A stretch of 64,000 bases of DNA, taken from NCBI GenBank assembly GCA_944391965.1, contig CALXVH010000005.1:4131-68130 (forward strand), read 5' to 3'. This document shows positions 1 through 64,000 of this stretch, piece after piece. This stretch comes from an uncultured Clostridia bacterium (lineage in GTDB: Bacteria > Bacillota > Clostridia > TANB77 > CAG-508). Numbering within the stretch: the stretch's first letter is position 1; every line of letters begins with the position of its first letter. The notes beneath the pieces are model-generated. The model did no database searches. It had not been told where the DNA came from and worked only from the letters and a program-made list of their open reading frames with translations. Made by a program: the position numbers and the translations under genes.

Positions 1-2
1 AA

Positions 3-887
3 GGAGTTAGAAATATTCTTTGTAATCGTAATAACAATATTAATTTCGACAAAGTTCTTGAAAATGGTGAAGTTACATTTGTATGTACTCGTAGAGGTGA
101 TTTAGGTGCTGCTACACATAAGGCATTTGGATTATTCTTTATATTCTTAATGCAATATTCTGTATTAAGAAGACCTGGAAATGAAAAAAATAGAGTTCCA
201 CACTTCTTATATATAGACGAATTTCCAGATTTCTTATGCAAAGACATAGATGCTATATTTACTTTATATAGAAAATATCGTGTTGGTACACTAATTGCAG
301 CTCAAAACTTAGAGCAATTAGGAAGCAAAGTTTATTCAAGATATAGACAAACAATTCTTGCAAACTGTAGTAACAAATTATTATTTGGTGGTGCTACTCC
401 AGATGATAGAGAATGGTGGTCTAAAGAATTTGGTAATAAGAGAAAATGGAAATTTAAAAATGATTATAATACAGCTAAAGGTTCATATGATCAAAAATAT
501 GGTGGTATCGAATATGGTTGGACAGAATACTTTAAACCAGATAAACTTGGTTCTTTAAAAGCAAAACAATGTGCATATAAAATATTAAATCCTAAAGGTG
601 GAATCCAAGTTGGTAAAGGTAAAGTTGATCATGTAGATTCAAAATATAAAGAAAAACAAAAAGTAAAATTCTTTAATTTTGAAAAATTCACAAGTGGTAT
701 CTCTGATGAATCAGATTCTAGAATAAGAAGAAAACCTAAATTTAACTATGGAAATGTAGATTTTACAGATACTAATAATTCAGCAGAAATAGATCCAATA
801 AAAACAGATACATCAGATTCAAATTTCTTATTTGATAATGATGATGCAATAATTGTAGATTTAAAAAGAGGAAATTCTAACAAATAA
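3..887 (+). CDS. VirD4/TraG-like type IV coupling ATPase, C-terminal part (5'-truncated by window edge)
   Basis: Frame is open from nt 3. Walker B-like FLYIDEF followed by RKYRVGTLIAAQNLEQL and ILANCSNKLLFG, typical of TraG/VirD4 C-terminal domains. Confidence 0.75.
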   Translation, partial: GVRNILCNRNNNINFDKVLENGEVTFVCTRRGDLGAATHKAFGLFFIFLMQYSVLRRPGNEKNRVPHFLYIDEFPDFLCKDIDAIFTLYRKYRVGTLIAAQNLEQLGSKVYSRYRQTILANCSNKLLFGGATPDDREWWSKEFGNKRKWKFKNDYNTAKGSYDQKYGGIEYGWTEYFKPDKLGSLKAKQCAYKILNPKGGIQVGKGKVDHVDSKYKEKQKVKFFNFEKFTSGISDESDSRIRRKPKFNYGNVDFTDTNNSAEIDPIKTDTSDSNFLFDNDDAIIVDLKRGNSNK

Positions 888-893
888 TCGTGC

Positions 894-922
894 AGGGATT
901 TAGGGACGTTCCTTAAATCCCT
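894..922 (+). repeat. REP-like 29-bp palindromic repeat, copy 1
   Basis: AGGGATTTAGGGACGTTCCTTAAATCCCT, 6 nt after the upstream stop codon. Confidence 0.85.
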
Positions 923-931
923 TTTTAAAAC

Positions 932-960
932 AAAAAGTCGCTATTTAATAGCGACTTTTT
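932..960. terminator. Bidirectional intrinsic terminator
   Basis: AAAAAGTCGCTAT-TTA-ATAGCGACTTTTT between convergent genes. Confidence 0.8.
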
Positions 961-1006
961 CCATTACTATAACTCTATTTTCAAAATTGAAATTAAATTT
1001 CTAATA

Positions 1007-1948
1007 TTAATCTTCTAATAATTTTAACTCAACATTTGCAACTTTATATTTGTTTGTTGTTTCATCTAATTTAAATTCTATTAAAGTATCTTCTAATGAT
1101 TCTTTATTTTGTCTTAAATCTGTTGTAAAGTATAATTTTATTTTTGAAATTTCTAATCCTTTTGTTACAATTAATTTAAATGTTTCTGCAGCATGTTTTT
1201 CATCTTCACAAACAAATATTAATTGTGGCATAATTGGAAATCCAGAGTCTCCTGGTACAAAATTATCGTAAAAGTCTTGATATAATCTCATCTTTTCTGC
1301 TAATTTATTTTTCCAATCTTCTTCTCTTCTAACAACTTCAAATAAGAAAGAAATTGATTTATTATTTTTAGTTAATTTAACACTACCACCTGAAGCTTTA
1401 AAAGGTTTTGCTAATGTTTTAGCTGTAAGCTGTGGTTTTACAATATATGAATCAAAAGCTTTAACTTTTCTTAAATAAGCAAGTAATGTTTGATTTCCTG
1501 CTAATCTTTTCTTTATTAAAGCAACTGGTTTTACATTATCTGTTGGTTGCCATTTACACTCTATATCTCTTGAGTTTAACAAATATTTTCCCATTTTTTC
1601 TAGACAATATATTCTATATATTCCCTTTCCATCTTCTGAATGGAAATAATATCTTGTTAATATTTTTGTTTTTATTAATTGTTCTAATTTCTTATTTAAT
1701 TTATCTTGAGATTTTATTTCTATTCCCTTTATTTGTAATAATTGATAAATTTGTCTTGATGTAATAAATTCAAATTCATTTACTATCTCTAAAATTTGAA
1801 AATGAATATCTGTAATATGTCCTAAATTAATTTTATTTATGATTTGATTCATTGAAACGTAACCATCTTTATCGTCAAATACTTTAATCTCACCTTCTCT
1901 TATTGCAAATGGTGATACTTCTGCTTTGATTTGACTATCTTCTACCAT
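1007..1948 (-). CDS. Replication-relaxation (Replic_Relax)-like protein: winged helix plus PD-(D/E)XK-like domain
   Basis: N-terminal wHTH-like segment (ILEIVNEFEFITSRQI...KKLEQL) and C-terminal FLFEVVR...LIFVCED resembling this family; RBS AGGAGG. Confidence 0.5.
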   Translation of the reverse strand: MVEDSQIKAEVSPFAIREGEIKVFDDKDGYVSMNQIINKINLGHITDIHFQILEIVNEFEFITSRQIYQLLQIKGIEIKSQDKLNKKLEQLIKTKILTRYYFHSEDGKGIYRIYCLEKMGKYLLNSRDIECKWQPTDNVKPVALIKKRLAGNQTLLAYLRKVKAFDSYIVKPQLTAKTLAKPFKASGGSVKLTKNNKSISFLFEVVRREEDWKNKLAEKMRLYQDFYDNFVPGDSGFPIMPQLIFVCEDEKHAAETFKLIVTKGLEISKIKLYFTTDLRQNKESLEDTLIEFKLDETTNKYKVANVELKLLED

Positions 1949-1961
1949 CTTAAATTCCTCC

Positions 1962-2447
1962 TTAACATATTATTAGTTTAATTTTTTTCTTTTCCGGAAT
2001 AATTTTTTTAATAAAAACATCCACCTGTTTCCCATATTCTATTCCTTCTTGATATTCAGCCATCCCTACTAAATTTGGTTTTAGCTCTATAAAAATACCG
2101 TTTTTATGAGCTTCTGTATTTCTTATAATTCCTTTTACTTTTGTTCCTTCTTTAAATAATTTTGCATTTTCTTCCCATGTTCCTAATAATTCTTTATAAG
2201 TAAACATTATTCTGTTGTTTTCTTTATCTATGCTTTTTACTTTAACATTTACTTCTTGTCCTATAGAAAATCTATCAAATGGGCTTTTTATTCTTGCTAC
2301 AGACATATCTTCTATATGTAATAACCCTACTACCCCATTTTTTAGTTCTATAAAAGCTCCATATGGCTGAATACTTTTTACTTTTCCTTGTACTATCATG
2401 TCCTCTTTTAAAGAATCATCAAATGGAATATATTTTTTGTAGCTCAT
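1962..2447 (-). CDS. S1 RNA-binding domain protein (two S1-like repeats)
   Basis: GKVKSIQPYGAFIEL...GLLHIEDMS is an S1 signature. Confidence 0.85.
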   Translation of the reverse strand: MSYKKYIPFDDSLKEDMIVQGKVKSIQPYGAFIELKNGVVGLLHIEDMSVARIKSPFDRFSIGQEVNVKVKSIDKENNRIMFTYKELLGTWEENAKLFKEGTKVKGIIRNTEAHKNGIFIELKPNLVGMAEYQEGIEYGKQVDVFIKKIIPEKKKIKLIIC

Positions 2448-2515
2448 TCTTTTTTCTCCTTATCTTATGTATAATCTTATATTATTATATAGTTTTATTT
2501 TAATATAATCAATAT

Positions 2516-3244
2516 CTATTTTATTAATTCTTCTATTTCTTTATTTGTTAACATTCTATATTGTCCTAGTTTTAAATTTTTTACATTTATTTTTCCAATA
2601 GCTGCTCTATGTAGTGCAAGGACCGGTTTATTTATAGTTTTACACATTCTCCTAACCTGTCTATTTTTACCTTCATGAATTATTATTTGAAATCTAGAAA
2701 TATTTTTATTTTCATCAATTTTTAAAATTTTAGTTTTGGCAGGCTTTGTTATATAATCACCTATATCTACTCCTGCTTCTAGCTTTTGCATATCTTCTTT
2801 TGTTATTTTTCCTCTTACTGTAACATTGTATGTTTTTTCTACCTCATGACTTGGATGTGTAATTTTATTAACAAATTCGCCATCATTTGATAGTATAAGT
2901 GCTCCTGAAGTATACATATCTAAACGTCCAACTGGAACTATTCTTGTCTTTATATCTTTTAATAAATCCATAACTGTGTCTCTCTTAAATTGGTCTTTTA
3001 CGGTCGTTACATATCCAATTGGTTTATTTAATAAAATATAAATTTTTTCATCTTGTCTTTTTAAAATTTTACCATCTACTTCTACAAAATCTGCATATGG
3101 ATCTATTTTAGTTCCTAATGTTGTTATAGTTTTTTCATTTACTTTTACTCTTCCTTCTAATATTATTTCTTCGCATTTTCTTCTTGAAGCAATTCCATTA
3201 TCTGCTAAAAATTTTTGAAGTCTAACTTCATTTTTTTCTTCCAT
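2516..3244 (-). CDS. rluB: 23S rRNA pseudouridine synthase, RluB/RsuA family
   Basis: S4 domain RLQKFLA...SRRKCE; catalytic PVGRLD; EGKNRQVRRM. Confidence 0.9.
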   Translation of the reverse strand: MEEKNEVRLQKFLADNGIASRRKCEEIILEGRVKVNEKTITTLGTKIDPYADFVEVDGKILKRQDEKIYILLNKPIGYVTTVKDQFKRDTVMDLLKDIKTRIVPVGRLDMYTSGALILSNDGEFVNKITHPSHEVEKTYNVTVRGKITKEDMQKLEAGVDIGDYITKPAKTKILKIDENKNISRFQIIIHEGKNRQVRRMCKTINKPVLALHRAAIGKINVKNLKLGQYRMLTNKEIEELIK

Positions 3245-3473
3245 ATTTTTTCCCCTTTTTTTATGTATAATTTATTTTTTTATGCATATTATAATATTAT
3301 AAGGAAAGTTGCTTTGCCAATGTATAGATAGATTTTCAATCTATCACACAGACATAAGTAACTTATCCCTGTTATTCTAGAAAAAGTCTAACGATTTTTC
3401 CATCATAATAAGTTATGTTTTTAATTTTCTTTTTATTCTGTTTTTAATGGAATAAAAAGATTTATATAGATCT

Positions 3474-3496
3474 TCCAGTACTGTTCTAGTACTGGA
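3474..3496 (-). terminator. Intrinsic terminator after the RluA-family gene
   Basis: TCCAGTACT-GTTCT-AGTACTGGA hairpin. Confidence 0.65.
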
Positions 3497-3505
3497 TTTT
3501 TTATA

Positions 3506-4435
3506 TTATATATTTATTTCCCTTGGTTCTAACTTTTTTAAAACCTCTTTAAAATATTCTGGTAAAGGTGCTTCTACTTTCATTTTTTCGTTTGTTATTG
3601 GATGCACAAATTCTATACTTTTCGCATGTAACATCTGACCTTCTACATTAAATTCATTTTTTCCATTTGAATATACACTATCTCCAACAATTGGATATCC
3701 TATTGTAGATAAATGAACTCTAATTTGATGTGTTCTTCCTGTTTCAATATTAACTTTTAATAAGGTATAACCTTGGTATCTTTTTAAAACTTTAAAATGT
3801 GTTATAGCATTTTTTCCATTTTTATCTATATCCATTTTCTTTCTATCTTTTTTGCTTCTTCCTATTGGCATATCTATAGTTGCTTCATTATCTTTTACAA
3901 TTCCTTTAACCAACGCTATATATGTCTTTTTTACTTTATGATTCTTTATTTGCTCAGAAATATTCAAATGAGCCTTATCACATTTAGCTACAATTAATAC
4001 TCCAGAAGTATCTTTGTCTAATCTGTGTACAATTCCAGGTCTCTTTTCTCCACCTATTCCAGACAAAGAATCTTTACACCTATATACTAAAGCATTTACT
4101 AATGTTCCTGTATAATTTCCATTTGCAGGATGCACAACCATTCCCTTCGCTTTATTTATAACAATAATATACTCATCTTCATATAAAACATCTATATCTA
4201 TGTTTTCAGGTATAATTTCTGTTTCTTTTACCTCTGGAATTTCTAAAGATACTATATCCTCTAATTTAACTTTATATGACGCTTTTACTTTTTTCCCATT
4301 TACAAGTATTCTTCCTTCTTCTAAAAGCTTTTGAGTTGCCATTCTTGTAATATTTTCATTCAAAATAGGTATTATTTTGTCAATTCTGCAATTAACATTC
4401 TCTTCTCCTATTTTATACTTCTCCACTTTTACCAT
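3506..4435 (-). CDS. rluD: RluA/RluD family pseudouridine synthase
   Basis: S4 domain; RPGIVHRLDKDTSG; ETGRTHQIRVH; GQMLHA. Confidence 0.9.
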   Translation of the reverse strand: MVKVEKYKIGEENVNCRIDKIIPILNENITRMATQKLLEEGRILVNGKKVKASYKVKLEDIVSLEIPEVKETEIIPENIDIDVLYEDEYIIVINKAKGMVVHPANGNYTGTLVNALVYRCKDSLSGIGGEKRPGIVHRLDKDTSGVLIVAKCDKAHLNISEQIKNHKVKKTYIALVKGIVKDNEATIDMPIGRSKKDRKKMDIDKNGKNAITHFKVLKRYQGYTLLKVNIETGRTHQIRVHLSTIGYPIVGDSVYSNGKNEFNVEGQMLHAKSIEFVHPITNEKMKVEAPLPEYFKEVLKKLEPREINI

Positions 4436-4985
4436 CCTTTTCTTTCTTTATTTTACTCATTCTTACATTATTAGCATACATAGCAAAGAACAGAGCTAAT
4501 AAAATCCATCCTAAAACTATAAAGATATCTGCAAAATTAAAATTAGGAAAATTTATAAGTTCTGATATATCTATAAAATCTACTACAAACCCTTTAAATA
4601 TTCTATCAATAAGATTACTAAATCCACCTGCAAGTACCATTGCTAAAGCAAATCCTGTCTTTTTATCTATTTGATTTGCTTGCATATTTATAAATTTTAT
4701 TATTATTCCTAAAACTATAATATTAGCTACTATAAATGAAAATGTACTATTTTGCCCTACACCAAAAGCTCCACCTCTATTTTGAACAGTATGAAGTTTT
4801 AATACTCCCGGAATTAAAGATATATCTTTATTAATAAAAATAAATTTTGTTATTTGGTCTATTAGTAACAATATAAGAACAACTATAAAAATCTTTTTTA
4901 GTACCTTTCTTTTTGCTAATTTCTCCTGTTCTTCTCTTTCTCTTACTTTTTGTGTTAAAGTTTTTGATTCTTGATTTTCTTCCAT
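4413..4985 (-). CDS. lspA: Lipoprotein signal peptidase II
   Basis: DQITK, NRGGAFG, NLIDR, VVDFI, FNFAD motifs; adjacent to rluD as in the conserved lspA-rluD pair. Confidence 0.92.
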   Translation of the reverse strand: MEENQESKTLTQKVREREEQEKLAKRKVLKKIFIVVLILLLIDQITKFIFINKDISLIPGVLKLHTVQNRGGAFGVGQNSTFSFIVANIIVLGIIIKFINMQANQIDKKTGFALAMVLAGGFSNLIDRIFKGFVVDFIDISELINFPNFNFADIFIVLGWILLALFFAMYANNVRMSKIKKEKDGKSGEV

Positions 4986-4995
4986 ATATCCTCCC

Positions 4996-6648
4996 TTATA
5001 CTACATCTCTTTCGTATATTACAAATCTATCATCTGAATATAATTCTTTATATTCATAGTTTCTTGATAAAAACATATTTAGTTTTGCATTTTTAAAACA
5101 TATTACATGAGTTATATCATATTCATCAAATTTATTTTCATAATATGTTCCAATATTTGATATATTCAGAAAATCATCAAATACTGTACAACCAGGATTA
5201 AATTCTGGAGTATATAAATCTGCTCTTGAATCCACAAATACAGGTATACCTCTATAAAGCATGTAACTACCATAATTATATTCGTTATAAATTCTCATAT
5301 TGCTAATATCTAAATTTTCTAAAATATAGTCACAGGCCTGTACTGGATATGATGATTCATCAACATATCTATCATCCAATTTTGGTTTATAAATATTCGT
5401 TCCTACAATTACAAATATGCACAATGTAATACAAAAACCATATAATCCTGTCATCTCTTTAAATAATTTTTTTACATCGTCCAAACATTTATATTTTTTG
5501 AAAAACGCTAAAATTAATTTACAATATATTGGCATTCCCATCAAAACTAACATAGAGATTTGTCTTCTTGACATCAAAGCTAAAATTACAAGCCCTCCAA
5601 ACATAAATAAATCTCTTAATTTTATTTTTATATCTGTTAGCATTAATAGAGCAATTACTACAATTAATAAACCTAATATATCTTTTTGATCTATTAAAGT
5701 TAGTGGTAGATGTTCATTAATGTTTTTTGTTGTATTACCTTGCATTGTATCTATTAAATATGTGTATGGAGTAGTTCCTAAAGGTGTACATAAGCCTAAT
5801 AGAGCTGCTATCAACATAACTAAAATTAAATATTTTACATTTTTATTTCTTTCAATTTTTATTTTATATGGATGTTTTCTGCTATTGGCTCTTTTTTGCT
5901 TTATATTTTGGCTTTGTTCTTCTACTTTTGCTATTTTATCTTCTATTCTACTTACTTTTTCTAAATTTTTAGAAAATACCTTTTTCTGAATTTTAAATAC
6001 TAATTTTTTTATTTTTAATACTAAGTCTAAATCTACAATTACGCAAATTAAATATTCTGCTATATATGGTAAGAATAATACAAAGAAAAATGGCCATACA
6101 GCTACATGTAAATTAGCCATTAACAGCGATATTAATAGCAATCCTATAGCATACCCTATTTTTCTATTTTTCATGAATCTTTCTATAAAGAATAATTCTA
6201 GAATAAATAAAATAAAAGTTACTAATTGTGCCCTTGCAGCTATATAAGACTTAATTAAATATATTGCCCCAATTGTTAATACAAATGGTACCACATGATT
6301 TTTACATATCTTTACATTCGTAAGATATAATATTATTCCTAATAAACAAGCAAAAACAAGTGTTGAAATATATATGCCTGTCCAACCACCCATATTATAT
6401 ATAAAATACATCATTACATCATATAACCAGTGTGGATACTCATAATTTAAATCCTCGTGCCACGAAAAATGATCTTTTCCATCTATACCATTTTCCATTA
6501 TTGATTCACCAATTTTTACTGTATAATATGTATCATTTTGCATTGTGACTGGTGATATAGCTATACAAAATAAAATTATACATATAATGGCTAATATATT
6601 AAATACTACTGTTTTTCTCTTTAATCCTTTTTTATTCTTGTTCTTCAT
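4996..6648 (-). CDS. Polytopic membrane protein, putative GT-C fold glycosyltransferase
   Basis: Many TM segments; NDTYY..KIGE..DHFSW..YPHWL loop; C-terminal YNEYNYGSYM..VFVDSRADLY. Confidence 0.6.
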   Translation of the reverse strand: MKNKNKKGLKRKTVVFNILAIICIILFCIAISPVTMQNDTYYTVKIGESIMENGIDGKDHFSWHEDLNYEYPHWLYDVMMYFIYNMGGWTGIYISTLVFACLLGIILYLTNVKICKNHVVPFVLTIGAIYLIKSYIAARAQLVTFILFILELFFIERFMKNRKIGYAIGLLLISLLMANLHVAVWPFFFVLFLPYIAEYLICVIVDLDLVLKIKKLVFKIQKKVFSKNLEKVSRIEDKIAKVEEQSQNIKQKRANSRKHPYKIKIERNKNVKYLILVMLIAALLGLCTPLGTTPYTYLIDTMQGNTTKNINEHLPLTLIDQKDILGLLIVVIALLMLTDIKIKLRDLFMFGGLVILALMSRRQISMLVLMGMPIYCKLILAFFKKYKCLDDVKKLFKEMTGLYGFCITLCIFVIVGTNIYKPKLDDRYVDESSYPVQACDYILENLDISNMRIYNEYNYGSYMLYRGIPVFVDSRADLYTPEFNPGCTVFDDFLNISNIGTYYENKFDEYDITHVICFKNAKLNMFLSRNYEYKELYSDDRFVIYERDVV

Positions 6649-6793
6649 CTTTACTTCATGTCTCCTTAATTTTAAGATATTGCCATTATAACAAAAAAAG
6701 ACTAAAAATCATAGTCTTTTTAGTCTTTATTTTATTGTTTTAAATTAGTTCATAATTTTAAAGCAAAAATCAAAATTTTGTCCTCAATTTAAT

Positions 6794-7459
6794 TTATATA
6801 ACCTCTTTATTTTCTTCTTCTTCATTTACTATTTCTAAGCTACTTATTGATACTTCATATGCTGTTCTTGTTTGAGTTGTTCCATCTTCAAATTTCTTTT
6901 CATAATTTCTTGATTGAACTCTTCCTGTTATTTTTACTTTTGTTCCTACCTCTATATTTTGGCAGAATCTTGCATTTCTTCCCCATGCAATTGCTGGTAT
7001 ATAATCTGATTTATTGTATGCTCTATTTACAGCTAATAAAATATCAGATATTTCTCTTCCAAATGGTGTTTGACGATATATTGGCTTTTTACAAATATAT
7101 CCAACTAGTGTAACCTCATTTGAAACTTTTTCACTAGAATCCTCTTCCTCTTCTTGTGATAAATATTTAATGTCTTTTGCAAAAACTGTTAAAATTAATC
7201 TGTTTTTTTCATTTTCGTAACTATTGTATGATCTAAATTGACCCTCAATTGCTACTTTATCACCTATTTCTAATTCTTTCTCTAATATTAGTCTTTCTGA
7301 AATTGTTATAGGTATAATATCTGAATTACCGCTTAAACGTGGAACTTCTAAGTCAAATATGTAAAAACTTTCTCCATAAATTTCATGACTAAATTTTTTA
7401 TCGCTAGTAACCTTTCCAACCAACACTAAATGGTTATTCTCTAAATAATTCGTATTCAA
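6794..7459 (-). CDS. ssb: Single-stranded DNA-binding protein, tandem OB folds (TTG start)
   Basis: Two OB repeats (LVLVGKV, VTLVGYI, SDYIPAIAWGRNA, VTGRVQSR); RBS AGGAGG. Confidence 0.88.
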   Translation of the reverse strand: MNTNYLENNHLVLVGKVTSDKKFSHEIYGESFYIFDLEVPRLSGNSDIIPITISERLILEKELEIGDKVAIEGQFRSYNSYENEKNRLILTVFAKDIKYLSQEEEEDSSEKVSNEVTLVGYICKKPIYRQTPFGREISDILLAVNRAYNKSDYIPAIAWGRNARFCQNIEVGTKVKITGRVQSRNYEKKFEDGTTQTRTAYEVSISSLEIVNEEEENKEVI

Positions 7460-7606
7460 TTTTTTTCCTCCTATACTAATTATATTTTATCTATCGTTTC
7501 CCTTTTATGTCTCATCCTGTCTTAAACATCCCGATATACCTATTATACTACTTTTTTTTGGATTTGTCTACATAAAAAGTTATTTTTTGGATATTTATGT
7601 TTATTT

Positions 7607-7768
7607 CTATTGTTTTATACTATTTTCACTTATACTATTTACTACAATATTTGAAGTTGGAACAACATCTTTATATTCATATGTAGATGCCACAAAGTAT
7701 AGTACTACTATAGTAAATACCGTTACCACATATGCAATTATTTTTTCTTTATTTATTACATAAAACAT
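7607..7768 (-). CDS. 53-aa small membrane protein (absent from ORF track)
   Basis: MFYVINKEKIIAYVVTVFTIVVLYFVASTY...IKQ*, RBS AGGAGG, one TM segment. Confidence 0.7.
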   Translation of the reverse strand: MFYVINKEKIIAYVVTVFTIVVLYFVASTYEYKDVVPTSNIVVNSISENSIKQ

Positions 7769-7906
7769 AATTAATCCTCCTAGTGTTTTTATAATTTATA
7801 TGTTGAAAACCAAGCTTTTATACTTATAAACTAAGTGTATTATTCAACATTTTTCTTCAATTTACATAATATATATTATAAATCATTATAGAAAGGATGA
7901 ATAATT

Positions 7907-8446
7907 ATGGATTATGATAAAAATATTTGCCCTATTGTTGACGTAGAAGGTGTTATAGAAAATGGCAAGCAATTTGATATCGAAATAAATTTACCAGAAG
8001 ATAATAGAAACGTAATTTTCGGTGTTGTAAAAGATTGTTACAAAGATCCAGTTCAAAATGCTGTTGTAAAATTAATAGAAATTGTTTGCGAAAAAGGTCG
8101 TGAAGAAAAACGTCCTGTATCTCATACTTTTACTGATTGTGATGGAGAATTTGTATTTGGACCTTTATGCCATAACAAAATGTATGAAATTCAACTATGG
8201 GTAGATAATGTAAAACATGTAAAAATATGTGCAAAATGTGATCATCGTGATGAAGATTGCTTAAAAGGTATAAATATGGACTCATGCAAAGATTTAAGAC
8301 CAATTTGCTGTGATAAATGTCATGACAAATGTGATAAAGATGAATGGGATAAATGTGATAACAAATGCGATAAAGACAAATGGGATAAATGTGATAACAA
8401 ATGTGAAAATAAATGCGATGATAAATGCCACAAAGACAAATATTAA
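7907..8446 (+). CDS. Carboxypeptidase-regulatory-like domain protein with Cys/Asp/Lys-rich repeat tail; candidate spore coat protein
   Basis: IFGVVKD..PVQNAVVKL..TFTDCDGEFVFG; tail of CDKC repeats; RBS AAAGGA. Confidence 0.7.
   Translation: MDYDKNICPIVDVEGVIENGKQFDIEINLPEDNRNVIFGVVKDCYKDPVQNAVVKLIEIVCEKGREEKRPVSHTFTDCDGEFVFGPLCHNKMYEIQLWVDNVKHVKICAKCDHRDEDCLKGINMDSCKDLRPICCDKCHDKCDKDEWDKCDNKCDKDKWDKCDNKCENKCDDKCHKDKY
8327..8398 (+). repeat. Two 36-bp tandem units within a longer degenerate CDK repeat tract
   Basis: KCDKDEWDKCDN and KCDKDKWDKCDN encoded by near-identical DNA. Confidence 0.85.
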
Positions 8447-8476
8447 TTCTTAAGTAAAAAGTTAATGGGAATGTTA

Positions 8477-8614
8477 TTATAACATTCCCATTTTTTTTGC
8501 AAATTGTTTTCCTTTTTTTATCATTTTCTTTTTTGAACCTTCATTTTCACTCATCATATACATAACACCTGCTGATATTAATGTCCCAACAAGCATTCCT
8601 TTCACAAACTTCAT
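8477..8614 (-). CDS. 45-aa YtxH-like small protein (absent from ORF track)
   Basis: MKFVKGMLVGTLISAGVMYMMSENEGSKKKMIKKGKQFAKKMGML*, RBS GAGGGA; its stop lies in a terminator hairpin. Confidence 0.75.
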   Translation of the reverse strand: MKFVKGMLVGTLISAGVMYMMSENEGSKKKMIKKGKQFAKKMGML

Positions 8615-8639
8615 AAATATCCCTCTTTTCGATTATATT

Positions 8640-9029
8640 TTACTTAATATTATTATTTCTAGTTTTTTTGCTAATATACAATTTTATATAAGAATATATT
8701 TCATGTATAGTAATTATTACCAAAAAAATCCCAAAATATCTTTTTAAATTTTGATACTCTAATTTATTAGAAATAATTGATCCAATTATTGCACCAAATA
8801 TACCAGAAATTCCAATTATCATTCCAGTTTTCATGTCCAATAATTTTTGCTTTTTATTAATATAAATTGCTATAATCGCTGTAGGAATAAAAAAAATCAA
8901 GTTAGTTGCTTGTGCAATATGTTGTTCTATATTCAAAAAAATCGTAAATATTAAAATGAGTATAGTTCCTCCACCCATACCCAAACCACTTACAATACCT
9001 GAAATTATACCTGTTAAAACTTCTATCAT
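8640..9029 (-). CDS. TauE/SafE family half-size transporter
   Basis: SGIVSGLGMGGGTILI motif; hydrophobic. Confidence 0.85.
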   Translation of the reverse strand: MIEVLTGIISGIVSGLGMGGGTILILIFTIFLNIEQHIAQATNLIFFIPTAIIAIYINKKQKLLDMKTGMIIGISGIFGAIIGSIISNKLEYQNLKRYFGIFLVIITIHEIYSYIKLYISKKTRNNNIK

Positions 9030-9037
9030 ATTTCACC

Positions 9038-9385
9038 CTAAAAAAACAATAATCTGATAGCTGAATATGCTAAAAATATTATAAACATTAATTTTAAAAT
9101 CTTTGGAGACATCTTTTTTAATAATTTTGCACCAATTACACCACCTATTAGTCCTCCAATTGCACATTTTAAAGCTAACCACCAATCGATATTATCAAAT
9201 TTAAAATAAAATATACTACTTACAATAACCATTGGTAATATTGATAAAATAGATGTAGCTCTAGCTTTTTCCTCTGACATTTTTACTATATAAACATATG
9301 CTGGAACTAATATTAGTCCGCCTCCAGATGCAAATAACCCACTTATAATACCTGCTAAAAATCCAATTACTATTTTTACTATCAT
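9038..9385 (-). CDS. TauE/SafE family half-size transporter
   Basis: AGIISGLFASGGGLILVP motif. Confidence 0.85.
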   Translation of the reverse strand: MIVKIVIGFLAGIISGLFASGGGLILVPAYVYIVKMSEEKARATSILSILPMVIVSSIFYFKFDNIDWWLALKCAIGGLIGGVIGAKLLKKMSPKILKLMFIIFLAYSAIRLLFF

Positions 9386-9418
9386 AATATTATTTTTCCA
9401 AATGAAAAAAATAATATT

Positions 9419-9616
9419 CTATTTTAAGATTTTTTCTTCTGCAAATTTTGTTAATTCCATATCACATCTTAGCATTTGTGTTATAATTTGTTCTTTTAGT
9501 TCATTATCTTTTATTTGTTCTGTCAAATCCATAAATCTAGTTAATTCTTTTAAATATTGTTTATTTTCAAATTTCCAATTATGATTCTCTTCTATCGTGT
9601 TTTTCATCGTCATCAA
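9419..9616 (-). CDS. Hypothetical 65-aa protein
   Basis: Co-oriented ORF upstream of the tauE pair with normal composition. Confidence 0.55.
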   Translation of the reverse strand: MMTMKNTIEENHNWKFENKQYLKELTRFMDLTEQIKDNELKEQIITQMLRCDMELTKFAEEKILK

Positions 9617-9705
9617 TCCTTTGATTAATTATAATCTATTAGTTAAAATAAGTAAAGAATTATAGCGACATGATTAAATTTTATTCTTTCATGTCGCTTA
9701 TATAA

Positions 9706-10947
9706 TTATTCTATATTTTCATCTTTTATATAATATTTTGTTCCTAACATTTTATCTGGCAAATACTGTTGCTCTACATAATGACCTGGGAAATCGTGTG
9801 GATATAAGTATCCTTCATGATAACCTAATGCTTCCATTCCCTCTACTGGAGCATTTCTAATATGCATTGGTATCTCACCAGTATCTTTATTAGCAACATC
9901 ATTCAATGCTCTATTTATTGCTAAATATGATGCATTAGATTTCTTAGAAGTTGCTACATATACTGCAGCTTCTGCTAAAATTATTCTTGCCTCTGGCATA
10001 CCAATCATATGTACTGCTTGCATGGCAGAAGTTGCCACAACTAGTGCATTTGGATTTGCCATACCAACATCTTCAGAAGCACATATTACTATTCTTCTTG
10101 CAAGAAAAACTGGATCTTCCCCACCGTTTAATGCTCTTGCTAAATAAAATATAGCTGCATCAGGGTCTGAACCTCGCATTGACTTTATAAATGCACTTAT
10201 ATTGTCATAGTGGCTATCTCCTTTTTTATCAAAAATAGCTTTTCTTTCTTGAACACATTCTTTTGCAACTTCATTTGTTATATGTATATATCCATCTGAT
10301 GATATTTCTGTAGTTAAAACAGCTACTTCTAGTCCATTTAATGCTGTTCTTACATCACCATTTGCAGTATCTGCTATTTTTTCTATTGTTTCATCAGATA
10401 TCTTAATATCGTAGCTTTTTAAGCCATCTTCTCTTTCTAAAGACATTTTTAATACTTTTATTATGTCTTGTTTAGTTAATGGGTTTAATTTGAATACCAT
10501 AGACCTAGAAATTAAAGCTTTATTTACTTCGAAATATGGATTCTCTGTTGTAGCTCCTATTAGTATAACTGTTCCATCTTCTACATATGGCAATAAAGCA
10601 TCTTGTTGTAATTTATTAAACCTATGGATCTCATCTATAAATAATATGCTCTTACCTTGTGGATTTAACATCATGTTTTTTGTTTCTTCTACCACTCTTT
10701 TTATATCTGAAACTCCTGCTGTAACTGCATTTATTTTATAGAATTTATACTTAGTTGTTTCACTTATTACTCTTGCAAGTGAAGTTTTACCACATCCTGG
10801 TGGTCCAAATAAAATTATACTTGATAATCTATCTGCTTTTATTGTTCTGTATAATATTTTATCTTTACCTAGAATATGTTCTTGTCCAACATATTCGTCC
10901 AATGTTTTTGGTCTCATTCTATATGCTAGTGGTTTGCTTAAGTCCAT
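9706..10947 (-). CDS. rarA: Replication-associated recombination protein A (AAA+)
   Basis: PLAYRMRPKTLDEYVGQ, GPPGCGKT, FIDEIHRFNK, SAFIKSMRGSDPDAA. Confidence 0.95.
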   Translation of the reverse strand: MDLSKPLAYRMRPKTLDEYVGQEHILGKDKILYRTIKADRLSSIILFGPPGCGKTSLARVISETTKYKFYKINAVTAGVSDIKRVVEETKNMMLNPQGKSILFIDEIHRFNKLQQDALLPYVEDGTVILIGATTENPYFEVNKALISRSMVFKLNPLTKQDIIKVLKMSLEREDGLKSYDIKISDETIEKIADTANGDVRTALNGLEVAVLTTEISSDGYIHITNEVAKECVQERKAIFDKKGDSHYDNISAFIKSMRGSDPDAAIFYLARALNGGEDPVFLARRIVICASEDVGMANPNALVVATSAMQAVHMIGMPEARIILAEAAVYVATSKKSNASYLAINRALNDVANKDTGEIPMHIRNAPVEGMEALGYHEGYLYPHDFPGHYVEQQYLPDKMLGTKYYIKDENIE

Positions 10948-10957
10948 CTATCTCACC

Positions 10958-11557
10958 TTACATTCCTAAAAAGCTTAATGCCTTCCTAATTATATCCTCA
11001 ACAGTTAGTGTATTAATATCTATTTTAGCTAATACACCTTCTATTTCTTGTCTTGTATATCCTAATACTTTTAATGCTTGAATAGCTTCTTCTAACTTAT
11101 TATCTCCTACAATGTTTGATGTAAGCTCTATATCTTTTGTTTGAATAGCCTCTTCTGTTTTTAATTTATCCTTTAGTTCTAATATTATTCTTTGTGCTGA
11201 TTTTGTTCCTATTCCTGGTACTTTTGTTAAAGTTTTGACATCGTTAGAAATTACTGCTAATGCAAATTGTGATGGTGTAATTGCAGATAACATTGTTATT
11301 GCAGATTTTGCACCAACTCCACTTACTCCTATTAATAATTCAAACATTCTTAATTCTTCATTTGTTATAAAACCATAAAGACTTAATTCATCTTCTTTTA
11401 CATTCATATAAGTATATATTTTTACCGTTTTGCCTGTATCTTCTAGTCTTTGTATAGCTGATTGTGACATAAATATCTTAAATCCTATCCCATTTACATC
11501 TACAACTATATAATTTAATGCTTTTACTTCTAAAGTTCCTTTTATATATGAAAACAT
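10958..11557 (-). CDS. ruvA: Holliday junction branch migration protein RuvA
   Basis: MFSYIKG, LIGVSGVGAKSA, VPGIGTKSAQRIILELKDK; start moved to the ATG after AAAGGAG. Confidence 0.95.
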   Translation of the reverse strand: MFSYIKGTLEVKALNYIVVDVNGIGFKIFMSQSAIQRLEDTGKTVKIYTYMNVKEDELSLYGFITNEELRMFELLIGVSGVGAKSAITMLSAITPSQFALAVISNDVKTLTKVPGIGTKSAQRIILELKDKLKTEEAIQTKDIELTSNIVGDNKLEEAIQALKVLGYTRQEIEGVLAKIDINTLTVEDIIRKALSFLGM

Positions 11558-11623
11558 ATCTTTCTCCTTTGCAAACAAATTTTCTCCTTCGGTATTATAT
11601 CACACATTTTCTTTTTTGCAATA

Positions 11624-11833
11624 TTATTCATCCTTTTTGTATTCTAATATATCTCCTGGCTCACAATTTAATACTTCACACAATTTATTTAATGTTGAAA
11701 ATCTTATAGCTTTTCCTTTATTTGTTTTTAGTATTGATAAATTAGCTGGTGTAATTCCTATTTTTTCTGCTAGTTCATTTGATGGCATTTTCCTTTTTGC
11801 CATAACTACGTCTAAATTTACTATTATAGACAT
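11624..11833 (-). CDS. XRE/YozG family HTH regulator
   Basis: LAEKIGITPANLSILKTNKGKAIRFSTL...CEPGDIL. Confidence 0.9.
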   Translation of the reverse strand: MSIIVNLDVVMAKRKMPSNELAEKIGITPANLSILKTNKGKAIRFSTLNKLCEVLNCEPGDILEYKKDE

Positions 11834-11847
11834 CTTATCACCGTCCT

Positions 11848-12360
11848 TTAAATTGTTAAATCATTCTCTTCCTTATGTCTTATTGCTTCTTTATAAATTT
11901 CTAAAAGCATAATAATTCCTATTCCTAGCACAACAAATATTAAGCCAATAAATGCTATAAACATACTAGAAAGCTGAGCATATGTTCTTATATATAAATC
12001 TTCTAATAAATCATCTCCTACTAAAAATTTGAATAATAGTGAAATTGCTATAAATAAAATTCCTGCAATAATAAATGACGCCCATATAATTTTTAATCTT
12101 TTAATATTCTTTTTATTAAAAGCATCTTCTTCCTCGAAAGTTTTAAATATCTTTATAAAATTATAAACAACTATTACTGCTGGTATTGCAGTTACCATGA
12201 ATAAATATAATATTATGTTTTTTGGTTCTTCTATAATATTAGCCTTTGTAATAATCGAAAAAGCAATTAAGGCAATCTCTAAAATTATTACTATTGCTAA
12301 AACTACTTTAAGACCAATTTTTACTCCTGCTGATAAACTATTTTTTCCTAATATCTTCAT
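11848..12360 (-). CDS. DUF2975 family membrane protein
   Basis: Four TM segments, C-terminal AIRHKEENDLTI; usual partner of YozG. Confidence 0.85.
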   Translation of the reverse strand: MKILGKNSLSAGVKIGLKVVLAIVIILEIALIAFSIITKANIIEEPKNIILYLFMVTAIPAVIVVYNFIKIFKTFEEEDAFNKKNIKRLKIIWASFIIAGILFIAISLLFKFLVGDDLLEDLYIRTYAQLSSMFIAFIGLIFVVLGIGIIMLLEIYKEAIRHKEENDLTI

Positions 12361-12525
12361 ACTTATTCCTCCTCGCTTTAATTATTATATTTAGAGTATT
12401 TTTGTTTGTCAATATTTTATTACTGTTACTCATAAATTCGTTTTCATAAATCTTTTCAAAAAAAATCTCGTAATTAAATACTTACGAGATTTTGTATCTT
12501 TTTCCCAATAAGAACAAGTTAAATA

Positions 12526-13249
12526 TTAAAACATATTTGGAAACTGTTTTACAATTCCGTCTACAAAATATTCAGACATTTTTAAAATTTCCCTTTGTAT
12601 TTTATCATAATCATTAATATCCTCTGCAAAGTTTCCTTTTAGCCTATTGTTTACTTCACTTGTTGTAAGTCTTAAATGTTCATATAACATATTTCTAACT
12701 TCGTTTTTCTTATAAAATGGATTTATGCTACTAAACGCCTCTGCCATCTCGTCAGCATTTCTATACCATTTATCATTTAGTTTTCTTGCTTCTTCTTGGT
12801 TATTATTTTTTAATGCAACAATTAAATCTTTTCCAATTGCTAAGTGTTCTGTTAATAAATTCTGAATCCTATTTGCTGCATTATTTCGATAGTATCTTCT
12901 AAATACATTTGCTATATCTCTTGGATTTTGTAGCAAACGAGTTTGTGTTGCATCTAAATCTTTTAAATCACTGGCTATACTTATTAAAAGCATTCGTGTC
13001 CACATAATATGTTGTTCCCATACTAAATTCATTTGTTTTAGTAACTCTACTTGTTTTTGGCTTATACATTCTCTATTATCTTGATTCCATCCGGGGTATA
13101 TTAGAATTCGTTGCCCTACTCTTAAATTATATATCCAATGCCATATTATTTTCCATTATTTTCTGTACAGTCGTTCCATATTGTGTTGCTAAATTATACA
13201 AAGTGTCACCCGGTTTTACAGTGTGTATAATAGGTTTCATATCATTCAT
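12526..13249 (-). pseudogene. LysM-domain protein fused to a helical domain (LWEQH..WTR family), split by a frameshift near 13127-13134
   Basis: RBS AGGAGG, ATG 13249, MNDMKPIIHTVKPGDTLYNLATQYGTTVQKI..LDI*. The other frame continues YNLRVGQRILIYPG... directly into ORF 12526..13032. Confidence 0.75.
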
Positions 13250-13359
13250 AAATTTATCTCCTCCTAATATAAAATATTAGAAATTTCTAAATTTGTTTAC
13301 AATTTTATTAAATTTATAACCTTTATTTCTCATTTACATATTATATATTAGGTGGTTTT

Positions 13360-14260
13360 ATGGTTGATTATTTGTATTTAAAAGATTCGCTTCATACATT
13401 TAGACAAAATTATAATTTTCTTAAAATTTTTTCTATCGGAAAAAGCGTTTTAAATAATGAAATATATTGTATAAAATTTGGTATAGGAAAAAAAGAAGTC
13501 TTGTATACTGCTGGAATCCATGCTAACGAATGGATAACATCTCTTCTTTTAATTAAATTTACTCATAATCTATGTAATGCATATGTTTCCAACACCCAAA
13601 TCTATGGGTATGATGCAAAATATTTATATGAAAATTTCTCTTTATACATAATTCCTATGATTAATCCTGATGGGATAAATTTAGTTAATAATTTCTACTC
13701 TACAGCTTCTGAAGTATATATCTCTGCACATAATATTGCAAAAAATTATCCTGATATTCCTTTTCCTTCTGGTTGGAAAGCTAATATTAATGGTGTGGAT
13801 TTAAACTCGCAATTTCCTGCTAATTGGGAACTAGGAAAAAAAATCAAATCTAATCTTGGATTTAATAAGCCTGCTCCAATAGATTTTGCAGGAGAATCAC
13901 CTCTCTCAGAGCCAGAATCACAATCCATGTATAATTTTACATTATTAAAAAACTTTTCTTTATGTTTGTGTTTTCATTCTCAAGGAGAAGTAATCTATTG
14001 GAAATACACCGATTTTTTACCGCCAAACTCTTTAGAACTTGCAAAAGAATTTGCTCATGTAAGTGGATATGAATTAGAAGACACTCCTTACACTTCCTCT
14101 TTTGGTGGTTTTAGAGATTGGTTTATAAAAAATTTTAACAAGCCTGGATTTACAATAGAGGTTCGGAAAAGGTGAAAATCCCTTACCTTTAGATCAATTT
14201 AGTAAAATATATCATGATAACTTAGGAATTCTAATAAAGGGATTAGGGGACGTTCCTTAA
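13360..14260 (+). pseudogene. M14 gamma-D-glutamyl-meso-DAP peptidase (YqgT-like), frameshifted at ~14164
   Basis: HANE, NPDG, GVDLN, FHSQG, TIEV. Removing C14164 gives GKGENPLPLDQF...GLGDVP*. Confidence 0.75.
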
Positions 14261-14266
14261 ATCCCG
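14238..14266 (+). repeat. REP-like repeat, copy 2
   Basis: AGGGATTAGGGGACGTTCCTTAAATCCCG. Confidence 0.85.
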
Positions 14267-14390
14267 ATTTATTGTATCAAAAAATAACCATTGAGTTTAT
14301 ATTTGAATTGATAAAATAAAAGTAGACTTTTGTGCTAACTTTTTATTGACAAGTTCAATTTATAGCTCTATGGTTATTTTTGATTAAACT

Positions 14391-15074
14391 TTAATTTTTC
14401 TTATTTCTAAAAGAATTATTTGAAATACGATATGAAATATAATACATTATTATAAGCAAACAAACTACTATTAATATTCCAAATCGTTGAAAAAATGAAT
14501 TAATAGCTTCTTCATTTATATTTATTCCTAAATTAGGTGCTAAATATGCAATTCCTAATGCTAATAATATTATTATAAAAAATAGTATAAACATCTGTAT
14601 TCTTCCTTTTTCTGCACCCCATTTATAAATACTTGGAATTTGTATTGCAAGTATTAAAGAAATTCCAAATATTCCTCCCATTGTTGTAAATATTAAGGAA
14701 TTGTAATCTATATTAATAATATTTTCTGTTCTTATATTATTTAAAATGTTAGTAAATATTGGAGTTATTATAAAACCTATTATTCCACCAATTAGTGCCA
14801 TAGAAATTACTAAAATATATTTTTCTAAGACAATTTCTTTTTTATTAACAGGTAAAGATAAAACATACTCGTCTGATTTTGCAAGTTCGTCATAACTAAA
14901 TGTTGATAAAGCTATCATTCCAAGCATAGTTGTCATGACTATTGGAATATATCTCCACATTTCTTCCCCTGCACTTCCTATTGCAAATACACATACAAGC
15001 ATTACTAATAGCGAAATCTTATAGCTACTTAAATTTAACAAATCCTTTTTTATTAAGCCACAAATTTCTTTCAC
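14391..15074 (-). CDS. ABC-2 transporter permease
   Basis: Six TM segments; FSYDE..SDEYVLSLPV.KKEIVLEKY. Confidence 0.85.
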   Translation of the reverse strand: MKEICGLIKKDLLNLSSYKISLLVMLVCVFAIGSAGEEMWRYIPIVMTTMLGMIALSTFSYDELAKSDEYVLSLPVNKKEIVLEKYILVISMALIGGIIGFIITPIFTNILNNIRTENIINIDYNSLIFTTMGGIFGISLILAIQIPSIYKWGAEKGRIQMFILFFIIILLALGIAYLAPNLGININEEAINSFFQRFGILIVVCLLIIMYYISYRISNNSFRNKKN

Positions 15075-15932
15075 TTATTTTTCCCCCTTTATATAAAATA
15101 ACATTATATCCTCGATTGATGCTTTATCTATCGTAGAAATTCCATATTTATTTTTTATTGTGTTTTTATTACTTACCAATACTTCATATTGATATTTTTC
15201 TTTTTTATAATACTCATAATCTTCTTTAGAGATTTTGCTAAAATCTTTTTCGTCACATTTAACAATACCATAATTTTCTAATATTTCTGATGTAGGTAGA
15301 TTAAGTGTTATTTCTCCATTTTTTATAAACATTATATAATCAGAAATATGTTCTAAATCTGTTGTTATATGTGTAGAAATAAGAATTGATCTTTTTTCAT
15401 CTTCTGCTATAAACTGTCTAAAAATATCTAAAATCTCATTTCTTACAACTGGATCTAAGCCACTGGTTGGCTCATCTAATATTAATATTTGAGGTTTGTG
15501 TGAGATTGCTGTAGCGATTTTTAATTTCATTTTCATTCCACTAGAAAAATCCTTAATCATTTTATTCTCCGGAAGCTTAAATAGTTTTATATAATTTTCG
15601 AAAAGCTCTTTATCCCAAGTATTATAAAAATTCTTCATTATTGAATTTATTTTTTTAGGAGTTAAATATTCTGATAAAAAACTGTCATCAAGAACTACAC
15701 CAAGTTTACTTTTTATCTCCTTTTCATTTTGCTTTATATCTTTTCCAAAAACTTGTATTTCACCATCTGACTTTATAATATTTAGGATTGACTTTATTGT
15801 TGTTGTTTTTCCTGCTCCATTTTCCCCTATTAATCCAACAATACTACCTTCTGGAATTTCAAAACTAATATTTTTTAATTCAAAGCCTTCATATTTCTTA
15901 TTTAAATTTTTAACTTTTATAGTTGCTTCCAT
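15075..15932 (-). CDS. ABC transporter ATP-binding protein
   Basis: GENGAGKTT, FSSGMKMK, ILDEPTSGLD, STH. Confidence 0.92.
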   Translation of the reverse strand: MEATIKVKNLNKKYEGFELKNISFEIPEGSIVGLIGENGAGKTTTIKSILNIIKSDGEIQVFGKDIKQNEKEIKSKLGVVLDDSFLSEYLTPKKINSIMKNFYNTWDKELFENYIKLFKLPENKMIKDFSSGMKMKLKIATAISHKPQILILDEPTSGLDPVVRNEILDIFRQFIAEDEKRSILISTHITTDLEHISDYIMFIKNGEITLNLPTSEILENYGIVKCDEKDFSKISKEDYEYYKKEKYQYEVLVSNKNTIKNKYGISTIDKASIEDIMLFYIKGEK

Positions 15933-16310
15933 TTATAAATCCTCCTCAAACATAATCTTTATTAAATTAACTACCTCTTCTTCGGTAATTCCATAAATTT
16001 TTGACAACTTAACAACTGTACTTATATTTTTTTCTATCTCTTTTAGTTTTTTTTCTCTTAATAGTTCCAAATTTTTAGGCAATACGTAACTGCCTTTACC
16101 TTGAACAGTTTTTATAAAACCCTCTGCTTCTAATTCATCATAAGCTTTTTTTACAGTTAAAAAACTTATTTTTAAATCATTTGCCAATGCTCTTACAGAA
16201 GGTAAATTCTCCTCTTCTTTTAATTCATTTGAATATATTGCTTGTTTAATTGCTTTTTTTATTTGTTCATAAATGGGTTCGCTACTACTATTACTAATAA
16301 TAATATTCAT
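15933..16310 (-). CDS. GntR (YtrA subfamily) regulator
   Basis: PIYEQI, LPSVRALA, TVKKAYDELE, GKGSYV. Confidence 0.92.
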   Translation of the reverse strand: MNIIISNSSSEPIYEQIKKAIKQAIYSNELKEEENLPSVRALANDLKISFLTVKKAYDELEAEGFIKTVQGKGSYVLPKNLELLREKKLKEIEKNISTVVKLSKIYGITEEEVVNLIKIMFEEDL

Positions 16311-16327
16311 TTTCTCCTCCTTTTCGA

Positions 16328-16368
16328 ACTGTTATATTTAATATATAACAGTATATAACAGTTGTCAA
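16328..16368 (-). promoter_or_regulatory. SigA promoter with overlapping probable GntR operator repeats
   Basis: TTGACA (16368-16363), 17 nt, TATATT; inverted repeat ACTGTTATAT-N5-ATATAACAGT plus a second direct ATATAACAGT. Confidence 0.75.
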
Positions 16369-16461
16369 TATATTTTTTAATTTTTGAAATGCCATTGATA
16401 TTAATAGCAATAAAAAAAGCCTACCTTATCAAGAAATAAAGTAAGCTTTTTATTTTATAAT

Positions 16462-16530
16462 CGGGATTTAAAGAACGTCCCCAAATCCCTACTGGGAAAA
16501 AAAGAACGTCCCCAAATCCCTAAAATCCCT
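16462..16530 (-). repeat. REP-like repeat, tandem copies 3-4 plus a fragment
   Basis: CGGGATTTAAAGAACGTCCCCAAATCCCT and GGGAAAAAAAGAACGTCCCCAAATCCCT. Confidence 0.85.
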
Positions 16531-16531
16531 A

Positions 16532-17683
16532 TTATTCTTTTGAGAATAATATTTTCTCTGATTTATATTGTTTTATGATATATGTTAATACAATAGATAT
16601 ATATATAATTGTTGAGACTACCATTAAAGCTATATTTAACCAATCTACATTCCCTGCACTTGTATCTGTAAATACTACTGTATAATTTATAAATGGTATT
16701 ATAGAAAGTAGTGGTGTTCCTGTTACACCTATCATAAATGCAATCATTCCTGGAAATAGTGATATAAATGTTAATGGTGTTAATGCACTTTGTGCTTCTT
16801 TAAATGTTTTTGAACTACTTGCAATAGCAATACATAATCCACTTATAAAGAATGAATATGCAATTATAATTATTACTGATAACACTATACTTATTGGACT
16901 AAACATTATATTTAACCCTTCATATATTGAAAATGCATTTTGTGCAATCGCAACAGATATGATTGCTAAAATTAAACTTATAATTCCTGTAAGAATTGAG
17001 GCGATTGTTACTGCTAAAAATTTTCCAACTATTATATCTCTACTTTTTATTGGAAATGTAAGTAATGTTTCTAATGTACCTCTCTCCCTTTCTCCTGCTG
17101 TTGTATCTGTTGCAGGATATGTTGCAGATACAGTTATTGCCATTATTATAAATACAAATGCATAATTTCTTATATAACTTACAAACATATTCTCTTCTTC
17201 TGTTATATTTTCTTCTACAGTTATAATATTTAGTACATCATTTGGATTTACGTTATTTTCTTGTAAATATCCACTTTGTAAATATTCTTTATATACATTA
17301 AAATAAGATTCCATTAAAGTTTTTGCATATGTGGTTACCTCTGAATCATTACCATTTATTATATATTTATTACCCTCTTTAGTTATGTACAAATCTATCT
17401 CATCATTTTCATATTTGTTTTTTAATTCATCAGTATTACCTTCGATAACTTCAATATCTAATTCTTTAGCAATATTTTTTTCCTCCTCGCTAAGTTCATA
17501 TGCAAAACCTATTTTATTATATTCTTCTATATCTTTGTTGGCCTGTACATCGAATAATGCAGACATTCCTAAAACTATTAAAGGTACAAATATAGGTATT
17601 ACTAACATCATAGATAATGACTTTTTATCTCTAAACATTTCTCTTAGTTCTTTTTTTAGGATATTCCATAAATTATTCTTCAT
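16532..17683 (-). CDS. NatB-like ABC transporter permease
   Basis: ILKKELREMFRDK; AGERERGTLETLLTFP; GKFL. Confidence 0.85.
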   Translation of the reverse strand: MKNNLWNILKKELREMFRDKKSLSMMLVIPIFVPLIVLGMSALFDVQANKDIEEYNKIGFAYELSEEEKNIAKELDIEVIEGNTDELKNKYENDEIDLYITKEGNKYIINGNDSEVTTYAKTLMESYFNVYKEYLQSGYLQENNVNPNDVLNIITVEENITEEENMFVSYIRNYAFVFIIMAITVSATYPATDTTAGERERGTLETLLTFPIKSRDIIVGKFLAVTIASILTGIISLILAIISVAIAQNAFSIYEGLNIMFSPISIVLSVIIIIAYSFFISGLCIAIASSSKTFKEAQSALTPLTFISLFPGMIAFMIGVTGTPLLSIIPFINYTVVFTDTSAGNVDWLNIALMVVSTIIYISIVLTYIIKQYKSEKILFSKE

Positions 17684-18431
17684 CAGAACCACCTCCAATC
17701 ATTGTAAAAAACGCATCTCTCAAATTAGTGGTTCCTGTTTCTTCTTTGATTTGTTTTGGTGTTCCTTGTTTTATTACAATACCTTTATTTATCATTATTA
17801 CTCTATCACAAATATTTTCTGCTTCTTCCATATAATGAGTTGAATACAATATGGTTTTTCCTTTAGCTTTTTCTTGTTTCATAAAGTCTAATATAATTTG
17901 GCTAGATATTATATCAAGCCCTGTTGTAGCTTCATCTAATATATAATATTTTGGATTATGCACTAAACATCTTGCAATATTTACTTTTTGTGTTTGCCCT
18001 GTTGACAAATTTCCTATCTTATTGTACAAAAAGTTTTCCATCTTTAAAATTTTTGTAATCTCTTGTATCCTTTTTTCTGCCTCTTCTTTTTGAACTCCAT
18101 ATATGTCACTACACATCTTTAACAACTCATATGCTGATAATGTATCATATAATTTTGTATTTCCTGATAAATATGCAATATTTTGCTTTATTTCTATTTC
18201 ATTATTCTTATAATTTAAATTATCAAATTTAATAATACCTTCTGTTGGTTCTAAAATTCCTGCAATCATTCGAAGTAATGTTGTTTTTCCAGCACCATTT
18301 GGTCCTAAAATTCCAATAATTTCGCCATCATTTGCTTCAAATGTTATTCCATTATCTGCATAAAATTCTTTTTTGATTTTCTTATTTTCATATCTTATAA
18401 ATTTCTTTTTTAAATTCTCAACCTTAATCAT
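17673..18431 (-). CDS. NatA-like ABC transporter ATP-binding protein
   Basis: GPNGAGKTT, LSTGQTQKV, ILDEATTGLD, STHYMEE. Confidence 0.9.
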   Translation of the reverse strand: MIKVENLKKKFIRYENKKIKKEFYADNGITFEANDGEIIGILGPNGAGKTTLLRMIAGILEPTEGIIKFDNLNYKNNEIEIKQNIAYLSGNTKLYDTLSAYELLKMCSDIYGVQKEEAEKRIQEITKILKMENFLYNKIGNLSTGQTQKVNIARCLVHNPKYYILDEATTGLDIISSQIILDFMKQEKAKGKTILYSTHYMEEAENICDRVIMINKGIVIKQGTPKQIKEETGTTNLRDAFFTMIGGGSDEE

Positions 18432-18447
18432 ACACTTCCCCTTTTAC

Positions 18448-19065
18448 CTAAATATTTAAATCATAAATTTTCCCTTCTTTAGCGTATTTTATTAATAGAT
18501 TAGCTTCAAATTCCACTAAATTTCTACCACTGTTATACACTTTTTCTGATAAAAACCAATTTTCTTTATCTGTAAATCCATCCCTAGCTGGAACTAGAAT
18601 ATAATCTATGTTTGCTTTATAATATTTTTTCATTATTGCCATACATCTTTTTAAGTGAAATTCTGACGAAATTAATATTACTTCTTGTATATTCTCTTGT
18701 AAATTATTCAATATATTAGCTACATTTATTCCATTTTCAATTGTTGAATTTGAAGAATTATCTATTATTAAATCCTGTAAGCTTACTCCATTTTTTACTA
18801 AGCTTTCTTTCATTAATTCTGCTTCAGGAACATCTTCATTGTTTTGGTTGCTAATCCCTCCTTTTCCACCTGTTAATATAAGTTTTTTTACTCTTCCTTC
18901 TTTATATAAGTTAGTAGCTTGCTCTATTCTATATTTTTGCAATGTATAACTTCCAAATACTATCCCATATTTAGCTGATTTACCACTATCTTTTATATTA
19001 GAAAAGACAATTTTTTCTATTTGGTTATCTGTTAGGTTTTCATTATTTATTTCAGATAATTTCAC
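18448..19065 (-). CDS. YdcF/DUF218 family protein
   Basis: LILTGG, EAELM, SNSTIEN, ISSEFHLKR. Confidence 0.85.
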   Translation of the reverse strand: MKLSEINNENLTDNQIEKIVFSNIKDSGKSAKYGIVFGSYTLQKYRIEQATNLYKEGRVKKLILTGGKGGISNQNNEDVPEAELMKESLVKNGVSLQDLIIDNSSNSTIENGINVANILNNLQENIQEVILISSEFHLKRCMAIMKKYYKANIDYILVPARDGFTDKENWFLSEKVYNSGRNLVEFEANLLIKYAKEGKIYDLNI

Positions 19066-19069
19066 AATA

Positions 19070-19588
19070 TTACTCCTTATTTCTAAATTTTATATATCTT
19101 TGTATTAAATCTTTATCCATTAAGTTTTGTGGTAAATTGTTTATATCAAAAAATTTTAGATTTCTTGATTCTTTTTGTAAAACAAAATTTGAATTATTGT
19201 TATCAGTAATTTCTGCATAATCACAATTTAATGTGCCTGTATAATTAGATACACAATACAGTACAGTATTATTATATACTTCATCACCGTTAGGATAACT
19301 ATTTTTTCTACTTTCGCCAGATATTACATCTATCAATACTAAATCTTCTTTATTAGCTTTTAAACCTGTTTCTTCGAATAATTCCCTTATTGCTACTTCT
19401 TCAAAAGTTTCACCTAATTCCTGAAGACCTCCTGGCAAGCACCAAATTTCTCTATCCACTTTTTCTTCTAGTAAAATTTCTTTTTCCTTATTTTCCACAA
19501 TTATTGCACTACCATTTTGAAACAAAGGCATATGTCTTAACTCTGGCTTTAATGCATTTCTTAATTTTAGAATATAACTTAATTCCAT
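19070..19588 (-). CDS. NUDIX hydrolase
   Basis: Nudix box GGLQELGETFEEVAIRELFEETG. Confidence 0.92.
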   Translation of the reverse strand: MELSYILKLRNALKPELRHMPLFQNGSAIIVENKEKEILLEEKVDREIWCLPGGLQELGETFEEVAIRELFEETGLKANKEDLVLIDVISGESRKNSYPNGDEVYNNTVLYCVSNYTGTLNCDYAEITDNNNSNFVLQKESRNLKFFDINNLPQNLMDKDLIQRYIKFRNKE

Positions 19589-19590
19589 TT

Positions 19591-20112
19591 TTATTCTCCT
19601 TCTAGCACAGCTTTTACTTCTTCTCTTTCTCTACATTCTATTGGTATAAATATTGATGCTTTTTTATTTTGTGTTAATGCTGCAATTATAATATCATTAT
19701 CTCGTAACAATCTTTCACTTGCATATTTTACTATTATTCCCTTATTTTTTACTGCTTCTAGTACTACCTCTTTGTCATCTCGAAGTTCTTTACTTGCATA
19801 ATATAATACTTGACCATCTATTTTACATCCCTCTAAAATTACTTCTTTGTCTGCTTTTAGTTCTTCTGATGCGTAACATACAACCCAACCAACTTCCTTT
19901 ACTGCTGTAAGTACAACGTCTTTATCATCTTTTAATCTATCACTTGCAAATTCTAGAACTTCACCATTTCTTTTAATAGCTTCTAGCATTACTTCTTTAT
20001 CATCTCTAAGTTCGTCACTTGCAAATTCAATTAAAGTTGGCGTTTCTTCTATCGCTTTTAACACGAACTCTCTATCATTAGAATTTTCTATTACATCATC
20101 TTTGCTAATCAT
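19591..20112 (-). CDS. DUF4116 repeat protein
   Basis: Repeats of the ASDELRDDKEVMLEAIK type. Confidence 0.85.
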   Translation of the reverse strand: MISKDDVIENSNDREFVLKAIEETPTLIEFASDELRDDKEVMLEAIKRNGEVLEFASDRLKDDKDVVLTAVKEVGWVVCYASEELKADKEVILEGCKIDGQVLYYASKELRDDKEVVLEAVKNKGIIVKYASERLLRDNDIIIAALTQNKKASIFIPIECREREEVKAVLEGE

Positions 20113-22450
20113 TTTGTAACCTCTTTTCTATTACTTTAAAAATTCTATTAGCTATAAAATTATAAATTACACCTACAAATATTGATGTTATCCCTAAAAT
20201 AATTATTGGAACGATATTACTTGCGTCTAATCTTATAGAGAATAAATCTCTAAATAAACTTATACCTAATGTAAATATTGTAACAACTCCTATAAATAAT
20301 ATAGATCTACTAAAATTAAATGGTCTAGATATTTTAAATAATAAAATAAATCCAGTTATTGCTGTTACTACAACACATACACTTGAATAATTTAATTCGT
20401 CTAAATTATATATACTACTAATTATTCCTATAATAATTATATTTGTAACTACTGTCAATGCAGTAGGTAATGCTCTTTTTATTACATTTATTATAAATTT
20501 TCCTTTTATTCTTTCTTTATTAGGCTCTAATGCTAAAACTACTGAAGGGATTCCCGTTACAACTAAATTTATTAAAGTTAATTGAATTGGAATAAATGGA
20601 TATGGCATATTTATAAATACAAATAAGACTGCAAGTATAGTTGCATATATTGTTTTTACTAAAAATAATGTGGCAGATCTTTGTATATTATTTATTGTCC
20701 TTCGTCCTTCATCTACAATATTAGGCATAGATTTAAAATCTGAATCCATTAATACTAATTGTGATACATTTCTTGCTGCATCACTTCCGTTTGCAACAGA
20801 TATACTACAATCCGCATTTTTTAATGCTAATACATCATTTACTCCATCACCAGTCATTGCAACTGTATGTTTTTCTGCTTTTAAGGCAAGTATAATTTCT
20901 TTCTTTTGTTCTGGTGTAACTCTTCCAAAGATAGTATATTTAGTAGCTGCTTCTCTTAATTCCTCTATAGTTTTAAAAGTCCTTGCATCTATATAATTTT
21001 CATAATCTTTTACTCCTGCCTTTTTAGCTATATTAGAAACTGTTATTGGATTATCTCCAGAAATTAGTTTTATAGCTACTCCTTGTTTATCAAAATATTC
21101 TAATATCTCTTTAGAATTTTTACGAATAACATCTGATATTAATATATAACCAACAATTTCTATATTAGATGGTAATTTATCTTCTATTTTTTCTTTACTT
21201 CTGCCTATAGTCACAACCCTATATTCTGAAATATATTTTTCTATATCTTTAGGAGTATTCCCTATTACCTCTGGTGCACCTAATACATATGTGATATCTT
21301 CAAAACTAATACCAGACCATTTATTAGCTGATTTAAATGGCATTCTTGCTATAACTTTTAATTCTTTATTAGATATAAATTTTTCTCTTACTGCTTCTAT
21401 TGTAGAGTTCTTATCTTCTGAATACTTTCCTAAAATTCCAAGGATTTCTTTTAATTCATTTTCTGTACAATCATTATATGGAATCATCTTATCAACAGTC
21501 ATTCTTCCTTCTGTAATAGTTCCCGTTTTATCAAGACATAACACATCTACTCTAGCTAATGTTTCTATACAATATAATTCTTGAACTAAAACTTTTTTCT
21601 TAGCAAGTCTAGTTACACTTACTGCTAGCACTGTACTTGTTAATAACACCAATCCCTCTGGTATCATACCTATTAAAGCTGCAACTGTACTTACAATTGC
21701 TTGTTTAAAATCATTTCCTTGTAAATCTAACTGATTAAAGAATAATAATATTCCAACTGGAATTATTACTAAAGAAATTATTTTTATTATTTTATTTAAA
21801 GAATTCATTATTTCAGAATTTACTTTTCGTTTTTGCTTTGCTTCATGAGATATCTGAGCTACATAGTTTTCCTTTCCAATGTGTTCTACTTTTGCAAAAC
21901 ATTTTCCACTAACTAAGTAACTTCCAGATAATAATTTATCTCCTTTTTTCTTTTCTATATTATCTGGTTCTCCTGTTAAAAGCGACTCATTTACTTCTAT
22001 TTCTCCACTTAGAATAATACTATCTGTTGGTATCTGATTTCCTGCATTTAATTCTATAACATCATCTAATACAAGTTCAAAATTACTTATTTCTTCTGTT
22101 TTTCCTTCTCTTATTACTTTTGTTTTGGTCTGAGCTAAAAACGAAAGTTTATCTATTGTTCTTTTTGAGTGTATTTCTTGAATTGTACTAATTAATGTGT
22201 TTAAAATTACAATTATTATAAATAGTAAATTTTTATATGCACCTACAAAAAATATTAATAAAGCTAAAACAAAATTCATTATATTAAATAATGTAAAAAA
22301 ATTTGAAATAATAATTGATCTTATACTTTTTGTTTTTACTGTTGTATCAACATTAATTAATTTTTCTTCTTTTCTTTTATTTACCTGTTCATAATTTAAA
22401 CCTGTCTTATAATCTGGATTATATCTTTGCACTTTTTTCACTCTTTTCAA
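20105..22450 (-). CDS. Cation-translocating P-type ATPase
   Basis: ESLLTGE, IPEGL, DKTGT, ISGDN, TGDGVND. Confidence 0.93.
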   Translation of the reverse strand: MKRVKKVQRYNPDYKTGLNYEQVNKRKEEKLINVDTTVKTKSIRSIIISNFFTLFNIMNFVLALLIFFVGAYKNLLFIIIVILNTLISTIQEIHSKRTIDKLSFLAQTKTKVIREGKTEEISNFELVLDDVIELNAGNQIPTDSIILSGEIEVNESLLTGEPDNIEKKKGDKLLSGSYLVSGKCFAKVEHIGKENYVAQISHEAKQKRKVNSEIMNSLNKIIKIISLVIIPVGILLFFNQLDLQGNDFKQAIVSTVAALIGMIPEGLVLLTSTVLAVSVTRLAKKKVLVQELYCIETLARVDVLCLDKTGTITEGRMTVDKMIPYNDCTENELKEILGILGKYSEDKNSTIEAVREKFISNKELKVIARMPFKSANKWSGISFEDITYVLGAPEVIGNTPKDIEKYISEYRVVTIGRSKEKIEDKLPSNIEIVGYILISDVIRKNSKEILEYFDKQGVAIKLISGDNPITVSNIAKKAGVKDYENYIDARTFKTIEELREAATKYTIFGRVTPEQKKEIILALKAEKHTVAMTGDGVNDVLALKNADCSISVANGSDAARNVSQLVLMDSDFKSMPNIVDEGRRTINNIQRSATLFLVKTIYATILAVLFVFINMPYPFIPIQLTLINLVVTGIPSVVLALEPNKERIKGKFIINVIKRALPTALTVVTNIIIIGIISSIYNLDELNYSSVCVVVTAITGFILLFKISRPFNFSRSILFIGVVTIFTLGISLFRDLFSIRLDASNIVPIIILGITSIFVGVIYNFIANRIFKVIEKRLQND

Positions 22451-22533
22451 TTTTTTTACAAATTATATCATGTCATTATATCTATATCAATTTAGATTTT
22501 CTTAATTTTTATAATATTATAATTTTATAAAAC

Positions 22534-22578
22534 ACAAAAGACCCCCGACATCGCTTTCGCAACATCTGGGGGTTTTTT
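22534..22578 (-). terminator. GC-rich intrinsic terminator
   Basis: ACCCCCGACATCGC-TTTC-GCAACATCTGGGGGT flanked by A/T runs. Confidence 0.7.
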
Positions 22579-22581
22579 GCT

Positions 22582-23019
22582 TTACTCTTCTACATTTATG
22601 ACAGCTGTTACTTTATCACCTAACATAATAGCGTCAAAAATATAAACATTGCCATAATGTAATATTTCACCATCCATAATATAAAGTCTTAATTGCCGCT
22701 CTACCGGATTTTTTATCTCATTTGTTTCAAAATCCAGCTCTCCGGCTTCAAAGCCTTTAATATACATTGGTTGTGTCGGAACAGGCTTTGTCTTACTCCA
22801 CCCCATAACAATTTTTTTATTTGTTTTATTATGAATTTGATACGAGATATAGTAAGTTCCTTCTCCGTCTTCTAACAAATTTACACCATCTGTTAGATGG
22901 ATTGTTTTGATTGTTGAAATCATATGACGTTCCCGTTGGTTATTAATTCCAACTGTTGTAATCAGCATATGTTTCCCTACATTTTCATCCGTATAGCACA
23001 TTTGTGCTTTTTCTCTCAT
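22582..23019 (-). CDS. Hypothetical protein
   Basis: RBS AAGGAGG, 145 aa, own terminator; no family recognised. Confidence 0.7.
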   Translation of the reverse strand: MREKAQMCYTDENVGKHMLITTVGINNQRERHMISTIKTIHLTDGVNLLEDGEGTYYISYQIHNKTNKKIVMGWSKTKPVPTQPMYIKGFEAGELDFETNEIKNPVERQLRLYIMDGEILHYGNVYIFDAIMLGDKVTAVINVEE

Positions 23020-23171
23020 AACTTATACCTCCTTGGTTTTTATAGGCTTTTATTATATCACAATTTTTGTTATTGGTAAACTATTGTTTTGCATTATGTT
23101 TACCTTTTTCTGCTTTTGTAGTATAATTAAGGTATGCCATTTGGTAAAGTATAAGAAAGGGAGGTATATAA

Positions 23172-23928
23172 ATGGCAAATACAAATAACATTACTCGGAT
23201 TTCTATATCTGAGGAAACTGAATTAGTTTTAAGAATCTGCAATGTATTAAATGCATTGGCTAATCCGACAGAGAAGAACGGATTTAAGTTCACACATCTC
23301 GAATCGAAGATTAATTATTTCTGTATACAGATGCAGAAACTCATACGCTGCTTTCGAAGTTTCGTTTGAGATTAATTCTTTACTGGATGATACTTTCTTT
23401 GCCTGTGCAAACAGCATGTTTAGAAAATGTATTCTTTTTTTCGATTATGATAAATCTGCTAAAAATTTAATCATTTCAATCGAAAACAATTATACAGCAA
23501 AAATTAGCAATATCATTCAGACAGAAGAATTAACATGTGAAAGAAGCAGTTGCATTCTTCCATTGCGGAAACCTTTTCCGGAATTAATTATGATTATCGA
23601 CATATTTAATTCTGTAAAAATCAAAAGGATTTTAACCGTAAACAAAAAAGTGTTACACATATCTGCAATCGGAAAAAATACAACTATATCTGCCAAAATG
23701 CATGTCGTACATTCAGATACTACTTCTGATTTGGCTTTCTTTTGCTCAAAGTTTAATTATTTGAGCGCTCAAGGAATTGCCTCTTTCAGATTTAACGTGA
23801 TGAGTCTAAGTTCTGAGTCACCAGAATTGCTGGAAATAACAATAATTCCACCTAGTGATAAAGAGCAAAAAACTAAATACGAAAAAACGATGGAGCTTAT
23901 TAGTTCTATTTCTCCATTTAATTCGTAA
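23172..23928 (+). pseudogene. Hypothetical protein, probably one gene split by a +1 frameshift (ORFs 23172..23369 and 23251..23928)
   Basis: Strong RBS GGGAGG only before 23172; the two frames overlap; a terminator follows 23928. Confidence 0.5.
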
Positions 23929-24003
23929 TACCTTCCACTGCTAAGCCCTCTCACACATTCAAATGTATGAGAGGGCTTAGTTTTTAGCTTTATTTTCTTT
24001 ACA

Positions 24004-24909
24004 TTATATTGAAAGCGTTATTAATCCTACCAAGATTAATCCAATTAATATCCATTGTTTTTTCTTTAATTTTTCTTTTAAGAAAATTCTTGACAATATA
24101 ACTGTTACAATACTATATGCTGCAATAAATGGTGAAGCTATAGCTGCATCGCCAAATGCAAAAGCATAAATATATGTATATTGTCCTGCTGTTTCTACTA
24201 ATGTTCCAAGTAATTTTAATTTATTATCCTTAATTTTTATAAATTTATAATCTCTTTCTTTATATTTTACTATTATTGCACAAATAATTCCGATAACTCC
24301 ATATATTAATGAATATGCTATAATTACTTGTTCTGCTGATAAATCTGCTTCTAAAGTATAATCATCCATAAATGAACCTATACCATCTAATAACCAATAT
24401 CCTAAAGCAAATGCTATACCTTTTAAATATAATAGATATGCTCTTTTTGCATTTCTTTCATCTGCTTCTTTATCTCCTGATTCTAGCCTTAATACTTCAT
24501 CTTTATTTATTGATAATAAAATCATAGCTATTATAATTACTACAATTGCTATTATTTGTGGAATTCCAACTTCTTGTTTTAATAATACTATACAAAGTAT
24601 TGTAGTTATTGCACATGATGAATTCTGCAATGGTGATAAAATTGAAACTTTTACTAAAGTCATTGCCTTATATGTACAAAACATTGATACAATATATATT
24701 AATGCTATTGGTAAATAAGTTTTTATTATTTCTAAATTCATCTGTGTTCTTGTTATAAGCATAAAGATTAATGCACATATTCCTAACATTATTCCATTGT
24801 ATGAAATTAATTTTAATACACTATGTTTTTCTATTGTAGAAACTTTTTTAAATATAGTTTCCGATGTTCCCCATAATAATACTGTTATTGTTGCAAATAG
24901 TAGCCACAT
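24004..24909 (-). CDS. EamA/DMT family transporter
   Basis: About ten TM segments; ASPFIAAYSIVTVILSRIFLKEKL. Confidence 0.88.
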   Translation of the reverse strand: MWLLFATITVLLWGTSETIFKKVSTIEKHSVLKLISYNGIMLGICALIFMLITRTQMNLEIIKTYLPIALIYIVSMFCTYKAMTLVKVSILSPLQNSSCAITTILCIVLLKQEVGIPQIIAIVVIIIAMILLSINKDEVLRLESGDKEADERNAKRAYLLYLKGIAFALGYWLLDGIGSFMDDYTLEADLSAEQVIIAYSLIYGVIGIICAIIVKYKERDYKFIKIKDNKLKLLGTLVETAGQYTYIYAFAFGDAAIASPFIAAYSIVTVILSRIFLKEKLKKKQWILIGLILVGLITLSI

Positions 24910-25115
24910 AATTTTTCCCCCTTAATATTTAGTTATTCTTTTTATATTCTAAATAACATAATTATGGGCTATTTATTTTTACTAATCCCCTCACTTATCC
25001 ATCTCCTTTTAATACGCTAAAATTATATTATCAAAATGGCCAAGTGTCAAATTTAGTCTAATTACAGCAAAAGAGGTACTTATAGTATAAGTACCTCTCT
25101 TTAATTTTGGAATGC

Positions 25116-26459
25116 CTAACTAGAATGTCTAATCTTATTTTCGAATATCTTAAACGCTTCTCCTCTCTTTAGTATTTGCACATTTAATCCATTTCTTTTT
25201 TGAGCTTCTTCCTGAAGTTCTTTTTTACTTTCACTCTCTCCATGTCCTAAAAAAACTGCATTAATATCCAGAAATCCTTCTATTAGCTCTTTAAATTCAT
25301 CTATATAATAATGAGCTGAGAATTCTTCTGTGTGATATGCTGTTGCCTCTTTTCTATATTCCTTACCACAATATTTAATAATTGTGCCTCTAGGCACCAT
25401 TAACCTTTCAGCCAAAGAACCTTTATACATGTGATTTACAAAGAAAATAGCCCAATTACTTTTTGTTATCACATTCGGAAAATAATATGTAAATGCTCCA
25501 TAATTAGCCACAACGATAATTTTTTGACGTTTATCATATAATGCTGTTTTTCTTGCATTACCATTATTTACCAAATTAAAATTAAAAGGCAGTACATTTA
25601 AATTTAATTTACTTAAATCAAATGCCTTCTTTACCTCCAAATAAATTGGAATCTCTGAGGATATTTTTCCTGCTTCTTGCATTGTCCTAATTGCATAAAG
25701 TACATCTTCATATCTTTCGCTTCCAGTAGAAGAACATAATATTGATTTTCCCTCATATAGGCTTTTTTCTAGATCCTTTTTAAAATGAGCTACAGGTTTT
25801 TTCTTAGTTCCATTTGTTGCTTCTGTAACTATAGTAATTCTTTCTTTATATTTTTTAGTACTAGGAAAATACGATTTTCCTAAAATACTTCTTTTCTTAT
25901 AGTCACCTGTTATTAATATTCTTATTTTATGTTCTTCATATTTAAAAGTTATCAGGTACATAACAGCACCTTTAGTATGTGCATTTTTATATGCAACAAT
26001 TTCAACATTATCATCAATTTTGATTGTTTCTTCTAATTTTATTGAATTACAACCATTGATTACTGATATTGCGTCCTTTTCCTCATGTTTTGGTTCTTCA
26101 TTGTTTTTCATAGTAAAAAAATAATTTTTTATTGCTTCACTTTTTATTACTTGTACTGCATATTCAGATGCAAAAACCTTTCCTTTATAACCTTGATTAT
26201 AAAATCCTGCTAACCGTCCCATATGGTCTACATGTTCATGTGTTATAAATACTGCATGAATATTAGCTGGTTTACACGGAAAATCCTTGTTATATTTCTT
26301 ATTTTCATTATCTAAAAAAGTTCCGCAATCAAAGACTAACTCTGGTTCTTTTTTTCCATTTGGAAAGTTCGGTTTTAAATAAATTAAAGATCCAGTTACT
26401 GTAGAGCTGGCTGATTCTAACCGCACCCAAAAATTTTTTAATGTATTCTTTTTTCCCAT
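25116..26459 (-). CDS. Metallo-beta-lactamase / beta-CASP nuclease-like protein
   Basis: FDCG, THEHVDH, AH, ITGD, EATNG, FSAH, GHGE. Confidence 0.8.
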   Translation of the reverse strand: MGKKNTLKNFWVRLESASSTVTGSLIYLKPNFPNGKKEPELVFDCGTFLDNENKKYNKDFPCKPANIHAVFITHEHVDHMGRLAGFYNQGYKGKVFASEYAVQVIKSEAIKNYFFTMKNNEEPKHEEKDAISVINGCNSIKLEETIKIDDNVEIVAYKNAHTKGAVMYLITFKYEEHKIRILITGDYKKRSILGKSYFPSTKKYKERITIVTEATNGTKKKPVAHFKKDLEKSLYEGKSILCSSTGSERYEDVLYAIRTMQEAGKISSEIPIYLEVKKAFDLSKLNLNVLPFNFNLVNNGNARKTALYDKRQKIIVVANYGAFTYYFPNVITKSNWAIFFVNHMYKGSLAERLMVPRGTIIKYCGKEYRKEATAYHTEEFSAHYYIDEFKELIEGFLDINAVFLGHGESESKKELQEEAQKRNGLNVQILKRGEAFKIFENKIRHSS

Positions 26460-26572
26460 ATTGTTATCTACATTAAATTTTATTCGACTTGTATTTTTTT
26501 ATATATTATCATAATTAATTAAAATGTCAAAAAATAAGCTTCCATTTCTGGAAGCTTACTATATATTATCAT

Positions 26573-27388
26573 TTAAGCTGATTTTAATTCAAGTCTTAGC
26601 TTATCAGCTATCATTGCAATAAATTCACTATTTGTAGGTTTGCCTTTTGTAGCAGATACAGTATATCCAAATATATTTTCTACTTCATCTGCTTTTCCTC
26701 TACTCCATGCGACTTCTATTGCATGACGAATTGCACGTTCTACTCTACTTGGAGTTGTATGAAATTTCTTAGCTATGTCGGGATATAATTGTTTTGTTAT
26801 TTGATTTATTACTTCTATATCATTTACTACCATCATAATTGCTTCTCTTAAATATTGATATCCTTTTATATGTGCTGGTACTCCTACTTCATGTATTAAA
26901 TTTGTTACCAAAGCCTCTAAATTTCTTTCATCTTTCTTGTTTTCTGGAGATATGTCTATGTATTGTGGTTTGCTTTCTCTTGCAATAAAATTGTTATTTT
27001 GACTAGGTTGATAATATTTTAAATCTCTTATTCTTTTTATTAATAATTCTATATCAAATGGTTTTACAACATAATATTGTGCACCTAATGATATAGCCTT
27101 TTGAGTAATTTTATCTTGACCTACTGCAGATAACATTATACTTATTGGTTTTTTAGTCATTGTAGTTTCATTAAGCTTTTCTAAAACTCCTATTCCATCT
27201 AGATGTGGCATTATTACATCTAATAATAAAATATCTGGATGAGTTCCTTTAATAATTTCAAAAGCTTCATTACCATCCTTTGCAATACCTACAACTTCAA
27301 TATCTTCCATTTTTTCTAAATATGCTGATAAAGTCCTTGTAAAATCAATATTATCATCAGCAATTAATATAGTAATTTTTTCTTTCAA
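26573..27388 (-). CDS. spo0A: Sporulation master regulator Spo0A
   Basis: Receiver domain ([11 protein letters not shown]); [43 protein letters not shown]. Confidence 0.97.
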
Positions 27389-27535
27389 TTTTCTTCCCCC
27401 TACTGTTAAAATTTGTAAATTTTTTACAATTCAAATTATATTCTCTTTTTCCATTTTTTGCAAGTACTTTTTGGAAATTTTTTCAAGTTCAGTTGGAAGA
27501 TTTTGTATTTTTCTAGAAAAAATCACTATTTCGTA

Positions 27536-28153
27536 TTATATAAATTTTTCTTGTATAATCTTATAATTTAAATAATCAAAATTTAACTTTTCTTTGTTTT
27601 CAAATATCTCTTTTTCTTCTTTTTTAAACTCTAATTCCACAATAACATTTTCCAAATAATCTACATTTATAATACTTATCTCTTTTTTCTTACAAAAATA
27701 TTTTAACTTTTCTAACTCTTTATATTCTACTTCTATTTTTGCAATATAACCTTCTTTTTTTACTATTATATTACTTTTTTCTATTACATCCTGTGTACTT
27801 TGCGAATATGCTCTTACTAATCCACCTGTTCCTAGCAATATTCCACCAAAATACCTTGTTACTACAACTAATACATTACATAAATTCTCTTTCTTTAATA
27901 TATTAAGCATTGGCGCTCCAGCTGTACCAGATGGCTCTCCATCATCACTACTTCTATCTATTACATTTTCTCCATTAAGCACTCTATATGCATAACAATT
28001 ATGTCTTGCATCATGATACTTTTTTCGTACCTGTTCCAGCTTACTTTCCGCCTCTTCTATTGTACTAACATAAAATATATTTGCTATAAATTTTGATTTT
28101 TTCTCTACTAATTCACTTGTTTCTTGTTTTTCTATAGTATTAAATTCTTTCAT
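27536..28153 (-). CDS. yigZ: YigZ/IMPACT family protein
   Basis: KKSKFIA, ARHNCYAY, SDDGEPSGTAG, RYFGGILLGTGGLVRAY. Confidence 0.92.
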   Translation of the reverse strand: MKEFNTIEKQETSELVEKKSKFIANIFYVSTIEEAESKLEQVRKKYHDARHNCYAYRVLNGENVIDRSSDDGEPSGTAGAPMLNILKKENLCNVLVVVTRYFGGILLGTGGLVRAYSQSTQDVIEKSNIIVKKEGYIAKIEVEYKELEKLKYFCKKKEISIINVDYLENVIVELEFKKEEKEIFENKEKLNFDYLNYKIIQEKFI

Positions 28154-28164
28154 TTATCCACCCT

Positions 28165-29439
28165 TTAATTACTATTTAAACCTGCTGTATATCCTGTTGA
28201 ATATGCTATCTGTAGATTAAATCCTCCGGTATATGCATCTACATCTATAATTTCTCCTGCAAAGTATAATCCTTTAATAAGTTTTGACTCCATTGTTTTT
28301 GGATTTATTTCTTTTGTACTAATTCCACCTCGTGTAATTATTGCCTCTTCTATTGGTCTAAATCCACTAATTGTAATTTCAAAACATTTTATTACACGAA
28401 CTAAACTTTCTCTTTCCTTTTTAGTTATTTCATTTATTCTTTTTTCTTTTTTGATGTTTGCTTTTTGAATAACAGGTTCTATTATTTTTCTAGGTAATAA
28501 TTCATATAAGCTATTTATAATTTGCTTGTTCTTAAATTTTTCAAAATCTCTAAGTAATCTTAAATTTAATTTTTCTTCGCTTAATGCAGGTTTTAAATCT
28601 ATCTGTAATTTTATATTTCCTTTTTGTAATAGTTCTTCTACATTTTTATATCGTAATATATGTGCAGAACTACTTAATACAGTTGGTCCAGATACCCCAA
28701 AATGTGTAAATAGCAATTCTCCAAAATCTTCATATATTTTCTTATTTTTCTCTGTGTCTACAATTCTCATAGAAATATTTCTTAAAGATAGACCTTGCAT
28801 TTCTTGACATAATTGTAAATCTGCATTTTTTGAAATTAGCGGAACTAGTGAACCATTTATTTTTGTTACAGTATGTCCCAGTTTTTTAGCAATTTTATAT
28901 CCATCACCTGTAGAACCAGTAAGTGGATAACTTTTTCCACCTGTAGCTAATATTACTTTATCAGCAGCTAGCTCCTCTTTATTATTGTTGTTTTTATTTA
29001 TGTAAGTTACTTTACATACAGTATTATCTTCTATTTGAATTTCTTTTACTTCTACCTCAGTATATATTTTTACATTATTTTTTTTCATTTCATTTTCAAA
29101 AGCTTTTAAAACATCCAATGATTTATCAGAAACAGGAAAAATTCTATTACCTCTTTCCTCTTTCACTGGCACATTATTAGTTTTCAACATCATTATTATA
29201 TCTTGATTTGTAAAATTTTTAAAAGCACTATATAAAAATTTACCATTTTCTGGAATATTTTCTATAAATTTATCCATAGGTAAACTACTAGTTATATTAC
29301 ATCTACCTTTTCCAGTAATTAATAATTTTCTTCCGCAAGTTTTCATTTTTTCTAATAAAATAACATCATTGCCTTGTTTTGCAGAGGTTATAGCTGCCAT
29401 CATTCCAGCTGGTCCTCCACCTATTACCACTACTTTCAT
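28165..29439 (-). CDS. HI0933/YhiN family flavoprotein
   Basis: GGGPAGMMAA, GRKLLITGKGRCN, ATGG, GGFNLQIA. Confidence 0.92.
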   Translation of the reverse strand: MKVVVIGGGPAGMMAAITSAKQGNDVILLEKMKTCGRKLLITGKGRCNITSSLPMDKFIENIPENGKFLYSAFKNFTNQDIIMMLKTNNVPVKEERGNRIFPVSDKSLDVLKAFENEMKKNNVKIYTEVEVKEIQIEDNTVCKVTYINKNNNNKEELAADKVILATGGKSYPLTGSTGDGYKIAKKLGHTVTKINGSLVPLISKNADLQLCQEMQGLSLRNISMRIVDTEKNKKIYEDFGELLFTHFGVSGPTVLSSSAHILRYKNVEELLQKGNIKLQIDLKPALSEEKLNLRLLRDFEKFKNKQIINSLYELLPRKIIEPVIQKANIKKEKRINEITKKERESLVRVIKCFEITISGFRPIEEAIITRGGISTKEINPKTMESKLIKGLYFAGEIIDVDAYTGGFNLQIAYSTGYTAGLNSN

Positions 29440-29458
29440 AACTCTTCATCTTTCCTAT

Positions 29459-30712
29459 TTATTTATTTTTTAATAAATTATCTACAGCTTTTAAAACTCC
29501 TAATTTCCCATATTGATATGTTAATGCTCCTTGTTGAAATGCTATATATGGCGGTCTTATTGGACCATCACAAGATAATTCTATTGAAGACCCTTGTGTA
29601 AACGCTCCTGCTGCCATAATTATCTTATCTGCATATCCAGGCATGTCCCATGGCTCTGCTACAGAATCAGAATCTATTGGTGATCCCATTTGGATTCCTT
29701 GACAATATTTTATAAGATCTTCAGGATTTCCAAATTCGATATTTTGTACAATATCTGCTCTTTCCTCATTATACATAGGTTCTGTTTTATAACCAAGAGT
29801 TTCCATTATCTTGCTAGTTAATACAGCTGTTTTTAAGCTACTAGCTACAACACTTGGAGCAAAAAATAGTCCTTCTAAAAATTGTTTATTCACACCTAAT
29901 GTTGGACCTACCTCTTTTCCTTCTCCAGGGGATGTTAATCTTTCTGCAACTAAATTTATTAATTCAGCTTTTCCAACTACATATGCACCATTTGGAGCTA
30001 TTCCTGCACCTAAATTCTTTATTAATGAACCTACTGCAATATCTGCTCCAACTTCTATTGGCTCTTTTTCAGTAACAAATTCACAATAACAATTATCAAC
30101 CATAATTATTACTTTAGAATCTACTTCTCTTATTTTCTTTATTACTTTTTCTAGTTTTTCTATACTAATTGTTTTTCTTGTAGAATAACCTTTTGATCTT
30201 TGAATTTCTATTACTTTTATTTTATTATTTTTTAAAGTATCTTGTATCTTTTCATAATCAAACTCATTATCAATTAAATCAATTTGTGCATAATTTACAC
30301 CAAATGCTTTTAATGAGCTGTTATTTTCCTTTATTCCTATAACTTCATGCAAAGTATCATATGGCTCTCCTGTAATACTTAACAAAGTATCTCCTGGTCT
30401 TAATAATCCAAATAATGTTACAGTTAAAGCATGTGTACCAGAAATAAATTGATTTCTTACTAAACTATCTTCTGCTTTAAAAATTTGTGAATATATTTTT
30501 TCTATTGTTTCTCTTCCTATATCACTATATCCATATCCTGTAGTTGTCCCAAAATGTACTTCTGACAAATGATTATCTTGGAATGCTTTTAATACTTTTA
30601 AGCTATTAATTTCACATATCCTGTCTATTTTACTAAATTCTTCTTTTAATTCAATTTCTGCATTTTTTGCTAATTCTTCTACTTTTTTTGATATTCCTAA
30701 TTCTTGATACAT
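29459..30712 (-). CDS. YnbB-like PLP enzyme (methionine gamma-lyase / aluminium resistance family)
   Basis: ISGTHAL, VDNCYCEF, GSLIKNLG, QGSSIELSCDGP. Confidence 0.88.
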   Translation of the reverse strand: MYQELGISKKVEELAKNAEIELKEEFSKIDRICEINSLKVLKAFQDNHLSEVHFGTTTGYGYSDIGRETIEKIYSQIFKAEDSLVRNQFISGTHALTVTLFGLLRPGDTLLSITGEPYDTLHEVIGIKENNSSLKAFGVNYAQIDLIDNEFDYEKIQDTLKNNKIKVIEIQRSKGYSTRKTISIEKLEKVIKKIREVDSKVIIMVDNCYCEFVTEKEPIEVGADIAVGSLIKNLGAGIAPNGAYVVGKAELINLVAERLTSPGEGKEVGPTLGVNKQFLEGLFFAPSVVASSLKTAVLTSKIMETLGYKTEPMYNEERADIVQNIEFGNPEDLIKYCQGIQMGSPIDSDSVAEPWDMPGYADKIIMAAGAFTQGSSIELSCDGPIRPPYIAFQQGALTYQYGKLGVLKAVDNLLKNK

Positions 30713-30852
30713 TTTCTTACCTCTTCCTAATTTACCTTGATTAAACTTTCTTAGAGTTTTTATTATTCCTATCACTTATAACTTGCAAATCATAATAGGG
30801 CGCTTTTACGCCCTATTATCTTTTGTTAGTTCTTTAATTATATTCTTAGTAA

Positions 30853-32637
30853 CTATTCATTTATATTATCAGTAAAATATTCTTCTTCATATCCTGAAAT
30901 AACTTTATAATATTTTCCTATAAAATATGGTTCTCCATTTTGTTCTGCAATTTCGTAAGTAGGTTCAAGAATTACATTACCGTCTTTGTCTATAACTCCC
31001 CACTTACCATCTTTCTTTATTCCTGCAAAACCTAATTCATTTAGTTCTGTAACTTTTTCATATTGATAATCAACTTTTATATTATTGTTTTTATCTACAA
31101 ATCCCCACATTCCATCTTTTTCTGAAGCAAAAAGTGTATTATCTGGGAATATATCAAAATCACTTTTTAAAGAACCATCTAAACCAACATATTCTGTTTG
31201 TGTGGTTGAATATACTTTTATATAATTATTATTTATCTCCAATTTTCCATTTTCCATAGATACAATTTTACCTATTTGTTTATTATATAATTCTAATGTA
31301 TTACCTGTCAACGCCTGAATAATGTCACTATTATCTAGTTTTTGAATTACTTCGTAATTTATTGGAAGCAATTCTTCTCCTTTATCATTTATTATTCCTG
31401 ATTTACCAGAATCTCCTCCTACAATAAAATAATTGTCAAACAAATATTGGATATAATTATATTTATTTTCTATAATTGTATTCCCATCTTTTGAAATAAC
31501 ACCATATTTATCATTTGTATCTATAGATATATTATAGTTTTCATTATTAGTCATTAGTATATTTGTAAATTGAAGATTTTCTTGTTTAGTACCTGATAAA
31601 TCAAACGTTTCTGAATTTCCATTTTTAGTAGCTATAATATAATTTCCTGGTATTTGAATTTGATCATAGTCTACATTTAAAATTTGTTTTCCATTTAAAT
31701 CTGTTACACCATATTTATTATCTTTTTGTAATATTAATAATTTACTATCTTCATTATAATTTATAGCTTGATAATTATTATCTAATAAAAGTTTATCATT
31801 TTTATATAACTGTATATTTCCATTTTTTTCTGTAACAAGATAAACATTTTCGTCATCTTTAATATTGTTCATTCTATATACTCTATCAAAATCTGTTTCT
31901 AAAAATTGCTCTCTATTACTATTTATATAACCATATTGAATTTTTCCCTCTTCATTCTTTACTCCTACAATATATCCATCTAATGTATATTCTTTTTCTG
32001 TACTGTAATAACTATCTCCTGTTATATAATCATATTTAAAATCTAGTAATCTTCCGCCATTTATATTTACAACACCATATTTATCACCTTTTTTAGCAAT
32101 CAATTCGCCTTCTCTATATGGCATATTTCTTATTTCATCATATTCTGGTTTTATTATACTTTTTCCACTAAAATCTATTATTCCATACTTACCATCTTTT
32201 TGGTATTGTAAAACTGTTTTTTCGTATGGGATGCTACTTACAATTTCTTTTATATCTATAGTATTTATATTCTCATAATTTGTTAATATTTCTTCATTTT
32301 TCTCATTTAATACTTTAGTTTTATATTCTCCTGATGTAGCATTATAGTCATATATACATATAAATATAGGTTCTTTTGGATTTGGAATTTTTATTGTATT
32401 ATATTCTGGCTCAATAATTATATTTCCTGATTTGTCTATAACTCCTGATTTCCCATTACTTATTATTTTATAATAATTTATATCTGCATTTTCTATTTTC
32501 TCTACAGTATAATTTTCTTTACTTTTATTTATAGCAATAATTATTCCACTTATTATTGCTATTATTAAAATTACTAATAATACAATTATACTTATTTTCT
32601 TTAGTTTTCTATTATCTTTTCTTTCTTGAAATTTCAT
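30853..32637 (-). CDS. WG (KWG) repeat-containing membrane-anchored protein
   Basis: N-terminal TM; repeated GKYGII/WGFVDK/WGVIDK units. Confidence 0.85.
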   Translation of the reverse strand: MKFQERKDNRKLKKISIIVLLVILIIAIISGIIIAINKSKENYTVEKIENADINYYKIISNGKSGVIDKSGNIIIEPEYNTIKIPNPKEPIFICIYDYNATSGEYKTKVLNEKNEEILTNYENINTIDIKEIVSSIPYEKTVLQYQKDGKYGIIDFSGKSIIKPEYDEIRNMPYREGELIAKKGDKYGVVNINGGRLLDFKYDYITGDSYYSTEKEYTLDGYIVGVKNEEGKIQYGYINSNREQFLETDFDRVYRMNNIKDDENVYLVTEKNGNIQLYKNDKLLLDNNYQAINYNEDSKLLILQKDNKYGVTDLNGKQILNVDYDQIQIPGNYIIATKNGNSETFDLSGTKQENLQFTNILMTNNENYNISIDTNDKYGVISKDGNTIIENKYNYIQYLFDNYFIVGGDSGKSGIINDKGEELLPINYEVIQKLDNSDIIQALTGNTLELYNKQIGKIVSMENGKLEINNNYIKVYSTTQTEYVGLDGSLKSDFDIFPDNTLFASEKDGMWGFVDKNNNIKVDYQYEKVTELNELGFAGIKKDGKWGVIDKDGNVILEPTYEIAEQNGEPYFIGKYYKVISGYEEEYFTDNINE

Positions 32638-32753
32638 TTCAAATATTCCTCCTATTTGAATATTCCCATTTTTCGTTAGTTATAGTCAACTTATACATAA
32701 TTATATAGTTTTGCAAAATATCTGTCAATGAAATTTCTTTATCTATTTAATTT

Positions 32754-34007
32754 TTACATTCCAGTTTTAGGAAGCTTTTTCACCTCATTTTTTACACCTA
32801 AACTATTTCTAAAAACATCCACTTCTGGTCTTTCCTCTTTCGTATTCTTTATTGTTACTGTTAATTCCTCATTAAATTCTGGTCTTATCTCTATAAAACC
32901 ATTATATAAAATATATCCAGCTGGTGATTGAATCTCTTTTATATAATATGTCCCTGGAATTATGTTCTCGATTGTTGCTTCTCCATTTTTATCTGTTCTA
33001 ATTTCTGAAATTATTATTTCTTTGTTTTTATCTAACAACTGAAATACTGCATTTTCTAAATTTTTCTCTCCAGTTTCGTCCTTTTTTATTATTTTAATTT
33101 TCGTTTCATTTTTATTATAATAAATTTCTTTTTCTCCTACTCCATTTTCATATGATACACCTGTTATTGCATAATCTTGATTGCTCGAATTTGGCGCTCT
33201 TCCTATAAAAATTGGTTTTGTTTCTACATTTGCATATGCCTTCAATTTTATACTTCCTCCATCACTTAATTCACTTATTGGAATAGATATTCTAAATTTT
33301 TCATTTGAATTAAATTCTTGTCTTGGTTCATTGTTTAAATCTGTTATTATTGCACTATTCGTTACATCTTCTTTATTTATTGTATATGTGTTAATTGGTC
33401 CTTCTGAATTGATATAAAATTCTTTACTTATACAACCAGGCATCTGTTCATTTTCTTCCCAATTTTTAGTTTCTTCAATTATATTTAATTTTGAAGATAT
33501 TTGATTATTTTCTCCATCATTAACTTTTAATAAAATATTATTTAAAGCATTCCATGTTCTTTGACCTGCTTCACCTATTGGTGAAAAATCGTTAATTGTA
33601 TAATTATATAATACTGAATATACAGCCATTTTAGTTGCCATAAAAGCTTCTCCTATTGTGTTACATCCCATTTCTTCAGGTGTTTTATATGGATATCCAT
33701 TTGTTATAGCTTTCCATATATATACATTCTTTATAACTCCATCTAAATTTACACTATAACTTATATTATCATCTACTCCTGCTTTATTTTTATCTAAACA
33801 GTATGCAGGATATTCTTTGCCATTTTCGTTATATACAACTATATACGTTTTGACTACAATATCCCCTTTTTTTAATAATCTTCCACAATCTCCTTTTGAA
33901 TATAAATTTCTACTATCTATATTTGCAAATGTTGTTATTGTTATAGCATTTAATACACATACTATCATACAAAAAATTATAATAAATTTTATAACTATTC
34001 TTTTCAT
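32754..34007 (-). CDS. Secreted thioester-domain (TED) plus SpaA/CnaB adhesin ending in LPKTGM*
   Basis: Signal peptide; AYCLD; ATKMAVY; QDYA; CnaB K-D/YIKE/TIKN; C-terminal LPKTG. Confidence 0.85.
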   Translation of the reverse strand: MKRIVIKFIIIFCMIVCVLNAITITTFANIDSRNLYSKGDCGRLLKKGDIVVKTYIVVYNENGKEYPAYCLDKNKAGVDDNISYSVNLDGVIKNVYIWKAITNGYPYKTPEEMGCNTIGEAFMATKMAVYSVLYNYTINDFSPIGEAGQRTWNALNNILLKVNDGENNQISSKLNIIEETKNWEENEQMPGCISKEFYINSEGPINTYTINKEDVTNSAIITDLNNEPRQEFNSNEKFRISIPISELSDGGSIKLKAYANVETKPIFIGRAPNSSNQDYAITGVSYENGVGEKEIYYNKNETKIKIIKKDETGEKNLENAVFQLLDKNKEIIISEIRTDKNGEATIENIIPGTYYIKEIQSPAGYILYNGFIEIRPEFNEELTVTIKNTKEERPEVDVFRNSLGVKNEVKKLPKTGM

Positions 34008-34642
34008 TAATTTTCTCCTTTCCATTTTATAGCCTGTACATATCTACGATATTCAGGTTCGTTTTCTACACATGTTATTAATGTTATTTTATCTTGGCTA
34101 CTATTTTCTAATTTACTCCAATCCGTATCTTTTATAATTCCAATTTCACTTACACTATACTTAGATATCTCTCCATTATATGTATAAATAACTAAATCTC
34201 CTTTTTGTAATAACTTTATATTTTGAAAATAGTTAACTGGATACCCTCTATTATGGGCTGCAAGTCCTACGTTTCCTTTATCTTTCGGAGTTTCAACAAA
34301 ATGACCTACATATTTATTCATAATATTAGTACTCGTTCCCTCCGATATAGGTGCAATAAGATTAATTTTTGGGATTTCTATCTGCCAAATATTGTAAATA
34401 TCTTTGCGTTGTTCTTCATTTTCTATTATATGTTGAGCTTTAGCAGACTCAATAATAGTGTTATTAGGAATTTTTAATTCTATTTCTATTTTATCTGGAA
34501 TAATCTTCTCTACAGAATTATTAAAAATTTGGTTTTGATTTATAAAAAATGTTTGATCTAAAAAAATAAAAATTATTATAGAAATTATGAGAGTAATTAA
34601 AATTATATTTTCATGACTAAAATTACATATGGATACCACCAC
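34007..34642 (-). CDS. Class D sortase (start codon uncertain)
   Basis: N-terminal TM; GLAAHNRGY; TLITC..R triad; TAATG stop/start overlap with the downstream gene. Confidence 0.9.
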   Translation of the reverse strand: MVVSICNFSHENIILITLIISIIIFIFLDQTFFINQNQIFNNSVEKIIPDKIEIELKIPNNTIIESAKAQHIIENEEQRKDIYNIWQIEIPKINLIAPISEGTSTNIMNKYVGHFVETPKDKGNVGLAAHNRGYPVNYFQNIKLLQKGDLVIYTYNGEISKYSVSEIGIIKDTDWSKLENSSQDKITLITCVENEPEYRRYVQAIKWKGEN

Positions 34643-34733
34643 CTATTTTGAAAAAAATTAAATGAATAAAATTGCAATTTTCATTATATTACATTATTCT
34701 TATTGTTTTGTAAAGCTTTTTCGTAAGACATTA

Positions 34734-34740
34734 TTCGACA
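34734..34740 (-). promoter_or_regulatory. Spo0A box
   Basis: Perfect TGTCGAA about 105 nt upstream of the sortase gene; a single 7-mer can occur by chance. Confidence 0.45.
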
Positions 34741-34809
34741 TTTTATCTTATTCGCAATTTAAAGCATATATATCTTTATTAAATATATAATTCTACAAGT
34801 CAAAAAAAT

Positions 34810-34863
34810 AGGGATTTAAGGAACGTCCCCAAATCCCTAACAAGGAATGTCCTCAAAATCCCT
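34810..34863 (-). repeat. REP-like repeat, copy 5 plus partial copy 6
   Basis: AGGGATTTAAGGAACGTCCCCAAATCCCT then AAGGAATGTCCTCAAAATCCCT. Confidence 0.85.
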
Positions 34864-34869
34864 ATTTAC

Positions 34870-36363
34870 CTATTTTCCTATATCTAGATCAAAATAGAAT
34901 TCTACTCCAGTATCTTTATTTTCTACACCAAAATCATTATTGTAATTATTCATTATTGCTTTTACTAAAGCTAGTCCTATACCTGTACCGCCATTGGCTC
35001 TATTTCTTGAAGAATCCACTTTATAAAAACGTCTCCATATTCTTTGTAAATTTTCTTCTTCGATATTATCACCGGTATTAAATACATATACTCTAACTTT
35101 ATTAGTCTTTTTCCTCATTTCTACTTTTATTTTTATATATTTTTCATTGAATACTTCTTTTGCGTGTTTTATAGCATTTGTAAAATAATTTGTTACAACT
35201 TGTTCAATATAGAATTCATCTGCATATACTATAACTTCTTCTGGCATATCCATCCTAACTTCAATATTATTTTCCTCAAGCATAACTTTAGATTTTCTAA
35301 TAACTTCTTGTATTAACTCTATAACATTAAAATTAGCATTTTGAAATTCTCTTTTTCCATATTCCAATTTCATAAGTTCTAATAATTGTTTTACTAATTT
35401 ATCCATCTTATTAGCTTCATCAAGTATTACATCTGCATAAAATTGTCTATTTTCTTCATCTGTATTAACATTTTCTACTAATCCTTCTGCATATCCTTGA
35501 ATTAAAGCTATTGGTGTTTTAAGTTCATGAGAAACATCTGATATAAATTGAGTTCTCATTTCTTCTATTTTAGATTTCTCCTCTATATCTTTTTCTAGCT
35601 CAACATTAGAATTTCGTAATTGTTGTATTGTTGCCTCTAGCTTGTCTGACATGATATTAATACTTCTCCCTAAGGCATTTATTTCATCATCAACATCTTT
35701 TGGATGGAATTTTTTACTAAAATCAAGTCTTGCCATTTTTTCTGCAATTTCATTTAATTCTTGAATAGGCTCTGTAAACCTCTTAGAAATAAAAGTTATC
35801 AAAATAGCTGCAATTATTAATGTTATCCCACCAATCAAGTATAAAAATGTGTTAGAAATTTTAACACTTTCCTGAATTGAAGATATTGGCATTCTTATAT
35901 ACAAATTGTAGTTATTATCTAAAGAACCTGACAATAATATATATGTAATATTATCTGATGGGTCTTTAACTTTCTTTATATTAACATTTTTATTAGCATA
36001 AATTATATTTCTGTTAGTGTCACTTCTTAATGCATTCATTTCATTTATTGTTTGAATGAAATTTTCATTAGATGTATATAAATTTATACCGTCTTGTGTT
36101 TCTAGTATAATATCATAATTACTTCTTGCAGCATAATTAGATAATATATTAGTTATTACTTTTTCTGATTGATTTGTATTATATGCTTTATTTACTTCAT
36201 CAAATATATCTACAAGAGCTCCTTGTTTTGTGTATAAATAAAAAGATTCTAATACTATATTATTTAACACGATTAAAAACAAGATTATTACTACAACTGA
36301 TATTGCAAGTGTTATAAATAATTTAAAACGTATGGAATTGTATTTTTTGTTTATTTTCTTCAC
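34870..36363 (-). CDS. HAMP-domain sensor histidine kinase
   Basis: SHELKTP, NYFTNAIKH, GGTGIGLA; two TM segments. Confidence 0.93.
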   Translation of the reverse strand: MKKINKKYNSIRFKLFITLAISVVVIILFLIVLNNIVLESFYLYTKQGALVDIFDEVNKAYNTNQSEKVITNILSNYAARSNYDIILETQDGINLYTSNENFIQTINEMNALRSDTNRNIIYANKNVNIKKVKDPSDNITYILLSGSLDNNYNLYIRMPISSIQESVKISNTFLYLIGGITLIIAAILITFISKRFTEPIQELNEIAEKMARLDFSKKFHPKDVDDEINALGRSINIMSDKLEATIQQLRNSNVELEKDIEEKSKIEEMRTQFISDVSHELKTPIALIQGYAEGLVENVNTDEENRQFYADVILDEANKMDKLVKQLLELMKLEYGKREFQNANFNVIELIQEVIRKSKVMLEENNIEVRMDMPEEVIVYADEFYIEQVVTNYFTNAIKHAKEVFNEKYIKIKVEMRKKTNKVRVYVFNTGDNIEEENLQRIWRRFYKVDSSRNRANGGTGIGLALVKAIMNNYNNDFGVENKDTGVEFYFDLDIGK

Positions 36364-37040
36364 TGTTTTACCTCGAATTTATATCCAACTCCACGCATAG
36401 TTTCGATATATTTTCCCTTTTTACCTAATTTATGTCTAATTTTCTTTATATGACTATCTATTGTTCTTGAATCACCATAATAATCATAATTCCATACATT
36501 GTTTAATATTTTGTCTCTTGATAATGCAATATTTTCGTTATCTACTAAATATTTTAATAATTCATATTCTCTTAAACTTAATTCTATTTGTTTACCATCA
36601 ACTTTAACGGTTCTTCCCTCTGGATCAATAGTAATTCCACCATAGTCTTTAACTTTATCTGTTTCTTTTCTAGTTCTTTTTAGAATTGCTTCTACCCTTG
36701 CTACCAATATTTTTGGGCTAAATGGCTTAGAAATATATTCATCAACACCTAGTTCAAACCCAAATAATTCGTCTTGTTCTTCTCCTCTTGCTGTAAGCAT
36801 TATTATTGGTACCTGTGAAATTTGTCTTATTTGTCTTAATACAGACCAACCATCTAGTTTTGGCATCATTACATCTAATAGTATTAAATTAATCTTATTT
36901 TGATTTTCCTCAAATACTTGTAAAGCTTCTTCACCATCAGCTGCTTCCAAAATACTATATCCTTTCTGAGCCAAAAAATCTTTAACTAATTTTCTCATTC
37001 TTGATTCGTCATCTACTACTAAAATATTTTCACTAACCAT
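36360..37040 (-). CDS. OmpR-family response regulator
   Basis: LVVDDE, LLDVMMP, KPFS, winged-helix C-terminus. Confidence 0.93.
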   Translation of the reverse strand: MVSENILVVDDESRMRKLVKDFLAQKGYSILEAADGEEALQVFEENQNKINLILLDVMMPKLDGWSVLRQIRQISQVPIIMLTARGEEQDELFGFELGVDEYISKPFSPKILVARVEAILKRTRKETDKVKDYGGITIDPEGRTVKVDGKQIELSLREYELLKYLVDNENIALSRDKILNNVWNYDYYGDSRTIDSHIKKIRHKLGKKGKYIETMRGVGYKFEVKQ

Positions 37041-37066
37041 AAATTTCCGCTCCTTCTACATAATTA

Positions 37067-37726
37067 TTATATATTATAATCACTTTTTTTGTCCAGTTTG
37101 TGAAAAGATTTAAAATATTTGCTTATTTCTTTATATTTTTTGTTTTCTTTAATAATTAAATACCATAAAAAAATTATTATAAAAATAATTGCTATATTTT
37201 GAGTGTATAATAATCCAATACTTGCTAATGCTGTAAGAATACTCATTATTATATTGTTAACAGAATTACTAATTTTGTATGCTTCAAAATTTCCATAAAC
37301 AATTCTTAATACCCTGTTTAATATTTGTCCTCCATCTAATGGATATATTGGTAATAAATTAAAAATCGCAATTAATACATTTATATATACTGGTTCCGCC
37401 ATATTTAAAAGCATAAAGAAAAACGCAATTACTATATTAGATATTGGTCCCATTAATAATATAATTATCTTTTTTACATTATTAAAATTTGATTTTCTAA
37501 TTTTAGTATTATACTCTTCCTCTCTTTCATTAAAAGCTATTGATAATCCTAATGGCATAATTCTTACACTTTTAACTTTATATCCTAAAATTATTCCAGT
37601 CAAAAGATGAAAGCATTCGTGTATAATTGCAAATGTCATAAACAATATGTACATATAAATTTGATTAACAAGCAAAAAAGCTAATGCTATTAAAAATATT
37701 TTTATATCTATCTTAAATTCCATCAT
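37067..37726 (-). CDS. spoIVFB: SpoIVFB-like M50 intramembrane protease
   Basis: HECFH (HExxH); NLLPIYPLDGG; downstream of an M23 gene. Confidence 0.75.
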   Translation of the reverse strand: MMEFKIDIKIFLIALAFLLVNQIYMYILFMTFAIIHECFHLLTGIILGYKVKSVRIMPLGLSIAFNEREEEYNTKIRKSNFNNVKKIIILLMGPISNIVIAFFFMLLNMAEPVYINVLIAIFNLLPIYPLDGGQILNRVLRIVYGNFEAYKISNSVNNIIMSILTALASIGLLYTQNIAIIFIIIFLWYLIIKENKKYKEISKYFKSFHKLDKKSDYNI

Positions 37727-37811
37727 TCACTCTTTCTAATTAAATTGTCATCTAAACATCTTTGTATTTCAACAACCATAATTGTATGTTTGCCCCCTAT
37801 CTAATCATTAA

Positions 37812-38672
37812 TTAAAACTCTAAAATCATATCTGGATCTACATATCTATCTTGTTTTCTTATTTCAAAATGTAAATGTGGTCCTGTAACATTTCCTGTTG
37901 CTCCTACTTCCGCTATTGGTTGGTTCTGCGTTACATAATCTCCTTCTTTTACATACAATTTATTACAATGTGCATAATAAATTGCTACATCATCCTTTTC
38001 TATTCTTAAATGATTTCCGTAATCTCCTTCACTTGATGCAATTTTCACAACACCATCCAAAGCTGCATATATAACTGTTCCTGTATTTGCTGCAATATCT
38101 ATTCCTGTATGATTTTTAGGTACTGTAACTGTAGTTGGCTCTCTATATCCAAACCTAGATGTAATAGTTCCTACAAGTGGTTTTATTAAATTATATTTAT
38201 TTTTTATTTCATTTGCATCTATTTCCATTTGGGACAAATTTGATTCTTCTACTTCTCCTGTTGCTCCACCAATACTAGCAGTATTATTTAAAATTTCATT
38301 TAAATCAATCTCATTCGTAACTTCATTGTTCATTGTATTTGTAATCTGATTTTCTGAGTTTTTTACAAATAAATTATTTGAATCTATCCAATTCATAAAG
38401 TTTTTATATAATTCATCAAAATTAATATCATATGCCATAATCTCTTTAGCTTTAGCTATCATATCTTTAGAGAATAAATTTTCTGTATGACCAAAAAAAT
38501 AAAATATCGAATATATACTTAGACATACAATAATTTGAATTATCATCTTTTTTATTAATTTGTTCTTATATTTCGGAATGCTTTTTATAGGTTCGTGACC
38601 CACACTTCCTTTATTTCTATAGACTTCTTCTGCTCTTCTTATTCTTTCTTCTGTTGATAGTACTCTTTCCAT
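37812..38672 (-). CDS. M23 peptidase-domain protein, SpoIVFA-like position
   Basis: One TM; HTGIDI, YAH, GPHLHFE. Confidence 0.8.
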   Translation of the reverse strand: MERVLSTEERIRRAEEVYRNKGSVGHEPIKSIPKYKNKLIKKMIIQIIVCLSIYSIFYFFGHTENLFSKDMIAKAKEIMAYDINFDELYKNFMNWIDSNNLFVKNSENQITNTMNNEVTNEIDLNEILNNTASIGGATGEVEESNLSQMEIDANEIKNKYNLIKPLVGTITSRFGYREPTTVTVPKNHTGIDIAANTGTVIYAALDGVVKIASSEGDYGNHLRIEKDDVAIYYAHCNKLYVKEGDYVTQNQPIAEVGATGNVTGPHLHFEIRKQDRYVDPDMILEF

Positions 38673-38736
38673 AAAAAAACACCTCTTCCTTGGTAATATA
38701 TTTGTACAATATATTCACAAGTTAAGGTATTTATGT

Positions 38737-39072
38737 TTAAAATATAAAACTTAGTATAATCATACTCATATATATACCTAATAAAATAAGACTTATCTTT
38801 TTTAATTTGTTATACTTTTTCATAATATCATTATACTTTTTCTTATCTTCATAACTATTTATATTTTTTAGATAATCATAAATTACAGTTTCTGCTTCTT
38901 TTAATACATATCCATTTTCTGCTTTAGTATTCATTTTACTATTTTTCATTCTTTTTATAAGTTCTTTTTCTTTATTTTTTACTTCTGGTTTAATTACAAC
39001 CCATGCTTCTTCCACTATGTTTGAAGGTAAATTTTTTATAACAATCATATCTTTCATTTCCATATGTATCAC
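38737..39072 (-). CDS. Hypothetical protein with C-terminal TM
   Basis: NLPSNIVEEAWVV; RBS AGAGGTG. Confidence 0.7.
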   Translation of the reverse strand: MIHMEMKDMIVIKNLPSNIVEEAWVVIKPEVKNKEKELIKRMKNSKMNTKAENGYVLKEAETVIYDYLKNINSYEDKKKYNDIMKKYNKLKKISLILLGIYMSMIILSFIF

Positions 39073-39099
39073 CTCTAAATTTATATTTATACTAATGAT

Positions 39100-39633
39100 T
39101 TACAAATTTAGAAATTTTATACTCTGTAATATGATTTTCGAAATATTTTTTGAAAATTTTAATATTAATTTATAATCTGCGTTTTTTAGATTATAATAAT
39201 TTTTTATTAAATTTTTTTCATCTTTAGCAACAATACCTTTAATTGCTATATTTCCAATTGCTGTTGCTTTTTTATTTAATGCACTTCCTGGCACTAATCC
39301 TTTTTTTATTATAAATACATTTCCTGGTTCTATAGTATTTGATAAAGCAGAATCTATACTAATCACATAAGGATTATCACAATTATATTTTATGTTTTTT
39401 ATATTTTTCGAGTTTATATTATTTGTTAAATCTCCAATTACTTTTATTTTTTTATCTTTTATATTGCGTTTTAAAATTTCTCCAATTATTGGTCCAAAGC
39501 TATCCCCAACTATTTTATTTGTTCCAATACAAATAAAAATCAAATCAGAATATCTTTTTTCATTTACTTTTTTTATTACTTTATTAAATTCAAAATAAAA
39601 ATTAGCATATACGCAATTATCAAAAGACATCAT
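39100..39633 (-). CDS. yyaC: Spore protease YyaC (DUF1256)
   Basis: FICIGT..GDSFGP.IG; ID..L; PGSALNK..IG.IAIKGIV. Confidence 0.8.
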   Translation of the reverse strand: MMSFDNCVYANFYFEFNKVIKKVNEKRYSDLIFICIGTNKIVGDSFGPIIGEILKRNIKDKKIKVIGDLTNNINSKNIKNIKYNCDNPYVISIDSALSNTIEPGNVFIIKKGLVPGSALNKKATAIGNIAIKGIVAKDEKNLIKNYYNLKNADYKLILKFSKNISKIILQSIKFLNL

Positions 39634-39699
39634 ATCCCTCCATAATCACAGTATATGCTTTTTTAACTAGTATATTCACTTAGTGTTTTAGTTACATAA

Positions 39700-39945
39700 C
39701 TAATTTTTTGTTTTGGCAATTATTATATTTATATCTTTAGAGTTATAATATTTTTTAAATAAATCTTGTGAATAACCAGCAACTTCATTTGTTATAAAAA
39801 ATGTTTTATAATCATCTTTGATTAAATTTTCCAAGACTTTATCCACATTTTCTAAGTCTTGTAACTCTATGCCATCCATACCAATATTCTTAAAGAATTT
39901 AAAACTAGTATTATCATGAATTGACTTTATATAAGATATTTTCAT
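39700..39945 (-). CDS. V-type ATPase subunit F-like small protein (orphan)
   Basis: Pattern FKFFKNIGMDGIE...DYKTFFITNE resembles NtpG/VhaF. Confidence 0.45.
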   Translation of the reverse strand: MKISYIKSIHDNTSFKFFKNIGMDGIELQDLENVDKVLENLIKDDYKTFFITNEVAGYSQDLFKKYYNSKDINIIIAKTKN

Positions 39946-39977
39946 AATAATCACCTAAGTATATTATATCCAATATA

Positions 39978-40856
39978 TTAATTTTTATTTACTAAATTTA
40001 TTAAATCTTCTTTAGAAAAAAGATACTTTTTATTACAAAAATGGCATATAATCTCTGCTTTACCATCTTCTTCTATTATTTTATTTATCTCATTTTTATC
40101 TAAAGCTTGTAATGCCCTTTCAATCTTTTCTTTACTACAATCACATTCATATATTGGATGCATATCTGTTTGAATAACTTTTACATTTTTATCTCCAGTT
40201 ACTTTTTTAGCAATTTCTAACAATGATAAATTATCATCCAACATTTTTGACATTGCACCTGCTTCAAATATACTTTTTTCTATATTTGTTATATCATTAT
40301 CAGTTGCATCTGGCATAGCTGTTAATAAATACCCACCAGCTTTTTTTACTCCATTTTTATCTACAAGCACTCCTAAAGCAACCGCTGATCTTGTTTGCTC
40401 AGATTCTGTAAAATATCTAGCAAAATCTTCTGCAATTTCTCCAGATGAAATTGGAATTACACCTATATATGGTTCTTTTAATCCTATATCTTTAATTACG
40501 TTTACATAGCCATTATATCCTACAACCCCACCTACATCTAATTTTCCAAATTCATTTAATGGAGCATCTACTTGTGGATTATCTACCATTCCTTTTATTT
40601 TTAAATTACTATTTACTACAGCAACCATTTTACCTATTGGTCCATCACCTTTAATTTGTAAAGTAATATTATCTTTTTCTGATTTTAAATCACTTCCCAT
40701 GATGACACCCATTGTTAATAATCTACCTAATGCTGCTGTTGCTACAGGGCTTAAATCATGTGTTTTTCTTGCTTCTTCTACTAAACTTGTAGTTTCTGCA
40801 CAAGTTATAGCGATTCTTCCATTATATGCTAAAAATTTTATTATTTTGTCTTCCAT
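39978..40856 (-). CDS. hslO: Redox-regulated chaperone Hsp33
   Basis: ALGRLLT, SGEIAED, CDC and CHFC zinc motifs. Confidence 0.95.
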   Translation of the reverse strand: MEDKIIKFLAYNGRIAITCAETTSLVEEARKTHDLSPVATAALGRLLTMGVIMGSDLKSEKDNITLQIKGDGPIGKMVAVVNSNLKIKGMVDNPQVDAPLNEFGKLDVGGVVGYNGYVNVIKDIGLKEPYIGVIPISSGEIAEDFARYFTESEQTRSAVALGVLVDKNGVKKAGGYLLTAMPDATDNDITNIEKSIFEAGAMSKMLDDNLSLLEIAKKVTGDKNVKVIQTDMHPIYECDCSKEKIERALQALDKNEINKIIEEDGKAEIICHFCNKKYLFSKEDLINLVNKN

Positions 40857-40943
40857 TTTTATTTCCTTTCTAAAACTTTATTTATATAATAAAAAATCTG
40901 TTGAAAACAGCTTTTAAAGGTCTTTCAACAGATTATATTAACT

Positions 40944-41096
40944 CTATTGTTTCTCAAACATATCTTTTCCTACTCCACAAATTGGGCAAACCCAATCGTC
41001 TGGTATATCTTCAAAAGCTGTTCCTGGAGCTATTCCTGAATCTGGATCTCCTTTTTCTGGATCATATACATATCCACATGCTAAGCAAACGTACAT
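40944..41096 (-). CDS. Rubredoxin, 50 aa (absent from ORF track)
   Basis: [50 protein letters not shown]; RBS GAGGTG. Confidence 0.95.
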
Positions 41097-41160
41097 ATTT
41101 ATCACCTCTTTAATTTTTTCTAATTATATTATGAATATCTTAATTTAGCAATATATAAAT

Positions 41161-51146: not shown

Positions 51147-52913
51147 ATGGAAAAGTACAGAACACACACATGTGGAGACATCACTTTAGAAGATGTTGGA
51201 AAAAAAGTTAAAATTGCAGGATTTGTGCAAACAATTCGTGATTTAGGAGGTCTTGTATTCTTAGATATTCGTGATATGTATGGAATTACACAAGTTGTAA
51301 CTTCTGCTGAATCTAATATTGTAGATTTTGCATCACATATCCCTATCGAATCTTCTGTATCTGTGGAAGGTGTAGTTAGAAAAAGAAGTGAAGACACAAT
51401 AAACGAAAAAATTAAAACAGGTCTTGTAGAAATTTATATTGATGACATTCAAATTTTAGGAAAAAGAACTGCAGATTTACCATTTGAGGTAAATACAGAC
51501 CAAGAAGTTAGAGAAGATTTAAGATTAAAATATCGTTATTTAGATTTAAGAAATGATAAATTAAAATCAAATATTATTTTACGTAGTAAAGTTATCCAAT
51601 TTTTGAGAGAAGAAATGATAAAACAAGGATTTTTAGAGGTTCAAACACCAATACTTACAAGTTCTTCTCCAGAAGGTGCACGTGATTATTTAGTACCAAG
51701 TAGATTACATGAAGGAAGATTTTATGCTCTTCCACAAGCACCACAACAATTTAAACAATTATTAATGGTTTCTGGTTTTGATAAATATTTCCAAATCGCA
51801 CCTTGTTTTAGAGATGAAGATGCAAGAGCTGACCGTGCTCCTGGTGAATTTTATCAACTAGATATGGAAATGAGCTATGCGACCCAAGAAGATGTTTTTT
51901 CTGTTATTGAACCAGTAATATATAATACCTTTACAAAATTTTCTGATAAGAAAGTAGCAGAATATCCTTTCCCAAGAATAACATATAAAGAAGCTATGCT
52001 TAAATATGGTTCTGATAAACCAGATTTAAGAAACCCATTAGTAATAGTTGATGTTACAGATATTTTTGAAGATGAAAGTGTAACATTAAATGCTTTTAAA
52101 GGAAAATTAGTTAGAACAATAGCTGCACATGATGTAGCAGATCAACCAAGAAGCTTTTTTGAAGGAATGACAGATTATGCAATGAAAGAATGTAAAGCTA
52201 AAGGTCTTGCTTGGCTTCGTGTATTAGAAGATGGTACATTCCAAGGACCTATTGCTAAATTTATACCAGATAATGCAAGAGAAGAAATGTTAAAAAGAAC
52301 AGATTCAAAACCTGGTGATTGCCTATTCTTTATTGCAGAAACTCCAAAAATTGTTAATACTTTATCTGGTGAAATTAGAGCAGAGCTTGGAAAACGTTTA
52401 GGTTTAATAGATGAAAATATTTTCAAATTCTGTTGGATTGTTGATTTTCCAATGTATGAATTAGATGAACGTGGAAATATTACATTTAGTCATAACCCAT
52501 TTTCCATGCCACAAGGTGGATTAGAAGCTTTAAATACTCAAGATCCATTAGATGTAGTTGCATACCAATATGATATTGTTTGTAATGGTATAGAACTTTC
52601 TTCTGGAGCAGTTAGAAATCATGATATTGATATTATGCTTAAAGCTTTTGAAATTGCTGGATATACTAAAGACCAAGTACAGGAAAGATTTGGTGCTTTA
52701 TATACTGCATTCCAATATGGTGCTCCCCCACATGCTGGTGTAGCTCCTGGAATTGATAGAATGATTATGCTTCTTACAGGTGCAGAAAATATTCGTGAAG
52801 TTATAGCTTTCCCATTAAATAGTAAAGCTCAAGATTTAATGATGGGTGCTCCTGGTTATGTTTCAAGAGACCAATTGAGAGATATTCATATTAGAATAGA
52901 AAAAAGTAAATAA
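51147..52913 (+). CDS. aspS: Aspartyl-tRNA synthetase
   Basis: RTHTCG, EGARDYLVP, LPQAPQQFKQLLM, CFRDED, PPHAG. Confidence 0.97.
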   Translation: MEKYRTHTCGDITLEDVGKKVKIAGFVQTIRDLGGLVFLDIRDMYGITQVVTSAESNIVDFASHIPIESSVSVEGVVRKRSEDTINEKIKTGLVEIYIDDIQILGKRTADLPFEVNTDQEVREDLRLKYRYLDLRNDKLKSNIILRSKVIQFLREEMIKQGFLEVQTPILTSSSPEGARDYLVPSRLHEGRFYALPQAPQQFKQLLMVSGFDKYFQIAPCFRDEDARADRAPGEFYQLDMEMSYATQEDVFSVIEPVIYNTFTKFSDKKVAEYPFPRITYKEAMLKYGSDKPDLRNPLVIVDVTDIFEDESVTLNAFKGKLVRTIAAHDVADQPRSFFEGMTDYAMKECKAKGLAWLRVLEDGTFQGPIAKFIPDNAREEMLKRTDSKPGDCLFFIAETPKIVNTLSGEIRAELGKRLGLIDENIFKFCWIVDFPMYELDERGNITFSHNPFSMPQGGLEALNTQDPLDVVAYQYDIVCNGIELSSGAVRNHDIDIMLKAFEIAGYTKDQVQERFGALYTAFQYGAPPHAGVAPGIDRMIMLLTGAENIREVIAFPLNSKAQDLMMGAPGYVSRDQLRDIHIRIEKSK

Positions 52914-53093
52914 TTTTTATTAATCCACCATCGAAAAATATAAATTCGCATGGTGGCTATTTTTTGCTTTTTTATGTTAATCATGGTATAATGCTTTTGT
53001 CATATATAGGTATAACTAGCAAATACCTCTAAAATGTAACTATTGTATTTTGGAGGGGCTAGCCTCCAAAAGATTCTAAAAAGGAGGCATATA

Positions 53094-53429
53094 TTGATAG
53101 AATTAAATTTAAGAGAAAAATGGGTCGATCAGATGTACGGAGGCAACCTTACAACATGGTGCATATGGATAGTACATGCAATTGAAGCAATCCGTTCACC
53201 TGATGAAAAGGAAATAGAAATAAACTCTTTTTCCCCACCAGCTGATATAAATGGCAATGAACTACGGAAACCTCATCCAGAATTAGGCTTTACATCAGTT
53301 CATCTGTATTATACTCACCTTCCAGAACTTGATAAATTTCTTATAAATACCTTAAAAGGTATTTTAGAAAGAAATAAAATTCTTTTATGTGAGTCCACAA
53401 ATCGTTCAATTACAATAAGGATATATTGA
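53094..53429 (+). CDS. Hypothetical protein (TTG start)
   Basis: RBS AAGGAGG before TTG 53094; followed by a terminator. Confidence 0.6.
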   Translation: MIELNLREKWVDQMYGGNLTTWCIWIVHAIEAIRSPDEKEIEINSFSPPADINGNELRKPHPELGFTSVHLYYTHLPELDKFLINTLKGILERNKILLCESTNRSITIRIY

Positions 53430-53451
53430 CCCTAGTTTCTCTAATAACACA

Positions 53452-53484
53452 CAAAGCCTAGCAATGTTGAATTGCTAGGCTTTT
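53452..53484. terminator. Bidirectional intrinsic terminator
   Basis: AAAGCCTAGCAAT-GTTGA-ATTGCTAGGCTTT. Confidence 0.75.
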
Positions 53485-53499
53485 TACTTTTGTTTTGAT

Positions 53500-53528
53500 A
53501 GGGATTTAAGGAATGTCCCCTTTTCCCT
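53500..53528 (-). repeat. REP-like repeat, copy 10
   Basis: AGGGATTTAAGGAATGTCCCCTTTTCCCT downstream of adhE. Confidence 0.8.
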
Positions 53529-53545
53529 TTTTCTTTTTCCTTTTC

Positions 53546-56143
53546 CTATTTTCCATAATAACTGTCTAATAAAATTTTCTTTATTTCTGTTACTAATGGT
53601 AGTCTTGGGTTTGCAGGTGTACATTGATCTTCAAATGCTCTATCTGCTAATTCGTCTACACTATCTAAGAATTCTTTTTCATCTACTCCTGCTTCTTTAA
53701 ATGATGCTGGAATATTTATATCTTTGTTCATTTTTCTAATAGCTTCTGATAATGAATGTACTCCCTCTTCTACTGTATCTGCTTTTAATCCAACTAATTT
53801 AGCAATCTCTGCATATTTTTCATCTGCTTTATAATATTCGTATTTAGGGAATGATGTAAATTTAGTTGGTTTACTTCCATTATATTCTACAACATATGGT
53901 AGTAAAATTGCATTAATTCTACCATGTGGCAAATGGAATTTTGCTCCTAATTTATGTGCCATAGAGTGACATATTCCTAAAAATGCATTTGAAAATGCCA
54001 TACCTGCCATTGTACTTGCATTATGCATTCTTTCTCTTGCATATTTATTATCTCCATGGTTATATGCCTCTTCTAAGTTTTCAAATACTAATTTGGTTGC
54101 TTTTTCAGCTAATGCATCTGTATAATCTGTTGCCATATTAGATACATAAGCTTCTAATGCATGTGTTAAAACATCCATTCCTGTATCTGCTGTTAAAGAT
54201 TTTGGAAGTGTTGATACAAAATCTGGATCTACTATTGCGACATTTGGTGTTAATTCATATGCTGTTAATGGATATTTTTTACCTTGTTCTTTATCTGTTA
54301 TAACTGCAAATGATGTAACTTCTGAACCTGTTCCAGATGTTGTAGGAATTGCTACCATTTGGCATTTCTTTCCTAGTTCTGGAATCTCGTATGTACGTTT
54401 TCTTATATCCATGAATTTTAATTTTAATCCTTCTAAGTCTACATCTGGATCTTCGTATAATAACCACATTCCTTTTGCAGCATCTATTGCAGAACCTCCA
54501 CCTAATGCAATAATTACATCTGGTTCGAATTTTTTCATTGCTTCAACACCTTTTTTAACTGTGTCAAATGATGGATCTGGTTCTACATCAAAGAATATCT
54601 CAGAATGTACATAATCTTGTCTTTTTCTTAAGTGATATAACACTTTATCTACATACCCAAATTTAACCATTGACTCATCTGTTACTATAAAAGCTCTTGA
54701 AATATCTCTCATATCCTCAAGATATTTTATTGCTCCTGCTTCAAAATATATTTTCTTTGGAACTTTAAACCATTGCATATTAACTCTCCTTCTTCCCATC
54801 TTTTTAACATTTATTAAATTTTTAGCAGATACATTATCTGTTGTAGAGTTTCCTCCAAATGTACCACAACCTAATGTTAATGATGGTGTAAATGAATTAT
54901 ATATATCACCAATTCCACCTTGTGAAGATGGTTGATTTACAATGATTCTACTTGCTTTTACTCTTTTTCCATATTCTTTTATTGTTTCTTCATCTTCTGA
55001 ATGTATAACTGCAGAATGTCCAAGTCCACCATTTTCTAATAGTTTTTCTGCTTTTTCAATTCCTTCTTTGCTATTTTTAACAATATAATATGCAAGTACT
55101 GGACTTAATTTTTCTTTAGAGAATGGATATTCTGGTCCTATTCCTTCTTCATATACAACTAATACTTTTGTATCTTCTGGTACTTCAAAACCAGCTTGTT
55201 TTGCGATACTATATGGACTTTGTCCTGGTATTTTTGATTGTAATGCATATCCTTTTTCTTTATTAAACATTACTTCTTTTAATTTTTCTTTTTCTTCTGG
55301 AGATACAAAATAACATCCAGCCTTTTTCATTAAATCTTCAAATTCTTGATATACAACTTCATCTACTAATACAGATTGTTCTGAAGCACAAATCATTCCA
55401 TTATCGAATGATTTAGATAATACTAAATCATTTACAGATGTTTTTAATTTTGCTGTTTTATCTATATAACATGGAACATTTCCAGGTCCTACACCTAATG
55501 CTGGTTTTCCAGATGAATAAGCTGCTTTAACCATTCCTGTTCCACCTGTTGCTAGTATTAAATTAACATCTGGATGATTCATTAATCTATTTGTAGCCTC
55601 TACTGATGGCTCTTCTATCCATAAAATACAATCTTTTGGAGCTCCAGCTTTAATAGCTGCATCTCTTAAATATTCTGCTGCTTTTTTACTACATTGTTGC
55701 GCTGATGGATGAAATCCAAATATAATTACATTTCTAGTTTTTGCTGAAATTATAGATTTAAACATAACTGTTGATGTTGGATTTGTTACAGGTGTTACCC
55801 CAGCAATTATTCCAATTGGTTCTGCAATTTTTACGTAATCGTCTTCTACATTTTCTTCTATAATACCAACTGTCTTTTCATTTTTTATATTATTATATAT
55901 ATAATCTGTTGCAAACATATTCTTTATAATTTTATCTTCGTAAATACCTCTTCCAGTTTCTTCAACTGCAAGTTTTGCAAGTTCCATATGATGTTCCAAG
56001 CCTGCCATAGACATAGCTTTTACAATCTTATCTACTTGCTCTTGATTTAGTTTCATATATTCTTTTGAAGCTTTTTTTGCTCTTTCTACTAAATCATTAA
56101 TCATTTTTTCCACTTTATTGCTATCATTTTTTGTTTCAGCCAT
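53546..56143 (-). CDS. adhE: Bifunctional acetaldehyde-CoA/alcohol dehydrogenase
   Basis: ALDH part (TPVTNPTST, ATGG, DNGMICASEQ); Fe-ADH part (GGGSAIDAAK, PTTSGTGSE, HSMAH). Confidence 0.97.
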   Translation of the reverse strand: MAETKNDSNKVEKMINDLVERAKKASKEYMKLNQEQVDKIVKAMSMAGLEHHMELAKLAVEETGRGIYEDKIIKNMFATDYIYNNIKNEKTVGIIEENVEDDYVKIAEPIGIIAGVTPVTNPTSTVMFKSIISAKTRNVIIFGFHPSAQQCSKKAAEYLRDAAIKAGAPKDCILWIEEPSVEATNRLMNHPDVNLILATGGTGMVKAAYSSGKPALGVGPGNVPCYIDKTAKLKTSVNDLVLSKSFDNGMICASEQSVLVDEVVYQEFEDLMKKAGCYFVSPEEKEKLKEVMFNKEKGYALQSKIPGQSPYSIAKQAGFEVPEDTKVLVVYEEGIGPEYPFSKEKLSPVLAYYIVKNSKEGIEKAEKLLENGGLGHSAVIHSEDEETIKEYGKRVKASRIIVNQPSSQGGIGDIYNSFTPSLTLGCGTFGGNSTTDNVSAKNLINVKKMGRRRVNMQWFKVPKKIYFEAGAIKYLEDMRDISRAFIVTDESMVKFGYVDKVLYHLRKRQDYVHSEIFFDVEPDPSFDTVKKGVEAMKKFEPDVIIALGGGSAIDAAKGMWLLYEDPDVDLEGLKLKFMDIRKRTYEIPELGKKCQMVAIPTTSGTGSEVTSFAVITDKEQGKKYPLTAYELTPNVAIVDPDFVSTLPKSLTADTGMDVLTHALEAYVSNMATDYTDALAEKATKLVFENLEEAYNHGDNKYARERMHNASTMAGMAFSNAFLGICHSMAHKLGAKFHLPHGRINAILLPYVVEYNGSKPTKFTSFPKYEYYKADEKYAEIAKLVGLKADTVEEGVHSLSEAIRKMNKDINIPASFKEAGVDEKEFLDSVDELADRAFEDQCTPANPRLPLVTEIKKILLDSYYGK

Positions 56144-56296
56144 AAATATGCCTCCTTAAAATATTTTCATTCATTTTTAATAATATCCTATTCATATTTT
56201 AAAGTCAATAGAAATTATTGTAATTTGCCATATATATTTCTACTTTTTTCGCGATGTTTAAATAATATTAAAATACAAAAAAGAAGCTAGTAAAAA

Positions 56297-57406
56297 CTAA
56301 CTTCTTGCATCATCATTGTCTTGACTTTGTAATTTAACAATTTCTTCCATAGCACCTTTACCAGAATCTCTTTGTAATTTCTTTATTTCTCCTCTTCTAT
56401 AGCTTTCCTCTTCCTTTTCTAGTAAATCGCCTATAATACTTTTGGCATTTTTTAAACCTATTTTATTTCCTTCAACTTCAACAAAATCTAAAAATAAAGA
56501 TTTTCTTATGTTTTTTGGTGTTATTTCAGCTCTTTCAGTTTTAATAGCATCTAAAAACAAAGAATTGGAATTTGCCTTTGGTTTTATTTGTTGTTCTGCT
56601 TCTGTTAAAAGAGAATTATTTGCAGTTTTAGACTCTCCCTTACTTTTTGCCACCTTAACAATAGCAAGACGAATGTCCTCTACTGTTGTATCTGGAAGTG
56701 CAGCTTTCATAAATTCTCTTATTCTCATGCTATATCCTATATTTTTATAATTACAAACAACTTTTTTAGCAGCTAATTTTATAAGTTTTAATTGTGTCTT
56801 ATTTATTTGTTCCTTTGTAGATGCTGGAATATCATCACTTTTCTTTAAAGTATCCATCCTACTGTTTACAATACCAATATATTTTAATAATGTAAAATCA
56901 TTGGCTTCATTTGTTAAGGAATATATTTTATCTACTGCATCAGTTATCTCAGTAATTGATACTTTTTCTGCTTTTATTTTTTGGTTTGTTATAATACGTT
57001 CTACGATTTCTAATTTCTGGGTTTGATCTAGTCCTTTAATTATATCAATACCATTATCATCTAATAATGCAGCTGTCGAGTCTATAGATTCTATTATTTC
57101 TCCTTTATCACTTTCAGTTAATTCACCACTTATTTGTGCTGTAACTTCTAACTGTTTTTCTGGTTCATCCATAGATTGAATTGCTGTAACTACTGCATTT
57201 TTTGCTTCTTTTTTAGTATCTTTATTACCTTTTTGTAGCTTTTTTATTTGAAGCATAATATATTCTTCTAATTCATCATCATTCATATATTTTAATCTAG
57301 CTGCCAAACGTTTTTTGGCAGCTTGTTCTCTTTTTTCTTTTAGTTTATTAAATTGTTTATCTATTCTTGCTTTTATATTATTTTGTATATCTGATATTTT
57401 TCCCAT
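56297..57406 (-). CDS. Hypothetical helical/coiled-coil protein
   Basis: 369-aa open frame with RBS GGAG; no family recognised. Confidence 0.7.
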   Translation of the reverse strand: MGKISDIQNNIKARIDKQFNKLKEKREQAAKKRLAARLKYMNDDELEEYIMLQIKKLQKGNKDTKKEAKNAVVTAIQSMDEPEKQLEVTAQISGELTESDKGEIIESIDSTAALLDDNGIDIIKGLDQTQKLEIVERIITNQKIKAEKVSITEITDAVDKIYSLTNEANDFTLLKYIGIVNSRMDTLKKSDDIPASTKEQINKTQLKLIKLAAKKVVCNYKNIGYSMRIREFMKAALPDTTVEDIRLAIVKVAKSKGESKTANNSLLTEAEQQIKPKANSNSLFLDAIKTERAEITPKNIRKSLFLDFVEVEGNKIGLKNAKSIIGDLLEKEEESYRRGEIKKLQRDSGKGAMEEIVKLQSQDNDDARS

Positions 57407-57421
57407 AATTCACTCCGTATT

Positions 57422-58429
57422 TTACATGTAATTTTGAGGATTTAAAGCTTTTCCATTTTTTCTGATCTCAAAATGTAAATGTGAACCTGTAGAATTACCT
57501 GTAGAACCAACAGCTGCAATTTTATCTCCGGCAGATACTCTTACACCTGCACTTACATATAATTTGCTACAATGTGCGTACCACATCTCATAACCATTGT
57601 CACATTCAATTTTTATCATATAACCATATGATCCTTTATATCCAGCAAATGTAACTTTTCCAGAAGCAGCAGCTTTGATTGTTGTTCCTGTTGGAGCAGC
57701 CAAATCTAGACCTGTATGTGCACTAGAACGAACACTACTTCTTTCTCCAAATCTGGATGTTATCTTACCACCAGAAATTGGTCTTACAGCGACAACTACT
57801 TTTTTATTAGTTGTGGTTTGGTTACTTGATCCTTCTGTCTTTTTAGTTTCTTCGGCCTTTTTTGCTTCTTCCTCAATTTGTGCTACTTTTACGTCTATAT
57901 TTTCAGTTTTTAATTTAGAAACAGCTACAGTTTCTTCTACTGTATCTATTTTTTCTTTTCCAAATATCTGTTTTACTCCAATATTAAGTACTAGTTTGTC
58001 TTTATATTCATTTTGCAAATCTGATACTATCTTATCTGCCTCTTCTTCTGTTCCAACATATGTTTTTATGTCATCATCTATAGTTATTCCATATGCTGTG
58101 TATGTTGTAGAAATATTTTCTTTTATTTTTGCTAGTACTTCTTCTTCATTTGAAGTTTTATTAACCATAATTGCAGGTGTATATTCTGTTTTTACTTCTA
58201 AATTTCTAAAAGCAACCCCTTCTTCTTTGCTTTCTATATATTCATTTATCTTTGTTTCTAACTCATTTTTATTCTTTACATACCCAATTACTTCACCATT
58301 TATAGCTACTTGAAATAAAGAATCATACTTTATAAAAATAACTATAAATAAAGCAAGTAATATTATTGCAAGAATTTGTGTAATTCTTATTAACTCTTTT
58401 GTGTGAATTTGTTTATTTTCGTTAAAAAT
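57422..58429 (-). CDS. M23 peptidase with N-terminal TM; frame extends upstream of the tracked ATG to a probable non-canonical start
   Basis: HTGLD, YAH, GSHLHFE; frame open from ~58435 through a TM segment. Confidence 0.75.
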   Translation of the reverse strand: MFNENKQIHTKELIRITQILAIILLALFIVIFIKYDSLFQVAINGEVIGYVKNKNELETKINEYIESKEEGVAFRNLEVKTEYTPAIMVNKTSNEEEVLAKIKENISTTYTAYGITIDDDIKTYVGTEEEADKIVSDLQNEYKDKLVLNIGVKQIFGKEKIDTVEETVAVSKLKTENIDVKVAQIEEEAKKAEETKKTEGSSNQTTTNKKVVVAVRPISGGKITSRFGERSSVRSSAHTGLDLAAPTGTTIKAAASGKVTFAGYKGSYGYMIKIECDNGYEMWYAHCSKLYVSAGVRVSAGDKIAAVGSTGNSTGSHLHFEIRKNGKALNPQNYM

Positions 58430-58709
58430 ATTCGTTCACTCTCCTTTAATTTCTACACACAAGCATCAATTATTATACTATATATTTTATGTTTTTTCAA
58501 TTTATGTATACATTATTTTCATACTTTTTCAATTTTTTTATATTTTTTTCCTTTATTTGCCTATAAATAACTATATTTATCTCTTTTTTACTCTTTTTTT
58601 CGCCTATTTTTAGCATTTTTCACCTTCAAAAATCGAATTTGATACACAAAAAAACAGATGTAAGACTCTTTATAAAAAATCTTACATCTGTTATATCCAT
58701 ATATAATTT

Positions 58710-59384
58710 TTATCTATTTCCTCCAACATAGAACATACTAGCAAGTTTAGATATAGGCATAGATTGAATCCATACCGTTCCTGGCCCTTTTAAACTTGTT
58801 AAAAATAAACCTTCTCCTCCAAATACAATATTTTTAACTCCCTTTACTGTTTCTATATTTAAGTCTACTCCACTTGTCATTGCAGCAACATAACCATTAT
58901 CAACCTTTAGTTTTTCTCCAGCAGCTAACTCACGTTTATATATTGCACCATCTAGTTCTAAAAATACTTTTCCAGTTCCTTGGAATTTTTGCATTATAAA
59001 ACCTTCTCCTCCAAAAAAACCAGCTCCTAATTTTTTTCTAAAATGCATTGATATGTCTACTGTTGGCTCTGCACATAAAAAAGCTCTTTTTTGTGCAATT
59101 ATTGTTTCCCCTTCTTTTAAGTCAAACTCTAATATTTGACCAGGAAATGAAGATGCAAAAGCAATCTCTACATCATCTTTTTCTGCAGTATATACATTCA
59201 TAAAGATAGATTCCCCTGCTAAAGCTCTCCCCAATCCTTTCATAATTCCACCATTTGTAGTTGTTTTCATTTTTATTCCGTCATCCATCCAACTCATTCC
59301 ACCATTTTCTGTTACGACAGATTCTCCTTTGTTTAATTTGCAAACTACATATGGTAATTCTTCGCCATTAATTTTAGTTTCCAT
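58710..59384 (-). CDS. TIGR00266/AIM24 family protein
   Basis: ENGGMSWMD, GGEGFIMQ, GGEGLF..GPG.VW.QS. Confidence 0.9.
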   Translation of the reverse strand: METKINGEELPYVVCKLNKGESVVTENGGMSWMDDGIKMKTTTNGGIMKGLGRALAGESIFMNVYTAEKDDVEIAFASSFPGQILEFDLKEGETIIAQKRAFLCAEPTVDISMHFRKKLGAGFFGGEGFIMQKFQGTGKVFLELDGAIYKRELAAGEKLKVDNGYVAAMTSGVDLNIETVKGVKNIVFGGEGLFLTSLKGPGTVWIQSMPISKLASMFYVGGNR

Positions 59385-59531
59385 ACAAAATCCCCCTTTA
59401 TTTTTATTTATTCTAACATACTTATTTTTTACAAACAATATATTCATTTATAAATAATTTAGTCATCATACAAATCTAAAATAAGCATCAAAAAACTAGA
59501 GTATTTCTACTCTAGTTTTTTATAATTTATA

Positions 59532-59831
59532 TTATTCTGCTGATTCTTCAGATTCTTCGCTTTTTACTTCTTCTTCTACATCAGGAGTTTCGTTATATTT
59601 TTCAAGTATAGCACTTTGAATTTTCTCCCTTGTTTCAGCATTAATTGGATGAGCTACATCTCTAAACTCTCCATTTTGAGTTTTTTTACTTGGCATAGCT
59701 ATAAATAATCCATCTTTTTCGATAACTTTTATGTCATGTACAACAAATTCATTATCGAATGTTACAGAAGCTACTGCTTTCATTTTGTTTCCTGAATTTA
59801 CTTTCTTTAAACGTACATTTGTGATTTGCAT
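59532..59831 (-). CDS. spoVG: Septation regulator SpoVG
   Basis: [31 protein letters not shown]. Confidence 0.96.
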
Positions 59832-59893
59832 TTGAGCACCGCCTTCCAAAGTTTTAAATAATATTATTGTACATTTATATGTACAACTATATT

Positions 59894-59920
59894 ATTCTTC
59901 AAAAAAAACTTTTTTCCTTC
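59894..59920 (-). promoter_or_regulatory. SigH promoter of spoVG
   Basis: AGGA-17 nt-GAAT matches the SigH consensus; spoVG is SigH-dependent in Bacillus subtilis. Confidence 0.7.
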
Positions 59921-60046
59921 TATTTTTTCAAAATTATTTATTTTTTAACATTTTTGAAATATTTATCATAAAATAGTAATAATTATATTGAAAAAAAAAC
60001 ATAATAATTATATAATCTTACATGTTAAATATGGGAGGGGAATTTA

Positions 60047-61432
60047 ATGCCTAATCTTAACTTAATAAAAAAATATAATAGAGTACATATGATTGGAATC
60101 GGTGGTGTTAGTATGAGCGGAATCGCCGAAATTCTTAATAATTTTGGTGTAACTGTTACAGGTTCAGACTTAGCCGATTCAGAAATAGTAAAAAAATTAC
60201 AAAGCAATGGTATTCCAGTTACAATAGGTCATGATTTTGAAAATTTAGCTAAAGCAGACATTGTTGTTTATTCTGCTGCAATAAATCCAAACGATCCTGA
60301 AATGCAAAAAGCAAAAGAGTTAAATATTCCAACTTGTGAAAGATGTGACTTTTTAGGTATGCTTACAAAAGCATTTAGTGACACTATTGGTATTTCTGGT
60401 ACACATGGTAAAACCACAACAACATCACTTGTTTCATTATGCTTTTTAGAAGCAGGCTTAGATCCAAGTATTCAAGTTGGAGCAATATTAAAAGCAATTG
60501 ATGGAAATTATAAGGTTGGTTCAAGCGAACACTTTATAATAGAAGCATGTGAATATGTAGAAAGCTTTTTAAAATTTTATCCTAAAGCCGAAATTATCTT
60601 AAATATAGATAATGACCATTTAGATTATTTTAAGACTTTCGAAAATATAAAAAATGCTTTTATAAAATATGTAAAAATAATTCCAGATGATGGTTTACTT
60701 GTAGTTAATGGCGATGACCATAATTGCTTAGATTTATTACAATATACAAATGCAACTAAATTAACATATGGAATTACTAATAAAAACACTGACTTTTTTG
60801 CAGTAAATATTGTATTTGATAACAATGGTTTTCCAGCTTTTGATGTTTATAAAAAGGATAAATTTTTCGAAAGAATTCAATTAAAAATTCCAGGAATGCA
60901 TAATGTACTAAATGCATTAGCATGTACTGCTCTTTGTGATTATTATGGAATCGATAAAAAATATATCAAATCTGCTTTAGAAAAATTTACAGGTGCTCAT
61001 AGAAGATTTGAATACAAAGGAACTATTAATAACGCTACTGTTTTTGATGACTATGGCCATCATCCAACAGAAATAATAGCTACAGCAAAAGCTTTAATGA
61101 ATAAAAAATATAATAAATCATGGGTTGTTTTCCAACCACATACCTATAGCAGAACTAAAACATTATTAAATGATTTTGCAAAAGCATTATTAAATTTTGA
61201 CAATATCATAATTACAGACATATATGCAGCAAGAGAAACAAATAGGTTTGGAGTTTCTTCTCAAGATCTAGTTGACAAGATTAACTCATTAGGAAAAAAT
61301 GCAATTTATATGAAAGATTTTAATGATATCACTAAATACTTAAAAGAAAATGTTGAAAAAAATGATATTATTCTAACATTAGGGGCTGGAACTGTAACAC
61401 AAATTTCGGATGAATTAGTAGAAGAGAATTAG
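60047..61432 (+). CDS. murC: UDP-N-acetylmuramate--L-alanine ligase
   Basis: IGIGGVSMSG, GTHGKTTT, EACE, DDYGHHPTE, FQPH, GAG. Confidence 0.96.
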   Translation: MPNLNLIKKYNRVHMIGIGGVSMSGIAEILNNFGVTVTGSDLADSEIVKKLQSNGIPVTIGHDFENLAKADIVVYSAAINPNDPEMQKAKELNIPTCERCDFLGMLTKAFSDTIGISGTHGKTTTTSLVSLCFLEAGLDPSIQVGAILKAIDGNYKVGSSEHFIIEACEYVESFLKFYPKAEIILNIDNDHLDYFKTFENIKNAFIKYVKIIPDDGLLVVNGDDHNCLDLLQYTNATKLTYGITNKNTDFFAVNIVFDNNGFPAFDVYKKDKFFERIQLKIPGMHNVLNALACTALCDYYGIDKKYIKSALEKFTGAHRRFEYKGTINNATVFDDYGHHPTEIIATAKALMNKKYNKSWVVFQPHTYSRTKTLLNDFAKALLNFDNIIITDIYAARETNRFGVSSQDLVDKINSLGKNAIYMKDFNDITKYLKENVEKNDIILTLGAGTVTQISDELVEEN

Positions 61433-61438
61433 ATAAAC

Positions 61439-64000: not shown

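Follow-up and report, generated by a model that had tools for sequence, protein, structure and literature searches.

The window analysed here is a 64,000-nucleotide stretch of DNA from an uncultured Clostridia bacterium. It contains a two-gene cassette on the minus strand, in which a gene for a sortase is followed by one for an adhesin, and every element that the original prediction had described in this cassette was found in its place (Table 1). The two genes are joined by a TAATG sequence, where the stop codon of the sortase, TAA (34009-34007), shares bases with the ATG of the adhesin (34007-34005), and an AAAGGAG sits 8 nt 5' of this ATG. Owing to this overlap and the position of AAAGGAG, the adhesin is read as a protein of 417 aa and not as the longest open reading frame of 423 aa, and its length matches that of homologues. 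The start of the sortase is doubtful: the GTG at 34642 has no Shine-Dalgarno sequence and the Met of the homologues aligns with an ATA (34633-34631).

On its 5' side, the cassette is bounded by the terminator of an upstream gene. The promoter block of the operon is kept across orthologous loci in a comparison of upstream regions, and the palindrome AAATTGCAATTT that adjoins it was kept in 16/16 of the orthologous upstream regions inspected. On the 3' side, 25 nt separate the adhesin TAA from the promoter of the next gene, confirming a TTGACA promoter that had been placed within about 30 nt. The next gene (32637-30853) encodes a WG-repeat membrane protein and has its own ribosome-binding site and an ATG at 32637.

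Table 1. Features of the sortase-adhesin cassette and its flanks, in positions of the window
Feature	Positions	Strand	Description
Intrinsic terminator of the upstream histidine-kinase gene	34802..34839	-	14-bp stem and T-run; 5' boundary of the sortase-adhesin unit
Tandem TGTC boxes	34724..34740	-	TGTCGAA-taa-TGTCTTA, starts 10 bp apart, just 5' of the -35; exact 0A-box 7-mer
Operon promoter, sigma-A-type	34686..34714	-	-35 TTTACA, 17-bp spacer, -10 TAATAT; from a promoter scan
Perfect 12-bp palindrome	34669..34680	no strand	AAATTGCAATTT, immediately 3' of the -10; candidate operator
Sortase	34007..34642	-	211 aa as the longest ORF; Pfam Sortase 1.5e-21
Signal peptide	33924..34007	-	adhesin residues 1-28, predicted cleavage TFA|N
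Class II thioester domain (TED)	33108..33923	-	residues ~29-300; Pfam TED; PDB 6fwv (BaTIE) 3e-16 by sequence
CnaB/SpaA-type stalk domain	32802..33107	-	residues ~301-402; Pfam SpaA 2.1e-19; strand pattern in the model
Variable charged disordered linker	32775..32801	-	residues 403-411, ending in a conserved basic KK; pLDDT <60
Minimal sorting signal LPKTG-M and TAA	32754..32774	-	residues 412-416 and Met; LPKTG-M 32774-32757, TAA 32756-32754
Promoter of the next gene	32700..32728	-	TTGACA-17-TATAAT, consensus (12/12 match); kept in close relatives

The adhesin has the anatomy that had been proposed for it, with a signal peptide, YCLD, QDYA, a CnaB/SpaA domain and LPKTG-Met-TAA all present. The signal peptide is modelled as a helix over residues 2-26 and its small -3/-1 residues (S/T-x-A) are kept in homologues. 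A lipoprotein-type N-terminal anchor was considered and rejected, as no lipobox is present and the Cys residues of the signal peptide lack conservation. Pfam matches, numbered on the 423-aa open reading frame, place the TED at 73-165 and SpaA at 309-395. The structural model of the adhesin (pLDDT 89.4) is matched by Foldseek to 6fwv at 5.5e-25 over 361 columns and to 6fwy at 4.4e-15, the best matches being BaTIE and EfmTIE86, and model and matches agree on a TED fold with an inserted beta-sandwich, or slipknot.

Class II TEDs carry their Cys in the sequence [YFL]-C-hydrophobic-hydrophilic and, on strand Q, their Gln in a late and weak motif of the form hydrophobic-Q-hydrophilic (Miller et al. 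2018, PMC6194298). Here, the Cys is Cys70 in YCLD (33800-33798) and the Gln is Gln277 in NQDYA (33179-33177), and both are invariant in 30 diverse homologues (34-76% identity). The choice of QDYA as the source of the thioester Gln fits this rule, and a Cys-Gln bond is predicted. The motif TQxx-hydrophobic-W is replaced by TKMAVY, with Lys126 (33632-33630) in its place, and this Lys is kept in at least 90% of the family; the Gln and Trp of the motif are dispensable for thioester formation (PMC6194298). In the stalk domain, the predicted isopeptide triad Lys308/Glu358/Asn388 is likewise invariant in the 30 homologues.

For about thirty years, sortase substrates have been defined by a tripartite signal made up of LPXTG, a hydrophobic segment and a basic tail, a rule that is incorporated into surface-protein prediction tools. 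The adhesin ends in ...KKLPKTGM, followed immediately by TAA. The pentapeptide of the canonical signal is thus present as LPKTG, but the hydrophobic segment is missing, as one residue (Met) precedes the stop codon. The basic tail is missing as well, and the only conserved basic residues precede the motif instead: across 80 species-level orthologous loci, the two positions right before its L (-8 and -7) hold K or R, with Lys in ~75%. Since the tripartite rule is built into the prediction tools, they would miss an anchor-less form or misfile it as broken or secreted.

The same ending is common to the orthologues. LPxTG followed by exactly one residue closes the protein in 80/80 of the species loci, and the last residue is Met in 76/80. 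The stop codon is TAA in 59 and TAG in 21. L, P, T and G are each conserved in 100% of these loci, Met in 95% and the positions of the linker in 17-35%. A tail-less end shared by all 80 species loci is far beyond chance. In addition, the motif plus one residue ends 108/120 database homologues, down to 46% identity; the remaining 12/120 lack the motif and are mostly truncated or frameshifted entries. Among TED relatives, the length of the tail is bimodal, with 70 proteins having one residue, 52 having at least 18, three lying in between and none having zero. As a control, the remaining sortase-adjacent substrates that this genome encodes each end in a TM segment and a basic tail. At the level of sequence, this conservation shows LPxTG, one usually hydrophobic residue and a free C-terminus to be under strong purifying selection.

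No hydrophobic tail was found in any frame downstream of the adhesin in the 80 loci, where terminators or promoters directly follow. In the window, the spacer after the adhesin stop has stop codons in all three frames, in agreement with the earlier reading that there is neither anchor nor tail in any frame, and the promoter of the WG-repeat gene right after the stop makes this DNA regulatory and not coding. A split sorting signal, with the N-terminal TM helix of the WG-repeat protein as its second half, was rejected because that gene has its own perfect promoter and ribosome-binding site, stops intervene, and the gene is missing or displaced at other loci. Collecting homologues had been set beforehand as the test of whether the ending is typical. 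No orthologue with a TM segment plus tail appeared, and tail-less ends were found in all 80 species loci, in the 108 database homologues and in 48/49 substrates of the sortase clade described below. As the ending recurs across hundreds of species, LPKTG-M does not look like the mark of a broken gene; truncation and frameshift are ruled out by its conservation at every species locus, the use of two stop codons and the non-coding DNA downstream. The ends of the homologues therefore strongly support the view, first put forward in the original prediction, of a non-canonical sorting system rather than a truncation.

The partner enzyme carries a TM helix near its N-terminus (residues ~10-33), and a disordered linker (38-80) connects this helix to the catalytic domain (~85-206); the match to PF04203 lies above the Pfam cut-off. 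The catalytic residues are His130, Cys191 (in TLITC) and Arg199, which are invariant in 19 aligned sortases of its clade; the intact triad and the TAATG coupling were thus both read correctly from the start. In the model, the catalytic domain has a pLDDT >90 and is matched to sortases by Foldseek at 1e-12. The clade is marked by the motifs GHF.ET, GN.GLAAHNRGY, TDW and TLITCVEN.PEYRR.

The enzyme had been labelled a class D sortase. The top two PDB matches by sequence are class D enzymes (2kw8, 9e-13; 4d70, 3.1e-12) and PGAP names the orthologues "class D sortase". However, the score falls short of the curated NCBIfam cut-offs for class D (47.5 of the 165 bits required by NF033746; 60.5 of 140 for NF058671), and the class C model NF033745 scores higher at 67.8 bits, yet also below its cut-off of 160. 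Foldseek matches to classes A, C and D all lie at ~1e-12 and do not separate them for this sortase. The label of class D is therefore unproven, and the enzyme is best described as a putative member of a distinct class-D/C-like clade.

This clade occurs at no fewer than 592 genome loci, including conjugative elements, whose sortase has the same clade motifs, and the cultured genera Anaerotignum and Oscillibacter. The sortase lies directly upstream of the adhesin in 78/80 species loci. When readable substrates downstream of clade sortases were considered, 48/49 were tail-less and 1/49 was canonical; the terminal residues of the tail-less ones are Y, F, M, K, C and I. Some of the clade substrates are giants of 2000-3800 aa, which are fibrillar adhesins. 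Giant tail-less adhesins that are homologous adjoin T4SS genes, a setting in which surface display is functionally required, and the C-terminal domain with the LPxTG[YF] end of these giant relatives falls outside all NCBIfam and Pfam models. A plasmid search gave a single match, on a C. perfringens plasmid, and that protein has a canonical tail. Genome comparison thus shows the tail-less signal and the sortase clade to co-occur almost one-to-one, both on conjugative elements and across hundreds of genomes of gut Clostridia.

One clade sortase, L151, serves a substrate with a canonical tail, so that a free C-terminus is not a requirement of the enzyme fold as such. Sortase residues showed no clean co-variation with the terminal residue of the substrate. 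One Lys-ending clade lacks the Arg of HNRG, but a second, recent Lys-ending lineage retains it, and no conclusion is drawn on this Arg and the terminal residue.

The system shares much with the canonical SrtA/protein A pathway of S. aureus, namely an N-terminal Sec signal, LPxTG at the C-terminus, a sortase that is anchored in the membrane and uses Cys, His and Arg, and a surface adhesin with isopeptide domains. It differs in having no hydrophobic segment or basic tail, exactly one residue past the Gly, basic residues before the motif, and a sortase that is dedicated one-to-one to the substrate encoded beside it. C. perfringens SrtD (4D70) has GHF.NT, a similarly short Cys-to-Arg loop and an operon with its substrate, but is only ~29% identical to the window sortase. 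Its cognate substrate ends in LPQTGS, a TM segment and KKREE, a normal tail unlike that of the window adhesin, and its locus has a 215-aa, C-terminally membrane-anchored protein just upstream, apparent transporter genes downstream and no TED adhesin. B. anthracis SrtC (class D, 2KW8) is the best PDB sequence match and, like the window enzyme, is small and anchored at its N-terminus; a possible sporulation-linked promoter is a further likeness. The motif read by SrtC is LPNTA, with a normal TM tail behind it, and the enzyme anchors BasH and BasI during sporulation, whereas the window sortase falls far under the class D cut-offs of NCBIfam and its link to sporulation is unproven.

On the substrate side, the TIE adhesins BaTIE, EfmTIE86 and SaTIE (6FWV, 6FWY) share the fold, the Cys and Gln motifs, a CnaB stalk with a Lys/Glu/Asn triad and LPxTG. 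The window adhesin differs in having a single stalk domain and TKMAVY for TQxx-hydrophobic-W, and the TIE proteins carry a canonical TM tail (PMC6194298; for BaTIE, PMC8092201). TIEpLS20, the mating adhesin of the B. subtilis plasmid pLS20, is also a class II TED protein with unconventional retention at the cell, and relatives of the window system likewise occur in conjugative elements. However, TIEpLS20 has no LPXTG and is sortase-independent (PMC8092201), whereas the window cassette strictly keeps both motif and dedicated sortase. Finally, clostridial conjugative transposons such as C. difficile 023_CTnT are mobile elements whose cargo of CnaB adhesins comprises their own sortase and collagen-adhesin-like substrates, for which anchor-less signals go unreported (PMC6814731). 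A full-text search of a limited collection of articles found no description of natural LPXTG-X-stop substrates, and the anchor-less ending seems to be a form of the cell-wall sorting signal that lacks the membrane anchor and has not been described before.

In the reading that we favour, and hold to be moderately probable, LPxTG-X-COOH is a minimal signal for the dedicated sortase clade, whose enzyme probably attaches the adhesin to the wall of the cell. The chemistry of this step, its acceptor and the means of retention are those that we infer. Here, a membrane-anchored sortase would be co-transcribed, and usually translationally coupled, with a single dedicated TED adhesin secreted by the Sec route. 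Cys191 would attack the Thr-Gly bond, the Gly-Met dipeptide would be let go, and the carboxyl of the adhesin Thr would be passed to an amine of the envelope, most likely in the lipid II or peptidoglycan cross-bridge. The outcome would be a covalent chain running from the wall through an isopeptide-locked stalk to a thioester warhead. Cleavage of a substrate with a one-residue tail is chemically plausible by analogy with CpSrtD, which forms a thioacyl intermediate with a free peptide whose last residues are ...LPQTGS, one residue past the Gly (PMC4498605).

No stop-transfer segment at the C-terminus would be needed to keep the adhesin near the sortase. Being made and translocated together with the enzyme could hold it there, the C-terminus being last out of the translocon, or the sortase could directly recognise the free C-terminal end by its set distance from the scissile bond. 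The latter would account for a tail that has one residue throughout and is never absent. Any N-terminal tether would be transient, given the conserved SPase I site in the signal peptide. In work attributed to Schneewind and colleagues in 1992 and 1993, S. aureus protein A from which the hydrophobic segment or charged tail was deleted was reportedly secreted without LPXTG cleavage; on this basis, an anchor-less signal should fail with a housekeeping sortase.

A bolder form of this mechanism is possible but doubtful. In it, the sortase clade would be an end-reading transpeptidase that senses the free alpha-carboxylate at a set distance from the Thr-Gly bond to be cut and releases a C-terminal dipeptide, and LPxTG-X-COOH would be a second, membrane-independent class of sorting signal. 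Such an enzyme may be likened to PBPs and L,D-transpeptidases, which release a terminal D-Ala. If it reads ends in this way, it could act on fully translocated, folded proteins, perhaps including molecules secreted by neighbours, and would be a naturally optimised ligation catalyst for soluble LPXTG-tagged proteins. More generally, if an anchor-less signal is indeed used, membrane retention would not be obligatory in sortase sorting, the free C-terminus would be a new, testable candidate for a specificity determinant, and a natural sortase family for soluble substrates, potentially useful in sortase-mediated protein ligation, would be at hand. Both covalent (thioester) adhesins and giant adhesins of the mating type carry the anchor-less form.

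A rather unlikely alternative to attachment to peptidoglycan is protein-to-protein ligation, in which the adhesin Thr would be joined to a Lys or the N-terminus of another protein, giving a pilus-like polymer or a link to some protein of the membrane or wall, for instance the WG-repeat neighbour. Class C, the class of pilus sortases, gives the best subclass HMM score and supplies many of the top Foldseek matches, the CnaB domain resembles pilin domains, and in pilus assembly the acyl-enzyme itself is the membrane tether. However, the other marks of a pilus system are absent. The aligned linker of the clade sortases has no DP[WFY], the class C lid; the sortase has no C-terminal TM helix and ends 12 residues past Arg199; and the adhesin has no pilin motif (WxxxVxVYPK or a YPKN-type Lys). 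There is no second pilin gene, each cassette having one substrate, and the giant substrates of the clade are not pilins. As to the WG-repeat protein, its gene is served by a separate promoter, and some loci lack this gene.

An attachment specific to sporulation is unlikely. It would be driven by Spo0A~P, with the adhesin secreted into a confined space (forespore intermembrane space or sporangium envelope) and linked to spore or cortex peptidoglycan, and such a compartment would neatly account for the loss of the anchor. Spo0A is encoded within the window and SpoIVA in the genome, and the nearest solved relatives of the sortase (2kw8 and 4d70) are class D, although the class D assignment is weak. 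The original prediction had reported a perfect Spo0A box upstream. The 7-mer is present, and the tandem TGTC arrangement 5' of the -35 is kept in orthologous promoters down to species at 47% protein identity, but the bare TGTCGAA (34740-34734) is not enriched, with 2 occurrences in the window against 1.75 expected. The genome has 19 upstream TGTCGAA sites, and the tandem copy is found only at the sortase operon. The 10-bp direct repeat suits an OmpR-type regulator just as well, and a gene pair for such a regulator lies directly upstream in ~47/65 diverged loci. The tandem boxes are thus a candidate activator site for Spo0A or, equally, for the adjacent OmpR-type response regulator, and the proposed tie to sporulation is unproven. 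Further against it are the sigma-A-type promoter and the position of clade sortases and tail-less substrates beside T4SS genes in conjugative elements, which is a vegetative function.

Quite improbable is plain secretion of the adhesin, whereby the sortase would hydrolyse the motif, trimming Gly-Met, or not act on it, the motif being kept for another reason, e.g. a different recognition factor. Secretion is the textbook expectation for tail-less LPXTG proteins, and the pLS20 class II TED adhesin functions with neither sorting signal nor sortase (PMC8092201). Release is hard to reconcile with the near-perfect co-occurrence of signal and dedicated sortase in both directions, the fully conserved L, P, T and G with a fixed one-residue tail, and the invariant triad of the clade sortases; moreover, an unattached mating or host adhesin would hold nothing to the cell.

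Lastly, although one window alone, from a MAG-like genome of 45 contigs, would be insufficient to exclude artefact or decay (strain truncation, frameshift, assembly error or stop recoding), this is effectively refuted by the same end in the genomes of all 80 species and in hundreds of independent assemblies, with TAA and TAG, by the promoter or terminator DNA downstream, by the normal use of the same stop codons to terminate other genes of the genome, and by the tail-less end in genomes of cultured isolates. Cultured carriers include Anaerotignum lactatifermentans DSM 14214 and Oscillibacter sp. 1-3, which makes sorting by LPxTG-X-COOH directly testable.

The adhesin of the cassette ends in an LPxTG motif, one residue and a stop codon, and this end is shared by its relatives. 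The motif plus exactly one residue terminates 108 of the 120 best database homologues (107 Met and 1 Ile), down to 46% identity, while the remaining 12, which do not carry the motif, are mostly truncated or frameshifted entries. A genome scan identified 331 stretches in species-representative genomes that encode an adhesin relative, and the best 80 of these loci were read. In all 80, a single residue follows LPxTG (76 M, 2 K, 1 I and 1 Y), and the stop is TAA in 59 and TAG in 21. When the tails are right-aligned, L, P, T and G are 100% conserved, Met is 95% conserved and the two positions before the motif are ~75% Lys; conservation is just 17–35% at the 20 linker positions upstream of this Lys pair. 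The DNA past the adhesin stop in orthologous loci is an intrinsic terminator or the next promoter, and no conserved hydrophobic segment follows it in any frame. The tail-less end is best read as purifying selection on a six-to-eight-residue C-terminal signal and not as decay. The original prediction, which described an LPKTG-Met end lacking both hydrophobic anchor and basic tail, was accurate at every point readable from sequence, and the normal TM segment and tail that it proposed looking for in orthologues were not found. An artefact as the cause of the tail-less end is excluded.

This end is coupled to one sortase clade in both directions. Of the 80 adhesin loci, 78 have a homologue of the window's sortase immediately upstream, in the same orientation and at a gap of -71 to +189 nt. 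In the reverse test, a genome scan with an alignment of the sortase clade, which is marked by the motifs GHF.(E/S)T, GN.GLAAHNRG, TDW and TLITCVE..P..R, matched at least 592 loci. A substrate C-terminus was readable downstream in 49 of the best 80 of these and is tail-less in 48 (LPKTGY, LPRTGY, LPRTGF, LPKTGM, LPKTGK, LPKTGC, LPKTGI and similar). The conservation of LPxTG-X-stop ends and their link to this clade, which had been put forward as a check, is thus borne out by 80/80 adhesin loci and 48/49 clade substrates. The clade includes loci of the cultured Anaerotignum lactatifermentans DSM 14214, Oscillibacter sp. 1-3 and Oscillospiraceae bacterium 38-13, and many of its substrates are giant adhesins of 1500–2700 aa. 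The one canonical substrate (locus L151, 9833-12239, from an uncultured Clostridia MAG) carries LPRTG, a TM segment and RKEK (LPRTGELDINNYLLGTCFMGFTVIFKSNRFARKEK), and could mark the ancestral state. L151 is found near the clade base in the sortase tree. In the catalytic-domain tree, a single long branch of uncertain placement, beside L151, holds the remaining sortases from the genome of the window; all else forms one sortase group in which every readable substrate is tail-less.

Canonical substrates occur in the same genome. Five of its seven other sortase genes adjoin a protein with a sortase-type motif, TM segment and basic tail (for example LPKTGIADN...RKVRDYKGI, TPKTGV...RKNKI and NPHTGD...KKNK), and a sixth LPKTG protein (C44) is likewise canonical. 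Tail length is bimodal among the 150 best 50%-identity representatives of TED/CnaB relatives: one residue follows the motif in 70, at least 18 in 52, an intermediate number in 3 and zero in none. Hydrophobic and aromatic residues predominate at the terminal position of these relatives (M 29, Y 17, F 13, W 2, C 2, L 1), which can also be K, E, R or N.

The sortase is of the generic small, N-terminally anchored type, in which a disordered linker joins the N-terminal TM helix to a catalytic domain bearing His130, TLITC (Cys191) and Arg199. It has neither a lid motif nor a C-terminal anchor and is therefore not a typical pilus sortase. Its earlier naming as a class D enzyme is tentative: the closest PDB sequences (2kw8 and 4d70) are class D and PGAP labels the orthologues "class D sortase", but the NCBIfam subclass models all score far under their cut-offs (class C 67.8, SrtD 60.5, class E 50.8 and class D 47.5 bits), and Foldseek gives near-equal scores for class C, D and A structures. 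The putative start codon of the sortase, GTG 34642, has no SD, and ATA 34633-34631 is the codon to which the Met of more distant homologues aligns. At 34623-34643 (minus), a one-codon ATG-TAA start-stop sits well spaced behind a strong SD, GGTGGTGG; this start-stop lies inside the 5' end of the sortase ORF, out of frame with it, and is kept in relatives.

Judged by sequence, the cassette encodes a dedicated enzyme-substrate pair in which LPxTG is invariant, the tail is fixed at one residue and the catalytic triad is intact. In the mechanism we propose, Cys191 would attack the Thr-Gly bond, Gly-Met would be released and the adhesin would be handed to an envelope amine, most likely a peptidoglycan precursor. 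The wall would then be joined to the thioester warhead by covalent bonds throughout. Sortases accept soluble LPXTG peptides. C. perfringens SrtD, one of the two nearest solved relatives, forms a thioacyl intermediate with a free peptide ending ...LPQTGS, one residue past Gly (PMC4498605). Because of these two properties, Cys191 chemistry on an anchor-less end is plausible. The cognate substrate of the C. perfringens enzyme ends in LPQTGS, a TM segment and KKREE, and membrane retention was reportedly indispensable in S. aureus (Schneewind et al. in 1992/1993). Candidate substitutes for retention would be the joint synthesis and insertion of both proteins from a single mRNA, exit of the C-terminus from the translocon after the rest of the protein, the slow escape of large, folded, wall-entangled proteins, or direct reading of the free carboxylate at the C-terminus, held at a constant distance from the scissile bond. 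Carboxylate reading would explain why the tail is always one residue, never zero and not simply variable; clean co-variation pointing to a specific carboxylate-binding sortase residue was not found. We rate the system as the same enzyme family and motif as those known, in which a defining part of the signal is missing and would be replaced by a fixed free end. In the full-text literature covered, nothing was found on natural substrates ending LPXTG-X-stop, and the two papers there that contain "LPKTGM" deal with streptococcal pilins.

Features of the cassette and of a related conjugative element
Feature	Position	Strand	Remark
Histidine-kinase gene terminator	34839-34802	minus	precedes cassette control region
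Tandem TGTC boxes	34740-34724	minus	TGTCGAA-taa-TGTCTTA; conserved control region
-35	34714-34709	minus	TTTACA; 17-bp spacer to -10
-10	34691-34686	minus	TAATAT; cassette promoter
Perfect palindrome	34680-34669	minus	AAATTGCAATTT; directly after -10
Sortase ORF, 211 aa	34642-34007	minus	Pfam Sortase 1.5e-21
Signal peptide	adhesin residues 1-28	minus	cleavage TFA|N
Thioester domain	adhesin Cys70, Gln277	minus	YCLD, NQDYA
CnaB/SpaA domain	adhesin Lys308, Glu358, Asn388	minus	
Short charged linker and C-terminus	adhesin end	minus	...VKKLPKTGM
Adhesin stop TAA	32756-32754	minus	after ...VKKLPKTGM
Next-gene promoter	32728-32700	minus	12/12 consensus; starts 25 bases past adhesin stop
WG-repeat membrane protein, 594 aa	30853-32637	minus	N-terminally anchored; owner of 12/12 promoter
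Conjugative element	L113 1-16963		metagenome contig (also L114, L115); ParB, RepA_N, TraG/VirD4, Maff2, TrbL

The control region at 34669-34740 (minus) is kept nearly base for base across species as TGTCGAA-taa-TGTCTTA-CGAAAAAGC-TTTACA-N17-TAATAT and then the palindrome, and in more distant loci the pattern is TGTCAAAtagTGTCGAA. It looks like a candidate activator site plus a candidate operator, for which Spo0A, the adjacent OmpR-type regulator and a repressor are candidate binders. A sporulation-specific role of the cassette is possible: spo0A lies inside the window, spoIVA is also in the genome, and the TGTCGAA box, originally read as a Spo0A box, is indeed present and is conserved immediately 5' of the -35 as a tandem repeat with 10-bp spacing. 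However, the 7-mer by itself occurs at chance frequency, the repeat equally suits the OmpR-type regulator encoded directly upstream, and relatives in conjugative elements argue for a vegetative surface function. The 1.5-Mb, 27.5% GC genome appears to be that of a spore former, since it has both a Spo0A match and SpoIVA. The genome's only match to the Spo0A C-terminal domain (161 bits) lies at window ~26597-26908 (minus; C5:30727-31038 in the genome), ~6 kb downstream of the cassette and in the same orientation; SpoIVA is encoded on a different contig. Ligation of the adhesin to another protein, pilus-like or to a partner, is also possible, but the cassette has no pilin motif, no second pilin gene and no sortase with a lid. 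Simple secretion is at odds with how tightly the adhesin and an intact sortase are coupled in both directions.

Two tandem ~22-nt units, AGGGATTT(T/G)G(A/G)GGAC(A/G)TTCCTT, lie 3' of the histidine-kinase gene at 34802-34865 (minus). The second copy is the terminator hairpin, relatives have one to three copies, and an exact-type search of the window found no other occurrence. Between the adhesin stop and the WG-repeat gene there is neither a terminator nor a coding continuation; in more distant species a CNNM/CorC-type gene is placed here. The order response regulator, histidine kinase, sortase, adhesin, CNNM-family protein and WG-repeat protein is kept in ~47 of 65 diverged loci, and the locus is therefore chromosomal and vertically inherited in this small-genome gut Clostridia lineage, whose assemblies are named Clostridium sp. 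CAG:354 or Candidatus Merdicola, among others. Among genomes sampled from the order, 59/201 have the adhesin, in 14/32 genera. Sequence change is much faster in the sortase and adhesin than in the adjoining two-component genes, as expected for surface proteins.

The adhesin comprises 417 aa, as do nearly all homologues. This length was taken over the longest ORF (423 aa) because its start overlaps the sortase stop (TAATG) and has AAAGGAG 8 nt upstream. A single CnaB domain carries its class II thioester domain: the high-confidence model (pLDDT 89.4) best matches the B. anthracis TIE protein 6fwv (5.5e-25; 3e-16 by sequence) and the E. faecium TIE86 thioester domain 6fwy (4.4e-15). Such domains form the bond between the Cys of [YFL]-C-hydrophobic-hydrophilic and a Gln within a weak late-strand motif, TQxx-hydrophobic-W being a third, non-essential motif (Miller et al. 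2018, PMC6194298). By this rule, the earlier choice of QDYA for the thioester Gln was right. Across 30 homologues of 34–76% identity, Cys70, Gln277 and the stalk's Lys/Glu/Asn triad never vary. The third motif is altered to TKMAVY at 33615-33632 (minus; residues 126-131), Lys126 is at least 90% conserved and T-K-x-A-[VI]-Y is found in most of the subfamily. In solved TED structures, the Gln and Trp of the third motif sit against the thioester. With thioester geometry and Lys126 position taken from homology, the amine beside the thioester could tune it or quench it via an internal Lys-Gln isopeptide. Two further Cys of the adhesin, Cys41 and Cys115, are conserved.

The conjugative element L113 encodes a sortase of this clade (315 aa) and a TED adhesin of 2320 aa that terminates in LPKTGW-stop, in the order ParB, RepA_N, sortase, Bro-N/ANT, adhesin, DUF3801, TraG/VirD4 coupling protein, Maff2 and TrbL. 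The Bro-N/ANT gene thus separates sortase and adhesin, and the sortase start lies in an overlap with an unannotated 410-aa gene. The giant relatives share a conserved C-terminal module, covered by no Pfam or NCBIfam model, as their last domain, ...GEYVT...FG.V..GF...GG.Y...W...W.T.V...LPxTG[YF].
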